This document shows, piece by piece, positions 1 through 64,000 of a DNA stretch of 64,000 nt. The position numbers and the translations under genes are program-made. The DNA comes from Candidatus Dormiibacterota bacterium (GTDB lineage: Bacteria; Chloroflexota; Dormibacteria; Aeolococcales; Aeolococcaceae): positions 2,368,001 through 2,432,000 of the forward strand of contig OY970355.1 of the NCBI GenBank assembly GCA_963718525.1, read 5' to 3'. The notes below the pieces were generated by a model, which ran no database searches, was not told the DNA's origin, and worked only from the letters and a program-made list of their open reading frames with translations. Each line of letters starts with the position of its first letter. Within the stretch, counting starts at the first letter, position 1.

Positions 1-459
1 GATCAAGCGCGCCTTCGCAAATGCCGGATCAGCACCCGCCGCCGCCGTCTCGATGACCTCGAAAAAGGGTGTCAGTGCAAAGACGGCGAGCTGCGCCCGC
101 AACGCCGTGGCTGAGGAGCGCAGTGACACCAGCGCACACCGGTACGTGGCCGCGAGCCGGGTGAGCACCGGGATCGTCTCGGGAAACAGGGCGTCGAACC
201 CGAGGCTGTCGGGAATCTCGATGAGCTCAGCGAACTGCTCCTCGAACTTCGAGCGCTGCCCATCCTCGAGACCACTCTGCGCGAGGATCTCGGGACATGC
301 GGTGTGCTGTCGCTTGAGGTCCCAGTAGGCGGAGCGAGCCAGCGGCTGGCCCCCAAGGGATGAGCAGACCGTGCTGTAGACGTGGTGGTGCCGTGCGGAC
401 ACATCGAGCAAGGTCCCATCGAGGTCAAAGACGAGCGTCGTCGGCCGTTGCCCTGGCAA
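1..459 (-). CDS. HAD-superfamily hydrolase, 3' end runs off the window
   Basis: Manual translation from TTG at 459 gives MPGQRPTTLVFDLDGTLLDV (HAD motif I, DxDGT); GGAGGAG SD at 464-470; frame open to position 1. Confidence 0.8.
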   Translation of the reverse strand, partial: MPGQRPTTLVFDLDGTLLDVSARHHHVYSTVCSSLGGQPLARSAYWDLKRQHTACPEILAQSGLEDGQRSKFEEQFAELIEIPDSLGFDALFPETIPVLTRLAATYRCALVSLRSSATALRAQLAVFALTPFFEVIETAAAGADPAFAKARLI

Positions 460-623
460 TCTGCTCCTCCAACCCGTCTGGAACAACGCGATCCGGAGCG
501 AATCCGGTCGCCTCGCGGAAGCGCGTGACGTCAAGCACGATATCAGCCGCAGGTTTTCCGTCGAGGGCGGCGCCATCGTAGCCGCCCTGGCGTCAGTCCC
601 CTGTCACGCCTCCGACACAGGTC

Positions 624-956
624 CTACTCGTTCGAGTCCTTCCAGCCGAAATGCTTCCAGCGGAAGATCCCGGCGAGGCCCAGCCGGGAGATGTGGAGTT
701 GCTGGAACTCCTCGTACTGGTCGGCGCGTGCCGCGTCGATCGAGAGGTGCACCGCCTCGGTGGTGATGCGCTCGATGTCGGCGGCGGGCGCCAGGTAGTG
801 CTTGCGGTGATGGGCGTGCTCGAAGACGATGCCGTGGAAGATGTCCTCGTTGGCGAGGGCGGCGACCTCCACGACCTTCCCGATATTGGATCCGTCGCTG
901 GTCACGACCGCCTCACCCGTCTTCACCGCGGTCCACGCGATCTGTTCTTCAGCCAT
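624..956 (-). CDS. small PRC-barrel-like hypothetical protein
   Basis: VVTSDGSNIGKVVEV...APAADIERITTEAVHLSI pattern resembles PRC-barrel/DUF2171-like proteins. Confidence 0.55.
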   Translation of the reverse strand: MAEEQIAWTAVKTGEAVVTSDGSNIGKVVEVAALANEDIFHGIVFEHAHHRKHYLAPAADIERITTEAVHLSIDAARADQYEEFQQLHISRLGLAGIFRWKHFGWKDSNE

Positions 957-964
957 GTGACTCA

Positions 965-2488
965 TCATAGAGCCGGCGCGCGGGTGCGACGCCGGCGCGG
1001 CCGTACCGGTGCATGGGCGGGGCGCTCGGGAAAGTCAGGTACGTCGAGCGCCTCGAGCTCATCGGCGAGCCAGCGAATCATCATCCCGATGTCCGGCATG
1101 ACGTCGCGATCGGCGACGATGCCGATGTCGAGGCTGCCGTTGTAGCTCATCACCGTGATGTTCAAGCCGAGGCCGTCCATGATCACCGAGACGGGGTAGA
1201 TCGCCTCGAGGAGCGCGCCCGCGCAATAGAGCGGGATTTGCGGCCCGGGCACGTTGGAAACCACCAGGTTCCACGTCGGCCGCAGGCGACGGTTGCTTGT
1301 CCACGCGTAGGTGAGCTGAGCGGCCCGCGTGAACAGAGCAGGTGGGATGAAGTTGTTGGCATCCTGCAGCAGGGACGCTGGCAGTGCTGCATCGCGTTCC
1401 TTCATCTCGGCAAGCGATTCGCGGGTTGCGCGGAGGCGATCGACGGGGTCGGGGATCTCGGTGTGGAGCTCGACGCCCATCAGCAGGATGCGGTTGCCGA
1501 ACGTTCCCTGCTGCTCCGGGCTGCGCACCGACACCGGTATCTGCGCGATCAATGGCTGCTTCCCGAGTTCCTCATGCTGCTGCAACCAGCGCCGCACCAC
1601 ACCGGCGCAGATCGACACGACGACGTCGTTGACGGTGACACCGTGCCTGTTCTTGACAGCTTTGACAGTATCAAGCGGAAGCCGGCCGAAGACGATGCGC
1701 CGGTGCGCCGAGATCCTGCCGTTGAACGACGTGTGTGGGGGAGTGGAGAGCCTGCGCGCGCTGACGATCGGGCTCCTGCTCAGCGCCGCCTGCAACCGCC
1801 GGGCTGCGGCACCGACGATGCTGGCCCCGGGGAGAATGCTGAAAATCCCGACCTCTTCGAAGTGGGGTAGTGCAGCGGGAAACGAGCGCAGCAGGCGCAG
1901 CGGGTACTGAGGGATGCCCGCGATGCCGCGGCCCAGCATCTCCAACTGCGAAGGCATGCGCTGTGGCCCGTCCTCGTCCGGAGCGCGTGGGGGTGCGGGC
2001 CGGCCCTCGGGGGTCAGGTCGAGCAGGGATCCGAGGATCTCGGCACCCGACAGGCCGTCGATGACGGCATGGTGCACCTTGGTCATCAGCGCCACGCGGC
2101 CGTGCTCGAGTCCGTGGATGAGATAGATCTCCCAGAGCGGGCGGCTGCGGTCCAGCGGCCGCGAGAAGAGGCGCGCCACCTGCTCCTCGAGCTGCGCCAT
2201 CGAACCCGGCGGCACCAGCGCGAGCTCGCGCACGTGGAAGTCGATATCGAAGTCCGGGTCGTCGACCCAGTAGGCGAAGTCGATGCCGAACGGGACTTCC
2301 GCCAGGCGCCACTTGAAGATCGGGATCAGCGGCAGGCGTTCGAGGATCAGCTTCTGGAGCTCCGCGACAGTCAGGTTGCCGCCAGGCGCCGTGGAAGGGT
2401 CAAGCACCAGCACGCCGGTGACATGACCGTAGATCCGGGGCGTCTCGAGAGCGAGGAACTGCGCATCGAGGCTGGTGAGCTGGCGCAT
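965..2488 (-). CDS. wax ester synthase/diacylglycerol acyltransferase (WS/DGAT)
   Basis: N-terminal LTSLDAQFL, catalytic HHAVIDG motif, C-terminal NLVVSNVPGP. Confidence 0.93.
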   Translation of the reverse strand: MRQLTSLDAQFLALETPRIYGHVTGVLVLDPSTAPGGNLTVAELQKLILERLPLIPIFKWRLAEVPFGIDFAYWVDDPDFDIDFHVRELALVPPGSMAQLEEQVARLFSRPLDRSRPLWEIYLIHGLEHGRVALMTKVHHAVIDGLSGAEILGSLLDLTPEGRPAPPRAPDEDGPQRMPSQLEMLGRGIAGIPQYPLRLLRSFPAALPHFEEVGIFSILPGASIVGAAARRLQAALSRSPIVSARRLSTPPHTSFNGRISAHRRIVFGRLPLDTVKAVKNRHGVTVNDVVVSICAGVVRRWLQQHEELGKQPLIAQIPVSVRSPEQQGTFGNRILLMGVELHTEIPDPVDRLRATRESLAEMKERDAALPASLLQDANNFIPPALFTRAAQLTYAWTSNRRLRPTWNLVVSNVPGPQIPLYCAGALLEAIYPVSVIMDGLGLNITVMSYNGSLDIGIVADRDVMPDIGMMIRWLADELEALDVPDFPERPAHAPVRPRRRRTRAPAL

Positions 2489-2568
2489 GGATGCCCGCCA
2501 ACATTGGCAGAAGGTGCGGAGAACGGTCAACTCATCCCATTCGCACGCGCATGTGGGATCGTTCGGGG

Positions 2569-3951
2569 GTGCTCCCGGAGATCGCGACGATCGAGACCCC
2601 AGAGCTGGGCGATCGGAGCTACGTCATTCTTGACGGCACCGAGGCAGCGGTCGTCGACCCCCAGCGCGACGTCGGCCGTGTGTTGGCGGTGCTGTCCGAC
2701 CGTGGGGCTCGGCTCACGCATGTGCTCGAGACGCACATTCACAACGACTACGTCTCCGGCGGCCCGGAGCTCTCCAGGATCACCGGGGCCACCTTAGTCA
2801 TCCCGACCGGGGAGTCGGTCGGCTACGCGCGTCAGGCGATTGGCGACGGGGGCCGGGTTCCGCTCGGCGCCCTGACGCTGGTGGCCCGCCACACGCCCGG
2901 CCATACCGCGACACATATGGCCTACGTGCTCGAGGATGGCGGGCTGCCGGTTGCAGCCTTCACCGGTGGATCGATGCTGCTCGGTTCGGTGGGCCGAACC
3001 GACCTCATCGGACCGTGGGTCACCGATCGCCTGAGCCATCTCCAGCACAGCTCCGCGAGGCGGCTGTCGGACGAGCTTCCCGATGACGCGGCGATCCTGC
3101 CGACGCACGGGTTCGGCAGTCTCTGCTCTGCCGGGTTCCCGGTTGGCGCCCCGGACACGGGGGATGCCCGCCACCAGCGCGCGGAGAACCCGGCGCTGCT
3201 GATGGACGAGGACGCATTCGTGGCCCGGCTCGTCGCGGGCATGGACGCCTTTCCGCGGTACTACGCCTACATCGCGCCGAGAAATCGAGAGGGGGCGGGC
3301 GCCTTCGATGGCGAGCTGCCTGACCTGAGCGATGGGCAGGAACTTGCGGAGCGGGCGCGCGCCGGAGAATGGGTGGTCGACCTTCGCGAGCGCCGGGAGT
3401 TTGCGGCTCGACATCTCGTCTCCACGCTTGCCTTCGAGCTCTCCGACCCGCTGAGCACCTACCTGGGCTGGCTCCTTCCCTGGGGCAGCCCCCTGAGCTT
3501 GATAGGACGATCACTCGAAGACCTGGCGGCCGCTCGCGTTGCCTTGGCGCGAATCGGCATCGAGAGGATCGTGGCGTGCGGGATCAGCGAATGCGAGGGC
3601 GGCGGGGACGACCCCTGGGCATGCCTCGCCACCGCCTCCTACCCGGTCGTCGGTTTTGAGGACCTCAAGCCGTACATCGGCGCGCCCGGGGAGATCGTGG
3701 TCGATGTCCGCCTCGGGCGTGAGTGGCGCGAAGGCCATCTCGCAACAGCGAGGCACATCCCGCTCCACGAGCTGCCCGACCGCCTCGAGGACGTGCCCCC
3801 GGGCAGGGTCTGGGTGCACTGCGCCGCGGGATATCGCGCGGCGGTGGCCGGCTCGCTCCTGGCTCGTGGGGCGCGCGACGTCATGGTGGTCAGCGATCAG
3901 TTCAGCAACGCCGTCGATGCCGGGCTCGACATCGTCTCCTCGTGCGACTGA
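2569..3951 (+). CDS. MBL-fold metallohydrolase with rhodanese domains (persulfide dioxygenase/sulfurtransferase-like)
   Basis: ETHIHNDY and HTPGHT motifs; C-terminal rhodanese VHCAAGYRA; probable GTG start at 2569. Confidence 0.88.
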   Translation: MLPEIATIETPELGDRSYVILDGTEAAVVDPQRDVGRVLAVLSDRGARLTHVLETHIHNDYVSGGPELSRITGATLVIPTGESVGYARQAIGDGGRVPLGALTLVARHTPGHTATHMAYVLEDGGLPVAAFTGGSMLLGSVGRTDLIGPWVTDRLSHLQHSSARRLSDELPDDAAILPTHGFGSLCSAGFPVGAPDTGDARHQRAENPALLMDEDAFVARLVAGMDAFPRYYAYIAPRNREGAGAFDGELPDLSDGQELAERARAGEWVVDLRERREFAARHLVSTLAFELSDPLSTYLGWLLPWGSPLSLIGRSLEDLAAARVALARIGIERIVACGISECEGGGDDPWACLATASYPVVGFEDLKPYIGAPGEIVVDVRLGREWREGHLATARHIPLHELPDRLEDVPPGRVWVHCAAGYRAAVAGSLLARGARDVMVVSDQFSNAVDAGLDIVSSCD

Positions 3952-3974
3952 CCAGCGCCGTATAGACCGCCGCG

Positions 3975-5609
3975 ATGAGCCTCGCCACCCGAGCGGTCGA
4001 GCTCGTCGCCAGGATTCCTCCGGCGCGGACGCGAGCGGTCACCGTGCGCCGTGACATCGAGGTGGTCATGCCGGACGGAGTCACCCTCAGGCTCGACCGC
4101 TACCGCGCCCGTGGCGAGGGCACGCAGCCGGTGATCCTGATGCGGAGCCCGTATGGGCGCTCCGGGGTCTGGTCCCTGGCCGCGCGGCTCTTCGCAGAGC
4201 GTGGCTACCAGGTTGTCCTGCAGAGCTGCCGTGGTACCGGCGGGTCCGGGGGCGAGTTCAACGCGTACCGGCATGAGGCGCAGGACGGACTTGCCACGCT
4301 CGTATGGCTCGAGACGCAGCCCTGGTGCTCGGGCAAGGTCGCGACCTTCGGGCCGAGCTACCTCGGCATCGTCCAATGGGCCATCGCGACCGACCCACCG
4401 CAGTCGGTGCTCGCCATGGCGGCGCCGATCTCCTCGGCTCGGGTGCGCGATTTCACGTACCCGGGTGGGTCATTCTCCCTCCAGAGCACCCTGTCGTGGC
4501 TCGCGCTGCTTGCGGGCCCTCGGAGCGGCGGTCGACGGCACCTTCGCGAGCAGTTCCGCGCCAGGGGACGCCTTGAGCGCGGATTCGCTGCGCTCCCCTT
4601 GAGCGTTGCCGACATCGTCGTCACCGGCGCGCGCGTGCCCTTCTACCAGGACTGGCTCTCGCGCATCGATGACGATGCCTTCTGGGCGCCGGTCGAGTTC
4701 GACCGCCGGCTCGGCTCGCTGGCAGTGCCTGTGTCCATGGTGACCGGCTGGTACGACATGTTTCTCCCGGCACAGCTGGCGGACTACCAGGCGCTCCGTG
4801 CTGCCGGACGCGAGGTCCGGCTGACGGTCGGCAAGTGGAAGCACACCGACCCCGGCCTCGCAGGCGAGAGCGTGCGTGACGCGCTCGAGTGGTTCGGCCG
4901 GCACCTTCTCGGCCGCCACGACAGCCGTGTGCGCTCGCGTGTCCGCTTCTTCATCGGAGGAGTCCGGCGATGGGTCGAGGTCGACGATTGGCCGCCTGAG
5001 GCGCGGCAGGTGCGCTGGTATCTGCACCCGGGCGGGCTGCTCCACATGCGCTTCCCCGAGGCGTCGGCTCCCGACCGGTACCGCTATGACCCGTCGAACC
5101 CCACGCCGTCAGTCGGCGGCACGATGCTCGGGCCTTCCGGCGGACCGCGCGACAACCGTGCCCTAGAGCGGCGCAGCGATGTGCTGGTGTACACGACCCC
5201 GGAGCTGGTGCGCGACGTCGAGGTCGTCGGTCCGATCACCGCCGAGCTGCACCTTCGGTCCAACCTGGAGCACACCGACTTCTTCGTCAGGCTCTGCGAC
5301 GTCGAGCCGTCAGGAGGGTCGTGGAACATCTGCGACGGTCTGGTGCGCATCACCCCGGCCGGGTGGCGGCGAGGGGTCGACGGCGTCGCGACGGTCCAGG
5401 TCGCGCTCTGGCCGGCCGCTCACGTGTTCCGTCGAGGCCATCACATGCGGGTGCAGGTCTCCAGTGGGGCGCACCCGCGCTTCGCCCGCAATCTCGGCGG
5501 AGGAGAACCACTTGCGGCGGCGGCGACCATGCACGTTGCCGAGCAGGAGGTCTGGCACGACGCTGATCATCCGTCGGCGATCGTGCTGCCGATCAGGGAC
5601 CTGGGTTAG
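3975..5609 (+). CDS. CocE/NonD family hydrolase
   Basis: RSPYG, GPSYLG nucleophile motif, GWYD, C-terminal VSSGAHPRFARNLG. Confidence 0.92.
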   Translation: MSLATRAVELVARIPPARTRAVTVRRDIEVVMPDGVTLRLDRYRARGEGTQPVILMRSPYGRSGVWSLAARLFAERGYQVVLQSCRGTGGSGGEFNAYRHEAQDGLATLVWLETQPWCSGKVATFGPSYLGIVQWAIATDPPQSVLAMAAPISSARVRDFTYPGGSFSLQSTLSWLALLAGPRSGGRRHLREQFRARGRLERGFAALPLSVADIVVTGARVPFYQDWLSRIDDDAFWAPVEFDRRLGSLAVPVSMVTGWYDMFLPAQLADYQALRAAGREVRLTVGKWKHTDPGLAGESVRDALEWFGRHLLGRHDSRVRSRVRFFIGGVRRWVEVDDWPPEARQVRWYLHPGGLLHMRFPEASAPDRYRYDPSNPTPSVGGTMLGPSGGPRDNRALERRSDVLVYTTPELVRDVEVVGPITAELHLRSNLEHTDFFVRLCDVEPSGGSWNICDGLVRITPAGWRRGVDGVATVQVALWPAAHVFRRGHHMRVQVSSGAHPRFARNLGGGEPLAAAATMHVAEQEVWHDADHPSAIVLPIRDLG

Positions 5610-6061
5610 CTCCGCGTGGAGCCGGCGGGGACACGCTCGCGAGGTGCGCCCTCGGTGTCCCGGTCGGCGTCATCAGGCACCTTCTTCCGGACCGGGTCGA
5701 GCGCGCTGATCCAGTGTGGCGGTGGTGATCCCGAAGGCGCCGGCGGTGATTGCGGCCCGTCGTCACCACGCCCGGGGTCGTCGTCGACCGCGGCCTGCTG
5801 GTTGTGGTCATTGTCAAACGTGATCAGGTAGATGGAGGCGATCAGTGTCATGGTCACCAGCGCGAACAATGAGAACGGCAGCCGGTAGACCCACCCAAGA
5901 TCTGTCGGGAGCCCAGGCATGAATGCCACCAGCACAGCACTCACGATGCCGACGGCTGGCGGCAGGAGCCAGACCCACACAGTGCGCCCTTCGCGATCGA
6001 TTCCGAGCCGCCGCTCAATGCCTCGGAAGAAGCCTGCGAGCCCTTCTTTACGTGTCGCCAT
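5606..6061 (-). CDS. hypothetical two-TM membrane protein with acidic/Pro-rich tail
   Basis: Two hydrophobic segments; AGGAG SD upstream. Confidence 0.65.
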   Translation of the reverse strand: MATRKEGLAGFFRGIERRLGIDREGRTVWVWLLPPAVGIVSAVLVAFMPGLPTDLGWVYRLPFSLFALVTMTLIASIYLITFDNDHNQQAAVDDDPGRGDDGPQSPPAPSGSPPPHWISALDPVRKKVPDDADRDTEGAPRERVPAGSTRS

Positions 6062-6097
6062 CTCTGATCTCCTGACTTCAGTCTATCGTGGAATGCC

Positions 6098-6592
6098 ATG
6101 ACAGTTGCGGTGACCGGACAGATCATCGGCGCGGGCGAGTTGAAGCGGTTGTCGCCGCGGTTCTGGCTTGCGCGCCAGACCCAGCTCGCGCTGTTCTGGG
6201 GGCCCGTGTTCATCGCGGCGCTGGTCGCCGCACTGGTCGTCAACGTCGGAAGCGCCGACCTGCTCCCGGTCATGGTTGCGCTGATCGCCTGCGTTGCCTG
6301 GTTGGTCGAACGAGGCCGCTACAGGGCCTGGGGCTACGCCGAGCGCGAGGACGACCTCATCGTGACCAGGGGACTGATGTTCCGCCGTGTCTCCGTCGTG
6401 CCGTACGGGCGAATGCAGTTCATCGACGTCACCGCCGGACCCATCGACCGAGCGTTCAGCCTTGCAACGGTCCAGCTCCACACCGCGGCGGCGGCGACCG
6501 ACGCCCGGATCCCGGGGCTCGATCGAGTCGACGCTGACGCGCTCCGGGACAGGCTCACCCTGGTGGGGGAGGCCAAGGCCACAGGCCTATGA
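6098..6592 (+). CDS. bacterial PH-domain membrane protein (YdbS-like)
   Basis: Two TMs then VVPYGRMQFIDVTAGPIDRAFSLATVQLHTA. Confidence 0.88.
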   Translation: MTVAVTGQIIGAGELKRLSPRFWLARQTQLALFWGPVFIAALVAALVVNVGSADLLPVMVALIACVAWLVERGRYRAWGYAEREDDLIVTRGLMFRRVSVVPYGRMQFIDVTAGPIDRAFSLATVQLHTAAAATDARIPGLDRVDADALRDRLTLVGEAKATGL

Positions 6593-7977
6593 GCGCGATG
6601 CCGCCGGCGATGGCCACGGCCGCGCCGCTCGAGGTGGGCGAGTCGTGGCGCCGGCTTCACCCGCTCTCCCCGATTGTCCGTTTCGGGAGGGTGCTGATCG
6701 GCGTCATCGTCGTCGCGGTGCCGTCGATCGCGGAGCAGCAGGGTCTGCACCACGACGGGGGTCTGCCCATCTCGGTCTTCGTCTATGTCGGGCTGCTCGT
6801 CCTCGGTGGTATCGGCGGGGTCATCTCCTGGCTGGTCACCCGCTGGAGAATCGCCGGCGGGAACCTGCAGATCGAGACGGGGTTCATCCGGCGGCAGTCG
6901 CTGCGCATCCCGCTCGCGCGCATCCAGGCGGTGGACGTCATCGCTCCGCTCTCGGCTCGGTTTCTTGGCCTGGCCGAAGTGCGCGTCGTGTCGGCTGGAC
7001 GAGGTGCCGAGCACGGCCGGCTCGCGTATCTCACGGCCGCCCAGGCGCCGGTGGTCCGGGCCCGCTTGCTCGCGCTCGCCCATGGGCTGGAGGTCGGCAC
7101 CCCTGAGCCTGCAGCGCTGCCGCTCCTGCACGTGCAGAACGGGCTTCTGCTTCCCGCTCTGCTCATGCGCGCGCAGGTGCTGGCCCCGATGCTGATCGCA
7201 ATCGCCGGTATCGCGGCGATCGCAGCAGCCCCGGTCGTCGGCGCGGGTGCGCTGGGCAGCGCGGTCACCGTCCTGGTCATCAGCGGGCTTGGCGTTGCTC
7301 GGGCTTTCAACGAGGACTTTGACTTCGCCATCAGCGAAGCCGGAGATGGCGTTCGCCTCGACCGCGGCCTGCTCCAGCGGCGTCACGAGACCATCCCCTA
7401 CGGCCGCATCCAGGCCGTCCGTGTCGTCGAGCCGCTGTTCTGGCGGGCCTTCGGGTGGGCCCGTCTCGAGGTCGACGTCGCCAGGCAGAGCGTGTCTCGC
7501 GAAGCTGACCGCGATGCGCAACAGGTGGCACGGACGCTGATTCCGGTGGCGTCGCGCGACCAGGCGTTGTGGCTCCTCGCGAGGGTCATGCCCGACGCAC
7601 ACCCGAATCCTCCGCCCGACGCGGGGCCGCCGTCGCGGGCGCGCCTCAAGGCTCCGCTGTCGTTTCACCTCCTCGCCGCCTGGTTCGGCCAGCGATATGT
7701 CTACGCGCGAACCGGCCGGGTGCAACGCTCGACAATCATCGTGCCCCTGGTCAAGGTGCAGAGCGTTCGCCTCAAGTCGGGGCCGCTGCAGCGTGCGTTC
7801 CAGGTCGCGACCGTCGACGTCGACACTGCCGGTCGCCGGTGGCAAGCGTCTGCGCGCTGCAGGGACGAGCAGGATGCTGTCGAGATGGTGCGTCATATCA
7901 GCGAGCGCGCTCGCCTGTCCCGGAGGTTGCCACCGCCACTGCCGGCAGCCTCCGCGCCCGTCCCTGCCGCCGGATAA
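6589..7977 (+). CDS. bacterial PH-domain membrane protein (YdbT-like)
   Basis: WRRLHPLSP start, three bPH-like repeats (IPLARIQAVDV, IPYGRIQAVRV, VPLVKVQSVRL); ATGA overlap with the upstream gene. Confidence 0.88.
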   Translation: MSAMPPAMATAAPLEVGESWRRLHPLSPIVRFGRVLIGVIVVAVPSIAEQQGLHHDGGLPISVFVYVGLLVLGGIGGVISWLVTRWRIAGGNLQIETGFIRRQSLRIPLARIQAVDVIAPLSARFLGLAEVRVVSAGRGAEHGRLAYLTAAQAPVVRARLLALAHGLEVGTPEPAALPLLHVQNGLLLPALLMRAQVLAPMLIAIAGIAAIAAAPVVGAGALGSAVTVLVISGLGVARAFNEDFDFAISEAGDGVRLDRGLLQRRHETIPYGRIQAVRVVEPLFWRAFGWARLEVDVARQSVSREADRDAQQVARTLIPVASRDQALWLLARVMPDAHPNPPPDAGPPSRARLKAPLSFHLLAAWFGQRYVYARTGRVQRSTIIVPLVKVQSVRLKSGPLQRAFQVATVDVDTAGRRWQASARCRDEQDAVEMVRHISERARLSRRLPPPLPAASAPVPAAG

Positions 7978-8007
7978 GCCGGCGTCCGTGGCAAGATCGC
8001 AGTACTC

Positions 8008-8205
8008 ATGGCGGTGACAGCCCGGTGCGACTGCGACGGAGAGGAAACACCGATCTTTCGGCTCGCCGCGGTGATCCTCGACGGCAGGATGGCGCGCGTC
8101 TGTCCGGCCTGCGCTTCGAAGTACAAGAGCCGCATCGAGATGCCCTATTCGCCGCGCGTTGACCAGGGCGCCATCCAGCCGAGCACGTCGAGGGAGGTCT
8201 GGTAG
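8008..8205 (+). CDS. small hypothetical protein with CxC and CxxC (possible Zn-ribbon)
   Basis: 65 aa ORF filling the gap between the YdbT-like gene and pyrF; RCDCDG...VCPACA. Confidence 0.6.
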   Translation: MAVTARCDCDGEETPIFRLAAVILDGRMARVCPACASKYKSRIEMPYSPRVDQGAIQPSTSREVW

Positions 8206-8209
8206 CCCC

Positions 8210-8998
8210 GTGACATTCGCCGCACGCCTGGACGCGTGCGTCGAAGCCTCTGGTTCGCTGCTCTGCTGTGGCCTCGATCCCGACGGGTTCGCGAGCGCCG
8301 CGGAGGCCGAGCGTCGCTGCCTCGACATCGTCAACGAGACCATCGAGCACGTCTGCGCCTTCAAGCCGAACCTCGCATTCTTCGAGCAACTGGGATCCGC
8401 CGGGTACGCGATCCTCGAGCGGCTCCGAGCTCGGATACCGGCAGATCGCATCCTGATCCTCGACGCGAAGCGAGGCGATATGGGCAACACCGCCGAGGCA
8501 TACGCGCGAGCGCTCTTCGATGTGCTCGGCGCCGACTGCGTCACCGTGAATCCGCTGCTCGGGAGCAACTCAGTGCTGCCCTTCCTGCAGCGGGCCGGCC
8601 GCGGCGCGCTGCTGGTCGCGCGAAGCAGCAACCCGGGAGCGGTCGATCTCCTGGATGCGCGACTCGAGTCCGGCATGCCGGTCAGCGCTCGAATTGTGGA
8701 GCTGGGCCTCGGATGGGACCCGGGTGGAGCGGTGGGCTTCGTCGTCGGAGCGACCAGGCCGGAGGCTGTCGCCGCCATCCGCACGGCGGCCCCCGACGCG
8801 CCGCTGCTGCTCCCGGGGGTGGGGGCCCAGGGTGGCGCGCTCGAGGAATCGGTCGGCGCCGGACTCGATGCGCGTGGACGCGGAGCGATCATCTCGGTGA
8901 GCAGGGGGATTGCCGCCGCACCCCAGGGTGCTGCGAGCGCAGCGCGGGAGTTCCGCGAGCGTATCGAGCAGGTCCGGGCCGCGGTTGCACGTGCATGA
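8210..8998 (+). CDS. pyrF: orotidine-5'-phosphate decarboxylase
   Basis: CGLDP, FKPNLAFFE, ILDAKRGDMGNT, LLPGVGAQGG motifs. Confidence 0.95.
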   Translation: MTFAARLDACVEASGSLLCCGLDPDGFASAAEAERRCLDIVNETIEHVCAFKPNLAFFEQLGSAGYAILERLRARIPADRILILDAKRGDMGNTAEAYARALFDVLGADCVTVNPLLGSNSVLPFLQRAGRGALLVARSSNPGAVDLLDARLESGMPVSARIVELGLGWDPGGAVGFVVGATRPEAVAAIRTAAPDAPLLLPGVGAQGGALEESVGAGLDARGRGAIISVSRGIAAAPQGAASAAREFRERIEQVRAAVARA

Positions 8999-9931
8999 CC
9001 GTTCAGCTGGCCCTCATCCGCAACGACGACCAGGTGGAGCACGAGAGCCCGGGGCATCCCGAACGACCTGACCGGGTGCTGTCGATCCTCGAGGGCATCT
9101 CCGCAGACGATGAGCTGGCGGCATTGCCATGGCTCGTCCCACCCGCCGGAGACCGCGATCTCCCGCTCATGGTCCACTCGCACGACGAGGTTCGTCGAGT
9201 TCGAGGGATTGGCGGTCAAGGGCGGGGGCTGGTTCGATCCCGACACCTACTGCACCGAGTCCTCGTATGCCGTGGCCCTGGACGCGGCAGCCTGCTCGGC
9301 ACGGGCGGCGGAGGCGCTGATGCAGGGTGAAACCCGGGCCTCGTTCGCGGTGATCAGACCGCCTGGGCACCACGCAACCCCGTACGTGCCGATGGGCTTC
9401 TGCCTCTTCAACAACGCCGCAATCGCGGTACGCTCCGCCCAGAAGGCGGGCGCGGCGCGGGTCGCGATCGTCGACATCGACGTGCACCACGGCAACGGAA
9501 CCCAGGACATCTTCTATGCCGATCCCTCGGTGCTGTACGCCTCGCTGCACCAGTCCCCGTGGTATCCGGGAACGGGCCAGCCCTCCGATCGCGGCGATCC
9601 CGGCGCCTCGGGGATGACGTTGAACGTCCCGGTGCCGTCGGGGACCGACGGCGTGCGCTGGCTGCAACTGTTCGACGCGGTGGTGATGCCCGAGGTGGCC
9701 GCCTTCGAGCCGGAGCTCCTCGTCGTGAGTGCGGGATTCGACGCCCATCGAGACGATCCGCTCGCAGAGCTGCGTCTCGAGGATGAGACGTACGCGTCGA
9801 TCGCTGATCGCGTGCGCACGCTCGCCGATGCCCACTGCGAGGGACGATCCTTGTGGCTTCTCGAAGGTGGCTACGACCTTCGAGCAATCGCCGCCTCGGT
9901 GGCGGGATGTCTGCACGTGCTCGCCGCCTGA
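8995..9931 (+). CDS. histone deacetylase/AcuC-like deacetylase, split by a +1 frameshift near 9200 (probably sequencing error)
   Basis: GHPERPDR in one frame; RPPGHHA, GFCLFNN, DIDVHHGNGTQ, SAGFDAH, LEGGY in the next; removing one T at 9200/9201 joins them. Confidence 0.9.
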
Positions 9932-10749
9932 CCCGAGCCTGTCGCCCGGCTGCCGTCGCGGCTGGTGTCGCGGCGCTGCTCGCCGCATGCGCCGGGGTGC
10001 CGTCCGCTGCGTCGCGGACGCCGACGCCGAGGCCCACCGTCGTCCTGATCCCAACGCCGAGCCCGACCGCGCAGCTCGTCGGCACCACTCGCACGGTGCT
10101 GAGCCCTCTCGGGCTGCGCATCCACTCCACGCCGGTGCTCGACTCCAGGAACGTGCTCGGCGGCTTCTCGCAGGGACGAACCTTCACCGTCCTCGAGTAT
10201 CAGAGCGGCGGCGGAGGGTGGTTCCGGGTCCAGGGACGGACCCTCACCGGGTGGGTCGTCGCAGACCCGACGCTCACCGCCGCGGGAACCTTCAACCCCT
10301 ACTCGGAGGCGAACGGCGTCACGGCGCTCTACCCGCAGACGTGGGGGTTCCAGCAGGAGTCCTTCGGATCCCTGTTCGTCCCGCAGCAGGGGAGCACCGA
10401 GAGCGCGGTGCTCGACATGGCGACCAGCCTCAAGTCATTCGGCGCTGCCGGGTTACCCGGGTACACCCAGTCGAGCTCGACCCCCGTGCTGGTGTGCGGC
10501 TACACGGGCACTGTCAGCTACTACGTGAAGCAGACGCCGTACTCGGGCCCGACGCCCGCACCGTTGCCGGTACCACATGAGCCTTTCTATGCGGAGGTCC
10601 GCCTCACGATCGATACGACGCACGCCATGCTGATCGGGTTCAACTACCAGAACAGCAGCCAGCTCGAGGTGTTCTCCAACCTGTACAACTCGGTCGCGTT
10701 CCCGTTCCCGCTGTGCGAGAAGACCGCACCGCCGACGGCGTCGCCTTAA
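9907..10749 (+). CDS. putative lipoprotein with SH3-like domain
   Basis: Lipobox LAAC, Pro/Thr linker, LRIHSTP...WFRVQG...GWV SH3b-like pattern; start uncertain. Confidence 0.65.
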   Translation: MSARARRLTRACRPAAVAAGVAALLAACAGVPSAASRTPTPRPTVVLIPTPSPTAQLVGTTRTVLSPLGLRIHSTPVLDSRNVLGGFSQGRTFTVLEYQSGGGGWFRVQGRTLTGWVVADPTLTAAGTFNPYSEANGVTALYPQTWGFQQESFGSLFVPQQGSTESAVLDMATSLKSFGAAGLPGYTQSSSTPVLVCGYTGTVSYYVKQTPYSGPTPAPLPVPHEPFYAEVRLTIDTTHAMLIGFNYQNSSQLEVFSNLYNSVAFPFPLCEKTAPPTASP

Positions 10750-11708
10750 AGCACCGTGCTTCCGGTGCTGTGATTCACGCCAGGCACCGCATTGCTGTTG
10801 ACGATCGTCGTGTTGGCAATTGACATGCCGGCGGCGGCGATCAGCAGGATCGCGACGTAGGCAGCGCCGAGACCCAGACGCCGCGAGGCAGCGGCTTGCG
10901 TCGGATCCGTCGCCGGGTTGCTCCTCCGGAACCTGCCGATGGTGTGGAAGACGCCGAGGATGAGGAAGATGATGCCGATCGGGTTGCCGAACAGGAGCAC
11001 GACACCGGCGACCACCAGGAGGCCGAGCACGTTGATCCATCGGGGGATCGCGTCGGCGACCTTGGCTCCGTCGAGAAAGCCCACCGGAATCAGGTTGATG
11101 AGGTTGAGGAAACAGCCGAAGTACGCGAGCGCGAGCAGCAGGTATCGGAAGTATCCCGGGCTCGCGGCTTCGGCAAGGAGGAAACAGAGCAGCGCGGCCG
11201 CTGTGCCCAGCGCGGGACCGGCGATCGCGATGATGCCCGACTTGCCGGCGTCCGCCGGGGCTCGGCGCAGGTTGGTGACCGCGCCGAGCGGTCCCAGGAA
11301 GATGGGCAACCGCGCAGGCAATCCCATCCACCTCGCAACGATGAAATGCCCGAGCTCGTGGACCAGGATCAGGAGCACGAGGCCGATGGCGAACGCCGGC
11401 CCGAAGAACAGCGTGTAGAACCAGATCGCGATGATCATGGTGATCAGGGTCGGACCGAATGTGCCGAACTTGACCAGAAATAGTCCGTATTTGAAGAACG
11501 CGATGATGGCCGCGACGATGCCGCCGGCGACACCCTCGCGGCGGCGGCGCTGCTGGCGCGGCGCTGTCGGGCTGTGCTGCTGGATCGCCTGGTGTGCCGG
11601 CGGCGGCGGCGGCAGCCAGGGGGCGCCGTCGCCGGAGGTTGTCACCGAGCTGTCCGGGAGCCACTGATAGATCGGGGGCTCGTCGTCCGGCGGGGGAAGT
11701 TGACTCAT
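10746..11708 (-). CDS. site-2 protease family (M50) membrane metalloprotease
   Basis: HELGH, AGP, NLIPVGFLDG motifs. Confidence 0.92.
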   Translation of the reverse strand: MSQLPPPDDEPPIYQWLPDSSVTTSGDGAPWLPPPPPAHQAIQQHSPTAPRQQRRRREGVAGGIVAAIIAFFKYGLFLVKFGTFGPTLITMIIAIWFYTLFFGPAFAIGLVLLILVHELGHFIVARWMGLPARLPIFLGPLGAVTNLRRAPADAGKSGIIAIAGPALGTAAALLCFLLAEAASPGYFRYLLLALAYFGCFLNLINLIPVGFLDGAKVADAIPRWINVLGLLVVAGVVLLFGNPIGIIFLILGVFHTIGRFRRSNPATDPTQAAASRRLGLGAAYVAILLIAAAGMSIANTTIVNSNAVPGVNHSTGSTVL

Positions 11709-11775
11709 CTGTATCGATCATGGCACGCCCTGCCGAACCCGCCGGTGAATCGTTGGCGGTAAGGTGTGCCGTCAC

Positions 11776-12669
11776 ATGAGTGGTGACAGCCTGTCGGGCA
11801 TACGGATCGGCATCGTCGGCACCGGCGTGATGGCCGAGGCGATGCTGGCCGGCCTACTCGAGAACGAGCTCGTGCCGGCGCGCAGTGTCGTCTGCACGCA
11901 TCCGCGTGCGGCGCGCCGCGAGGCCCTCGCAGCGACCTATCACGTGAACGTCACAGCGCTGAACCTCGAGGCGACCGTGGACACCGACGTCGTCCTGCTC
12001 GGCGTCAAGCCGCAGATGCTCGGCGGGGTCATGGCGGAGCTCCGCGGCTCCCTGCGTCCCGAGCAGCTGGTGATCAGCATCATCGCCGGGGCGACGACCA
12101 CGGCGCTCAGCGAGGGGTTGGACCACAAAGCAGTGGTGCGCTGCATGCCGAACACCCCCGCCCAGATCGGTCGAGGGGTCACCGTCTGGTATGCAACCGA
12201 CAGCGTCGACGAGGTGGGCAAGGCTCGAACCCGCGCCATGCTGGCCGCACTCGGGCGGGAGTTCGGGGTGCACGACGAGCGCCAGGTGGCGATGGCCACG
12301 GCGGTGAGCGGAACCGGCCCCACCTACATCTTCCTGTTCATCGAGGCGCTGACCGATGCGGCCGTGCATCTCGGGTTTCCCCGTCACGTGGCACGGGAGC
12401 TCGTGCTCGACACCATGCAGGGGAGCGCGGAGTTCGCGCTTCGGAGTGGCAAGCATGTGGCCGAGCTTCGCGACATGGTGACCTCGCCGGGAGGGACATC
12501 GGCCGAGGCGCTCTACCAGCTCGAGCGCGGCGGCCTTCGGACCGTGGTCAGCGACGCCGTGTGGGCTGCGTTCGAGCGAACCCTCCGGATCGAGGCGACC
12601 CTGGAGCAGCGCGAACCAGGTCCGGCGACCTCGTCACCGCAACGCACGATCCGACCGTCGAGGTCCTGA
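11776..12669 (+). CDS. proC: pyrroline-5-carboxylate reductase
   Basis: GTGVMA, VKPQ, RCMPNTP, VTSPGGTS motifs. Confidence 0.95.
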   Translation: MSGDSLSGIRIGIVGTGVMAEAMLAGLLENELVPARSVVCTHPRAARREALAATYHVNVTALNLEATVDTDVVLLGVKPQMLGGVMAELRGSLRPEQLVISIIAGATTTALSEGLDHKAVVRCMPNTPAQIGRGVTVWYATDSVDEVGKARTRAMLAALGREFGVHDERQVAMATAVSGTGPTYIFLFIEALTDAAVHLGFPRHVARELVLDTMQGSAEFALRSGKHVAELRDMVTSPGGTSAEALYQLERGGLRTVVSDAVWAAFERTLRIEATLEQREPGPATSSPQRTIRPSRS

Positions 12670-12705
12670 CCTGCCGTCACGGGGCCTGCAATACTCCCAT
12701 CCACG

Positions 12706-13950
12706 ATGCCCAGAACCCATCTCATCGGCATGTTGCTCGGGGTCGAGGAGGACTGGCCGGCCGCCTTCGAGGCGCTGCTGGCGCGGGCCGATCTCTCGGT
12801 GCGCGAGGGCGGTGAGACGCATCGCTTCAGCACCGAGCGCGTCACCATCGAGCCCTTCGATCTGCGCATGAAGCCGCGTCATTCACTGGTCATCGACCGC
12901 CTCGGCTGGTGGTATCCGATGCCCCGCGAGTGGTTGAAGAAGGTGGTGCTCATGGACCGCGTTCATCTGCTCAACAACCCGTTCACGTTCCAGGCCATGG
13001 AGAAGCACGCGGCCTACTGCGCGATGATCCGCCTCGGCCTCAAGGTCCCCGAGACATGGATGCTGCCCAACAAGACACCGCCGGACAATCCGCGGTTTGC
13101 CGGCACGGCGCAGCGGTATCTGCGCTACTTCGACCTCGAGGCCGTCGCCCGAGCAGTCGGGATGCCGCTGTACATGAAGCCGTTTGACGGTGGTGCGTGG
13201 GTGGGTGTGAGCCGCATCGAGAACGCCGAGACGCTGTACCGCGCCTACGACGAGTCCGAGCAGCGGCTGATGCATCTCCAGGCATCGGTCGATGGATACG
13301 ACGCATTCGCGCGGAGCCTCGGCATCGGCGCGGAGTCGATTGTGCTGCACTTCCATCCGGAGCGGCCGATGCACGAGCGATATTCCGTGGATCACGGTTT
13401 CCTCAGCGCGCGCGCCGGCGACGAGGTGGTGACCATCCTGCGCACCGTCAACGCGTTTTTCCGCTGGGAGCTCAACAGCTGCGAAACCCTGGTCCGGGGC
13501 GATGACGTGTATCCCATCGACTACGCAAACGCGACCCCGGACCTCGCCCTCACCAGCCTGCACTATTACTTCCCGTGGGCGATCCGAAGCCTGTTGAAAT
13601 GGGTCGTGTTCTGCTGCGTCACGGGTCGTCTGCAGTCGGTTGACCTCGACACCGAAAAATACTTCGCGATCGCCGACCGCGCGGATCTGAGCTATGAGGA
13701 GAAGCTCGCCGGATACCGCAAGCTCGCCGACACTCAGCTCGAGGTCGAGCGGTATCGCGAGTTCTGCGCCCGGCACCTCGCCCACGTCGACGAGGTGTCG
13801 GTGGCCTGGGTGGAAAGCCCCGACTTCGACCGGATCATCGTCGACACGGTCCGGAACACGTTCCCGGCATACGAGCAGGAGCAGTTCATCGCGCACTTCC
13901 GCGGTCTGCTGGCTGCGTGGGCTCATGATCAACGCGTGGAGGCGGCGTAG
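12706..13950 (+). CDS. ATP-grasp (RimK/glutathione-synthetase-like) protein of unknown function
   Basis: LLNNPF, PLYMKPFDGGAWVGVSRI, PIDYANATPD. Confidence 0.8.
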   Translation: MPRTHLIGMLLGVEEDWPAAFEALLARADLSVREGGETHRFSTERVTIEPFDLRMKPRHSLVIDRLGWWYPMPREWLKKVVLMDRVHLLNNPFTFQAMEKHAAYCAMIRLGLKVPETWMLPNKTPPDNPRFAGTAQRYLRYFDLEAVARAVGMPLYMKPFDGGAWVGVSRIENAETLYRAYDESEQRLMHLQASVDGYDAFARSLGIGAESIVLHFHPERPMHERYSVDHGFLSARAGDEVVTILRTVNAFFRWELNSCETLVRGDDVYPIDYANATPDLALTSLHYYFPWAIRSLLKWVVFCCVTGRLQSVDLDTEKYFAIADRADLSYEEKLAGYRKLADTQLEVERYREFCARHLAHVDEVSVAWVESPDFDRIIVDTVRNTFPAYEQEQFIAHFRGLLAAWAHDQRVEAA

Positions 13951-13962
13951 AGTCGATCCCTC

Positions 13963-15156
13963 ATGACCCACATCGAATTCGTTTCCAGTCCGCGGCCCAC
14001 CGTTGGCGTGGAGATGGAGCTGGAGCTCATCAACCGCGACACGCGTGAGCTGGTGAGCGGCGCACATGAAATTCTCGGGGAGATGGGCGCTCCGCACGGC
14101 GAAGCGGGGCATCCAAAGGCCAAGAAGGAACTCCTCCAGTCGACAGTCGAGATCATCACCGGCATCTGTGAGACCGTGGCCGACATCAAGGCGGATCTCG
14201 CGGCGACCATGGCGGAGCTGCGCGAGCACACCGAGCCGCGCAACCTCGAGATCATGTGCTCGGGAACGCATCCGTTCAGCGATCCCGCGCTCCAGGAGAT
14301 CAGTCCTGATCCGCGCTATCTCAGGCTGGTCAACGACATGCAGTGGCCCGCAAAGCAGATGCAGATCTTTGGCATCCACGTGCACGTCGGGGTGCGCAGC
14401 GGGGAGAAGGCCATCGCGATGGTGAATGCGCTCTCCGCCTACATCCCGCATTTCCTCGCGTTGTCGGCGTCGAGCCCGTACTGGATGGGGCACGAGACCG
14501 GCATGGCGTCGTGGCGCTCCAAGGTGTTCGAGAGTCTTCCGACCGCCGGCCCACCGTGGCTGCTGAGCGGCTGGCCGCAGTTCGAGCAGTTGATGGACAC
14601 GCTGATCTCGTCGCGCACCATCAAGACGATTCGCGAGGTGTGGTGGGACATCCGACCCCACCCGGCCTTCGGTACCGTGGAGATCCGCGTCTGCGACGGC
14701 ATCCCCACGCTGCGCGAGGTGGGCGTCGTTGCCGCGTTGAGTCAGTGCCTGGTGCACCAGTTCGACGTGATGATCGACCGCGGCTACACGCTGCCGACGC
14801 CCCGCGCGTGGCTGGTCCGTGAGAACAAGTGGCGCGCTGCCCGTCACGGCCTCGACGCGTCGATCATCGTTGATGAGGGCGGCACAACCGTGCCGTTGCG
14901 CCAGGCGATTCGCGAGCTCGTCGAGGACCTGACCCCGGTTGCGGCACGTCTGGGATGCACGAGCGAGCTCCGCGGCGCCGTCGACATCATGGACCGCGGG
15001 TCGAGCTACATCCGGCAGCGTGAGGTCGTCGCCGCGGGAGGGTCCCTTGCCGACGTGGTGGACAGCCTGATCGCGGAGTTGCGTGCCGACATGCCGGCAC
15101 CACGTTCAGCGGTGCTCGAAGCGGTGGGCAAGCAGGCGGTCGCCGCCGGCGACTGA
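13963..15156 (+). CDS. glutamate-cysteine ligase family 2 / YbdK-like carboxylate-amine ligase
   Basis: TVGVEMEL, FGIHVHVG, LALSASSPYW, WWDIRPHPAFGTVEIRVCD, ENKWRAARHG. Confidence 0.93.
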   Translation: MTHIEFVSSPRPTVGVEMELELINRDTRELVSGAHEILGEMGAPHGEAGHPKAKKELLQSTVEIITGICETVADIKADLAATMAELREHTEPRNLEIMCSGTHPFSDPALQEISPDPRYLRLVNDMQWPAKQMQIFGIHVHVGVRSGEKAIAMVNALSAYIPHFLALSASSPYWMGHETGMASWRSKVFESLPTAGPPWLLSGWPQFEQLMDTLISSRTIKTIREVWWDIRPHPAFGTVEIRVCDGIPTLREVGVVAALSQCLVHQFDVMIDRGYTLPTPRAWLVRENKWRAARHGLDASIIVDEGGTTVPLRQAIRELVEDLTPVAARLGCTSELRGAVDIMDRGSSYIRQREVVAAGGSLADVVDSLIAELRADMPAPRSAVLEAVGKQAVAAGD

Positions 15157-15192
15157 CGGCACACCGGCGCTCTGCGTCGTGTCGGGGCGACG

Positions 15193-16417
15193 TCAGTACG
15201 CGTAGAGCTGCAGCTCGGTCGCGAAGCGATCGGCAATCTCGATGCACGAACTCGAGCATCGGATGACGGACGATGACCATGCCGTCCGAGATCAGCGTCA
15301 TCAACCAGTCGCGCCGCGGCGCTCCGATCGGCACAAGGTCGATGGCGCAGACCCATTCATCGTAATCGGAGAGCAGCCGCGAGAGCCCGTCGACGTGCGT
15401 GATCCGTCCCTGTCCCTGGGCACGTTTGAAGATGGACGCGGCATTGTAGCGGCGGTCGATCGGCTCGGAGAGGCGTCCGTGGATGAGCGCTTCGGCCCAC
15501 TGCTGGAACAGGTCGATGTCGTTCGCGAAATTCATCACATCGACGGTGCGAGCGCCGGGTGGGCGCGCTCCGATCTCGCCGAACACCACCTCGCCGTTGT
15601 CGCGCCGGTACCACTCCATGTGCGTGAACCCGTCGCGGAACTGGAGAGCGCGCAGCACGTCGCGGCCCATGGCTCGGCCACTCGAGAGCTCGGGTGCGTC
15701 GATGTCGCGCATGACCATGGTCACCGGGCTGATCCACTCGAGCTGGCGCGCGATCAGCGGTCGCGGCCGGTACCAAGCGACGTTGTCGAACAGCACCTCG
15801 CCGCGCGAGCAGATGGTGTCGTACGTGTACTCGGTCGCCTCGACGAATTCCTCGACGCTGACCTCGTCCACCCACACGAGCTTGGGCAGCACGCTCTCGA
15901 GCTCGGTTGGGCTATCCACACGATACGTGTCGGCGGATCCCGCGCCGGCGATCGGCTTGACGATGATCGGAAAGCCGATGCGCTCCGCGGCGCCGCGGAC
16001 GGCCACCGCTGTCGTGCACCGGTAGTGGTGCGGCGTCCGGATTCCCGCCGCATCGAGCACCTGCTTCATCCGCTCCTTGTCGCGAAACGGGATGGTCTGC
16101 TCGACGGTCATCCCGGGGATACCCAGGGTTTCGCGGATCCGCGCGGCGAGCACCATCGTGGGCTCCCACAACGACGCCACGTGGTCGATGTGAAGGCCGG
16201 AGGACCGCCGCGCCACCTCGAGGACAATCGCGTCCTCGTCGGCGAAGGACGGCACCTGCCAGTACGCCGCCAAGTGGTCGCGGGCCATGTTCGGGAGCGC
16301 GGAGACGGATTGATCGCCGGCGCCGATGACCTGTGCACCGGCGCGAGCAAGACCACGAGTGAAGAACGGCATCTCCGCGGGGTAGCCCGGCGAGATCATC
16401 AGGACCGTCACGTTCAT
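15193..16417 (-). CDS. ATP-grasp domain protein; +1 frameshift near 15250 close to the C-terminus
   Basis: FRDKERMK, IVKPIAGAGS, HMEWY, GEIGARPPG; removing one base at 15249/15250 gives ...LESCIEIADRFATELQLYAY* ending at 15193 and removes the overlap with the YbdK-like gene. Confidence 0.87.
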
Positions 16418-17643
16418 GAGCTTCCCCCCAGCTCGACTCGCGCGACCTCGACGACGCGGCGCAGCCCCGCTTCGACCACCGACGTCTCGGGGTGCCGCAG
16501 GATCACGTGCCCCTCACCTTCGTAGGTCCCCGATGATAACTGCCCCGCCTCGGGCAGCGCGGCCTCGACCACGAGGTCACCGAGCTCGCGTTGCAGGACA
16601 TCGAGTCCGTGGATGCCGACCACCGACCCGGTGCCCTGACCGCGAAGGTATGCCGCGCCGACGGCGTAGCGGCGCTCGGGTGGTGAGAAGTCGCCGAAGA
16701 TCTCCAGGCGCGCCCATGCCGCGTACATGTCCGTGTCGTGCGCATACGAGAGCAACGACGTGAATTGCGCGCCCGGCGGCCGCGCAGCCACCTCGCTGAT
16801 GGCGACGGCGCCGTCGGGGCGTCTGAACCACTCCATGTGGGTGAGGCCGGTCTGCAGCCCGAGCGCACGGAGGCCGCGCACGGCATCGAGGCGGATCGGG
16901 TCGTACTCCGCGCCGGAGATGTCGCGCGGCAGCAGGACCGCCCATTGGATCCAGGGGTTTTCGAGCACCTCGAGTGGGGTCGGCAGATAGCGAGAGATCG
17001 AATGCCAGACGAGCTCCCCGTCGATGAGCACGCTGTCGAAGCTGTGCTCGGCGCCGATTACCATCTGCTCGAGGAGCACCGGGTGGGCATCGCCTGGCGG
17101 GTCGACGTGCAGCCAGGCTTCGAGCTGCGAGTCGCCGTCGAGGCGGAACGTCGAACGTGCGCCGGCCCCGGCGGGCGGCTTGGCGACGAGCGGATATCCC
17201 AGCTCCGCAGCCGCAGCCCGAGCTTCGCCGGCGGAATGGACAAGCCGGTGTCGCGCGCAAGGCACCCCGTGTGCCTCGAACACCGTCTTCATGCGCGCCT
17301 TGTCGCGAAAGTTGCGTGCAACCGCGGCGCCCAGCCCTGGAATGCCCAGCGCGTCGCGGACCTCGCCGAGCGGCACCTGCAGCTGCTCGAGCATGCCGAG
17401 CAGGCGATCGACGCTGCCCAGGTGCCGCGCCATCACCCGGGTTGCATCGGCAATCTGCTGCGGGTCGGTGCCGTCCGCCACGCGATAGTGCCCGGCCAGC
17501 GCGGAGCGGATGTCATCCGGGAGGCGTTCCTCCGGATCCTGGCTGATCAGGCCGAGGCGGACATTCGGCAGCGATGCGGCTGCAGCGATGAACCGTGCTG
17601 TGGCCGGGAGCAGAAAAGGGGCAACGAAGACCGCATTCGCCAT
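16414..17643 (-). CDS. ATP-grasp domain protein
   Basis: FRDKARMK, VAKPPAGAGA, THMEWF, SEVAARPPG. Confidence 0.9.
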   Translation of the reverse strand: MANAVFVAPFLLPATARFIAAAASLPNVRLGLISQDPEERLPDDIRSALAGHYRVADGTDPQQIADATRVMARHLGSVDRLLGMLEQLQVPLGEVRDALGIPGLGAAVARNFRDKARMKTVFEAHGVPCARHRLVHSAGEARAAAAELGYPLVAKPPAGAGARSTFRLDGDSQLEAWLHVDPPGDAHPVLLEQMVIGAEHSFDSVLIDGELVWHSISRYLPTPLEVLENPWIQWAVLLPRDISGAEYDPIRLDAVRGLRALGLQTGLTHMEWFRRPDGAVAISEVAARPPGAQFTSLLSYAHDTDMYAAWARLEIFGDFSPPERRYAVGAAYLRGQGTGSVVGIHGLDVLQRELGDLVVEAALPEAGQLSSGTYEGEGHVILRHPETSVVEAGLRRVVEVARVELGGSS

Positions 17644-17708
17644 TCAGCTTTCGCGAGTTTAAACACGGGGCGAGGGCCGGGTCGCGACCCACCGGGTAGG
17701 ATCTGTGC

Positions 17709-18932
17709 GTGAACGTCATCTTCGTGGAGCCCGCCTTCCCGGCGAATCAGCGCGAGTTCGTCCGCGGTCTTGCGGAGGCCGGCGCCAACGTGATCGGGAT
17801 CGGCGAGCGACCACCCGACTGGCTCGATGACGACCTGCGCAGATGGATGCTGCATTACGAGCAGATCCCGAACGTCACGGACGTCGGCGCGCTCATCGAG
17901 GCCGTGCGGTTCGCGCAGGGCAAGGTGTGGGTCGATGCGCTCGAGTCGACGATCGAGTCGCACACGATGGCCGCGGCGTACGCGCGTGAGGCCTGCGGCA
18001 TCCCGGGGACCTCGGTGCGCACCGCGTACCTCTGCCGGGACAAGCCGGCGATGAAGGATGCACTGCGCACCGTCGGGATCCAGACAGCGCAGTCGACCGG
18101 GGCGACCAGCGCGGCCGAGGTGCGCGACTTCGTCGCGGCTGTCGGTTATCCGATCATCCTGAAGCCCCGCGCTGCGGCCGGGGCGTCCGGAACATCACGT
18201 GTCGACTCCGACGCGGAGCTCGATCGCGCACTGGCCGAGCTCGGTGCTTCCGGCGCGGCTGACATCGCCGTCGAGGAGTTCGTCGAAGGTCACGAGGGCT
18301 TCTACGACACGATCAGCATCGACGGCCGTCCGGCCTATGACTTCATGTCGCACTACTACCCGAACGTCCTGGAGGCGATGCGCGAACGCTGGATCAGCCC
18401 CCAGTTCATCTCGACCAACCGGATCAACTCCTCCGCGGATTACGCGGAGGTGCGCGAGCTCGGCCGGCGCGCCATCGAGGCGCTCGGGATCGGGACATCC
18501 GCAACCCACATGGAGTGGTTCTTCGGCCCCAAGGGACTTCGCTTCAGTGAGATCGGCTGCCGCCCGCCCGGCGTCCGCGCATGGGATCTGTACGCAGCCG
18601 GCAACGACATCGACATCTACAGGGAGTGGGCGAACACGATCGTGCACCACACGGTCGAGCGACCGCTGTCCCGGCGCCGCGCTGCCGGTATCGTCGCGCT
18701 GCGCCCTGACCGGGACGGCACGATCAGTCACTACGACGGCATCGAGGACGTGCAGCGCCAGTTCGGCGAGTGGATCCTCGACATGCACCTGCCCCCCTCA
18801 GGGACGCCGACCCAACCGGTGGAGGCGGGGTACATGGCCAACGCATGGATACGCATGGCTCATCCCGACTACGACACCGTGCACCGCATGCTCGACGTCG
18901 TAGGGGAGACGGTCCGCGTGCGCGCCTCGTGA
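17709..18932 (+). CDS. ATP-grasp domain protein
   Basis: CRDKPAMK, ILKPRAAAGA, THMEWF, SEIGCRPPG. Confidence 0.9.
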   Translation: MNVIFVEPAFPANQREFVRGLAEAGANVIGIGERPPDWLDDDLRRWMLHYEQIPNVTDVGALIEAVRFAQGKVWVDALESTIESHTMAAAYAREACGIPGTSVRTAYLCRDKPAMKDALRTVGIQTAQSTGATSAAEVRDFVAAVGYPIILKPRAAAGASGTSRVDSDAELDRALAELGASGAADIAVEEFVEGHEGFYDTISIDGRPAYDFMSHYYPNVLEAMRERWISPQFISTNRINSSADYAEVRELGRRAIEALGIGTSATHMEWFFGPKGLRFSEIGCRPPGVRAWDLYAAGNDIDIYREWANTIVHHTVERPLSRRRAAGIVALRPDRDGTISHYDGIEDVQRQFGEWILDMHLPPSGTPTQPVEAGYMANAWIRMAHPDYDTVHRMLDVVGETVRVRAS

Positions 18933-19855
18933 GGCAGGTGACCCTGCTTGGACCGCTCGATGGGGTCGATCTGGCGGTGGAGGTGGCGGCGCTCGGCGTC
19001 GGCGGGCCGGTCGCGCTCATCACCGCAGGCTGGGAGGAGGGCGAGCGCAACGACGCTGAGATCGACAGGCGGTTGGGCGGCGGCTCTCGCAATCTCAACC
19101 TCTACGGGCGCCGGCTCGACGTGCTCGAAAGTGACCCCGGCTACGCCGACGCCGAGCGACTGATGCGGGCGCAGCTCGACGAGCTGCGCGAGCTCTACCT
19201 CCTGCGCCTGCGCCATGCGCTCGAAGGAGTCGACGTCGTCCGTCGGCGGTTCGCCGAGGCGCAGGGGCGCCCGGGCCCAGAGCTGGATGCCGCCATCGAG
19301 GCCGTGAGAACGCTGGACGAATCGCACGTGGCAGCGATCGGAGCGGCGTACGAGCGCTTCTACTCGCTCTATCCGCCGCACGAGCGAGCGAGCATCTCCA
19401 GACATCGGGTGGAGGTCGCCTCGATCGTTGCCGAGTGCGGCGCGATCGCCATCGCCGGAGGCCACGTGGGCGTGCTCAACGACTGCCTGCATCTCTGCAA
19501 CCTTGCGATGCTTATCGAGGATCGCCCCTTGATCGCGTGGTCCTCGGGCTGCATGGCGATCTCTGAGCGGATCCTTGTCATTGACGACGATGACCCCGCC
19601 GGGCGGCCCGACGAGGTGTATGACATCGGAATCGGTGTCGCTCGGGGCATGGTTGCGCTGCCGGCAGCTAACCGCCTCCACGCACATGATCCTGACCGCC
19701 TGGCGGTGCTCGCCCGGCGCTGCGCGCCTGGCATCTGCGTGATCCTCAACTCCGGCGACCGCATGGATCTGCACTCGGGGGTGGCCGCCGATCTCAGCTC
19801 GGTACGGGTGATCTCGGGCGATGGCCAGGTCGTTCGGGGGGCGGAAGCCGCCTGA
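18929..19855 (+). CDS. class I glutamine-amidotransferase-like / peptidase S51 (cyanophycinase-like) protein
   Basis: ITAGWEEGE, IAGGHVGVL, nucleophile-elbow-like AWSSGCMA; GTGA overlap with the upstream gene. Confidence 0.65.
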   Translation: MRQVTLLGPLDGVDLAVEVAALGVGGPVALITAGWEEGERNDAEIDRRLGGGSRNLNLYGRRLDVLESDPGYADAERLMRAQLDELRELYLLRLRHALEGVDVVRRRFAEAQGRPGPELDAAIEAVRTLDESHVAAIGAAYERFYSLYPPHERASISRHRVEVASIVAECGAIAIAGGHVGVLNDCLHLCNLAMLIEDRPLIAWSSGCMAISERILVIDDDDPAGRPDEVYDIGIGVARGMVALPAANRLHAHDPDRLAVLARRCAPGICVILNSGDRMDLHSGVAADLSSVRVISGDGQVVRGAEAA

Positions 19856-19857
19856 CC

Positions 19858-21018
19858 GTGAGCCCCGGCCCCGCCCGCGATCAGCGGGCCCTCACCCGGC
19901 TGCGCAGCGAAGGCAGCTCGCCCGAGGCGATCGATCAGCTGCTGCGCGACCATCGGGTTCCGCTGGTCGAGGGGACGACCTGTACGTTTCTGTGGCGAGG
20001 GGACGCCGAGTGGGTCGGTGTCGAGCACCGGATGGCCGGAGTGGCGATGCCGCTGGCGCTTCGCCGCCTGAAGGACACGGACCTCTGGTACGCGAGCGTC
20101 GAGCTGCCCCGAGGGGCTCGCATCCAGTACCGCATCCTCGTGCGTCGCGGCGAGAACGTCGAGAGCATGAACGACCCCCTCAACCCTCGGGTGGTCGGCG
20201 ACGCCGTCGGGTCTCAGTCCGTTCTCGAGGCCGATGGGTACATCACCCCTGAATGGACCCACCCGGATCCCAGCGCGGTGGCCGGGGAGCTGGTCGATCT
20301 GCGGCTTCCCAGCAGGGCGCTGCGGCGTGAAGCGCACGTGACCCTGTACATCCCCTCGCGTATGCGCCGGGATCGAAAGATGCCGCTGCTCGTTGTGCAC
20401 GACGGAGGTGACTTCCTCAACTACTCGTCAATGGGGACTGTCCTGGATAACCTGATGCACCGGCGGCTCATGGCCGATTGCGTGGTCGCATTCACGCATC
20501 CGGGGGACCGGCTGCGCGAGTACGCCGCGAGTCCTGCGCACAGCCGGTTTCTCACGACTGAGCTCGTTCCGCATATCGAAGGATCACTCCGTCTTCGCGG
20601 CGATCCGCGGGGCCGCGCGCTCATGGGGGCGAGCTTCGGCGGGGTTGCCGCGCTGTCGGCGGCGGTTCGCGCGCCGGGATTCTACGGAGCGCTGCTCCTC
20701 GAATCTCCATCGCTGCGCTTCACCGAAGCCGCCCCCCCGGGCACCTTCGGCGACACCTTCGAGCCGGTGGTGCGCTTCGTGAACTCGGTGCGTGCGAGGC
20801 CGAAGCAGGTGACCGATCGCGTGTTCCTGACATTCGGTGCCTTCGAGCCACTTGCGGTTCCCGACCGGGCGATGGTGGAGGTGCTCCGGCGGATGTGCGC
20901 TGAATTGCGCGTCGTTGAAGGGCTCGACGGCCACAACTGGATCAACTGGCGTGACCGGCTGCTGGATGGCCTTGGGTGGCTGTTCCCCGGCGAAGCGCGC
21001 CTGATCTATCCGCCATGA
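19858..21018 (+). CDS. Fes-like alpha/beta hydrolase (esterase) with N-terminal beta-sandwich domain
   Basis: TFLWRG...LWYASVELP...DPLNP N-domain; VVHDG, GASFGG, GHNWINW. Confidence 0.85.
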   Translation: MSPGPARDQRALTRLRSEGSSPEAIDQLLRDHRVPLVEGTTCTFLWRGDAEWVGVEHRMAGVAMPLALRRLKDTDLWYASVELPRGARIQYRILVRRGENVESMNDPLNPRVVGDAVGSQSVLEADGYITPEWTHPDPSAVAGELVDLRLPSRALRREAHVTLYIPSRMRRDRKMPLLVVHDGGDFLNYSSMGTVLDNLMHRRLMADCVVAFTHPGDRLREYAASPAHSRFLTTELVPHIEGSLRLRGDPRGRALMGASFGGVAALSAAVRAPGFYGALLLESPSLRFTEAAPPGTFGDTFEPVVRFVNSVRARPKQVTDRVFLTFGAFEPLAVPDRAMVEVLRRMCAELRVVEGLDGHNWINWRDRLLDGLGWLFPGEARLIYPP

Positions 21019-21055
21019 TGCGCTGGTCATCGTCGATGCGCGAAACTCTGCGGCC

Positions 21056-21781
21056 ATGAAGAGGCGAGAGCGCTGGTACTCGAACCGGGTGGAGAGCGAC
21101 GTGACGGTTGCCCGGTGGGGTCATTTCGGCAGGCCCGTGATCGTATTTCCCACCGCCGGCGGCGACGCCGAGGAAATCGAGCGCATGTGGCTCGTCAACT
21201 CGGTGGGCGCGTTCCTCGAAGCCGGACGAGCGAAGATCTACTCGTGCGACAGCGTCTCCGGGAGAGCGATGCTCCGCGAGGACGGTGATCCGCGCTACCG
21301 CGCCGCGGTCACGCGTGGCTTCATCGAATTCGTCCGCAACGAGTTGATCCCGATGATTCGCATGGACTGCGAAAGCCCGGACATCACCGTGATCACCGCC
21401 GGGGCGTCCATCGGCGCGTTCAACGCAGTGTCGTTGCTCTGCCATTACCCGGACGTCGTGACCGCGGCTGTGGGCATGAGCGGCACGTACGACATCTCGC
21501 GCTTCGTGGGCGACAACGCGGGCGACGACCTGTACTTCGCGACGCCGTCGTATTTCCTCCCCGACCTCAACGGCGAGCACCTCGCCCTGCTGCGCACACG
21601 CAACGCGATCCTCGCGTCGGGTGAGGGTCGATGGGAGAACATCGGCGAGTCGTGGCGCCTCGCCCACGTGCTCGGCAGCAAGGGGATTCCGAACCGCGTT
21701 GACCCGTGGGGTACCGACTACGACCACGACTGGTCGACATGGCGTCAGATGCTGCCGAAATATCTCGGCGAGCTGGTGTAG
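21056..21781 (+). CDS. esterase-family alpha/beta hydrolase
   Basis: GHFGRPVIVFPT, GASIGA, MSGTYD, HDWSTW. Confidence 0.85.
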   Translation: MKRRERWYSNRVESDVTVARWGHFGRPVIVFPTAGGDAEEIERMWLVNSVGAFLEAGRAKIYSCDSVSGRAMLREDGDPRYRAAVTRGFIEFVRNELIPMIRMDCESPDITVITAGASIGAFNAVSLLCHYPDVVTAAVGMSGTYDISRFVGDNAGDDLYFATPSYFLPDLNGEHLALLRTRNAILASGEGRWENIGESWRLAHVLGSKGIPNRVDPWGTDYDHDWSTWRQMLPKYLGELV

Positions 21782-21826
21782 TCGAGGCCGGCGCTGATGC
21801 CGGCGCCGTCGCGCACCTCTACTGAC

Positions 21827-22456
21827 TCAGGCAGGGGAGGGGACAGGTTCGTCTGGCTCGACGTCGCCGACCATGGCGTCGTCATCGTCGGCATATTCGT
21901 CGTCACGGCCACGCGCCACCAGCAGGAGCGTCGTGATGAGCAGAAATGCCGCCATCGAGAGGAACGGGACGGTGATGAATCCAAAGATGTTGATCACAGC
22001 GACGTTGCAGGGCACCGCGGTCCCACACACGGTCGGCTGCGGGATGTGCTCCAGCTGGTAGTGGTAGATGGCGAGGGCCGCACCGACTGACGCCAGCGCG
22101 ATGAAGTATCGCTTTGCAACATGGGTATCACCACGGAACGCGGCGATGCCGAGCAGCAACGAGAGCGGGTACATGCAGATTCGTTGGAACCAGCAGAACT
22201 CACACGGGTCGAGCTGCTCCCCGAACTGGAGGAAGAGGCTCCCGAATGTGGCGAGCACCGCGACGATCCATGCAAGATGCAGCGCAACGGGGCTGACGCC
22301 GTCTCGCAACCGCCCCCATCGCTCCCGTCCCGACGGCGAGGTCCGCGAGAGGCCGAAGCCGATGGCCGTCGCGAGGACGAGAGCGTCGGCAATCAGGGCG
22401 AGCACCGAATAGCCGGTGTTGACGACCTCGGCGGACGTGACCACTGCCAAGCTCAA
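21827..22456 (-). CDS. disulfide bond formation protein DsbB/BdbC family
   Basis: PCEFCWFQRICMYP plus a second Cys pair (CGTAVPC); multiple TMs. Confidence 0.9.
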   Translation of the reverse strand: MSLAVVTSAEVVNTGYSVLALIADALVLATAIGFGLSRTSPSGRERWGRLRDGVSPVALHLAWIVAVLATFGSLFLQFGEQLDPCEFCWFQRICMYPLSLLLGIAAFRGDTHVAKRYFIALASVGAALAIYHYQLEHIPQPTVCGTAVPCNVAVINIFGFITVPFLSMAAFLLITTLLLVARGRDDEYADDDDAMVGDVEPDEPVPSPA

Positions 22457-22469
22457 CGGTCGGATCCGG

Positions 22470-23459
22470 TTAGCCCGAGACGGGCTTGATCGTCTTGAGA
22501 CCCTGCTCGATGCTCTGGATCATGGTGGAGGAGCATACGGATGACGGCTGATCGCCGGTGGCGATGCACGTCGCTGCGGTGAGGATGTTCGCATTGCCGA
22601 TGATCGCCTGGGTGACCGGGTCACTCGCATTGGAGAGCTTTGCCGCAATCTGACTCCAGGTAAGGTTGGCCAGCAGCGCCGGGTTGTAGCTCGTGGTGTG
22701 CAGGCTGAACAAGCCGCCGATGTCGATGAACGGGTACTGGCCCGACTGCGTCGAGTATGGGGGTTGGTCGTACTTGGTGAAGATGTTCGAGATCTGCGTG
22801 GTCATCGTCTGCAGAGCGGCCTGGTTGCGGTCCTGCAACTCGTTCGAGCTGAAGTCGACGTAGGGGCTGGAGTACGACGACTTGTAGAACGTGAAGGTGT
22901 CGGTGTTCGGGTCGACGTCGGTCGATGAGGACTGGATCTCCGAGAGGTTCTTGAAGGTGCCGAAGCGTGAGAGCCACATCACCATCACCCAGCGCTCCGC
23001 GGCGCAGAACGGGCAGTACTCGGCTCCCACGAAAACCACCAGCGGCTTTCCGTCCGAGTTCACCAGCTTCGCGGAGGCCGGGAGCCGGACCAGCTGGCCG
23101 GATTGCGAGCCGGAGCCGACGGTGTTGACCACCGAGGCGCTCGGAGCCTCGACGGCCGTGAGGATCGCCTGCGGGACGGGAGTCGCCAGGGTTGCGTTGC
23201 TGCCTCCGGTCGCGTTGATGACCACGAGCACGATGAGGACGATTGCGACTACCGCGACGCTCGAGATGGTGACGACAGTCGGCGACTGCCACGGCGGACG
23301 CCGTTCGAGGGAAACAGACCTCGCTGCCGCCTGGCTGCGGCGCTGTTTCTTGGTCGCCGGCTTGGCGGGGTACTTCGCCGCGGTCACCGGCCGCTTGCCT
23401 GCCGGCTTGCGCGGGGTCGACTGATCCACGTCCATCAGGGTACCGGACGAACCTTTCAT
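22470..23459 (-). CDS. DUF929-family membrane-anchored thioredoxin-like protein
   Basis: N-terminal TM then [30 protein letters not shown]; start uncertain. Confidence 0.75.
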
Positions 23460-23589
23460 CGGGATGTCTGGATCGCGAAGGAGCGATCGTCGCGGGTCCC
23501 GATGCACATGAAGATACGGTGACGAATCCCGCGATCTCGACATCCCTGACTATCCTCAGCGCGATGGTGGGTCTTCCCTCGGCGGTGGC

Positions 23590-25326
23590 GTGAGGTCTCG
23601 GAACGGCGTCAGCGCGACAGCTCTGGCGCTCATCGCGGCCGTGCCGTTCGCCCTGCTGCACACCGGCGCCGCAAGGGCGGCGACGACCCGGGAGGGGATC
23701 GACGTCAGCGCATACCAGGGGTCGATCGCCTGGCACTCGGTGGCGGCCGCCGGGATCTCGTTCGCGTATATCCGTGCGGCGGATGGCGCCGGTTCCCCGG
23801 ACGGGCAGTTCGCGATCAACTGGCGAGGAGCGTCCGCAGCGGGGGTGACCCCCGGGGCATATCTGTTCTACGAGCCGAATCAGAGCGCCGTCGCTCAAGC
23901 CGACCTCCTCATCTCCCAGCTGCGAGCGGTGGGGTTCACCCACGGAGACCTTGTCCCGACGATCGACGTCGAGACCACTGACGGCGAACCCCAGGCGGTG
24001 GTGGTCGCCAACCTCCGCATCATTGTCAACACGGTCAGCGCCGCGATCGGATCGCTGCCCGCCATCTACTGCTCGCCGGCGTGGTGGAGCGGGAACATCA
24101 GCTCGGCGGCCTTCACGCTTGACCCGCTCTGGGTGGCCAACTGGTTCGTGAGCCAGCCGTCGGTGCCCGAGAACAACTGGGGTGGCACCGGCTGGCAGGT
24201 GTGGCAGTACAGCGACGCGGGCAGCGTCCCCGGGATTGCGGGCAGCGTCGACCTCGACCAGGGCGGTGTCCGATCGCTGCCGTATTACGGCTTCCCGGAT
24301 CCTCTTGCGCTGCCGCAGGCGGCAAATGTTGCAGGCAACCCCCAGGCCGTGTCGGATCAGCCGGGGGACGTCAACGTGCTCTGGCGGGGGAGCAACAACC
24401 ACGTCTGGAGCCTCGCATTCCGCAACGGGACGTGGGGGTTGGGATCGACCGACATCAGCGCGGCTGGTGGGACGGCGGCGACGCTCGTCTCGGATCCATC
24501 GGTCGTCTCCTCCGGTCCCGGACAGATTGACGCGTTCTGGGAAGGGGAGGACCACAACCTCTGGTACTCGGCCTTTGCCGGGGGGTGGTTTGGCGACGGA
24601 ACCTGGTCGGCACCCGTGTCGCTCGGGGTCGGACCGCTCGGATCGCAACCCCGGGCCGTGTCGCCCGCCCGCGGCTTCGTCGACGTCTTCTGGAAGGGCT
24701 CCGACGGTGGCCTCTGGGTCGACCGTTACAACGTGGGCTGGAGCGGCGCCATGCCACTGAACACGGGGGCCATCGGCGGGAACCCGGTGGTCGCCAGCGC
24801 CGGCCAGGGATCGGAGACGGTCTTCTGGCGCGACGCGTTCGGTGACCTGTGGTCCGACACCGGCGCCGCGTCGGGGTGGTGGGGTGCCCAGCGCCTGACG
24901 TCCAGCCCGCTGTCGGCTGATCCGTCCGTGAGTGCATCGGGCACGACCATCGACGTCTTCTGGAACAGCGCGGGTGCGCTGTGGCACGGCTCGCTCAACG
25001 GTGCTGTGTGGAGCGGGGTCACCGCACTTGGCACCGAGACCGTCGCCGGCAATCCGTCGGTGGTCGACCTCGCCCCGGGGTCGGTGATCGTCAACTCGCG
25101 TGAGCCCTCGGGGCTCATGGCCTCGTCGCTGTACACGTCGGCGAGCGGCCTCGTGGGCCCGGAGGGGCTGGGGGCCACAGCATCCTCCGACCCGTCATCA
25201 GTCGTGTTCGCCGGTGGCGGCGCCATCGATGTCATCTGGCGATCCGCCACCAACACCCTGTGGGTTGCCCCGGCGTGCCCCGGGTGTGCGGCCCCGGCCA
25301 TTCCCGTCTTCAACCCGGGGGGCTGA
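23590..25326 (+). CDS. secreted GH25 muramidase with C-terminal Trp-rich beta-propeller-like repeats
   Basis: Signal peptide, GIDVSAYQG, PTIDVE, WQVWQYSD, VDLD; repeats of P..VS......DVFW.G.D..LW. Confidence 0.88.
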   Translation: MRSRNGVSATALALIAAVPFALLHTGAARAATTREGIDVSAYQGSIAWHSVAAAGISFAYIRAADGAGSPDGQFAINWRGASAAGVTPGAYLFYEPNQSAVAQADLLISQLRAVGFTHGDLVPTIDVETTDGEPQAVVVANLRIIVNTVSAAIGSLPAIYCSPAWWSGNISSAAFTLDPLWVANWFVSQPSVPENNWGGTGWQVWQYSDAGSVPGIAGSVDLDQGGVRSLPYYGFPDPLALPQAANVAGNPQAVSDQPGDVNVLWRGSNNHVWSLAFRNGTWGLGSTDISAAGGTAATLVSDPSVVSSGPGQIDAFWEGEDHNLWYSAFAGGWFGDGTWSAPVSLGVGPLGSQPRAVSPARGFVDVFWKGSDGGLWVDRYNVGWSGAMPLNTGAIGGNPVVASAGQGSETVFWRDAFGDLWSDTGAASGWWGAQRLTSSPLSADPSVSASGTTIDVFWNSAGALWHGSLNGAVWSGVTALGTETVAGNPSVVDLAPGSVIVNSREPSGLMASSLYTSASGLVGPEGLGATASSDPSSVVFAGGGAIDVIWRSATNTLWVAPACPGCAAPAIPVFNPGG

Positions 25327-25383
25327 CGCCGGGATCCGGTCCGTCCAGAGGGAGGGAGCCGCATCCGCTTGGGCGCCTCTTAA

Positions 25384-25413
25384 AGCTCCTGATAATGCAT
25401 ATTCTCACGATCT
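25384..25413. other. candidate dif-like tyrosine-recombinase core site
   Basis: AGCTCCTGATAA-TGCATA-TTCTCACGATCT: 12-bp inverted arms (9/12 match) around a 6-bp spacer; AT-rich and intergenic. Confidence 0.6.
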
Positions 25414-25558
25414 AGAGCTGGCAGCCCACCTCAGGATCTGTGGAGACCTCTCTCCTCAGTGCGGTGATTCGTTGAAACCCGTGATGACTCGCACACGGCC
25501 CGGTAGCGCTGACGTGCGGGCGCCGTCGAGTCCAGGGAGGCGCGGCTAGGCTCGCGCC

Positions 25559-26638
25559 ATGGATTACGTGCCAGGCCGCTCCTGGAGCCTCGGGCGCATC
25601 CCGGCGCTGGATGGTCTCCGCGGGCTGGCGATCCTGCTGGTGCTGATCCTGCACCTCGGGGTGCCGTTCACCAACGGCGCCGGAGCCGCCGGTGTGACGA
25701 TCTTCTTCGTCCTCTCGGGCTTCCTGATCACCAGCCTGCTGGTCCGCGGGCTGCAGGGCAGCGGCCTCGGCTACCTCAGGACCTTCTATATCCGGCGGGT
25801 CCGACGGCTCTTCCCGGCAGTGGTTGCGCTGCTGGCAATCGTCACCTGTGTCGACCTTGTCACCGGGGATCTCGGTCATATCGCCGGACGCGTGCTCCCA
25901 GCGCTTTTCTATGTCTACAACTGGGTCTGTGTCACCACGTCGGTCGGCGGCGATCCCATCGGCCAGGCGTGGTCGCTGTCCATCGAGGAACAGTTCTACG
26001 TGCTGTGGCCGTTCGTGCTGCTCCTGGCCCTGCGTCGCGGCGGTCCGGAGCTCGCGCTGCGCGTGGCCGCGATCGGCGCGGCCGCGGCCCTTGCCGACCG
26101 CCTCGTCCTGCTTGGCATGCACGACTCGATCGCCCGGATCTATTTCGCCAGCGACACCAACGCGCTGCCGCTCATGGTTGGGTGCGCGCTCGCGTTGGCG
26201 ATCGGTCAGGGCAAGCTGCCGCGGGTTTCGCTGCTGGCGTCGGCATTCGCCGGAGTCGCGCTCCTCGGTGTCTGCGTGGACACGGCCTACGGCGCGGGTC
26301 TTGATTTCCTGCTCATCAGCCCGGTGGTCGTCACCGCGGCCAGCGCGGTGCTCATCGCCCGGATCGTGACGGCCGGGGGTGGCGCGGTCTTCACGCTGGC
26401 CCCGGCGCGGGCGCTCGGACGGGTCTCGTACTCACTCTATCTCTGGCAGACACCGGTGATCGTCTGGGGCGACGTCTGGCTCAGTGGAGCTTCGCTCGTG
26501 GTACGCGTTGTGCTGCTCGGGGGCGCTGCACTCGCCTGTGCGCTCGCCTCGTACTGGTTTGTCGAAGCGCCGATCCGACGCCTCGGCAGCCGCGCGAAGC
26601 CCGCGCCGGCGATGGCGCAACCGGCGGTCCACGCCTGA
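25559..26638 (+). CDS. acyltransferase family 3 (OafA/OatA-like) membrane O-acyltransferase
   Basis: IPALDGLRGLAI, GVTIFFVLSGFLIT, WSLSIEEQFY, SYSLYLW. Confidence 0.92.
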   Translation: MDYVPGRSWSLGRIPALDGLRGLAILLVLILHLGVPFTNGAGAAGVTIFFVLSGFLITSLLVRGLQGSGLGYLRTFYIRRVRRLFPAVVALLAIVTCVDLVTGDLGHIAGRVLPALFYVYNWVCVTTSVGGDPIGQAWSLSIEEQFYVLWPFVLLLALRRGGPELALRVAAIGAAAALADRLVLLGMHDSIARIYFASDTNALPLMVGCALALAIGQGKLPRVSLLASAFAGVALLGVCVDTAYGAGLDFLLISPVVVTAASAVLIARIVTAGGGAVFTLAPARALGRVSYSLYLWQTPVIVWGDVWLSGASLVVRVVLLGGAALACALASYWFVEAPIRRLGSRAKPAPAMAQPAVHA

Positions 26639-26696
26639 GGCGTCGGGTGCCGCGGCTGGTTCGATTGAGACGGGCTCGCTCGATAGGCTTGCCGTG

Positions 26697-27506
26697 ATGG
26701 AGAGCAACGCGCGCCTGACAAAGGCAGGAGGCCCGGCCGTCAGCGCCTTCCTGGCGACGGCATCGGCGGCGTGGCGGAGCGCGCTGGGTCGGAACCTCAG
26801 CGGGGTCTACGTCTCCGGGTCGCTGTCGACCGGCGCCTTCAACCTGCGGACCAGCGACATCGACGTGCTCGTGACGACGCGCGCGCAGACCGACGCCGCC
26901 GCCAACGAGCGCATCGCCGAGCTCCACCTCGCGATGCTCGGCTGGGGCGGTGGGCGCTGGGCCGAACGGCTGGAGGTGAGCTTCGTACCGGCGAGGGCAC
27001 TGCGAGCGCCCGGTGTCCCTGAGCTCGCGGTTCTGGAGCTGCACCCGGACGAAGGCTTCAACGTCAAGCATCTTGGCGCGGACTTCCTGATCCAGAAACG
27101 GATGCTCCGCGAGTACGGCATCACGCTCATCGGGCCGAAGATCGCCAGGATCGTCGCCCCGGTGACCGCGGGTGAGCTTCGCGAGGCTGTCATTGGGAAC
27201 CTGCGCGAGTGGTGGAGGCCGCAACTCGAATTTCCAGGGCAGTTCCTCAATCGCGGCTACCAGGCGTACGCCGTGCTGACGATGTGCCGGGCGCTCTGCC
27301 TTCTGACGACCGGTGACCTGGTGACCAAGCCGGAGGCCGCCGCCTGGGCCCTGCGCGGCCCATATCTCGACGTCTGGCACCCGCTGATCGAATCCGCGAT
27401 CGCCTACCCCGGCGGGGCGCAACCGGACGAGCGGCGCGCAACTCTCGATTTCATCCGCTTCGCGCTCGATGAGGCCGGTATCGGTCACGAGGCTCCAAGC
27501 TCCTGA
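26697..27506 (+). CDS. nucleotidyltransferase, aminoglycoside adenylyltransferase (ANT/AadA)-like
   Basis: GVYVSGS...SDIDVLV pol-beta motif; C-terminal YAVLTMCRAL...VTKPEAAAWA. Confidence 0.78.
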   Translation: MESNARLTKAGGPAVSAFLATASAAWRSALGRNLSGVYVSGSLSTGAFNLRTSDIDVLVTTRAQTDAAANERIAELHLAMLGWGGGRWAERLEVSFVPARALRAPGVPELAVLELHPDEGFNVKHLGADFLIQKRMLREYGITLIGPKIARIVAPVTAGELREAVIGNLREWWRPQLEFPGQFLNRGYQAYAVLTMCRALCLLTTGDLVTKPEAAAWALRGPYLDVWHPLIESAIAYPGGAQPDERRATLDFIRFALDEAGIGHEAPSS

Positions 27507-27518
27507 TAATACGGGGGC

Positions 27519-28568
27519 ATGGCTGCTCGCGTCCGCCCCACCCGGCGTCCAACCGCGCCCCATGCACGCCGCGGTCCGGCATGGGCGTCGAACGTCCCCG
27601 GGCCGCGCAACTCACTGCCCGACCAGGTCGAACAGTTCCTTGACTGGCTTCGCGTGCAGGGCAACCGGCCGTCGACCACCGTCCGGGCATATCGCCAGGA
27701 TCTCGCCAAGTTCGTCGCATATCTGCGCACGCGTCCGCGGGGCGACGTCCTGCTGGCCGGGGTGGATCGACCGCTCCTGCGCCGCTACCAGATCGAGCTG
27801 GCTGATGTGCTGCCGAACCCGCGGTCCCGCGCGCGGGCGCTCGTTGCGTTGCGCCGTTTTCTCGGCTATGCGTATGACGAAGGCTGGGTCACGGCGGAGT
27901 TGAGCCGCCAGGTGACGGTGCCACGCTACGTGGTGGGCGATCCGCATCCGGTGCCCACCGACCACGTGCCACGCCTGCTCGCCGCCCTCCCCAGGGAGAC
28001 CTTGCGCGACCGCCGTGACCGTGCGCTCATCCACCTGCTCTTGAGCACCGGCTGCCGGATCGCCGAAGCCTGTGGCCTCGACCGCGGCGACATCCATCGC
28101 GAGGGCTTCCGAGTTCTCGGCAAAGGTGGCAAATACAGAACTGTGTACTGCACGGATGATGCGTTCGCCGCCGTTGACGATTATCTCAAGATGCGCGGCC
28201 CCGACCCCTCCCCTGCTCTGTTCATCAGCGTCGCCCGCGCCGACGTCCCCCAGGGACATGCCCTTCCCCACAACCGCCTGACCACCGATGGTGCGCGGCG
28301 GGCACTGAGCGCGCTGCGGCAGCGCATGGGTGTCGATCCGGAGATGTTCGAGCTGTTCAGCGATCTCCGCTCCCCGCATGCGGCCCGGCACACTGCCGCC
28401 ACGACGCTCCTGGAGGCGACTGACGGCGACGTCCGCCTGGTCCAGGAGGTGCTCGGGCACGCAACCCTCGAGACGCTCAAGGTCTACACCGAGATCACCG
28501 ATCGGCGCAAACGTGAGGCATACCGCCGGCTTGGTGACTACCTCCACGACGTGGCGGGCCGCGACTGA
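27519..28568 (+). CDS. XerC/XerD-like tyrosine recombinase
   Basis: N-terminal TVRAYRQDL; catalytic R (TGCRIAE), K (GKGGK), HxxR (PHAARH), LGH, Y (VYT). Confidence 0.92.
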   Translation: MAARVRPTRRPTAPHARRGPAWASNVPGPRNSLPDQVEQFLDWLRVQGNRPSTTVRAYRQDLAKFVAYLRTRPRGDVLLAGVDRPLLRRYQIELADVLPNPRSRARALVALRRFLGYAYDEGWVTAELSRQVTVPRYVVGDPHPVPTDHVPRLLAALPRETLRDRRDRALIHLLLSTGCRIAEACGLDRGDIHREGFRVLGKGGKYRTVYCTDDAFAAVDDYLKMRGPDPSPALFISVARADVPQGHALPHNRLTTDGARRALSALRQRMGVDPEMFELFSDLRSPHAARHTAATTLLEATDGDVRLVQEVLGHATLETLKVYTEITDRRKREAYRRLGDYLHDVAGRD

Positions 28569-28604
28569 GGCCGAGCAGGTGATCCGGGTGGCGATGTCCG
28601 CCGG

Positions 28605-29060
28605 CTATGGCCGCCAGGTGTTGCCGAGCACGCGCACCGCTCCGGCGCCGTCCTCCTCACAGCACGCGAGCAGCTCGGCGCCGATCGGTGGGTACATCTC
28701 GAGCTCGGCCAGCGCCCGGAGCGGGTGCCATCTCGCCTCACGGAGCGACTTGTCGTCAGCGCCGACCTCGAGGGTGCCGGCGCGCACGATCCCGGCGTAC
28801 ACGGCGTTGACGATGTGGCGGCCCCCGGGCTTCGGATCGATCGCTTCGCACACCAGCAGCAGACGGCCTATCTCGACGGTGTAACCGGTCTCTTCGAGGA
28901 GCTCTCGAGTGGCGGCAGCGACCATGGTCTCACCGGCGTCGACACCACCACCCGGCACGAGCCAGTAGGAGCGGCCGGCCTTTTCGTGCCGGACGAGGAG
29001 CACCTCACCCTCACGCCAGACGAGGACGCCGACGCGGAGGCGAATGGCGCGCTCGCTCAC
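28605..29060 (-). CDS. NUDIX hydrolase
   Basis: Nudix box GGGVDAGETMVAAATRELLEETG. Confidence 0.92.
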   Translation of the reverse strand: MSERAIRLRVGVLVWREGEVLLVRHEKAGRSYWLVPGGGVDAGETMVAAATRELLEETGYTVEIGRLLLVCEAIDPKPGGRHIVNAVYAGIVRAGTLEVGADDKSLREARWHPLRALAELEMYPPIGAELLACCEEDGAGAVRVLGNTWRP

Positions 29061-29106
29061 CGTGCCGATTATCCGGCCCGCACGCCGGCTGCGGCGGCCG
29101 CGACAC

Positions 29107-29157
29107 TTGACTCGAACATCCGTTCCCTGGTAGTGTCATGCCATGGAACATCCGTTC
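29107..29157 (+). promoter_or_regulatory. sigma70-type promoter with two LexA (SOS) boxes
   Basis: -35 TTGACT at 29107-29112, extended -10 TGgTAGTGT ending at 29136; GAACATCCGTTC at 29114-29125 and 29146-29157. Confidence 0.8.
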
Positions 29158-29168
29158 GGTGCAGGGAC

Positions 29169-29480
29169 GTGATCCAGGACAGCCTCGGCCCCAACCGCTT
29201 CTCGCGCCGGCCTGATCGCCTCGGCCGTCCGACGCGGCTCGCCCTCATCGTGGCCACCGCGGCAACCGGGCTCGTCGTCGTCGGCGGTGTGGCGTACGCG
29301 GGATCGTCGTCGACGACGACGAAAATCGTTGTCCATGCGGGCGATACCCTTTGGGGAATCGCCGCCGCGCACTATCCCGGAGCCGACATCGAGCAGTCGA
29401 TCTTCGAGATCGAGTCGGCCAATCACCTGAGCGGCGCGGCGATCAGGCCAGGCGAGACCCTGACCCTGCCGGCACCCTGA
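29169..29480 (+). CDS. LysM-domain membrane protein (YneA/ChiZ-like SOS division inhibitor candidate)
   Basis: One TM then VVHAGDTLWGIAA...IRPGETLTLP LysM domain. Confidence 0.82.
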   Translation: MIQDSLGPNRFSRRPDRLGRPTRLALIVATAATGLVVVGGVAYAGSSSTTTKIVVHAGDTLWGIAAAHYPGADIEQSIFEIESANHLSGAAIRPGETLTLPAP

Positions 29481-30387
29481 CCGGCCGCGGCACCACCGGC
29501 TCGTCGGTTGTCCTGCCGTCACCGACATCGTCGAGCCAGCGTGGCAGCCCCGATGGTCGCGGGCGCGGTGCATCGAGCCTGGGGCTCGAACCACCCCCAC
29601 CGCCGCCTCCGCCACTGTCATCCTCGCGGCCGTCGGATCCGGTGCTGAGCAGATTCATGAACACCACCCAGAATGCGGCGAACAGGGCGACCTTGCTGAC
29701 CAGCGCGATGCTCGCGCCCGCGATCTGTTGATCGGTCATTGCGTCAAGGCCGACGAGCTGCGGTCCACCTCCGTACCCCGGGTACAGCACGTGTCCCGCC
29801 AAAGCGACGAGCAGTCCGCCGAGAGTCTGCGGGATCGTCGCGAGCACGATGTAGCCGAGCTTGCCGAAACCCGTCAGCGCCCGAGCCGGCGGTGAGCACG
29901 GGGTGACGATCGGCCACCAGAACAGCACCGACACCAGCAGCAGCGTCGTTTGCATCAGGTCGTACAGCCACCAGTTGGCGAGCGCAGCGTCATACGCCGG
30001 CGTCAGGTGCCAGACGATGAAGCCCGCGTTCACCGCGACGATCGCAACCACGGGATGGACCGCGAGCCGCAGCGGCAGGGGCACCGAGCGAGGCGCGATC
30101 CCGGCGCGTCGCGGGAGCGACAGCAGGAGCAGCGCCGCCACCGGGCCCATCAGGATGAGCACCTGGATCAGGTGGGCCGCAAGCAGGTAGTGCTGGGCGA
30201 GCGTTGCCAGAGGGGACATCCAGATCCCGATGAGCAACACCACGGCGGCGACGAGCGCAAGGCTCCTGCCGCGGCTGATCGGCTCGGCGGATCGGCGGAT
30301 CACCCAGAAGCGGATGGCGATGACCAGGAGGATCAGACCCAGCAACAGTGGATCGACATTCAGGGCGGTTGCCGGCGGGCGAGCCAT
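29443..30387 (-). CDS. cytochrome c oxidase assembly protein (CtaG-like)
   Basis: SPL...AHLIQ, WHLTPAYDAAL, LFWWPI, DQQIAG. Confidence 0.8.
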   Translation of the reverse strand: MARPPATALNVDPLLLGLILLVIAIRFWVIRRSAEPISRGRSLALVAAVVLLIGIWMSPLATLAQHYLLAAHLIQVLILMGPVAALLLLSLPRRAGIAPRSVPLPLRLAVHPVVAIVAVNAGFIVWHLTPAYDAALANWWLYDLMQTTLLLVSVLFWWPIVTPCSPPARALTGFGKLGYIVLATIPQTLGGLLVALAGHVLYPGYGGGPQLVGLDAMTDQQIAGASIALVSKVALFAAFWVVFMNLLSTGSDGREDDSGGGGGGGGSSPRLDAPRPRPSGLPRWLDDVGDGRTTDEPVVPRPVRVPAGSGSRLA

Positions 30388-30450
30388 GATGCTCAACGCT
30401 ATCGCACCTCACGCAGTGCTGTCGCGACGCGGTACAAATGGAGCGCCGCC

Positions 30451-30918
30451 ATGCGCCCCATGATCACCCGACTGCGAACACGCGCCTACCAGTTCTCACT
30501 GAGGACCGGCAAGCCCCCGGACGACGTGCTCGGTGAGTTCGCGCAACGTCCGATGCCCGGCATCGCGGTCGCGGAGCGCGGACCCAACTACCTCGTGCTG
30601 CGGCCGCAGCAACGGCGGCGCTACGGCGGCGATGTTGCGGTGCTGCTCGGCCTGGCCATCGTGCTTGCTGTGCTCATCCTCACCGCGGTGACCCCGGTGT
30701 TGATCGTGCTGCTCCCGCTCGCGGTGCTCCCCGGAATCCCGCTGCTGATCGACAATCGTCCCGACCTTGCGATCAGTGCGGTGGCCGACGACCTCGGCGG
30801 CACGCGCGTAACCGTGCACGGGCAGGCAAGCTCGGAACTCGCGGCAGCGCTTGACGCATACCTCGGCTCACTTCCCCGTCTCACGCTGGAGAACATCGGG
30901 GGCGGCCCGCAGGGCTGA
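30451..30918 (+). CDS. hypothetical membrane protein
   Basis: ORF with a hydrophobic hairpin filling the gap between the CtaG-like gene and lexA. Confidence 0.6.
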   Translation: MRPMITRLRTRAYQFSLRTGKPPDDVLGEFAQRPMPGIAVAERGPNYLVLRPQQRRRYGGDVAVLLGLAIVLAVLILTAVTPVLIVLLPLAVLPGIPLLIDNRPDLAISAVADDLGGTRVTVHGQASSELAAALDAYLGSLPRLTLENIGGGPQG

Positions 30919-30935
30919 GCCGCGGACCCGAGCCC

Positions 30936-31571
30936 CTACTTGAGCAGGCGGATAACCGCGACGACGACGCCCTCGAGTTGCAAGTCGCGCGGGTAGATCG
31001 GCTCCATCGCTGCGTTCTCGGGTTGAAGCCGCACGCGTCCCGCCTCGCGGAAGAAGCGCTTGACGGTGACCTCACCCTCGCCCGACTCCTCGTTCTCGAT
31101 CCTGGCGACCACGATGGTTCCGTTGGCGGGCGCGTCGCGCCGCGGGCTGACGACGACGATGTCGCCGTCGTGGATCCCGGCGTCGATCATGCTCTCGCCG
31201 TGCACCGTGAGTGCGTACGAGTCGACGCCACCGGCAATCTCCGTGCCGACGTTCAGGTGCTCTTCAACGTTCTCCAGCGCCAGGATCGGCGTGCCCGCCG
31301 CGACGCGGCCGACGACGGGAAGGTTGACGACGTTGCTGTGACCGCGCGGGAACTCAGTGTCCACGATCTCAACCGTTCGCGACTTTGCAGGGTCGCGGGT
31401 GATGTATCCACGGGTTTCGAGCGTGTTCAAGTGGTTCTGCACGGTTGAGGACGAACTGAGGCCGACCGCGCGACCGATCTCGCGAACCGTGGGCGGGTAG
31501 GAGTGATCGCGGCTGTGATCTCGAAGAAAGTCGAGGATTTGACGCTGCCGCGGGTTCAGGGTGTCAGGCAT
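30936..31571 (-). CDS. lexA: SOS repressor LexA
   Basis: YPPTVREIG, GRVAAG cleavage site, GESM, TVKRF. Confidence 0.97.
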   Translation of the reverse strand: MPDTLNPRQRQILDFLRDHSRDHSYPPTVREIGRAVGLSSSSTVQNHLNTLETRGYITRDPAKSRTVEIVDTEFPRGHSNVVNLPVVGRVAAGTPILALENVEEHLNVGTEIAGGVDSYALTVHGESMIDAGIHDGDIVVVSPRRDAPANGTIVVARIENEESGEGEVTVKRFFREAGRVRLQPENAAMEPIYPRDLQLEGVVVAVIRLLK

Positions 31572-31637
31572 CGCTTTGAAACATCCTCCAGCCAAAGCTT
31601 GGGCGTGCGGAATGTAGCACGCGCCTGGAAAAAATGC

Positions 31638-31649
31638 AAACGGATGTTC
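31638..31649 (-). promoter_or_regulatory. LexA box upstream of lexA
   Basis: GAACATCCGTTT on the - strand, about 70 bp upstream of the ATG. Confidence 0.7.
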
Positions 31650-31653
31650 TGCC

Positions 31654-32613
31654 TCACCTCGAACCCTCGCCGGAACGGGGCTCGGCTTCGGCAGCTCCGA
31701 CCAGGTTGAGCACCTCGCCGACCAGCTGGTCGAAGCCGATGAGGTCGGGACGGAACCACGTGATCCGGCTGTCGCGGCGGAACCAGGTGCGCTGCGCCCT
31801 CGCGTATCGGAGCGTCCGCCGCATCGTCGCCTGCATCGCGGCCTCCAGGTCGATATGGCCCTCGATGAGGTCCAGCGCCTCGCTGTATCCGATGCCGCAG
31901 GAGCCGATGACTGCGCGATCCAGACCCCGCCCGAGCAGCCATCGCACCTCGTCCTGGATCCCTCCGCTGTCGAACATCCCTGCGATTCGGTGCTCGATCC
32001 AGCGGGCGTGGACAGGACGGGCGACGTCGAGTCCGATCATCACCGCGGGCCGGGGAGTACCGCGCTTGCGCGCGGCGATGACTGACCCCCCCTTTGCGTC
32101 GAGAATCTCGAGGGCTCGGATCACCCGGCGTGGATTGCGCTGATCGATCTGGGGGGCACCGGCCGGGTCCCGCCGGCGCAGCTCGGCGGCGAGCGTCTCC
32201 AGGCCCTCGGGGGTTGCAGCCAGCTCGGAACGGTCCGCGCGCCGCACCGGGTCCGGTGGCACCTGGGCGAGATCGAAGCCGTCGATCAGGGCGGTGACGT
32301 AGAGGCCGGTCCCTCCGGCCACGACAGCCCGGGTCCCGGCGCGATCGAGCCGCTCCAGGCTGCGCCGCGCGGCCATGAGCCAATCGGCGACGGTGAACGT
32401 CTCGCCGGGGTCGCAGAGATCCAGCAGATGGCAGCGCACGCCGTGCAACTCCGACGGCCTGGGCGCACAGGTGCCGACACGAAGCCCCCGGCGCACCTGT
32501 CGCGAGTCCGCGTTGAGCATCTCCGCCGGAGCGAGCCGTTGAGCGGCTGCCACCGCGAGCGCCGTCTTGCCGGAGCAGGTTGGGCCGACGACAACCAGGA
32601 GCGGGTGGCTCAC
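31654..32613 (-). CDS. miaA: tRNA dimethylallyltransferase
   Basis: GPTCSGKT, NADSRQV, GGTGLY, YARAQRTWFR. Confidence 0.94.
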   Translation of the reverse strand: MSHPLLVVVGPTCSGKTALAVAAAQRLAPAEMLNADSRQVRRGLRVGTCAPRPSELHGVRCHLLDLCDPGETFTVADWLMAARRSLERLDRAGTRAVVAGGTGLYVTALIDGFDLAQVPPDPVRRADRSELAATPEGLETLAAELRRRDPAGAPQIDQRNPRRVIRALEILDAKGGSVIAARKRGTPRPAVMIGLDVARPVHARWIEHRIAGMFDSGGIQDEVRWLLGRGLDRAVIGSCGIGYSEALDLIEGHIDLEAAMQATMRRTLRYARAQRTWFRRDSRITWFRPDLIGFDQLVGEVLNLVGAAEAEPRSGEGSR

Positions 32614-34354
32614 CGCGACGGTCTCCGGAAGGCCCGGCGAAGCGTCGCGTCGTCGAGCACGACGACCGACGGACGCCCGTGCGGGCAGGTGGTGCCGCCG
32701 GGGGTCGCCACCAGCTGGTTGAGCAGGCGCTGCTGGGCGACGATGTCGAGCCGGTCGCCGAAGCGAACCGCTGCATGGCATGCGACCAGTGCCGCGAGGC
32801 GATGATGCCGCTCCTCGGTGCCTGCGTCGCGCTCGTCGATGCGGTCGATCAGCTCGGCGACCAATGCCTCGGGGTCTGCCCCCGCGGCCGCCAGCGGCAC
32901 GGCGGTGCAGCGGACCGCCCCCGGGCCGAAGGGTTCGATGCTGAACCCGCACCGCGAGAAAAAGTCATGTTCGGCAGCAACTTGAGCGGCTCGAGCCGGT
33001 CCGCATTCCAGCACCACGGGCATCAGCAGCAGTTGCGAACCCGAAGCTTCCGGCGTGCTCTGACGCCAGCGCGCCAGCAGCTCCGTGTACAGGACCTTCT
33101 CGTGCGCGGCGTGAGGATCGACGAGGACCACCGCGTCGCCGGCTGTCGCGACGAGAAAGCCGCTGCCTGCCTGCCCGAGCGCATCCATCTGCAGGAGCGC
33201 CGTCGCATCGCCAGCGGCGCCGGCCGGTGTGGCGTTGCCTGGGGACCAACCGCCAGCGGGGTCCTGCGGCGGCGCGATGGGCCGGCCGATGATCGCCATG
33301 TCACCGTCACCCATTTCGAGCGGTCCGCTCCCGAATCCCCCCCGGAGGCGGTCTCCGCCAAGCGCAGGTGCCGCACGCAATGTGGCCCAGCACGCGCGCT
33401 GCACCGCGCTGAACACCGCACGGTCGTCGCTGAATCGCACCTCGCGCTTCGCCGGGTGCACGTTCACGTCGACGGCGCCTGCCGGCACGTCCACGGCCAC
33501 CACGCCATAGCCGTGGCGGCCGCCGGGGACGAGCCCTCGGTACAACTCATCAATCGCGGCGAGCAGCGCCCGATTGTGTACGAGGCGGCGGTTCACGATG
33601 AGCACGAGGCCGCCCCGGGTTGCGCGGTGTGCGTGCGGTGACGAGATCGCTCCGCCGACGGCGATGTCCCCGGGCGCGTCCACGTCGAGCAGGTCGCGCG
33701 CGGCGCGGGTGCCGATCACCGCACGCATCGCGTCGCGCAACGTCCCACCGGAGGTGCGCAGCACCACACGCGAGTCGTTGGTGCACGTGAACGCCACCTC
33801 GGGGTGCGTGATCGCGAGGTCGCCGGCGACCCGCACGGCAGCGCTCGCCTCGGTTGCCACCGAACGCAGGAACCGCAGGCGGGCCGGTGACGTGGCGAAC
33901 AGCTCGCAGACCTCCACACGTGTCCCGGGGGCGCTCGCCGCCGCGGTGCGGGCGAGCACGTCACCGTTGCGGAGGTGGAGCATGGCCCCACCGACGGTGT
34001 CTCGCGTGCGCGTGGTGAGGCGCAACTCCGCAACGGCAGCGATGCTCGCCAATGCCTCGCCGCGAAAGCCGAGGGTGCGCACATACGCGATGTCGTCGGC
34101 GACAGCGATCTTCGAGGTGGCGTGTCGCTCCACGGCGAGCTCCAGGTCGTCGCTCGCAATTCCCGCGCCGTCGTCGGTCACGGTGATGCGAACCAGTCCC
34201 CCGCCTTCGATGGTGATGTCGATCCGGCTCGCGCCGGCGTCGAGCGCGTTCTCCACGAGCTCCTTGAGCACCGACGCCGGCCGTTCGATGACCTCACCGG
34301 CGGCGATGGCGTCTGCGACAACCTGAGGGAGGCGGCGGATGGGTGCGACGGCAA

Positions 34355-34358
<4 letters not shown>
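32610..34358 (-). CDS. mutL: DNA mismatch repair endonuclease MutL
   Basis: IAAGEVIERPASVLKELVENALDAGA, GFRGEALASI, DVNVHPAKREV, CPHGRP. Confidence 0.97.
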
Positions 34359-38394
<4,036 letters not shown>

Positions 38395-38445
38395 CGTCGA
38401 AGCCTAGCAGTGTGCCCGGGCAGCCAATCGGCGCCCCCTGATGCG

Positions 38446-38760
38446 TTAGCGGACTTCGACGACCAAACGGATTCCGGTGCGTTCCTCACCGTCGATGGAG
38501 ATGTCGATGAAGGACGGAATGCAGACCAGGTCAAGCCCGCCGGGCGCCACGTAACCGCGCGAGATCGCGATCGCCTTGATCGCCTGGTTGATGGCCCCGG
38601 CGCCGATGGCCTGGACCTCGACCCGCTTCTGCGTGCGGACGACGCCGGCAATCGCACCGGCGACGGCGACTGGCTTGCTCGTTGCTGAGACTTTGAGAAT
38701 TTCCAATGGGGGTGTCACCCCGGGGGCGTCATGTGAGGGCGGTGAGTAGGACGTGGTCAT
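38446..38760 (-). CDS. spoVS: stage V sporulation protein S family
   Basis: EILKVSATSKPVAVAGAIAG...QAIGAGAINQAIKAIAISRG; start either 38760 or TTG 38706. Confidence 0.93.
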   Translation of the reverse strand: MTTSYSPPSHDAPGVTPPLEILKVSATSKPVAVAGAIAGVVRTQKRVEVQAIGAGAINQAIKAIAISRGYVAPGGLDLVCIPSFIDISIDGEERTGIRLVVEVR

Positions 38761-38818
38761 TATCGGCCGCGATTGTCGCCTCCCGCAGCGCAGCGCACGG
38801 GGCGGCGCGATGCAATCG

Positions 38819-40360
38819 TTACTTGGCGTACTCGACGCTGCGGGTTTCGCGCAGGACGACCACCTTGACGCGTCCGCTGTAGCTCCCCTCGCCGTGGAGA
38901 CGCTTTGCAATCTGGCGCGCCATGATCTGCGCCTCATCGTCGCTGATCTCGTCCGGCTTGACGAGAACGCGCAACTCCTTGCCCGCCAGCACGGCAAAGC
39001 TGCGCTCCACCCCGCGGAACTCGTTGGAGATCGCCTCGATGCGTTCGAGCCGTTTGATCGTCGAGGCGAGCGACTCCCTGCGGGCACCCGGTCGTGCAGC
39101 GCTGATCGCGTCCGCCGTCATGAGGATTGCCGCCGCAGGCGATCGCGGCTCCTCGTCGTAGTGATGCGAGCGCACCGCCTGAACGACTGCCGCCGGCCGC
39201 CCGAGCCGGGCGAGGATCTCGCCCCCGACGATCGCGTGAGGACCATCGACGTCATGCTCGACCGCCTTGCCGATGTCGTGGAAGAGCGCCGCCTCCTTGG
39301 CGATCTGCTCGTCGAAGCCGATCTCCGCGGCGATCATCCCGGCGAGCGCGGCGGTGTCCTGGCTGTGCGAGAGGACGTTGTGGCCGTACGAGTTCCGGTA
39401 GCGCAGCGTGCCCAGCAGCCTGGCGAGCTCGGGGTGGACGTTGGTGAGCCCGATGTCCTGGCACGCCTGCTCGCCCTCCTGCTTGATCTGTTGCGCGAGC
39501 TCGTTGCGAGCCTTGACCACCATCTCCTCGATGCGCGCGGGATGGATGCGTCCGTCGCTGAAGAGGCGTTCGAGCGTGGCCCGGGCGACCTCGCGTCGCA
39601 CCGGGTCGAAGGAGCTGAGCACGATCGCTTCGGGAGTGTCGTCGACGATCACGTCCACCCCGGTGGCCGCCTCGAGCGCGCGGATGTTCCGTCCCTCGCG
39701 GCCGATGATCCTCCCCTTGAGCTCATCCGAGGGCAGGTGAACCACCGTCACCGACGCCTCGCCGCTCTGCTCGGAAGCCTGGCGCTGCATGGCGGCGATG
39801 AGAATCTCGCGACTGCGCTCCGCCGCCTCCTCGCGCACCTGCACCTCGGCGTGCCGGATCCGCTCGGCGATCTCGGGAACCAGCTCGCCCTCGACACTCC
39901 GCACGACCTCGACCCGCGCCTCCTGCTCGGAGAGTGCCGCGACCCGCTCCAGTTCCCTGGTGATGAGCGCACGCTCATCCTCGACGGTCTGACGCAGCAC
40001 CTCGAGCTCCGCCTCGCGGCGGGTCAGCCGCTGCTCGTTGGAGTCGAGCTCGCGGAGCCGGCGCTCGAGCCCCTCCTCGCGCTGGTTGGTGCGTTGCTCG
40101 AGCCGCGCGATCTCCGCCCGGCGGTCGCGAACCTCTGCTTCGGCCTCGTCGCGCCGGCGGGCCGCCTCCTCCTTCGCGGCCAGCAGCACCGACTTCGCTT
40201 CCTGCTCGGTTGCTCGAACCTGTTCGAGACGGCGCTCAGCATCAGCGTCGTGCGTGACGCGGCTCTGCGCCACCGATTTGCGTGCGTAGAGGAGTGCTGC
40301 AACCGCAAACGCGGCCGCAACAATCACCAGCCCTACCAGGGCGAGGATCTCGATGCCGAT
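38819..40360 (-). CDS. rny: ribonuclease Y
   Basis: N-terminal TM, coiled coil, KH (KGRIIGREGRNIR), HD domain; start proposed at ATC 40360 (alternative GTG 40327). Confidence 0.96.
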   Translation of the reverse strand: MGIEILALVGLVIVAAAFAVAALLYARKSVAQSRVTHDADAERRLEQVRATEQEAKSVLLAAKEEAARRRDEAEAEVRDRRAEIARLEQRTNQREEGLERRLRELDSNEQRLTRREAELEVLRQTVEDERALITRELERVAALSEQEARVEVVRSVEGELVPEIAERIRHAEVQVREEAAERSREILIAAMQRQASEQSGEASVTVVHLPSDELKGRIIGREGRNIRALEAATGVDVIVDDTPEAIVLSSFDPVRREVARATLERLFSDGRIHPARIEEMVVKARNELAQQIKQEGEQACQDIGLTNVHPELARLLGTLRYRNSYGHNVLSHSQDTAALAGMIAAEIGFDEQIAKEAALFHDIGKAVEHDVDGPHAIVGGEILARLGRPAAVVQAVRSHHYDEEPRSPAAAILMTADAISAARPGARRESLASTIKRLERIEAISNEFRGVERSFAVLAGKELRVLVKPDEISDDEAQIMARQIAKRLHGEGSYSGRVKVVVLRETRSVEYAK

Positions 40361-40576
40361 GGGATGGAACCTCGGAGGTCGGGCGCGGTGCGCCCTGCTT
40401 GAAATGCCTCACGTCGGGAAGGGGACCGGGGCGAGACCCACAACGTCTCGAGAATCCGGTCGGGGCCGGCCCGCTTCTGGCCGGTCGTTCACGACGGAAG
40501 ACACTCCCATTGTACGAGCCAAAACGGCTTACTCGCATGCTTCGATCAATGACACGTGGCGGGCTACCCTAGACAC

Positions 40577-41863
40577 ATGGCTGATACGGAGGTCGCCAGC
40601 TTGGTCGAGGCGTCTGGCGATGATGAGCTGCGCAATACCGCTCCGCGAGCGATTGGAGCGTTGCTTATCGCCACCGGCCTGCTCCGGGTGGGATCGGTGG
40701 GAGTGGGTGTGGCGGTCCAGTTCCGGCTCAGTGACCTGTCGGGTGGGAGACCGAGCGCGGTCAATATCGGCTTGGTTGGTGCAGCTCAGGCAGCGACCGA
40801 GATGGTGTTCGCGCCGATCCTGGCGCGCTACGCGGATCGATTCGGCCGCCGGCGGTTCCTGGTGGCCGGTCCGATTGTTTGCGTCGTGGCCGTGCTCCTG
40901 GTCGCGCTCGGCGTGCGTCCGGCTGAGCTGGGCGGGGCACGGCTTCTCGAGGGCCTCGGCGCCGCTGCCTTCGTGCCGGTCGCGTTGGGCACGATCGCCG
41001 CCGCCACCTCGGCCGATCGCAAGCGTCGCGCAGGAGCCAGCGGCGCCTTCGAAGCCTCGACGCTGATCGGCTACGCGGGCGGGTTCGGGCTGGGCTCAGT
41101 CGCGTACTTCGGGTTGCATCGCTGGGCCTTCGTCCTGCTCGCCGGCCTGTATGCCTGCGCAGCAATCGTCTGCCTGCTCTTCGTGCCGCGCGTCCCCCCG
41201 CTGCCGGTGCACTCCCTGCGTGTGGTCCTCCGGGCCGCGGTCGGGCCGGGGCCGATGCGGACGTTCCTCCCGGCGTGGATCATGTCGTTCGCGCTCATCG
41301 GAGCGTTCGTTGCCAACCTGCCCTCGCTGCTGCGCCACCAGGCGGTCGCCTCACAGTCATTGATGCATCACTTCGATGTGCGCGTGATCGGCCTGTTCCT
41401 GATCGGCTGGGTCGCGGTGTTCCTGGTCGGCATCATCCTGTGGACGCCCTCGGTCGCCCGCCTCGGTCCGGCAATCGTGATGCGGCGAGCAGTGCCGGGA
41501 GCCTGGCTCACCATGGTTGCGCTGCTTGCGATCAACCATCTGCACTCAGTCGGCATCGTGCTGGTCGTGCCGTTCCTGGTGCTCGGCATCCTCTGGCTCG
41601 CAGGTTTCGGTCCGGCCGCGGTGACCTACCTCGCCGATTGCTCGGAGAGTCTGAGCGCGGATCGCTCGGCGCTCATGTCCTTCTATACCGTGGCGCTCGC
41701 GGGCGGCGGTGCGCTCGGAGCAGTGATCGGTGGTTTTGCCGCGCACCTGCTCTACGTCGACGGTCTGGTCATCCTGGGGCTCCTGCTTGCGACCGCGACG
41801 TTCTTCACGCTCGGCCCGGTGGTGCGCTTCGCGCGTATCGCCAACGGCGCGGCTGGCGCCTGA
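40577..41863 (+). CDS. MFS transporter
   Basis: ADRFGRRRF motif A; about 12 hydrophobic segments. Confidence 0.88.
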   Translation: MADTEVASLVEASGDDELRNTAPRAIGALLIATGLLRVGSVGVGVAVQFRLSDLSGGRPSAVNIGLVGAAQAATEMVFAPILARYADRFGRRRFLVAGPIVCVVAVLLVALGVRPAELGGARLLEGLGAAAFVPVALGTIAAATSADRKRRAGASGAFEASTLIGYAGGFGLGSVAYFGLHRWAFVLLAGLYACAAIVCLLFVPRVPPLPVHSLRVVLRAAVGPGPMRTFLPAWIMSFALIGAFVANLPSLLRHQAVASQSLMHHFDVRVIGLFLIGWVAVFLVGIILWTPSVARLGPAIVMRRAVPGAWLTMVALLAINHLHSVGIVLVVPFLVLGILWLAGFGPAAVTYLADCSESLSADRSALMSFYTVALAGGGALGAVIGGFAAHLLYVDGLVILGLLLATATFFTLGPVVRFARIANGAAGA

Positions 41864-41872
41864 TCCCGGCCG

Positions 41873-42844
41873 CTACCAGGCCCAGACCTCCGGAGCCGGC
41901 CCCGGACCGGGGAAGATCGTGTCCAGCTGCTCGAGAGTTGCATCATCGAGGTCGACCTCCAGCGCATGCAGGTTGCTCTGGAACTGTTCGACGGTCCGTG
42001 GCCCCACGATCGGTCCGGTGACGCCAGGCCGGCGGAGCAGCCATGCGAGCGCAACCGCCGAAGGATGCTCGCCGATCTGCGCGCAGAGCGCCTCGTAGCG
42101 CTCGATCTTCTCGCGGTGCTTGGTGAGCAGGTTTTGCGTGGTCTCCGACGCGGAGCGTCCGGTGTCGCGCTGCTTGGCCAGGATGCCGCCGAGCAGACCG
42201 CGCATCAACGGGCTCCAGGCGATGATGCCGACCCCATAGTGCTGGGCGGCCGGCACCACCTCCTCCTCCGCGTGGCGCTCGACGAGGTTGTACAGGCACT
42301 GCTCGCTCACGAGCCCGAGGAAGTGACGGGATCGAGCCACCTCCTGAGCCTGCGCGATCGTCCAGCCCGCGAAGTTCGATGAGCCGACATAGATGATCTT
42401 GCCCTGCCGGACGAGCACCTCCATCGCCTCCCAGATCTCGTCGAACGGCGTGCTCCTGTCGACGTGGTGCATCTGGTACAGGTCGATGTGATCGGTCTGC
42501 AGGCGGCGCAGCGATGCTTCGCACGCGTTCCGGATGTTGCGGGCGGACAGGAACGTGTCGTTGGGCCAGTCGCTCATCGATCCGTAGAGCTTGGTGGCGA
42601 TGACGACCTTCTCGCGACGTCCGCCACCCTGCGCGAACCACCTGCCGACGATCTGCTCGGTGATCCCTTCGCCCTTCTTCCAGCCGTAGACGTTGGCGGT
42701 GTCGAAGAAGTTGAGTTCCGCGTCGAGTGCGGCGTCCATGATCTGGTGCGAGGTGGCTTCGTCCGTCTCCGGGCCGAAGTTCATGGTGCCGAGGCACAGC
42801 CGGCTGACAGAGAGGCCGGAACGGCCGAGATGTGTGTATTCCAT
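41873..42844 (-). CDS. aldo/keto reductase
   Basis: LGTMNFG, FDTANVYG, SLRRLQTDHIDLYQMH, WSPL. Confidence 0.95.
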   Translation of the reverse strand: MEYTHLGRSGLSVSRLCLGTMNFGPETDEATSHQIMDAALDAELNFFDTANVYGWKKGEGITEQIVGRWFAQGGGRREKVVIATKLYGSMSDWPNDTFLSARNIRNACEASLRRLQTDHIDLYQMHHVDRSTPFDEIWEAMEVLVRQGKIIYVGSSNFAGWTIAQAQEVARSRHFLGLVSEQCLYNLVERHAEEEVVPAAQHYGVGIIAWSPLMRGLLGGILAKQRDTGRSASETTQNLLTKHREKIERYEALCAQIGEHPSAVALAWLLRRPGVTGPIVGPRTVEQFQSNLHALEVDLDDATLEQLDTIFPGPGPAPEVWAW

Positions 42845-42860
42845 CCGGCGAGTTTGACAG

Positions 42861-43343
42861 TCAGGTCAATCCACGCATCACCCGGAAGACCAGCGATGAC
42901 GAGAAACCCCGACGCTGGAGCGCACCTGCGACGCGCATGCGCGCCCGTTCATCGTGCGCACCCGATGTGCCCGCGCGCTCCCAGAGTTGCTGTGCCACCG
43001 CCAGCGCTGCGGCCTCTTCGGTATCGCTCTGGCCGTCGAGCGCCTCGCTGATGAGCTGGGTGGAGACGCCCTTCGCCTTGAGGTCGGCGGCGACGCGGGC
43101 CCGACCGTGACCGGCGCGGCGATGCCGTGCAGCGACCGATGCCGCCATCGCGGCGTCATCCACGTAGCCGGACGTTGCACACCGCCCCACCGCCTCTGCG
43201 GCCGCCTCGGCGGTGTAGCCCCGTCGCTCCAGCTTTCGCTGCAGCGCTGCCGCGGACTGGCCAGCTCCGCGGAGGATGCGGAAGGCTGCATCCTCCGCGG
43301 CGTCAGCACTGTCCGGCGCCGCGGGCGGTGTCGGCTCCCTCAC
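42861..43343 (-). CDS. recX: regulatory protein RecX
   Basis: Directly downstream of recA; GYVDD, L..KGV, LQRRGF. Confidence 0.85.
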   Translation of the reverse strand: MREPTPPAAPDSADAAEDAAFRILRGAGQSAAALQRKLERRGYTAEAAAEAVGRCATSGYVDDAAMAASVAARHRRAGHGRARVAADLKAKGVSTQLISEALDGQSDTEEAAALAVAQQLWERAGTSGAHDERARMRVAGALQRRGFSSSLVFRVMRGLT

Positions 43344-43354
43344 GGGTGGCGGGC

Positions 43355-44420
43355 TCAGCCGGGCGAGACGATCGGTGCGGAGATCGGCGGTGCTTCGCCG
43401 TTCAGCTCGACGATGGCGTCGTGCAGCACCGGTTCCGGCAGAGCCGCGATGCGCACCTTCGCCGCCACCTCCTCGAGGAGATCGGGATTCTGACGCAGGA
43501 AGTCGCGGACGTTCTCGCGACCCTGGCCGAGGCGCATGTCCCCATAGGAGAACCAGGCACCGCTCTTGTCGATGATGTGTGCATCGATTCCCATGTCGAG
43601 GACGCTCCCGGCGTATGAGATGCCTTCGTTATAGAGGATGTCGAATTCCGCGGAGCGGAACGGTGGCGCCACCTTGTTCTTGACAACCTTGACTTTGACC
43701 CGGCTGCCGACGACGTCGAGCCCCTGCTTGATCGAGTTGATCTTGCGGATGTCCAGACGCACCGAGGCGTAGAACTTCAGCGCGCGACCACCGGTGGTCA
43801 CCTCGGGGTTGCCGAACATGACGCCGATCTTCTCGCGCAGCTGGTTGATGAAGATGACCGACGTGTTGGAGCGGCTGATGGCGGAGGTGAGCTTGCGCAT
43901 CGCCTGGGACATCAGCCGGGCCTGCAGACCGACGTGGCTGTCCCCCATCTCACCATCGATTTCGGCCTTCGGGACCAGTGCGGCAACCGAGTTGATCACG
44001 ACCACGTCGACAGCACCGCTGCGCACGAGCACCTCGACGATCTCGAGAGCCTGTTCACCCGTATCCGGCTGCGAGATCAGCAGTTCCTCGGTGTTCACGC
44101 CGATGCGAGCGGCGTACTGCGGGTCGAGCGCGTGCTCGGCGTCGATGAACGCTGCCACGCCGCCACGGCGCTGGGCCTGGGCGATGATGTGCAGCGTCAG
44201 CGTCGTCTTTCCCGATGAACTCGGGGCCGTAGACCTCGACGATGCGGCCGCGCGGGATGCCGCCGACCCCGAGCGCGATGTCCAGCGTCAGTGCGCCCGT
44301 CGGGATGATGTCGATGTGCTGAGCATGAACGTCGCCGAGACGCATGATCGCTCCCTTTCCATGGGCTCGTTCGATCTGCCCGAGGGCCGTCTGCAATGCC
44401 CGATCCCGCTCAGTCGTCAC
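43355..44420 (-). CDS. recA: recombinase RecA, split by a +1 frameshift in Walker A at 44218/44219 (probably sequencing error)
   Basis: 5' part [10 protein letters not shown]...[10 protein letters not shown]; 3' part [10 protein letters not shown]...[13 protein letters not shown]; removing one base restores GPESSGKTTL. Confidence 0.95.
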
Positions 44421-44620
44421 CGGCTCACTCCTCTCGTCACGGGGCGCTCGAGCACGCCGCCCGCTCACTTCTACGACCGGCTCGACAGCATCGATGGTAC
44501 GACTTGCCAGTGTGTTCGTCAAAGCTGTACTCCAAGGGTTGGTGGAATTGATTGGAGATGCGGCTGGGATGCCGTAGGGGCGTCGCGACGGGCGGCGCGT
44601 CCGGGCTCACCCGGTGGGGC

Positions 44621-44632
44621 GAACATTTGTAC
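44621..44632. promoter_or_regulatory. probable LexA box upstream of recA
   Basis: GAACATTTGTAC, one mismatch to GAAC-N4-GTTC. Confidence 0.55.
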
Positions 44633-44702
44633 TGTACTCCCTTCGCTGGGACGTGGCAAGCCCGAAACCCGGACCCGGCCAACGGCCTCCCGGAGGTGCT
44701 CG

Positions 44703-45263
44703 TCACGGCGCCCCACCAGGACCCGGGTCATAGCTCGCGCCGACCACCTCGGCGCAGATGCGAAGCGCGGCCTGGACCGCGTGCGCCCGGTTCAGCTCGC
44801 GTCCATGGTCGTCGGCAAGCCGGATCACCCGGACCGCGACGGGATCGGCGACGGCGATGAATACCAACCCTGGCGGCTTCTGCTCGCTCGCGTCCGGGCC
44901 GGCCACGCCGGTGATGCCGACGCCCAGGGTCGCCTCGTAGCGGGCCCGTACCCCCGATGCCATGGCGGCGGCGACCTCGGGGCTCACCGCCCCGTGGGTC
45001 GCGAGCAGGTGCCGGCCGACGCCGAGGTGCTCGGCCTTGACGTCATCCGCGTATGCGATCACCCCGCCTCGGACGTAGGCCGACGAACCGGCGGCGGCGG
45101 TGAGCACCGCGCCGAGCAGGCCGCCGGTGCAGGATTCCGCGACCGCGATGGTCAGTCCCGCTCTGGCCAGGGCTCGCCCCAACCAGGCTGACTCGGGAAA
45201 TGCGGTCTCGAGAACGGGCAGCCTGTCGTCGGCGGAGGCCGTCGGCGCCTGCGGCTCGGTCAT
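44703..45263 (-). CDS. cinA: CinA C-terminal domain / NMN deamidase PncC
   Basis: AVAESCTGG, GAVSPEVA, GITGVAGP. Confidence 0.88.
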   Translation of the reverse strand: MTEPQAPTASADDRLPVLETAFPESAWLGRALARAGLTIAVAESCTGGLLGAVLTAAAGSSAYVRGGVIAYADDVKAEHLGVGRHLLATHGAVSPEVAAAMASGVRARYEATLGVGITGVAGPDASEQKPPGLVFIAVADPVAVRVIRLADDHGRELNRAHAVQAALRICAEVVGASYDPGPGGAP

Positions 45264-45317
45264 CCGGTCAGCCGGAGATGCCGCCACTGAGCGATACGCA
45301 GTCCAGGCGGCGCCCCG

Positions 45318-45809
45318 TCACCGGTAGTTGGTGAACTGCAGGGGGACGTCGACATCGCTGTCGCGCAGCTGCTGGATCACCGCCTGAAGCTCGTCCTTGT
45401 CCTTGCTCGACACCCGCAGCTGGTCACCCTGAGTGCGCACCTGCGCCTTGGGGTGCTCAGCGCGGATCCGCTTGGTCAGGTCCCGGGCGAGCTCCTCACT
45501 GATGCCCTTGCGCAGCTTGACGACCTGGCGGACGTTGCCCTTGGCTGCCGCCTCGGGCTTCTGCGGATCCAGCACCTTGAGGTCGATGCCGCGGCGGTGC
45601 GCCTTGCTCTGGAGGACGTCGATGATCGATTTGAGCTGGGAGTCGGTGCCGGTGAGCAGCGTGATCGTCTCGTCCTCGAGCGTGATCTCGACGGTGATCC
45701 CTTTGAAGTCGTACCTGGTCGTGATCTCCCGTCGGGTCTGGTCCACCGCGTTGACCAACTCCTGACGGTCGAATTCACTGACGACGTCGAAGCTGTGGTC
45801 CTGAGGCAT
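45318..45809 (-). CDS. yajQ: YajQ family nucleotide-binding protein
   Basis: SFDVVSEFDRQELVNAVDQ, RYDFKG, QGDQLRVS, LQFTNYR. Confidence 0.95.
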   Translation of the reverse strand: MPQDHSFDVVSEFDRQELVNAVDQTRREITTRYDFKGITVEITLEDETITLLTGTDSQLKSIIDVLQSKAHRRGIDLKVLDPQKPEAAAKGNVRQVVKLRKGISEELARDLTKRIRAEHPKAQVRTQGDQLRVSSKDKDELQAVIQQLRDSDVDVPLQFTNYR

Positions 45810-45890
45810 GACTGATGAGGATAGCGATCCGTGTCGCGGCGCAGCGGCCGAGCAGACGGTGTCGCGGCGGCCGACGCCCAGGCGGCAGCG

Positions 45891-48203
45891 TTATTCGTCA
45901 CCCAGGTCGGCGAGCAGCTCGTCGACCTGGAACACATCCATCAGCACATCGCGAGACTTGCTGCCCTCGAACGGACCGACGACGCCGTGCTCGGCGAGCT
46001 GGTCGATGAGGCGGGCGGCGCGCGTGTACCCCACGCTGAGCTTGCGTTGGAGCAGCGAAGCGGCCGCGCGCCCCTCGGCCGCGACGGTATGCGCGGCCTT
46101 GGCGAACAGCGGGTCTCGCTTGGAAGCGTCACGTGCCCAGGACACAGTCGCCTCGACGGTGAAGATCTCTTCCTGATAGTCGGGCTTGCCCTGCAGCTTC
46201 CAGTGACCGATCAGCGCGTCGAGCTCACGGTCGCTCACGAACGCTCCCTGCAGGCGCCGGGGCTTGCCTTCGTCGATGGGCAGATAGAGCATGTCGCCGC
46301 GGCCGAGCAGCTTCTCCGCCCCCATCTCATCGAGGATGACGCGCGAATCGACACCGCTCGAGACGGCGAACGCGACGCGGCTCGGGATGTTCGCCTTGAT
46401 GAGCCCGGTGATGATGTCCGCGGACGGACGCTGCGTGGCGACGATCAGGTGGAGGCCCACGGCGCGCGCGAGCTGAGCGATCCTGCAGATCAGGTCCTCG
46501 ATCTCCCCCGCCGCGACCATCATCAGGTCGGCGAGCTCGTCGATGACGATGACGATGTACGGCAGCGGCGCAACACCGAGGCCGGGTGCCTTCTCGTTGA
46601 ACGCGACGATGTTTCGCGCCGCGTGCGACGCGAAGAGCTTGTAGCGCTCCTCCATTTCCTTCACCGCCCAGCGCAGCGATGCCACAGCCGCCTCGGGTTC
46701 CACCACGACCGGGACGAGGAGATGGGGCAGGTCGGCGAAGTTGGACAGCTCGACCCGTTTGGGATCGATGAGGATCATCTTGAGCTGCGCAGGCGTGGCC
46801 TGCAGGAGGAAACCACCCAGCACCGCATTGATGCACACCGACTTGCCGCTGCCGGTCGCGCCCGCAATCAGCAGATGGGGCATGCGCGTCAAGTCGCCGA
46901 TCACCGGGTGGCCGCTGACATCGGCGCCGAGCGCGACGCTGAGCTTGTGGCGCCGGTCGGTGAATGCGGGGGACTCGATGGTCTCCTTCAGGCTCACCAG
47001 CTGCGCCGCCTTGTTGGGCACCTCGACACCGATGGCCGACTTGCCCGGGATGAACGGCTGGATCCGGATCGGTGCTGCCAGCGCGAGGGCGAGGTCGGTC
47101 TGGTAACCGAGGATGCGCCGAACCGGAACGCCGACAGCCGGCTGCAGCTCGTACTGCGTCACGGTCGGCCCGCTGTTGGCCCCGACGATCCGCGTCTCGA
47201 TGCCGAACGACTGCAGGGTGCTCACGATCTTGTCACCTGTGGCACGAACCTCGGCGGCGAGACGTTCTCGCTTGCCGGTGATCGTGTCCAGCAGCTCGGG
47301 GGTGGGGAGCACCCAGATCTTGTCCGGCTCGTCGTTCACCATCACGGCGTGTCCGAGGCCGACCTCGGGCACCGGCCCGATCAACGTCACCGGCGCATCA
47401 CCCGGCGTGGCCGGGACGCCTTCGAATTCTCGCGTGAATCCGTGTTCGCCCAGGTCCTCGCCGGTCGCCTGTGGTTCCTCAGGGTCGAGAAACGCCGTGA
47501 GTGGCGGAGCCGCCCTGGGCGGATCGAACGGCAGCACCATCGGGACGCCGGTGAGCTCGGTCGAGGGCTCTGGAGCCGGCGCCGGGAAGGCGCGGACGCC
47601 CGCTTCGGAACTGGTCCCCGATCGATCGCGGCGCCGACCCTCCCCTTCGGCCGCGAACCATCGAGCGAGCGCGCGGATGATCGTCCCGGTCCGCAGGTCG
47701 GTCGCGAGGATGAGACCGAGAACTGTGACGACGACCAGTGCCGCGCCCGCCCCTGCCGTGCCGAGCACTCGTCCGACGCCCGTGCCCACGCCGCGTCCCA
47801 CGGCGCCGGCGTCGGCGCCGACCATGCCGATCAGTCCGAGGAGGGCAACCATGGCGATCGCGCTGCCGAGCGCCGCCAGCGTGCCGGCGCGCCACTCCGG
47901 GGTCATGCACAGGCGCGCCCCGGTCAGGAACAACCCGGCGACGCCGATCCACGCTCCGATCCCGAAGGCGCCGAAGAGACCGTCATGGACCGGCCCGGCG
48001 ATGGCTCCCCCGCCGGGAAGGATCAGCACCGCCGCGAGGATGACGCCCGCCCCGATCGCCCCGATCCCGGTCAGCTCACGACGGAGGTCTCGATGCAGCA
48101 GTGGGGGGCGGGACGACGCCGAGACACGGGTTCGGGGACGCGATGCCGCACGCCGCGATGGCGTGCGCTTGCGCGCTGGACGGGTTGGGGCGGAGCGAGC
48201 CAT
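45891..48203 (-). CDS. ftsK: DNA translocase FtsK/SpoIIIE
   Basis: N-terminal TMs, HLLIAGATGSGKS, IDELADLMM, ATQRPS, gamma domain LQRKLSVGYTRAARLIDQL. Confidence 0.96.
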   Translation of the reverse strand: MARSAPTRPARKRTPSRRAASRPRTRVSASSRPPLLHRDLRRELTGIGAIGAGVILAAVLILPGGGAIAGPVHDGLFGAFGIGAWIGVAGLFLTGARLCMTPEWRAGTLAALGSAIAMVALLGLIGMVGADAGAVGRGVGTGVGRVLGTAGAGAALVVVTVLGLILATDLRTGTIIRALARWFAAEGEGRRRDRSGTSSEAGVRAFPAPAPEPSTELTGVPMVLPFDPPRAAPPLTAFLDPEEPQATGEDLGEHGFTREFEGVPATPGDAPVTLIGPVPEVGLGHAVMVNDEPDKIWVLPTPELLDTITGKRERLAAEVRATGDKIVSTLQSFGIETRIVGANSGPTVTQYELQPAVGVPVRRILGYQTDLALALAAPIRIQPFIPGKSAIGVEVPNKAAQLVSLKETIESPAFTDRRHKLSVALGADVSGHPVIGDLTRMPHLLIAGATGSGKSVCINAVLGGFLLQATPAQLKMILIDPKRVELSNFADLPHLLVPVVVEPEAAVASLRWAVKEMEERYKLFASHAARNIVAFNEKAPGLGVAPLPYIVIVIDELADLMMVAAGEIEDLICRIAQLARAVGLHLIVATQRPSADIITGLIKANIPSRVAFAVSSGVDSRVILDEMGAEKLLGRGDMLYLPIDEGKPRRLQGAFVSDRELDALIGHWKLQGKPDYQEEIFTVEATVSWARDASKRDPLFAKAAHTVAAEGRAAASLLQRKLSVGYTRAARLIDQLAEHGVVGPFEGSKSRDVLMDVFQVDELLADLGDE

Positions 48204-48339
48204 GTGGTGAACTCGATGTGGACGTGTGGAAGACGGGCTACCGAGGCCCCTGGATCGGGCCCGATGCTATCAGCAAATCGGCCCTCGCAAATGCGGGATC
48301 AGGTTGTGGGGCGGGCCGGCCGAACCGGCGGTGCTTGGC

Positions 48340-48351
48340 GAACATCCGTGC
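48340..48351. promoter_or_regulatory. possible LexA box upstream of ftsK
   Basis: GAACATCCGTGC, sharing GAACATCCGT with the other boxes. Confidence 0.5.
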
Positions 48352-48395
48352 CCATACTACACGAATGTGTTGTCGCGGAGACTCTCTTTTGAGCC

Positions 48396-50063
48396 TTAGA
48401 CCTCGGTGACCAGTGGGAGGATCAGCGGGCGCCGCTTGGTCTTCTTGTACAGGAATCGCGAGAGGCCTTCGTGGATCGCGCCCTGCCACGCGGTATATCC
48501 CGCGTCCGGCGTGAGCCGCGCCACGAGGGTGAGAACGTGCTCGCGCGCCTCATCGAAGAGCGCGTCGGCATCGTCGGCGACGAACCCTCGGGACACGAGG
48601 TCAGGCCCCGCGACGACAGCGCCGCTGCTTCGCTCGACGGTCACCACCACCAGGATGACGCCGTCCTGGGCCAGCTGTTGACGATCGCGGAAGACGACAT
48701 CACCCGCCTCTTCGATGCTGAGCCCGTCGACGTAGACATAGCCGGTCCGGACGCGCTCGCCAGTGGCGCGGACGCCGTTCTCATCGACGGCGATGACGGT
48801 GCCATTGTCGATCGCCAGGACCCGTTCGGCGGGGATGCCGACGGAACGGGCCAGGGCGGCGTGGAGCGCGAGGTGCCGGTACTCCCCATGCACGGGGATG
48901 AAGTAGCGAGGCCGCGTGAGCGTCAGCAGCAGCTTGAGCTCCTCGCGGCTCGCATGCCCCGACGCGTGGACCCCGTGGCGCGAGGAGTTGAAGACGCGAG
49001 CCCCGCGCCGGTAGAGGTTGTTGATCGTCCGATGCACCGATTCCTCGTTGCCCGGAATGGGATTTGCACTGATCACCACCGTGTCGGCCTCACGCAGGCT
49101 CACCATCCGGTGCTCGCCCGCGGCGATGCGCACCAGCGCTGACAGCGGTTCGCCCTGCGCACCGGTGCAGAGGATCGCGAGCTCGTCATCGGGGATACGC
49201 TCGTGCTCCTTCGGCGTGACGAACATGCCCGGTGGAACGTGCAGGTAGCCGAGTTCCTCGGCCACCTTGATGTTCTTGAGCATCGAGCGTCCGACGATGA
49301 AGCAGCGCCGTCCGCAGGCCTGCGCCGCGTTGATCGCCTGCTGCAGTCGGGAGATGTTGGACGCGAACGTGGCCATCAGGATCCGGCCCTGGGCGGCGGC
49401 GAAGATGGGCGCGAGTCCCTCCCCCACGGTGCGCTCGCTGGGCGTCGTTCCCTCCTGTTCCGCGTTGGTGCTGTCGCTCAGCAGCAGCAGCACGCCCTCA
49501 TCCCCGATGCGCGCCAGGCGAGCCAGGTCGGGGGGTTCTCCCTGTACCGGGGTGCTGTCGATCTTGAAGTCGCCGGAGTGCACGATCGTGCCCGCCGGTG
49601 TCCGAACCACCAGTGCGCATGCGTCCGGGATGGAATGGGTCGCGTGCACCCATTCCACATCGAAACACCCCAGCGAGCGTGAATCCCCGGGCCGCACGGT
49701 GTGCAACTCCGTGGTCTCGATGAGTCCGTGCTCGCGCAGCTTGTTGCGCAGGAACCCAAGCGTGAGCGCCGTGCCGTAGACGGGCGCCGGCAGGCGTGGG
49801 AGCACGTATGGCAGCGCGCCGATGTGATCCTCGTGCCCGTGGGTGAGGACGATCCCCCGGATGTTCGCAACCCGCTCCTGCAGCCAGGCGATGTCCGGGA
49901 TCACCAGGTCGACGCCGAGCATCTCCTGCTCCGGGAACATCAAGCCGGTATCGATGACCACGATGTCGTCGCCGCAGCTGAGCGCGAGCATGTTCCGGCC
50001 GATCTCGCCGAGGCCCCCGAGCGGAACCAGCGTGAGCTGTGCCGAGCTCGGTGCGTCGCTCAA
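48396..50063 (-). CDS. rnj: ribonuclease J
   Basis: PLGGLGEIGRNM, THGHEDHIG, HSIPD, HASGH, PVHGE. Confidence 0.96.
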   Translation of the reverse strand: MSDAPSSAQLTLVPLGGLGEIGRNMLALSCGDDIVVIDTGLMFPEQEMLGVDLVIPDIAWLQERVANIRGIVLTHGHEDHIGALPYVLPRLPAPVYGTALTLGFLRNKLREHGLIETTELHTVRPGDSRSLGCFDVEWVHATHSIPDACALVVRTPAGTIVHSGDFKIDSTPVQGEPPDLARLARIGDEGVLLLLSDSTNAEQEGTTPSERTVGEGLAPIFAAAQGRILMATFASNISRLQQAINAAQACGRRCFIVGRSMLKNIKVAEELGYLHVPPGMFVTPKEHERIPDDELAILCTGAQGEPLSALVRIAAGEHRMVSLREADTVVISANPIPGNEESVHRTINNLYRRGARVFNSSRHGVHASGHASREELKLLLTLTRPRYFIPVHGEYRHLALHAALARSVGIPAERVLAIDNGTVIAVDENGVRATGERVRTGYVYVDGLSIEEAGDVVFRDRQQLAQDGVILVVVTVERSSGAVVAGPDLVSRGFVADDADALFDEAREHVLTLVARLTPDAGYTAWQGAIHEGLSRFLYKKTKRRPLILPLVTEV

Positions 50064-50716
50064 AAGAGGTCCATCTGGTCACCACCGGCGGCAGCCGCGA
50101 CCTGGCGCATCTCCGATGCGGACGCACCGCCCGCGCGCCGTGCACGCGCTGCCTCAGCGTCGGCGAGATAGCCGCGCACACGCCGCATGTCGGCCTCGAG
50201 GGTCTCCCTGAGGCCACCGTTGTAGAGCGCTGCCGCCGGGTGATACAGCGGTACGTACACCCTGTTGTCGCGTCGCACGCATTCGCCGTGAAGGCGTGAG
50301 ATGCCACCGACGCCGGGGAGCAGCCGGGTCAGCGCGTGACGGCCCAGCAGCAGGATCACGTCGGGCTGGAGGAGCTCGATCTGCTCATCGAGAAAATGGC
50401 TGCACGCCTCGACCTCCGCCGGCTCAGGGTCGCGATTGCGCGGCGGGCGGCATTTCACGATGTTGGTGATGTAGATGTCGCGACGATCGAGTCCGGCCAA
50501 CTCGAGCAGGCTCGTGAGCAAGCGGCCTGCGGCGCCGACAAAGGGTTTGCCCTCGCGGTCCTCGCTCTCACCGGGGGCCTCGCCGACCGCCATCACGCGC
50601 GCCGTCACCGGGCCATATCCGGGTACCGCCTGGATGCGTGTGAGGTGCAGCGGGCATGCCGTGCACTCGCGAACCCGCCCGTGGAGCTCGAGGACCTCTT
50701 CGGTCGTCGCCACCAT
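50060..50716 (-). CDS. uracil-DNA glycosylase family 4
   Basis: CTACPL, GEAPG, PFVG, KCRPPRNRDP, YHPAA. Confidence 0.93.
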   Translation of the reverse strand: MVATTEEVLELHGRVRECTACPLHLTRIQAVPGYGPVTARVMAVGEAPGESEDREGKPFVGAAGRLLTSLLELAGLDRRDIYITNIVKCRPPRNRDPEPAEVEACSHFLDEQIELLQPDVILLLGRHALTRLLPGVGGISRLHGECVRRDNRVYVPLYHPAAALYNGGLRETLEADMRRVRGYLADAEAARARRAGGASASEMRQVAAAAGGDQMDLF

Positions 50717-50772
50717 TGGCGGAGTTTAGAGCACCACGCCGGGCGTGCCCGGGCGAGTCATGTCGTGCGTGT

Positions 50773-51783
50773 TCATCGCGCGCCCAGCAGGAGCTCGGCC
50801 ACCTGCACGGCGTTGGTCGCCGCACCCTTGCGCAGGTTGTCCGCGCTGAAGAACAGCGCAATGGCGTTGTCGCGGCCGGTGTCGCGGCGTATGCGTCCCA
50901 CCTGGACGTCGTCGCTGCCGGCGACCGCTCGGGGCATCGGATACTGCTGGGTCGCGGGGTCGTCGACGATGAGGATCCCCGGCGATTCCCGCAGCAGCGC
51001 GCGCACCTCGTCGGCATCGGCCGCGGCGTCGAGCTCGATCCACACCGCGGCGCTGTGCCCGATCGCCACGGGAACGCGGACCGTGGTGATGCTGATGCGA
51101 AGCTCTGGCGCATCAAGGACCTTCCGGGTCTCGGCGATGACCTTGATCTCCTCCTCGGTGTCGGCCCCCTGCATGGTCCACCCGCCCGGGACCACGTTGC
51201 CGTGGATCACGTGCGGGTATCGATGCGCCGTCGGCGTGACGCCGGCGGCGTCGTCGCGCGTCTGCGTCTCCAGCTCGTCGGCGAGGCCGATGCCGGCTCC
51301 GGTCGCAGCCTGGTACGTCGCGACAGTGACGTGGCGGAGCCCGAATGCGGCGTGCAGCGGCGCGAGCACGATGCTCAGCGGGATCGCGACGCAGTTGGGA
51401 TTCGCGACGATGCCGTGGTGCCGTCCGAGCGTGGCGGCGTTGACCTCCGGGACGACGAGCGGAACGGCCGGATCCATGCGGTACGCGCTCGACTTGTCGA
51501 CGGCGATGCCGCCCGCCTCGGCGACCGCCGGGGCGTGACGGCGCGAGGTGAGAGCACCTGCGGCGAAGAACACGATGTCCGCGCCGCGCAATGCATCAGG
51601 CGTCAGCTCGCGCACGTCGACATCGCCGAGATGCGTGCTCAGCGTGCGGCCGGCGCTCCGCGCGCTCGCGAACAGGTCGAGCGTGGCCGCCGGAAAGGAG
51701 CGCTCGCCGAGGATGCGCACGAGCGTGCCCCCGGCGGCGCCGGTCGCACCGACGACGGCGACGGCCGGTCCCTCAGACCGCAC
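50773..51783 (-). CDS. asd: aspartate-semialdehyde dehydrogenase
   Basis: VVGATGAAG, VPLVVPEVN, ANPNC, DNLRKGAATNAVQ. Confidence 0.95.
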   Translation of the reverse strand: MRSEGPAVAVVGATGAAGGTLVRILGERSFPAATLDLFASARSAGRTLSTHLGDVDVRELTPDALRGADIVFFAAGALTSRRHAPAVAEAGGIAVDKSSAYRMDPAVPLVVPEVNAATLGRHHGIVANPNCVAIPLSIVLAPLHAAFGLRHVTVATYQAATGAGIGLADELETQTRDDAAGVTPTAHRYPHVIHGNVVPGGWTMQGADTEEEIKVIAETRKVLDAPELRISITTVRVPVAIGHSAAVWIELDAAADADEVRALLRESPGILIVDDPATQQYPMPRAVAGSDDVQVGRIRRDTGRDNAIALFFSADNLRKGAATNAVQVAELLLGAR

Positions 51784-51794
51784 CGGGTTGCTCG

Positions 51795-53948
51795 TTACGC
51801 GGGCCCGCCGGCACCATTGCCGCCGGCTTCCTGCTGCTGCCTGGAGAGGTCGCGGATCGCCTCACGCCTCGACAGGTTGACACGGCCGCGGTCGTCGACC
51901 TCGATGACCTTGACCATGATCTCGTCGCCGATGTTGACGACATCCTCGACCTTGTCGACATGATGCTCGGCGAGCTGCCCGATCCGGACCAGGCCCTCTT
52001 TCTTCGGCATGATCTCGACGAAGGCGCCGAAGCCCATGAGGCGTGACACCTTGCCCTTGTAGATCTTGCCGATCTCGATGTCATCGGTGAGGTCGTGGAT
52101 CATGGCAACGGCCTGCTCGCGCGAAGCTGCGTTGGCCGACGCGATAAACACGCGACCGTCGTCTTCCACGTCGATCTGCGCGCCGGTCTCCTCGACGATC
52201 TTGCGGATCATCTTGCCGCCCGGGCCGATGACGTCGCGAATCTTGTCGGGGTTGATGTTGATCACCTCGATGCGAGGTGCCCACGGACTCAGCTCCGACC
52301 GCGGCCCGGAAAGCACCTCGGTCATCTTGCCGAGGATGTGCAGACGGCCGACGCGTGCCTGCTCGAGCGCGCGCTCCATCAGGTCCCAGGTCAGGCCGCT
52401 GATCTTGCAGTCCATCTGCATCGCGGTGATACCGGTCGCGGAGCCCGCGACCTTGAAGTCCATGTCGCCGAGCGCATCCTCCATCCCCTGGATATCACTG
52501 AGGATGGCCGCGTGCTCGGCGCCTTCATCGGTGATCAGCCCCATCGCGATGCCCGCGACCGGCGCCACCAGCGGGACGCCCGCGTCCATGAGCGCGAGGC
52601 ATGAGCCGCACACCGATGCCATCGACGTCGAGCCGTTGCTCGAGAGGATCTCGCTGACGATGCGCACCACGTAGGGGAACTTCTCCTCTTCCGGCATCAC
52701 GTTGTGCACCGCACGCTCCGCAAGAGCACCGTGGCCGATCTCGCGACGGCCCGGAGAACGCAAGGGTCGAGCCTCCCCAACCGAGAATGGCGGGAAGTTG
52801 TAGTGGTGGAAGAAGCGCTTGAAGTTCTCCAGGCCGAGCCCGTCGATTTTCTGCTGATCCTGGCCGGAACCGATGGTGACGACCGAGAGTGCCTGCGTCT
52901 GTCCGCGCGTGAACAGCGCCGACCCGTGGGTTCGGGGAAGCACGCCGACCTCGCACCAGATGGGCCGGATCTCGTCGGTGCGCCGGCCGTCGGGGCGGAT
53001 GCCCTCGTTGAGGATCGCGGCGCGCACGGCCTTCTTGACCTCGAACTCGTAGGCCTTGACGACGTCGGAACGGCCGTCGGGGAAGCGCTCCTCGAGTGCC
53101 GACACGGTCTGCTGCTGGAGCTGATCGAGCGCGGCCTCGCGTGACGCCTTGTCCGGGTTGCGCGCGGCGCTGCCGACCCGATCGGCAACGGAGTCGTGCA
53201 CTGCCGCGGTGATCTCAGGGGAGATCTTCTGCGACGGGTAGCTCATCGTCGGCTTGCCGATCGAATCGTGGAGCCCCCGCTGGAATTCCACGAGCTTGCG
53301 GATCTCGCCGTGCGCCATGCGCAGCGCGTCGAGCATGGTGTGTTCGGAGATCTGATGCGCTCCTGCCTCCACCATGACGATCGCGTCCCACGTGCCCGCG
53401 ACGACCAGGTCGAGCGCGGACTCGTTGATCTGCGTCAGGGTCGGATTGAGCATCAGCTGGCCGTCGAGCATGCCGACGCGAACGCAGGCGACCGGTCCCG
53501 CATGAGGAATGCCGCTGATCTGCAGCGCGCACGAGGCGCCGGTGACCGCGAGGGTCGCCGGGTCCTGCTCCTGGTCAGCGCTCAGGACGGTGGCCACGAT
53601 CTGCACGTCGTTGCGGAAGTCCTTGGGGAACAGCGGCCGCATCGGGCGGTCGATCATCCGGCTCGTGATCGTTGCTGCCTCACTCGGCCTGCCCTCGCGT
53701 CGAGGGAACGATCCGGGGATCCGGCCTGCCGCGTAGAGCTTCTCTTCGTAGTCGCACGTCAGCGGAAAGAAGTCGATGCCCTCGCGCGGTGCTTTGGATG
53801 CGACCGCGGTGACGAGCAGCACGGTGTCACCCAGCCGCAGCATCACCGCGCCATTCGCCTGCTCGGCGACGTACCCGGTTTCGACGATCAGTCGCTTGCC
53901 GCAGAAGTCCGTTTCAAATGTTTTCTTGAGATTGTCGGGGATGGCCAC
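51795..53948 (-). CDS. pnp: polyribonucleotide nucleotidyltransferase
   Basis: FFPLTCDYEE, FTRGQTQ, SNGSTSMASVC, DFKVAG, KH and S1 domains. Confidence 0.98.
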   Translation of the reverse strand: MAIPDNLKKTFETDFCGKRLIVETGYVAEQANGAVMLRLGDTVLLVTAVASKAPREGIDFFPLTCDYEEKLYAAGRIPGSFPRREGRPSEAATITSRMIDRPMRPLFPKDFRNDVQIVATVLSADQEQDPATLAVTGASCALQISGIPHAGPVACVRVGMLDGQLMLNPTLTQINESALDLVVAGTWDAIVMVEAGAHQISEHTMLDALRMAHGEIRKLVEFQRGLHDSIGKPTMSYPSQKISPEITAAVHDSVADRVGSAARNPDKASREAALDQLQQQTVSALEERFPDGRSDVVKAYEFEVKKAVRAAILNEGIRPDGRRTDEIRPIWCEVGVLPRTHGSALFTRGQTQALSVVTIGSGQDQQKIDGLGLENFKRFFHHYNFPPFSVGEARPLRSPGRREIGHGALAERAVHNVMPEEEKFPYVVRIVSEILSSNGSTSMASVCGSCLALMDAGVPLVAPVAGIAMGLITDEGAEHAAILSDIQGMEDALGDMDFKVAGSATGITAMQMDCKISGLTWDLMERALEQARVGRLHILGKMTEVLSGPRSELSPWAPRIEVININPDKIRDVIGPGGKMIRKIVEETGAQIDVEDDGRVFIASANAASREQAVAMIHDLTDDIEIGKIYKGKVSRLMGFGAFVEIMPKKEGLVRIGQLAEHHVDKVEDVVNIGDEIMVKVIEVDDRGRVNLSRREAIRDLSRQQQEAGGNGAGGPA

Positions 53949-54006
53949 GCGTGTCTCCTGGTGGTGACCCGCGCCGGACTGGCTCCGCTTCGCCGCGCTC
54001 TCCAGC

Positions 54007-54096
54007 GGTGAGGTGTTGGGGACTGGGCATCAGGGCCTGCGGCTCGCGCTGCAGCTGCGGCACCGCTTCCTGACACACGGACCCCAACGTCTCACC
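54007..54096 (-). promoter_or_regulatory. long stem-loop in the rpsO-pnp intergenic region
   Basis: GGUGAGACGUUGGGG pairs with CCCCAACACCUCACC; inner GUGUCAGG/CCUGAUGC. Confidence 0.6.
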
Positions 54097-54185
54097 TGTG
54101 AGTGCGACGTCGCCGGAAAGGTGCCGGCTCCGGGTCGGTTGATTGGTGTGTGTTTCTTGGGTCTGATAAGTGGCCGCGACTGACA

Positions 54186-54452
54186 CTATCGGCGCAAACC
54201 GAGGCGCCCGATCAGTGCGCGATAGCGCTCGACATCGGTGCCCGACAGGTAGTCGAGCAGCCGGCGGCGCTGACCGACGAGCTTGAGCAACCCGCGGCGC
54301 GACGCGTGGTCCTTGGGGTGATCGCGAAGGTGTTCGGTAAGCGAGCTGATACGTTCAGACAGCACTGCCACCTGGACTTCCGTGGAGCCGGTGTCCGTTT
54401 CGTGGCGCCGATGCTCCGCGATTATCTCGGATTTGGATCTAACGATTGGCAC
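54186..54452 (-). CDS. rpsO: 30S ribosomal protein S15
   Basis: [34 protein letters not shown]. Confidence 0.97.
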
Positions 54453-54496
54453 GATTGTTCGCCGCAAGTCTAACAGGAGACCGTCCATCGCCGCCC

Positions 54497-55438
54497 TCAC
54501 TGCGCAGGCTGCGATTTCCGCCGCACCATACCGCGGGTGCGCTCGATGTCGCGACTCATTGCAGATTTGAGCGCTGCAATCGAATTGAATGCACGTTCGG
54601 CGCGGAGCCGCCGTGTCAACGCAAGCCGGACCCGGCGCTCGTACAGGTCGCCATTGAAATCGAGCACGTGGGCCTCGACCGTCACCGCCCCGCCCCCGAA
54701 CGTTGGGCGAGTGCCGATCCCGGTGGCGGCGGGACGCCACCCATCGCCGAAGTTCAGCCAGCCTGCATACACCCCAGGCGCTGGAACGCAGCGCTCCCGG
54801 TCGACGCGAAGGTTTGCCGTCGGCACGCCGAGCCCGGCGCCGCGCCCTTCGCCGCGTTCGACCACGCCATCGAGGACATAGGGTCGCCCGAGCATCGAGA
54901 TCGCCTCCGAAAAGCTCCCTGCGGTGATCGCATCGCGAATCCTCCCCGAGGAGACTGCCCGCCCACCGCGCTTCGATGGAGCCACGGTGGTGACCCCGAA
55001 ACCGCTCTGAGCTCCGAGCCGCCTGAGAAACTCCAGATTGCCCTGGCGTCCATGGCCCAGCGCGAAACCGGGACCGACGATGAGCTCCCGCATCCCCAGG
55101 CTCTCGATGAGGGTGGTCGCGAAGCGATCTGCACTCCAGGTGCTCAGCTCGCGGGTGAACGGGATGACGAGGATGCGGTCGGCGCCGCACTCGCCGAGCA
55201 GTCCGAGGCGGGCGTCGAGGCTCGTGAGCAGGGGCGGGCAGCCCCGCGCGTCGACGACACAGCGAGGATGCGGATCGAACGTGACCGCGACCGCGCTCAT
55301 CGCCCGGCGCCTGGCCGCGTCCCGCACGCGCCGGAGCAGCCGCTGATGCCCGATGTGCACGCCGTCGAAGCTGCCGATCGTCACAACCGACCCTGGGCCG
55401 CCCGCCACCCCTGCGGGGAACTCATGGAGCAGTTCCAT
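54497..55438 (-). CDS. ribF: bifunctional riboflavin kinase/FAD synthetase
   Basis: [37 protein letters not shown]. Confidence 0.95.
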
Positions 55439-55445
55439 CGCGATC

Positions 55446-56387
55446 TCAGCCGGCCAGCACCTTGGTCGGCCGGAGCAGGCCGCCGTTCAGTTCTCCGATT
55501 CCGATCAACTCGCCACTGGGATCATGCATGCGGCACTCTCCGGCGACCTCGGGAAGGATCGATCGGGGCAGCCAGACAGACTGGCCGCGACGCACCTGCT
55601 GGACCTGGGCGGGTCCGAGCTGCACGAGCGGGAGATGGGCGACCGCCACATCAGGCGGCAGCAGCGCCGACCACGGATCCTCCATCGCCTCGAGCTGGTC
55701 GAGCGTGATCGATGAGCCGAGCGTGAGCGTGCCGTAGCTCGTCCGCGAGAGCCAGCCGAGGAGTCCGCCGGTGCCAAGAGCATCGCCGAGGTCGGCGGCG
55801 AGGACGCGCATGTATGCGCCCTTGCCGCTGACCACCACGATCTCGGCCTCGGCCACAGGGCCGGGACGGTAGTCGACAAGCTCCGCCGAGTGGATGGTCA
55901 CCGTGCGCGGCCGGCGGACCACTTCCTCCCCGGCACGCGCCAGCTCGTAGAGGTGGCGTCCCTCGTGGCGGACCGCGGAGTGCATCGGGGGAATCTGATC
56001 GATGTCGCCCGTGAAACGGGCCAGCTCAGCGCGAATCCGATCGGTTGCGAGGCCGCTCGCGTCGGCGCCCGTGACGATGACCCCCTCGGTGTCACAGGTG
56101 TCGCTGCGCTCGCCGAGGCGGACGACGCAGTGATAGGTCTTGGGCTGAGCGTGGAAATAGTCGACGAAGCGGGTGGTGCGACCGACGCAGATCGGGAGCA
56201 GGCCGGTGGCTGTGGGGTCGAGCGTCCCGGCGTGGCCGACGCGCCGCTCGCCGAGGATGCGACGAACCTGACGGACTGCGTCAAACGACGTGATCCCTGC
56301 GGGCTTGTCGAGCGGGAGCACGCCTCCTCTGCGCGCGACCGCCGACCCCGAGCGTGGGCCGGCGCCCGCCGCGGCGACTCCGGTCAC
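55446..56387 (-). CDS. truB: tRNA pseudouridine(55) synthase
   Basis: DKPAGITSFD, GHAGTLDP, QIPPMHSA, GAYMRVL. Confidence 0.95.
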   Translation of the reverse strand: MTGVAAAGAGPRSGSAVARRGGVLPLDKPAGITSFDAVRQVRRILGERRVGHAGTLDPTATGLLPICVGRTTRFVDYFHAQPKTYHCVVRLGERSDTCDTEGVIVTGADASGLATDRIRAELARFTGDIDQIPPMHSAVRHEGRHLYELARAGEEVVRRPRTVTIHSAELVDYRPGPVAEAEIVVVSGKGAYMRVLAADLGDALGTGGLLGWLSRTSYGTLTLGSSITLDQLEAMEDPWSALLPPDVAVAHLPLVQLGPAQVQQVRRGQSVWLPRSILPEVAGECRMHDPSGELIGIGELNGGLLRPTKVLAG

Positions 56388-57385
56388 CCTGCTAAGTCGA
56401 TCAGCCGGCGAGCCACGTCGAGCACCTTTCGCTCCGCGGCGGGAAGGCCGTCGTGGAGCTCGGCGCCGGCTGCCCGTCGGTGGCCTCCACCTCCGAACGG
56501 CGTGCAGACGTCGGTCGCGTCGAATGGATCGCGCGTGCGCACGCTGATCTTGACGCGGTCGGCTGCGGTTTCCTTGAAGAGAATCGCGATCTCCATCGTG
56601 GCGATGCTCTGGAGCGCGTCGATGATGCCTTCGGCGTCCTGCATGTCGGCTCCAGTCTGCTGCAGCATCGGCAGCGTCACCTCGGACCAGAGCAGACGGC
56701 CGTTCATCTCGGAGCGCATCTGCGCGATGGCGAGGCCCTCGAGCCGTACCTGTGCGATGGAGCGCGACTTGTAGCTCTTCAGAGCCACCCACCCGGGGTC
56801 CGCTCCAGCCGCAACCAGCGAGGCGGCGAGGCGCAGCGCGGGTTCGGTGGTGTTCTCATGCCGGAAGCCACCCGTGTCGGTGAACAGCGCGGCGTAGAGA
56901 TTGATCGCGACCGCCGGGATGATCGGAGCGCGAAGCTCCTGGAGCAGGCGATGGATCACCTGGCCCGTCGCGCTCGCCGAGGGATCGACGAGATTGATCG
57001 TGCCGAAGCACGTGTTGCTGGTGTGGTGATCGATGTTGACGACGGTCCGAGCGCGCTCGACCTCGCCGCGGCGCTCACCGAAGCGGCCGAGCGTGGCGCA
57101 GTCGAACGTGAACACGGTGTCGCCGAGCGGGGCGCCGCCGGTTTCCACCGTTTCGAACCCGGGGAGGTAGTCGAGCAGCCGCGGCATGGGCTCGGGGACG
57201 ACCACGCGGATTCGGAGCCCCATCGTCCGCAGGGAGGTGGCGAACCCGAGCGCGGAACCGAGGCTGTCGGCATCAGCGTCCTTGTGCGCCAGGCAGGTGA
57301 TCTGATCGGCGCCCTCGATGATCGTGCGGATCGGGTCGATGACGTCCTCAAGTCGCGGCCAGACGGCGGGTGCTGCAACAGTCAC
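56384..57385 (-). CDS. nrnA: DHH/DHHA1 phosphoesterase (NrnA-like)
   Basis: DADSLGS, NIDHH, TDTGGF, GGGGHRRAAG. Confidence 0.88.
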   Translation of the reverse strand: MTVAAPAVWPRLEDVIDPIRTIIEGADQITCLAHKDADADSLGSALGFATSLRTMGLRIRVVVPEPMPRLLDYLPGFETVETGGAPLGDTVFTFDCATLGRFGERRGEVERARTVVNIDHHTSNTCFGTINLVDPSASATGQVIHRLLQELRAPIIPAVAINLYAALFTDTGGFRHENTTEPALRLAASLVAAGADPGWVALKSYKSRSIAQVRLEGLAIAQMRSEMNGRLLWSEVTLPMLQQTGADMQDAEGIIDALQSIATMEIAILFKETAADRVKISVRTRDPFDATDVCTPFGGGGHRRAAGAELHDGLPAAERKVLDVARRLIDLAG

Positions 57386-57780
57386 TGTGGAACCTCCACG
57401 ACCACCTCGGCGGGACCCTCTCCGGCGAGGTCTCTCAGGAGCGTGCTCACCCTCACGCTGTATGCGATCAACTCGTCCAGCTCGAAGTGGAGTCGGGGGA
57501 TACTCCGCAAATTCTCGAGCCGCCTGCCCAGTTGAGCACGAAGGTACCCCTCGGCGTGCCCGAGGCCGTCGACGACCTTCTGGCGGTCGGGGTCATCGCC
57601 GAGCGCACTCACGGCAAGCCATGCCTCGCGCAGATCCGGGCTCACCCGGACACGTGAGATCGAGGCCAGGCGCACCCTCGGATCCTTGATCTCGCTGAGC
57701 ATCATCGCCGAGATCTCCTCACGAAGCTGCTCGCCCACCCGATCACGGCGCGGGCTGCGAGCTCCGGAGCGAAGCGTCAT
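57382..57780 (-). CDS. rbfA: ribosome-binding factor A
   Basis: RVGEQLREEIS, KDPRV, VSPDL, IPRLHFELD. Confidence 0.93.
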   Translation of the reverse strand: MTLRSGARSPRRDRVGEQLREEISAMMLSEIKDPRVRLASISRVRVSPDLREAWLAVSALGDDPDRQKVVDGLGHAEGYLRAQLGRRLENLRSIPRLHFELDELIAYSVRVSTLLRDLAGEGPAEVVVEVPQ

Positions 57781-59576
57781 GCGTTCTGCTGCTCCAGGGT
57801 GAAGGCTTCGAGGATGTCGCCTTCATGGAAATCGCTGAAGTCGGCAAGGGTGATGCCGCAGTCGTAGCCGTGGGTCACCTCGCGGACGTCGTCCTTGAAC
57901 CGCTTGAGCGCATCGATACGGCTCTGGGCGATCTCCTTGGAGTCCCGAAGCACGCGGCAGGTCGCATTCCTCGTGATCCTGCCGTCGAGGACGTGGGAAC
58001 CGGCGATGGCCGGCCTGCCGTCGACCTGATAGACGCGCCGGACCTCGGCCCGGCCCTGGGTCACCTCGATCATGGTCGGCTGATACAGGCCCTTGACCGC
58101 CTTCACGATGTCGTCGGTGACCTGGTACACCACGTCGTAGAAGCGGACGTCGACGCCCTGCTCTTCCGCCGCTGCCTTGGCATGGTCGTCGGGGCGGACG
58201 TTGAAGCCGATGACGATCGCGTCGGTGACCGCAGCGAGGTTGACGTCGGATTCGCTCACCGCCCCGACCCCTTCGCCGACGACCTTGATCTTGACAGTGG
58301 GATCCTCGATCTGAGTGACCTGGCTGCGAAGCGCTTCAAGGGAGCCGTTCGCCTCGGCCTTGAGCACGAGGTTGAGGCTCTTCATCTCGCCTTCCGAGAT
58401 GTTCTGGGCCAGGTCCGCGAGCGTGATGCGACGGACCGGCTGCGCCAGGCGCTGCTTCTCGGCAAACCCGCGCTGTTCCGCCTTGGCGCGCGCGCCGCGC
58501 TCGGTCTCGACGACCTCGAATATCTCGCCGGCCATCAACACGTCGGAGAGCCCGGTGACCACGACGGGCGTGCTCGGCCCGGCTTCCTTGATGCGCTTTC
58601 CAGTGTCGTCGATGAGGGCGCGCACCTTGCCGAACGCGGAGCCTGCGACGAGGTTGTCGCCGACGCGCAGCGTGCCGTTCTGGACCACCAGCGTGGCAAT
58701 CGCCCCGCGACCCCGCTCCAGGTGCGAGTCGATGACTGTTCCCACGGCACGGCCGCTCGGATCTGCCTTCGGCTCGACCAGGATGTCGGAGACGGTCAGC
58801 ACACTTTCGAGCAGATCGTCGATGCCTTCCCCAGTCCTGGCGCTGGTCCTCACGACCGGTACATCGCCGCCGTAGGGCTGCTCGGCAACGACGCCGCGGT
58901 CGGCGAGCTGCTGGAGCGCGCGATCTGGGTTCACTCCGTCCTTGTCGATCTTGTTCATCGCCACGACGATGGGTACACCCGCGGCGTGGATGTGCTGGAT
59001 GGCCTCCTCGGTCTGCGGCATGACCCCGTCGTCGGCGGCCACCACCAGAATCGCGACGTCCGTCACGTCCGCTCCGCGGGCACGCATCGCCGTGAACGCC
59101 GCATGGCCCGGGGTGTCGATGAAGGTGATCAGGCGGCCGTTGCGCTCGACCTGGTATGCACTGATCACCTGGGTGATCCCGCCCGCCTCGCCGGCCGCAA
59201 CCTTGGTCTTTCGAACTGCGTCGAGGAGCGATGTCTTGCCATGGTCGACGTGGCCGAGCACCGCCACGATCGGCGGCCGGGCGACCAGCGCCCCCGGAGC
59301 GGCATTGGAGAGATCGATCAAGGGATGCTTGCGCCGGCCTCCCGCAGACGACGTGCCGTTGGCGTGCTCCGCAACCGATTCCTCGGATTCGGCTTCGAAG
59401 CCGAAATGATCGGCCGCCAGGGCCGCGGTGTCGAAGTCCACCGTCTGGTTGAGCGCGGCCATGACGCCGTTGCTCATCAGGTACTTGATCAGCTGGGGAC
59501 CCGACACCTCGAGGCGGTCGGCGAGCTCAGCGACCGTGAGACCTGCCGGCAGGGTGACTTTCTTGACCGTGGCTAT
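57777..59576 (-). CDS. infB: translation initiation factor IF-2 (short form, probable AUA start)
   Basis: [18 protein letters not shown]; the N-domain [18 protein letters not shown] extends upstream of the ORF-track start to ATA 59576. Confidence 0.96.
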
Positions 59577-59878
59577 GTCGATTCCTCCATGACGAGCTCC
59601 CGCAGCGCTGCGGCGAGGGTGGGCTCGTCGATTACATCATCCCCGACCCGAAGCGAGCGCGCCAGGGACCGGTGCCGCCGTGACTGGCGCAAACAGGTGA
59701 TACCCGTTTCCCGGCAGAGGTATGCGCCCCGGCCGGGAGAGCGGCCGGACGGGTCAAGAATAACCCGCCCTGAGGATGCGGTGACCGCCAGGCGGACGAG
59801 CTCGCCCTTGGGGCGGACCGTTCGGCAGCCGGTGCAGGTTCGGAGCGGCTCGGCATTGCTCACGTCGCGGTCAACCAT
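59573..59878 (-). CDS. ylxR: YlxR/RnpM family protein
   Basis: PLRTCTGCR, GRGAYLC; conserved position between nusA and infB. Confidence 0.9.
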   Translation of the reverse strand: MVDRDVSNAEPLRTCTGCRTVRPKGELVRLAVTASSGRVILDPSGRSPGRGAYLCRETGITCLRQSRRHRSLARSLRVGDDVIDEPTLAAALRELVMEEST

Positions 59879-60914
59879 GGCCAGACGGTTCTTCGCGCGG
59901 CTCGCGCCCCAGCTCGTCGCTCGGCTCGTCTCCCCGGTCGTCTCCATGGTCGTCTCCCAGGTCGTCCCCATGGATGTCGATGCGCCATCCGGTCAGGCGC
60001 GCGGCGAGACGCGCGTTCTCGCCACCACGGCCGATGGCAAGGGAGAGCTGGTCTGAGGCCACGGAGATGTGCGCGGTTCGGGATTCGCCGTCGAGCTCGA
60101 CGGCGCGCGCCACCGCGGGGATCAGGGAGTTCATGACGAATGTGGACGGGTCGGCGGACCAGGCCACGATCTGCACCTGTTCCTCACCGAGCTCGGAGGT
60201 GACCGCCCGCTGGCGCACCCCGTTTCTACCGATGCAGGCTCCCTGTGCGTCCACATCCCCTTCGGGAGCGTCGACGGCGACCTTGGTTCTCCTGCCCGGA
60301 TCGCGAGCGATGGCGCGGATCACGACCTGCCCGGTCTGCAACTCGGGAACCTCCTGCTCCATGAGGCGCTGCACCAGTTGCGGATGGGATCGCGACACCA
60401 CGACCACCGCGTCCGGCCCCTTCCGACGACCTTCCACGATGACCACCTTGATGTGATCCCCGACGGCGAGGCGTTCGCCTGGAATCTGCTCCTCGGGAGG
60501 CAGCATCCCCGGCACGCCGGCAGCGTCGACGTACCAGATGGTCCCCATCCGCCGCTCCACGATCGCGTCGCGGAGCACGCCGCGCTGGCTCGAGCCCTCG
60601 CCGAGGATCCGGCGCTGCTCGACCCCGGCCAGCCGCTCGGCGACCGCCGTTCGAGCGGCGGCAGCGGCCTGTCTCGGAAAGTCCGGGACATCCACGTTCA
60701 ACGATTGCTCGCTGCCGTCGTCCCCGACCCGAAACACCACGAACGTCCCCGATTCCAGGTTCACCCTGGCACGGACCTGGGGATCGTCGGCGACGAGGCG
60801 CCGGTACGCCGTCGCAACCCCCTGCTCCACCGCACTGGCGATGTCGGCCTCGCTGAGGGGCGTCGCGGCCGCGAGGTCGCGCAGCGCCGCGATGGTCACT
60901 GCAGGCGCGGCCAT
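59871..60914 (-). CDS. nusA: transcription termination factor NusA
   Basis: EQEVPEL, IARDPGRRTKVAV, GACIG, LSLAIGRGGENARLAARLTGWRIDI. Confidence 0.95.
   Translation of the reverse strand: MAAPAVTIAALRDLAAATPLSEADIASAVEQGVATAYRRLVADDPQVRARVNLESGTFVVFRVGDDGSEQSLNVDVPDFPRQAAAAARTAVAERLAGVEQRRILGEGSSQRGVLRDAIVERRMGTIWYVDAAGVPGMLPPEEQIPGERLAVGDHIKVVIVEGRRKGPDAVVVVSRSHPQLVQRLMEQEVPELQTGQVVIRAIARDPGRRTKVAVDAPEGDVDAQGACIGRNGVRQRAVTSELGEEQVQIVAWSADPSTFVMNSLIPAVARAVELDGESRTAHISVASDQLSLAIGRGGENARLAARLTGWRIDIHGDDLGDDHGDDRGDEPSDELGREPREEPSGHG
59925..59972. repeat. 4 x 12-bp imperfect tandem repeat in the nusA 3' end
   Basis: ctcgtctccccg gtcgtctccatg gtcgtctcccag gtcgtccccatg. Confidence 0.8.
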
Positions 60915-61384
60915 CAGATGTCGACGACGATCCGGGCCGCGAGCACCGACTCGAGTGAGAACTCGACCGCTCGAGTGGTGCGACGGTCGCGGACCTCGAT
61001 CTCGGCCACCTCTCCGGTGGTCGAGACGAGCTTGCCTTCGAGCACCAGCTCCGAATCGCCGGCGCGGAGCCGGACGTTGACCCGCCGGCCAACCGCGGCG
61101 GTCCACTCCTCGGTTCGGCGGATCGGCCGCTCCGCACCTGGTGAGCTCACCTCGAGCCGGTACGGGTGGTCGATCGGGTCACTCGCGTCGAGCACTGCTG
61201 AGGCGGTGTTCGAGGCGCGCTCGCAATCGTCGAGCGTGACCCCGCCGCCGGCGCGGTCGATGGTCAGGCGAAGCACAGCGCCGCGTCCACGGCCCGACCA
61301 CTGCACGTCGACGAGCTCGATGCCCAGATGGGCGAACGAGGGACGCAGCAGGGAGGCGATGCCGGAGACGTCGTCGGTGTTCAT
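60914..61384 (-). CDS. rimP: ribosome maturation factor RimP
   Basis: GVTLDDCERAS, YRLEVSSPGAERP. Confidence 0.95.
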   Translation of the reverse strand: MNTDDVSGIASLLRPSFAHLGIELVDVQWSGRGRGAVLRLTIDRAGGGVTLDDCERASNTASAVLDASDPIDHPYRLEVSSPGAERPIRRTEEWTAAVGRRVNVRLRAGDSELVLEGKLVSTTGEVAEIEVRDRRTTRAVEFSLESVLAARIVVDI

Positions 61385-61413
61385 GTGTGATGGTGCCCTC
61401 GGGGCGGGTACGC

Positions 61414-63882
61414 CTAGGCCGTCCGCGGAGCGACCCGTCTCCTGCCCGCAGGTGGCGTGACCGTCTCGGTGCCACGAGCCTTCTCCCACGCCACCAGGAG
61501 CGTGCTGGCATTGAAGATCGAGCTGTACGTACCGGTGACGATGCCGATCAGCAGCGCGAGCACGAACCCGCGGATCGAGTCGCCGCCGAAGATGACCAGG
61601 GACAGCAGCACGAAGACCACGGTGAGCGACGTATTGAGCGAGCGCGTCATCGTCTGCACTGTCGAGAGATTGATCACCTGGTCGAAGGTCAGCCGCGGTC
61701 CGACGCGGAGGTTCTCACGCACGCGGTCGAAGACCACGATGGTGTCGTGGATCGAGAACGCCACCGACGTCAGGATCGCGGTGACGAAGAGCGAGTCGAC
61801 CTGACCCAAGTTCGAGAAATGTCCGAGGATCGCCCAGATTCCGGCCAGCACGAACACGTCGTGGAGCAGTTTGAAGAATGCGCAGGCGCTGAAGCGCCAC
61901 GGCGAGATCGCTCGTTGACGGCGGAACGCGAAGGCCAGGTAGACGGCGATCGCCCCCGCCGAGACGAGGATCATGATGATCGCGCCGGTCACGAGGCTCG
62001 CGGCGATCGTGGGCCCGACCTGCTGCACGCTGATGTCCGGCGCCCCGTTCTTGGTGGTGATGGTGAAGTTGCTGTTCAGCGTGTTCTGAATCTGCAGAAT
62101 CTGCTCACTGTCAGAAGGCAGGGTGCTGATGGCGAAGTGGCTCTTCTCGTTGCCCGTGTTGCTCTCCTGCTGCACCTGCGCGCGCAGGCTGGCGAACTGC
62201 TTGTCCATGACCGCCGTGACCTGAGCCTGGGTCACCGATTTTGCAAATCCGACGTCGATGACATTGCCACCCTTGAAGTCGATCCCCAGGTTGAATCCCC
62301 AGAAGAGGATCGCCAGGATGCCGGGGATGATGACCGCGAGCGATCCCGCGAAGAACCAGTTGCGGTTCTTGACGATGTCGAAGCGTCCCCGGGGCGGATG
62401 GTCCGCGAATTCCTCGTGGATCTCGGTGTAGAGACGGGGCTCGCGCCCGATCCTCCACGTCAGCACCCACGCGAACAGTGACCGCGTGATCGTGATCGCG
62501 GTGAAGAACGAGACGATGACGCCGATCGCCAGCGTGATGGCGAAGCCTTTGATCACGTCGGTGCCGAAGAACGCAAGGATTGCGCAGGTGATCAGGGTGG
62601 AGATGTTGCTGTCACGAATGGCAGGGAATGCGCGGCGAAAGCCGGTCTCCACGGCCAGGGGCACGCTGCGTCCGTGACGCAACTCGTCACGGGTGCGTTC
62701 GAATATCAGCACGTTGGCGTCGACCGCCATGCCCACGCTCAGGACGAAGCCCGCCAGTCCCGCGAGCGACAGGGTGACCGGGATGAGCTTGAACAGCGCC
62801 AGGACGATCGCGGCATACACGATGAGCGCGACCGTGGCCAGGACGCCCGGGAATCGGTAGTAGCCGATCATGAAGATGACCACGATCAGCAGTCCGATCC
62901 CACCGGCGATCAACGAGAGGGTCACCGACTGCTGGCCGAGCGACGCGCTGACGGTGGTGCTGGCCACGGTCGTGATCTCCGCCGGCAGCGCACCCGCGCT
63001 GATCAGGTTGGCGAGGGTGGTGGCCGAGTCCGATGTGAAATTGCCGGTGATCTCGGTCTGGTTGCTCTGCCCCCCGCCGGTCACCACGGGCGCCGTCAGG
63101 ACCTGATTGTCCAGGAAGATCGCGATCTGCGCCGTCGGAGGCGGATTGGTGGTGTTGCTCGAGTACGCGTTGAACGCGGCGGTCGTGATCTTCGACCACT
63201 CGCTCGCGCCTGCAGCGTTGAAGTTGATGTCGACCGCGATTGCTCCGCTGGTCGCATCGGTGCCCACGGAGGCGGAGTTGACGTCCTTGGCCTCGAGATT
63301 GTTGTCGATCTTCCAGTGGTATCCGGTCGGGTAGTACAGCGTGTCCGGGAACTGATTGACGTCGTACAGGCCCTGCTGATCTGCGATCAGTGCTGAGCTC
63401 GGGGGATTCGTCGCGGCGCCCGGTACCGCTGTGGCGAAATACAGCTTGGACGTCGTCCCGATGGTGTCGATCGCCTGCTTGAGGCTCACGCCGGGGAGCT
63501 GCACCAGGATCTGGTCATTTCCCTGCGCCTGAACGCTCGCCTCGGAGACGCCGAGTGAGTTCACGCGCAGATCGAGGATCGGAATGGTCGCCTGCTGTGC
63601 CTGGGCGAGCGTGGCTCCGGGCGGAGGGCCGCTCCGGCAGTCGGCGTTGGGGTTGTTGGGCCCGTGGCAGATCTCGATGGTCAGCTCGGTGCCGCCCTGA
63701 AGATCGAGGCCCTTGTGGATGTACAGCTGCCGGCCGAGGAACGTTGGCGCGGAGGTCAGGGTCGTGCCGAGCGGCTGGTGAACGACCAGGTAGCGGTAGA
63801 TCAGGCTGTAGCCGTCGATGAAGAAGGCACCCACCACCACGAGCAGGACGACAGCCAGGCGAAAACGCGTGATCCTGAACAC
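61414..63882 (-). CDS. secDF: fused protein translocase subunit SecDF
   Basis: GLDLQGG, GMAVDANVLIFER (SecD) and GIDFKGG, DTIVVFDRVRE (SecF) in one ORF. Confidence 0.95.
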   Translation of the reverse strand: MFRITRFRLAVVLLVVVGAFFIDGYSLIYRYLVVHQPLGTTLTSAPTFLGRQLYIHKGLDLQGGTELTIEICHGPNNPNADCRSGPPPGATLAQAQQATIPILDLRVNSLGVSEASVQAQGNDQILVQLPGVSLKQAIDTIGTTSKLYFATAVPGAATNPPSSALIADQQGLYDVNQFPDTLYYPTGYHWKIDNNLEAKDVNSASVGTDATSGAIAVDINFNAAGASEWSKITTAAFNAYSSNTTNPPPTAQIAIFLDNQVLTAPVVTGGGQSNQTEITGNFTSDSATTLANLISAGALPAEITTVASTTVSASLGQQSVTLSLIAGGIGLLIVVIFMIGYYRFPGVLATVALIVYAAIVLALFKLIPVTLSLAGLAGFVLSVGMAVDANVLIFERTRDELRHGRSVPLAVETGFRRAFPAIRDSNISTLITCAILAFFGTDVIKGFAITLAIGVIVSFFTAITITRSLFAWVLTWRIGREPRLYTEIHEEFADHPPRGRFDIVKNRNWFFAGSLAVIIPGILAILFWGFNLGIDFKGGNVIDVGFAKSVTQAQVTAVMDKQFASLRAQVQQESNTGNEKSHFAISTLPSDSEQILQIQNTLNSNFTITTKNGAPDISVQQVGPTIAASLVTGAIIMILVSAGAIAVYLAFAFRRQRAISPWRFSACAFFKLLHDVFVLAGIWAILGHFSNLGQVDSLFVTAILTSVAFSIHDTIVVFDRVRENLRVGPRLTFDQVINLSTVQTMTRSLNTSLTVVFVLLSLVIFGGDSIRGFVLALLIGIVTGTYSSIFNASTLLVAWEKARGTETVTPPAGRRRVAPRTA

Positions 63883-64000
63883 CTGTGCCCCAGTCTACCG
63901 GGGCGCCGAGCGGAGCCGGCCATCGCGATCTGCCCGAAAGGCTGCGAACCGTCCCTCGCGGATAGCCGACCTGGCGCCGTCCATGAGCCGTGCCAGGTGG

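What the first reader, a model, noticed from the sequence alone, without database searches (positions are those of the whole stretch)
25384..28568. Candidate single-recombinase chromosome dimer resolution module: symmetric dif-like site plus a Xer-like gene carrying a copy of the arm upstream
Seen: the intergenic AT-rich site AGCTCCTGATAA-TGCATA-TTCTCACGATCT has inverted 12-bp arms (9/12) around a 6-bp spacer. Its centre ATAATGCATATT differs at one position from the E. coli dif centre as I recall it (ATAATGTATATT). The right arm lacks the usual XerD TTATGT and instead mirrors the left arm. The left arm recurs exactly at 27497-27510, 8 bp before the ATG of an intact tyrosine recombinase, overlapping a -10-like GATAAT. 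Known: XerS/difSL and XerH/difH are single-recombinase systems, and difSL lies next to xerS. Inference: a possibly undescribed single-Xer/dif pair in which the recombinase autoregulates through a half-site.
Basis: partly seen in the sequence, partly recalled or inferred. Interest (0 to 1): 0.82.

Follow-up and report, generated by a model that had tools for sequence, protein, structure and literature searches.

The report
Single-Xer dif module of Dormibacteria
A strongly conserved 30-base site and the recombinase gene just downstream are very probably the machinery that unlinks joined sister chromosomes in an uncultured class of soil bacteria, using one recombinase instead of the usual two.

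Summary
The 30-mer at 25384-25413 has an 11-6-11 dif layout and occurs once in the 3.34-Mb genome. Its left arm recurs exactly at 27497-27510, just before the ATG of a complete 349-aa tyrosine recombinase.

The organism belongs to Candidatus Dormibacterota, which GTDB treats as class Dormibacteria of Chloroflexota.

- Conservation: 51 of 62 related loci carry the site, always 0-2 kb upstream of the orthologous gene. It is an invariant island between flanks that differ in every genome.
- One recombinase: none of 61 class genomes has a recombinase above the XerC or XerD model cut-offs. This gene is the one conserved Xer-like gene. The next-best recombinase is patchy and multicopy.
- Position: the site lies 43% of the genome from dnaA, 3.6 kb from the gene-orientation switch and 57 kb from the GC-skew maximum.
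- Promoter: a Xer-binding arm always overlaps the core promoter of an apparently leaderless xer gene, either as the half-site or as dif itself. This fits autoregulation but is untested.

No biochemistry or recombination product was seen. My literature searches found no description. The scan had already reached the same reading on another Dormibacterota genome (e1-1522765). Verdict: a new variant of a known kind.

The parts
25384..25413 (+). dif-like recombination site. Left arm 25384-25395 (AGCTCCTGATAA), 6-bp central region 25396-25401 (TGCATA), right arm 25402-25413 (TTCTCACGATCT). The conserved block extends to about 25381-25416.
   Evidence: Sequence read. Unique in the genome. Found at 0-2 mismatches in 39 of 62 related loci and as recognisable variants in 12 more. 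Invariant island between unique flanks in 50 rows. Contigs of other strains break off exactly at 25383 and 25416.
25559..26638 (+). Acyltransferase-3 family gene in the variable slot just right of dif. It is cargo, not part of the mechanism.
   Evidence: PF01757 E 1.9e-26. No counterpart in any of the 62 related loci. There the slot holds a roughly 300-aa GNAT-like gene (20 loci) or nothing.
26697..27506 (+). ANT/AadA-like nucleotidyltransferase gene, syntenic upstream of xer in the close relatives. Its stop codon lies inside the half-site.
   Evidence: PF13427 E 1.6e-09, with NCBIfam aminoglycoside-nucleotidyltransferase models far below their cut-offs. Synteny at 54-79% identity.
27497..27510 (+). 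Half-site: an exact copy of the dif left arm (AAGCTCCTGATAAT) containing a -10-like GATAAT. Proposed Xer operator on the xer promoter.
   Evidence: Of 59 usable related loci, the 14-mer is present in 42, the 11-mer in 45 and the 9-mer in 48. It lies 6-9 nt (34 of 48 at 7 nt) before the start codon. It is kept where the upstream sequence is unrelated, and where the upstream ORF stops earlier.
27519..28568 (+). xer: the single Xer-type tyrosine recombinase (349 aa). It has a roughly 35-aa Arg/Pro-rich N-terminal extension, a SAM-like core-binding domain and a catalytic domain.
   Evidence: Pfam and NCBIfam. Best PDB match E. coli XerD 1A0P, E 6.4e-26, with catalytic residues aligned. 62 related loci at 62-93% identity in conserved synteny.
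45894..48266 (-). ftsK-like DNA translocase gene (open frame 791 aa) with a C-terminal gamma domain at 45939-46121. Inferred activator and guide of Xer.
   Evidence: PF09397 88.9 bits in the own genome. A homologue lies 18-25 kb from xer in all 5 genomes searched. Gamma-domain translation. Its role here is inferred, not shown.

Best explanation
Window 25384-28568 holds a self-contained chromosome dimer resolution module of the Xer/dif type that uses one recombinase.

Shown:
- A unique, strongly conserved 11-6-11 site lies 0-2 kb upstream of the only conserved Xer-like tyrosine recombinase of this lineage.
- The module sits at the gene-orientation switch, near the GC-skew maximum and roughly opposite dnaA.
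- The recombinase has all the catalytic residues.
- An FtsK with a gamma domain is encoded 20 kb away.

Inferred by analogy with XerCD, XerS and XerH:
- Two Xer protomers bind the two unequal arms (inner CTGATAA and, in reverse complement, GTGAGAA).
- Two dif sites on a dimer are brought together by septal FtsK.
- The tetramer exchanges strands across the 6-bp centre TGCATA and returns monomers.

Inferred from comparative anatomy, at about 50%:
- xer is transcribed without a leader from a -10 element 6-8 nt before its start codon.
- A Xer-binding arm always overlaps that promoter. It is either a separate left-arm copy that contains the -10 (as here) or the dif site itself where dif abuts the gene.
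- Xer would therefore repress its own synthesis.
For: Site reality and uniqueness.

Conservation:
- The 30-mer has 0-2 mismatches in 39 of 62 related loci. There are variants with conserved arms and changed centres (TGTAGA, TGAAGA, TGTCTG) in 10 more, a 7-bp-spacer form in L045, and a copy at the contig start in L022.
- All 50 aligned rows have different flanks around an invariant block.
- The 20-mer core occurs in 47 stretches of 185,579 species genomes, once per stretch. All titles name Dormibacterota or sit on contigs carrying this xer.
- It occurs in 40 metagenome stretches. In 17 of the 17 with at least 2.6 kb downstream, xer lies downstream on the same strand.

Chromosomal core gene, not mobile: the order GH25-dif-(slot)-NTase-xer-NUDIX-next gene is conserved, and xer is more conserved than its neighbours.

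Single recombinase:
- Own genome.
- 0 of 61 class genomes exceed the XerC or XerD cut-offs, usually with one top hit per genome.
- 13 of 41 genomes of the wider phylum do have canonical XerD-type hits, several of them two.
- The second-best recombinase matches in only 15 of 31 family genomes at 28-86% identity, with up to 9 copies.

Terminus:
- dnaA at 958,729 coincides with the detrended skew minimum.
- The site is at 43.0% of the genome from dnaA.
- The cumulative gene-orientation maximum is at 2,397,022, against the site at 2,393,384.
- The GC-skew maximum is at about 2.45 Mb.
- The same orientation switch appears in G001, 5.5 kb from the site (87+/69- left, 26+/108- right), and in G003, 7 kb from the site (82+/67- left, 32+/103- right).

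FtsK gamma domain present.

Promoter overlap:
- Half-site statistics.
- Conservation across unrelated upstream contexts.
- Adjacent arrangement in L223, L249 and L132/L241: dif right arm, 6-7 nt, TAnnAT, 6-7 nt, ATG.
Against: - No binding, cleavage or recombination was observed.
- No natural recombination product was seen. There were no tandem sites or dif-mimicking elements in 47 genome and 40 metagenome stretches, and no match in viral contigs.
- The GC-skew maximum is 57 kb from the site here and about 119 kb away in G001. In G003 the skew does not peak at the site at all, with its minimum 25 kb to the right.
- The site is 43%, not 50%, of the genome from dnaA.
- No strongly polar KOPS-like word was found. 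The best 8-mer scored 55:15 with z 4.8, which is marginal for about 65,000 words.
- With my patterns the site was not found near the orthologous gene in G078 (same family), in families f3 and f24, or in L046, L048, L053 and L061, which have 4 kb of upstream sequence.
- The promoter scan found no -35/-10 pair. The leaderless promoter rests on a -10-like hexamer and its fixed spacing only.
- No RNA data were available.
Confidence: 0.78

Rival explanations
1. The two 14-bp direct repeats are the attachment-site ends of a small mobile cassette (acyltransferase plus nucleotidyltransferase). The recombinase would be its integrase, in the manner of an integron or an integrative element.
For: An exact 14-bp direct repeat brackets two accessory-looking genes, one of them ANT/AadA-like. 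The gene content just right of the site varies among relatives: acyltransferase here, a GNAT-like gene in 20 loci, nothing in others.
Against: - The recombinase, the site and the downstream genes keep their order in 62 loci spanning 62-93% identity, and the recombinase is the best-conserved gene of the block.
- The site occurs once per genome.
- The second repeat is only a half-site with no right arm.
- The half-site is conserved where the genes between are absent or different.
- No contig joins the two repeats in the 4 metagenome runs laid.
- Integron-integrase models score 42.6 and 27.6 bits against cut-offs of 265 and 435.
Confidence: 0.04
2. The palindromic site and the half-site are operators of an ordinary transcription factor that controls the downstream operon. 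The recombinase would be an unrelated neighbour.
For: Both copies lie upstream of same-strand genes and contain a -10-like GATAAT. The half-site sits on the xer promoter.
Against: - The layout is that of dif: 11-bp arms ending in ATAA/TT around a 6-bp centre, one base away from the E. coli dif centre.
- Arms are conserved while the centre changes between lineages. That is typical of a recombination site, not of an operator.
- There is one full copy per genome, at the orientation switch.
- The site stays linked to xer whatever lies between them.
- No regulator gene is conserved in the block.
Confidence: 0.06
3. It is a dif site, but a second recombinase that I failed to recognise acts on the divergent right arm, making a cryptic two-recombinase system.
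For: The two arms differ consistently in the main clade (inner CTGATAA against GTGAGAA or ATGAGAA). The genome encodes 7 other tyrosine-recombinase-like frames.
Against: - None of the others is Xer-like above 107 bits, and the best of them is patchy and multicopy in relatives.
- Many class genomes show a single hit at E <= 1e-20.
- Some lineages have nearly symmetric arms (L049, L055).
- According to the abstracts and review passages I read, XerS and XerH each act alone on unequal arms.
Confidence: 0.06

Closest known systems
XerS/difSL of streptococci and lactococci (PMC1914069 abstract in search listing; PMC2965235 abstract; review PMC5357621 passages)
   Same: One recombinase. The gene and its site form one module. 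The two arms are unequal. FtsK with a gamma domain is available in the cell.
   Different: The XerS model scores only 70.7 bits against a cut-off of 267. The review describes difSL as 31 bp with an 11-bp centre, whereas this site has a 6-bp centre. This protein is nearer to the XerC/XerD models. In most genomes the site here is separated from the gene by 1-2 kb, and a half-site copy remains at the promoter.
XerCD/dif of E. coli and most bacteria, including other Chloroflexota
   Same: 11-6-11 site with an ATAA-TGnATA-TT core. One copy in the terminus region. The best solved relative is XerD 1A0P. The best family models are XerC and XerD. An FtsK gamma domain is present.
   Different: Only one recombinase. 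Scores are about half the XerC and XerD cut-offs. The right arm lacks the XerD-arm motif. In a quick tree the Dormibacteria proteins fall outside the canonical Chloroflexota XerC/XerD group (SH-aLRT 94, with a long-branch warning).
XerH/difH of Helicobacter and Campylobacter (review PMC5357621 passages; PMC5241119 abstract in search listing)
   Same: A single recombinase binding two unequal arms of one site.
   Different: No XerH model was available to score. According to the review, the difH arms are A/T-rich and unlike these.
XerL/dif of Legionellales (PMC9765430, abstract and section 7 read)
   Same: A lineage-specific single-recombinase dif system found by genome analysis in a group thought to lack Xer.
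   Different: That paper reports XerL has no detectable sequence homology to XerC/D/S/H, whereas this protein is plainly Xer-like. XerL/dif was revealed by a mobile element that copies dif. No such element was found here.
XerA/dif of archaea
   Same: A single Xer-type recombinase. The PDB entries 4A8E and 5HXY are the next-best solved matches.
   Different: The XerA model scores 121.6 bits against a cut-off of 220. The host is bacterial and has FtsK.

Membership tests
Tyrosine recombinase superfamily, Xer-like architecture | Catalytic domain with R-K-H-R-H-Y plus an N-terminal SAM-like core-binding domain | tested here: met
   PF00589 91.9 bits and PF02899 39.2 bits, both over their cut-offs. 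R180, K205, H287, R290, H314 and Y323 aligned to XerD 1A0P.
XerC (TIGR02224 equivalog) | Score at or above the curated cut-off of 335.15 bits | tested here: not met
   174.8 bits. 0 of 61 class genomes are over the cut-off.
XerD (TIGR02225 equivalog) | Score at or above the curated cut-off of 329.6 bits | tested here: not met
   154.4 bits. 0 of 61 class genomes are over the cut-off.
XerS (NF003462) and XerA (NF040815) | Score at or above the curated cut-offs of 267 and 220 bits | tested here: not met
   70.7 and 121.6 bits.
Integron integrase (TIGR02249, NF011946) | Score at or above the cut-offs of 265 and 435 bits | tested here: not met
   42.6 and 27.6 bits, on a short C-terminal stretch only.
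dif-type chromosome dimer resolution site | Two roughly 11-bp arms of partial dyad symmetry around a 6-8 bp centre | tested here: met
   Arms match 9 of 12 around a 6-bp centre. The layout is as the review describes for E. coli dif.
dif-type chromosome dimer resolution site | One copy per chromosome | tested here: met
   Unique in the 3.34-Mb genome. One copy per stretch in 47 genome and 40 metagenome stretches.
dif-type chromosome dimer resolution site | Located at the replication terminus | tested here: inconclusive
   The gene-orientation switch is 3.6 kb from the site (5.5 and 7 kb in G001 and G003). However, the GC-skew maximum is 57-119 kb away, G003 has no skew peak at the site, and the site is 43% of the genome from dnaA.
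dif-type chromosome dimer resolution site | Conserved among relatives, with arms more constrained than flanks | tested here: met
dif-type chromosome dimer resolution site | Recombined by the cognate Xer protein; loss causes dimer-related segregation defects | not testable with these tools
   The lineage is uncultured. It needs a heterologous or in vitro assay.
Single-recombinase Xer systems (XerS, XerH, XerL type) | No second Xer-type recombinase conserved in the lineage | tested here: met
FtsK-controlled Xer systems | FtsK with a gamma domain present, and needed for activation | tested here: inconclusive
   The gamma domain is present in 5 of 5 genomes. Dependence was not testable, and no strongly polar guide word was found.

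The most novel reading that the evidence does not exclude
In Dormibacteria the dimer-resolving recombinase measures its own level through its recombination site. A dif arm is built into the core promoter of a leaderless xer gene. Where dif abuts the gene, dif itself covers the -35/spacer region. Where other genes have come between, a separate left-arm copy forms the -10. I found no such autoregulatory logic described for any Xer system (no 'autoregulat' in review PMC5357621). In addition, the class holds two unrelated single-Xer lineages, each with its own dif sequence.
Probability: 0.4. Interest if true: 0.7.

Novelty: new variant of a known kind. Interest (0 to 1): 0.58.

Why it matters
- Dormibacteria are abundant, uncultured soil bacteria whose chromosome biology is unknown. 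This gives them a defined dimer-resolution site and enzyme, and a practical marker for the replication terminus in their genomes.
- It adds a further lineage to the few known one-recombinase Xer systems. This one derives from XerC/XerD-like stock and keeps a classical 6-bp centre, which makes it a useful comparison for how a pair of recombinases can be reduced to one.
- A short site plus a single 349-aa protein is a testable minimal recombination system.
- The arm-in-promoter arrangement offers a simple, checkable case of a recombinase regulating itself through its own target sequence.

Tried and rejected
- Canonical dif: I searched the genome for a canonical actinobacterial-type dif (recalled consensus, up to 6 mismatches) and for a XerD-arm pattern. 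There were no credible hits.
- KOPS-like words: 7- and 8-mer strand-skew analysis gave only marginal words.
- Xer-FtsK contact: complex prediction on the Xer catalytic domain with the FtsK gamma domain returned no verdict. I do not use it either way.
- Expression: no RNA holder was listed for the region.
- Excision: laying contigs of 4 DNA runs showed no joint between dif and the half-site.
- Promoter scan: no full sigma-70-type promoter between 25200 and 28800.
- RNA families: Rfam gave no match between 24000 and 30000 at E <= 1.
- Mobile elements copying the site: 0 viral contigs and no stretch with two copies. Two MAGs with the site on two contigs turned out to be strain or species mixtures, each copy lying by a xer or syntenic genes.
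- dif of families f3 and f24 and of G078: not found with AT-richness, mismatch or arm-pattern scans.
- Fur-box resemblance of GATAATG: considered by eye and dropped, because only the first 7 of 19 positions fit.
- Literature: searches 'Dormibacter'+'Xer' (8 papers, all on xeric soils), 'Dormibacter'+'tyrosine recombinase' (0), 'chromosome dimer resolution'+'Chloroflexota' (0) and 'XerD'+'dif site'+'Chloroflexi' (2, covering only Dehalococcoides with canonical dif) found no description. Supplements of PMC3025954 and PMC8138268 could not be opened. They may list predicted sites or recombinase classes that bear on novelty.
Full report
**What is in the sequence**

The site AGCTCCTGATAA-TGCATA-TTCTCACGATCT stands at window 25384-25413. 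It lies in the 232-nt gap between a GH25 lysozyme-like gene (23590-25326) and an acyltransferase-3 gene (25559-26638). The arms match 9 of 12 as an inverted repeat.

The 14-mer AAGCTCCTGATAAT, which holds the left arm, recurs exactly at 27497-27510. That is 2 matches in the window against 0.05 expected, and 0 of 100 shuffles reached 2. The whole 3,336,189-bp genome holds only these two copies, even of the 9-mer CCTGATAAT. The complete two-arm pattern with a 6-bp spacer is unique in the genome.

The second copy overlaps the stop codon of an ANT/AadA-like nucleotidyltransferase ORF (26697-27506). It ends 8 nt before the ATG (27519) of a 349-aa tyrosine recombinase. Contigs from 4 of 4 metagenome runs have one G fewer at 27513, so the usual spacing is 7 nt.

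**The recombinase**

It has the phage-integrase catalytic domain and the SAM-like N-terminal domain. Its best solved relative is E. coli XerD (1A0P, E 6.4e-26), aligned over residues 36-334. R180, K205, H287, R290, H314 and Y323 sit at the catalytic positions.

Among NCBIfam models it scores highest on XerC (174.8 bits, cut-off 335.15) and XerD (154.4 bits, cut-off 329.6). XerA scores 121.6 (cut-off 220), XerS 70.7 (cut-off 267), and the integron integrases 42.6 and 27.6. It is Xer-like but belongs to none of these curated families.

**Who carries it**

A search of one genome per species returned 62 related loci at 62-93% identity. Nearly all are titled Candidatus Dormibacterota, and a few carry other MAG labels.

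- In the close group the order is GH25, site, variable slot, nucleotidyltransferase, xer, NUDIX (opposite strand), next gene. There xer (87-93%) is more conserved than its neighbours (54-94%).
- In the more distant group the downstream half of that order is kept.

This is a chromosomal core gene, not a mobile integrase.

**The site is under strong selection**

- The 30-mer has 0 mismatches in 28 loci, 1 in 10 and 2 in 1, always on the recombinase strand and 0.9-2.7 kb upstream.
- Ten further loci carry variants with the inner arms kept and the centre or outer arm changed. Examples are AACTACTGATAA-TGAAGA-TTCTCATGATCT, and a form with nearly symmetric arms, AACTCCTGATAA-TGTCTG-TTATCAGGAATT.
- L045 has a 7-bp spacer, and L022 holds the site at its contig start. 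The total is 51 of 62 loci.
- Of the other 11, seven have under 2.6 kb of upstream sequence. Four (L046, L048, L053, L061) have 4 kb and no site that my patterns find.
- Aligned with 25 nt on each side, all 50 rows (49 loci plus the window) have different flanks, while the block from about -3 to +33 is almost invariant.
- Contigs of other strains laid on the window break away exactly at 25383 and 25416.
- The 20-mer core occurs in 47 stretches of the species-genome collection, once in each. The new ones also lie by xer.
- It occurs in 40 metagenome stretches, again once in each. xer is seen downstream in 25. The other 15 end less than 1.93 kb after the site. All 17 with at least 2.6 kb of room have xer.

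**One recombinase**

In the own genome this gene is the best of 8 Xer-like matches, and the next scores 107/101 bits. That second gene (318 aa) matches in only 15 of 31 family genomes, at 28-86% identity and with up to 9 copies. That is the pattern of a mobile-element integrase.

In 61 genomes of the class, none exceeds the XerC or XerD cut-off. 57 have a Xer-like hit at E <= 1e-20, typically one top hit at the same locus for both models, and many have no other hit. In a sample of 41 genomes of the wider phylum (Chloroflexota in the GTDB sense), 13 have XerD-type hits over the cut-off and several have two. The pair therefore exists in sister classes and is not found in this one. These tallies include the flagged unpublished genomes G042, G070 and G086. 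Leaving them out changes no conclusion.

A quick tree of 53 proteins puts the Dormibacteria proteins in two long-stemmed groups: f1+f3+f24 and f2+f25. Both fall outside the canonical Chloroflexota XerC/XerD group (SH-aLRT 100, 100 and 94). The program warns of long-branch joins, so I draw no conclusion about descent from XerC or XerD.

**Position on the chromosome**

- dnaA lies at 958,729-960,052, which coincides with the detrended GC-skew minimum at 960 kb.
- The site (2,393,384) is 43.0% of the genome from dnaA.
- The cumulative GC-skew maximum is at about 2.45 Mb, 57 kb away.
- With crude gene calls (2,318 ORFs chosen by third-position GC), the cumulative gene-orientation curve peaks at 2,397,022, inside the module. 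The change from mostly + to mostly - genes is visible directly after xer.
- In 400-kb stretches centred on the site in two other genomes, the orientation peak is 5.5 kb from the site (G001: 87+/69- left, 26+/108- right) and 7 kb from it (G003: 82+/67- left, 32+/103- right). In these two genomes the site lies about 42% (G001) and about 40% (G003) of the genome from dnaA (the G003 total is rounded).

Against this, the skew maximum in G001 is about 119 kb to the right of the site. In G003 the skew has no maximum at the site. No strongly polar 8-mer was found (best 55:15). I therefore rate 'terminus region' as well supported and 'exact skew switch' as not shown.

An FtsK with a gamma domain is encoded at window 45894-48266. 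A homologue lies 18-25 kb from xer in all 5 genomes searched.

**The promoter half-site**

Of 59 usable loci, the 14-mer is present before xer in 42, its 11-mer in 45 and its 9-mer in 48. The GATAAT ends 6 nt (9 loci), 7 nt (34), 8 nt (4) or 9 nt (1) before the start codon.

It is kept where the upstream ORF stops earlier, so that it is non-coding. It is also kept in the distant group, where the upstream sequence is unrelated and the dif left arm itself reads AACTAC rather than AGCTCC.

A -10-like hexamer at that fixed short distance is what a leaderless mRNA would need. The conserved AGCTCC part is not explained by a promoter, and it equals the outer dif arm.

Where dif abuts the gene (L223, L249, L132/L241) there is no separate half-site. 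Instead the order is dif right arm, 6-7 nt, TAnnAT, 6-7 nt, ATG, so dif itself covers the -35/spacer region. In both layouts a Xer-binding arm overlaps the xer core promoter.

This is the basis for proposing autorepression. It is an inference. The consensus scan finds no -35/-10 pair, and no RNA data exist for the region.

**Mechanism proposed**

Shown: the parts, their conservation, their linkage and their position.

Inferred from the Xer literature (review passages; abstracts):
- two protomers of the one recombinase bind the unequal arms;
- FtsK brings two sites of a dimer together at the septum and activates exchange;
- strands are exchanged across TGCATA.

I put the dif/Xer reading at about 0.8, single-recombinase action at about 0.85 given that reading, FtsK dependence at about 0.6, and autorepression at about 0.5.

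**Comparison and novelty**

The module works like XerS/difSL: one recombinase with the site beside the gene. The site itself looks like classical dif, with a 6-bp centre one base from that of E. coli (sequence printed in PMC3025954). The protein is closest to XerC/XerD without being either.

My searches found no description of Xer or dif in this lineage. Kono et al. 2011 predicted canonical dif only in three Dehalococcoides genomes of the phylum (passages).

The scan itself had already reached the same reading on another Dormibacterota genome (e1-1522765), and it has noted lone-Xer modules in other uncultured lineages. I saw these notes after my own tests. I class the finding as a new variant of a known kind.

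Noticed in passing
window 25414-26696 and the matching slot in L001-L060: The gene directly right of dif differs between genomes. It is an acyltransferase-3 gene here only, a roughly 300-aa GNAT-like gene in 20 related loci (with a 99-aa remnant in L014), and nothing in others. This is a replacement hotspot beside the site, with no second site copy to explain it.
   Followed up: partly
L064:62, L066:2373, L075:75, L079:4102: Families f2 and f25 of the class carry a different lone Xer (30-33% identical). They also have a different candidate site of the form AACGTCrGTAA-(7-8 nt)-TTTTGCGACGTT, 1.2-3.9 kb upstream of it. In G063 gene orientation changes from 117+/39- to 72+/68- at that site, and the GC-skew maximum is 65 kb away.
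   Followed up: partly
outside the window: G000:C1:958729-960052: dnaA matches in two adjacent frames (model positions 1-341 and 342-437) in this genome, and at the same point in G002. It is intact in G001, G003 and G004. This could be a shared frameshift or a long-read homopolymer error.
   Followed up: no
window 27513 and 26637: Contigs of other metagenome runs lack one base at each place (4 of 4 runs at 27513, 2 of 4 at 26637). These are possible homopolymer errors in this assembly, or strain differences.
   Followed up: no
G000 2.39-2.45 Mb; G001 463-582 kb; G003 1.21-1.33 Mb: In three genomes the cumulative GC skew keeps rising for 57-125 kb to the right of the site, although genes there are mostly on the minus strand. 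Skew and gene orientation therefore disagree about the terminus by that much.
   Followed up: partly
window 45894-48266: The ftsK gene keeps a distance of 18-25 kb from xer in all 5 genomes searched, including the more distant G003 and G004.
   Followed up: no
window 27519-27623: The recombinase starts with a roughly 35-residue Arg/Pro-rich extension ahead of the core-binding domain. It has no counterpart in the aligned XerD and is conserved in relatives, including those at 67-72% identity.
   Followed up: no
G095:C1:148017-156136 (L082); G098:C8:3185-4066: Some genomes of the same family carry extra Xer-like genes that score higher on the XerC/XerD models (225-241 bits) than their own lineage's xer. 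In G095 two of them lie 7 kb apart, which may indicate a mobile element.
   Followed up: no
G008 (same family, about 1.5 Mb, completeness 98): This small genome gave no Xer-like match at all in three searches.
   Followed up: no
L141 and L151: Two MAGs hold the site on two contigs. Each second copy lies beside syntenic genes or a different xer (77% identical), so the bins probably mix strains or species and do not hold a second dif.
   Followed up: yes
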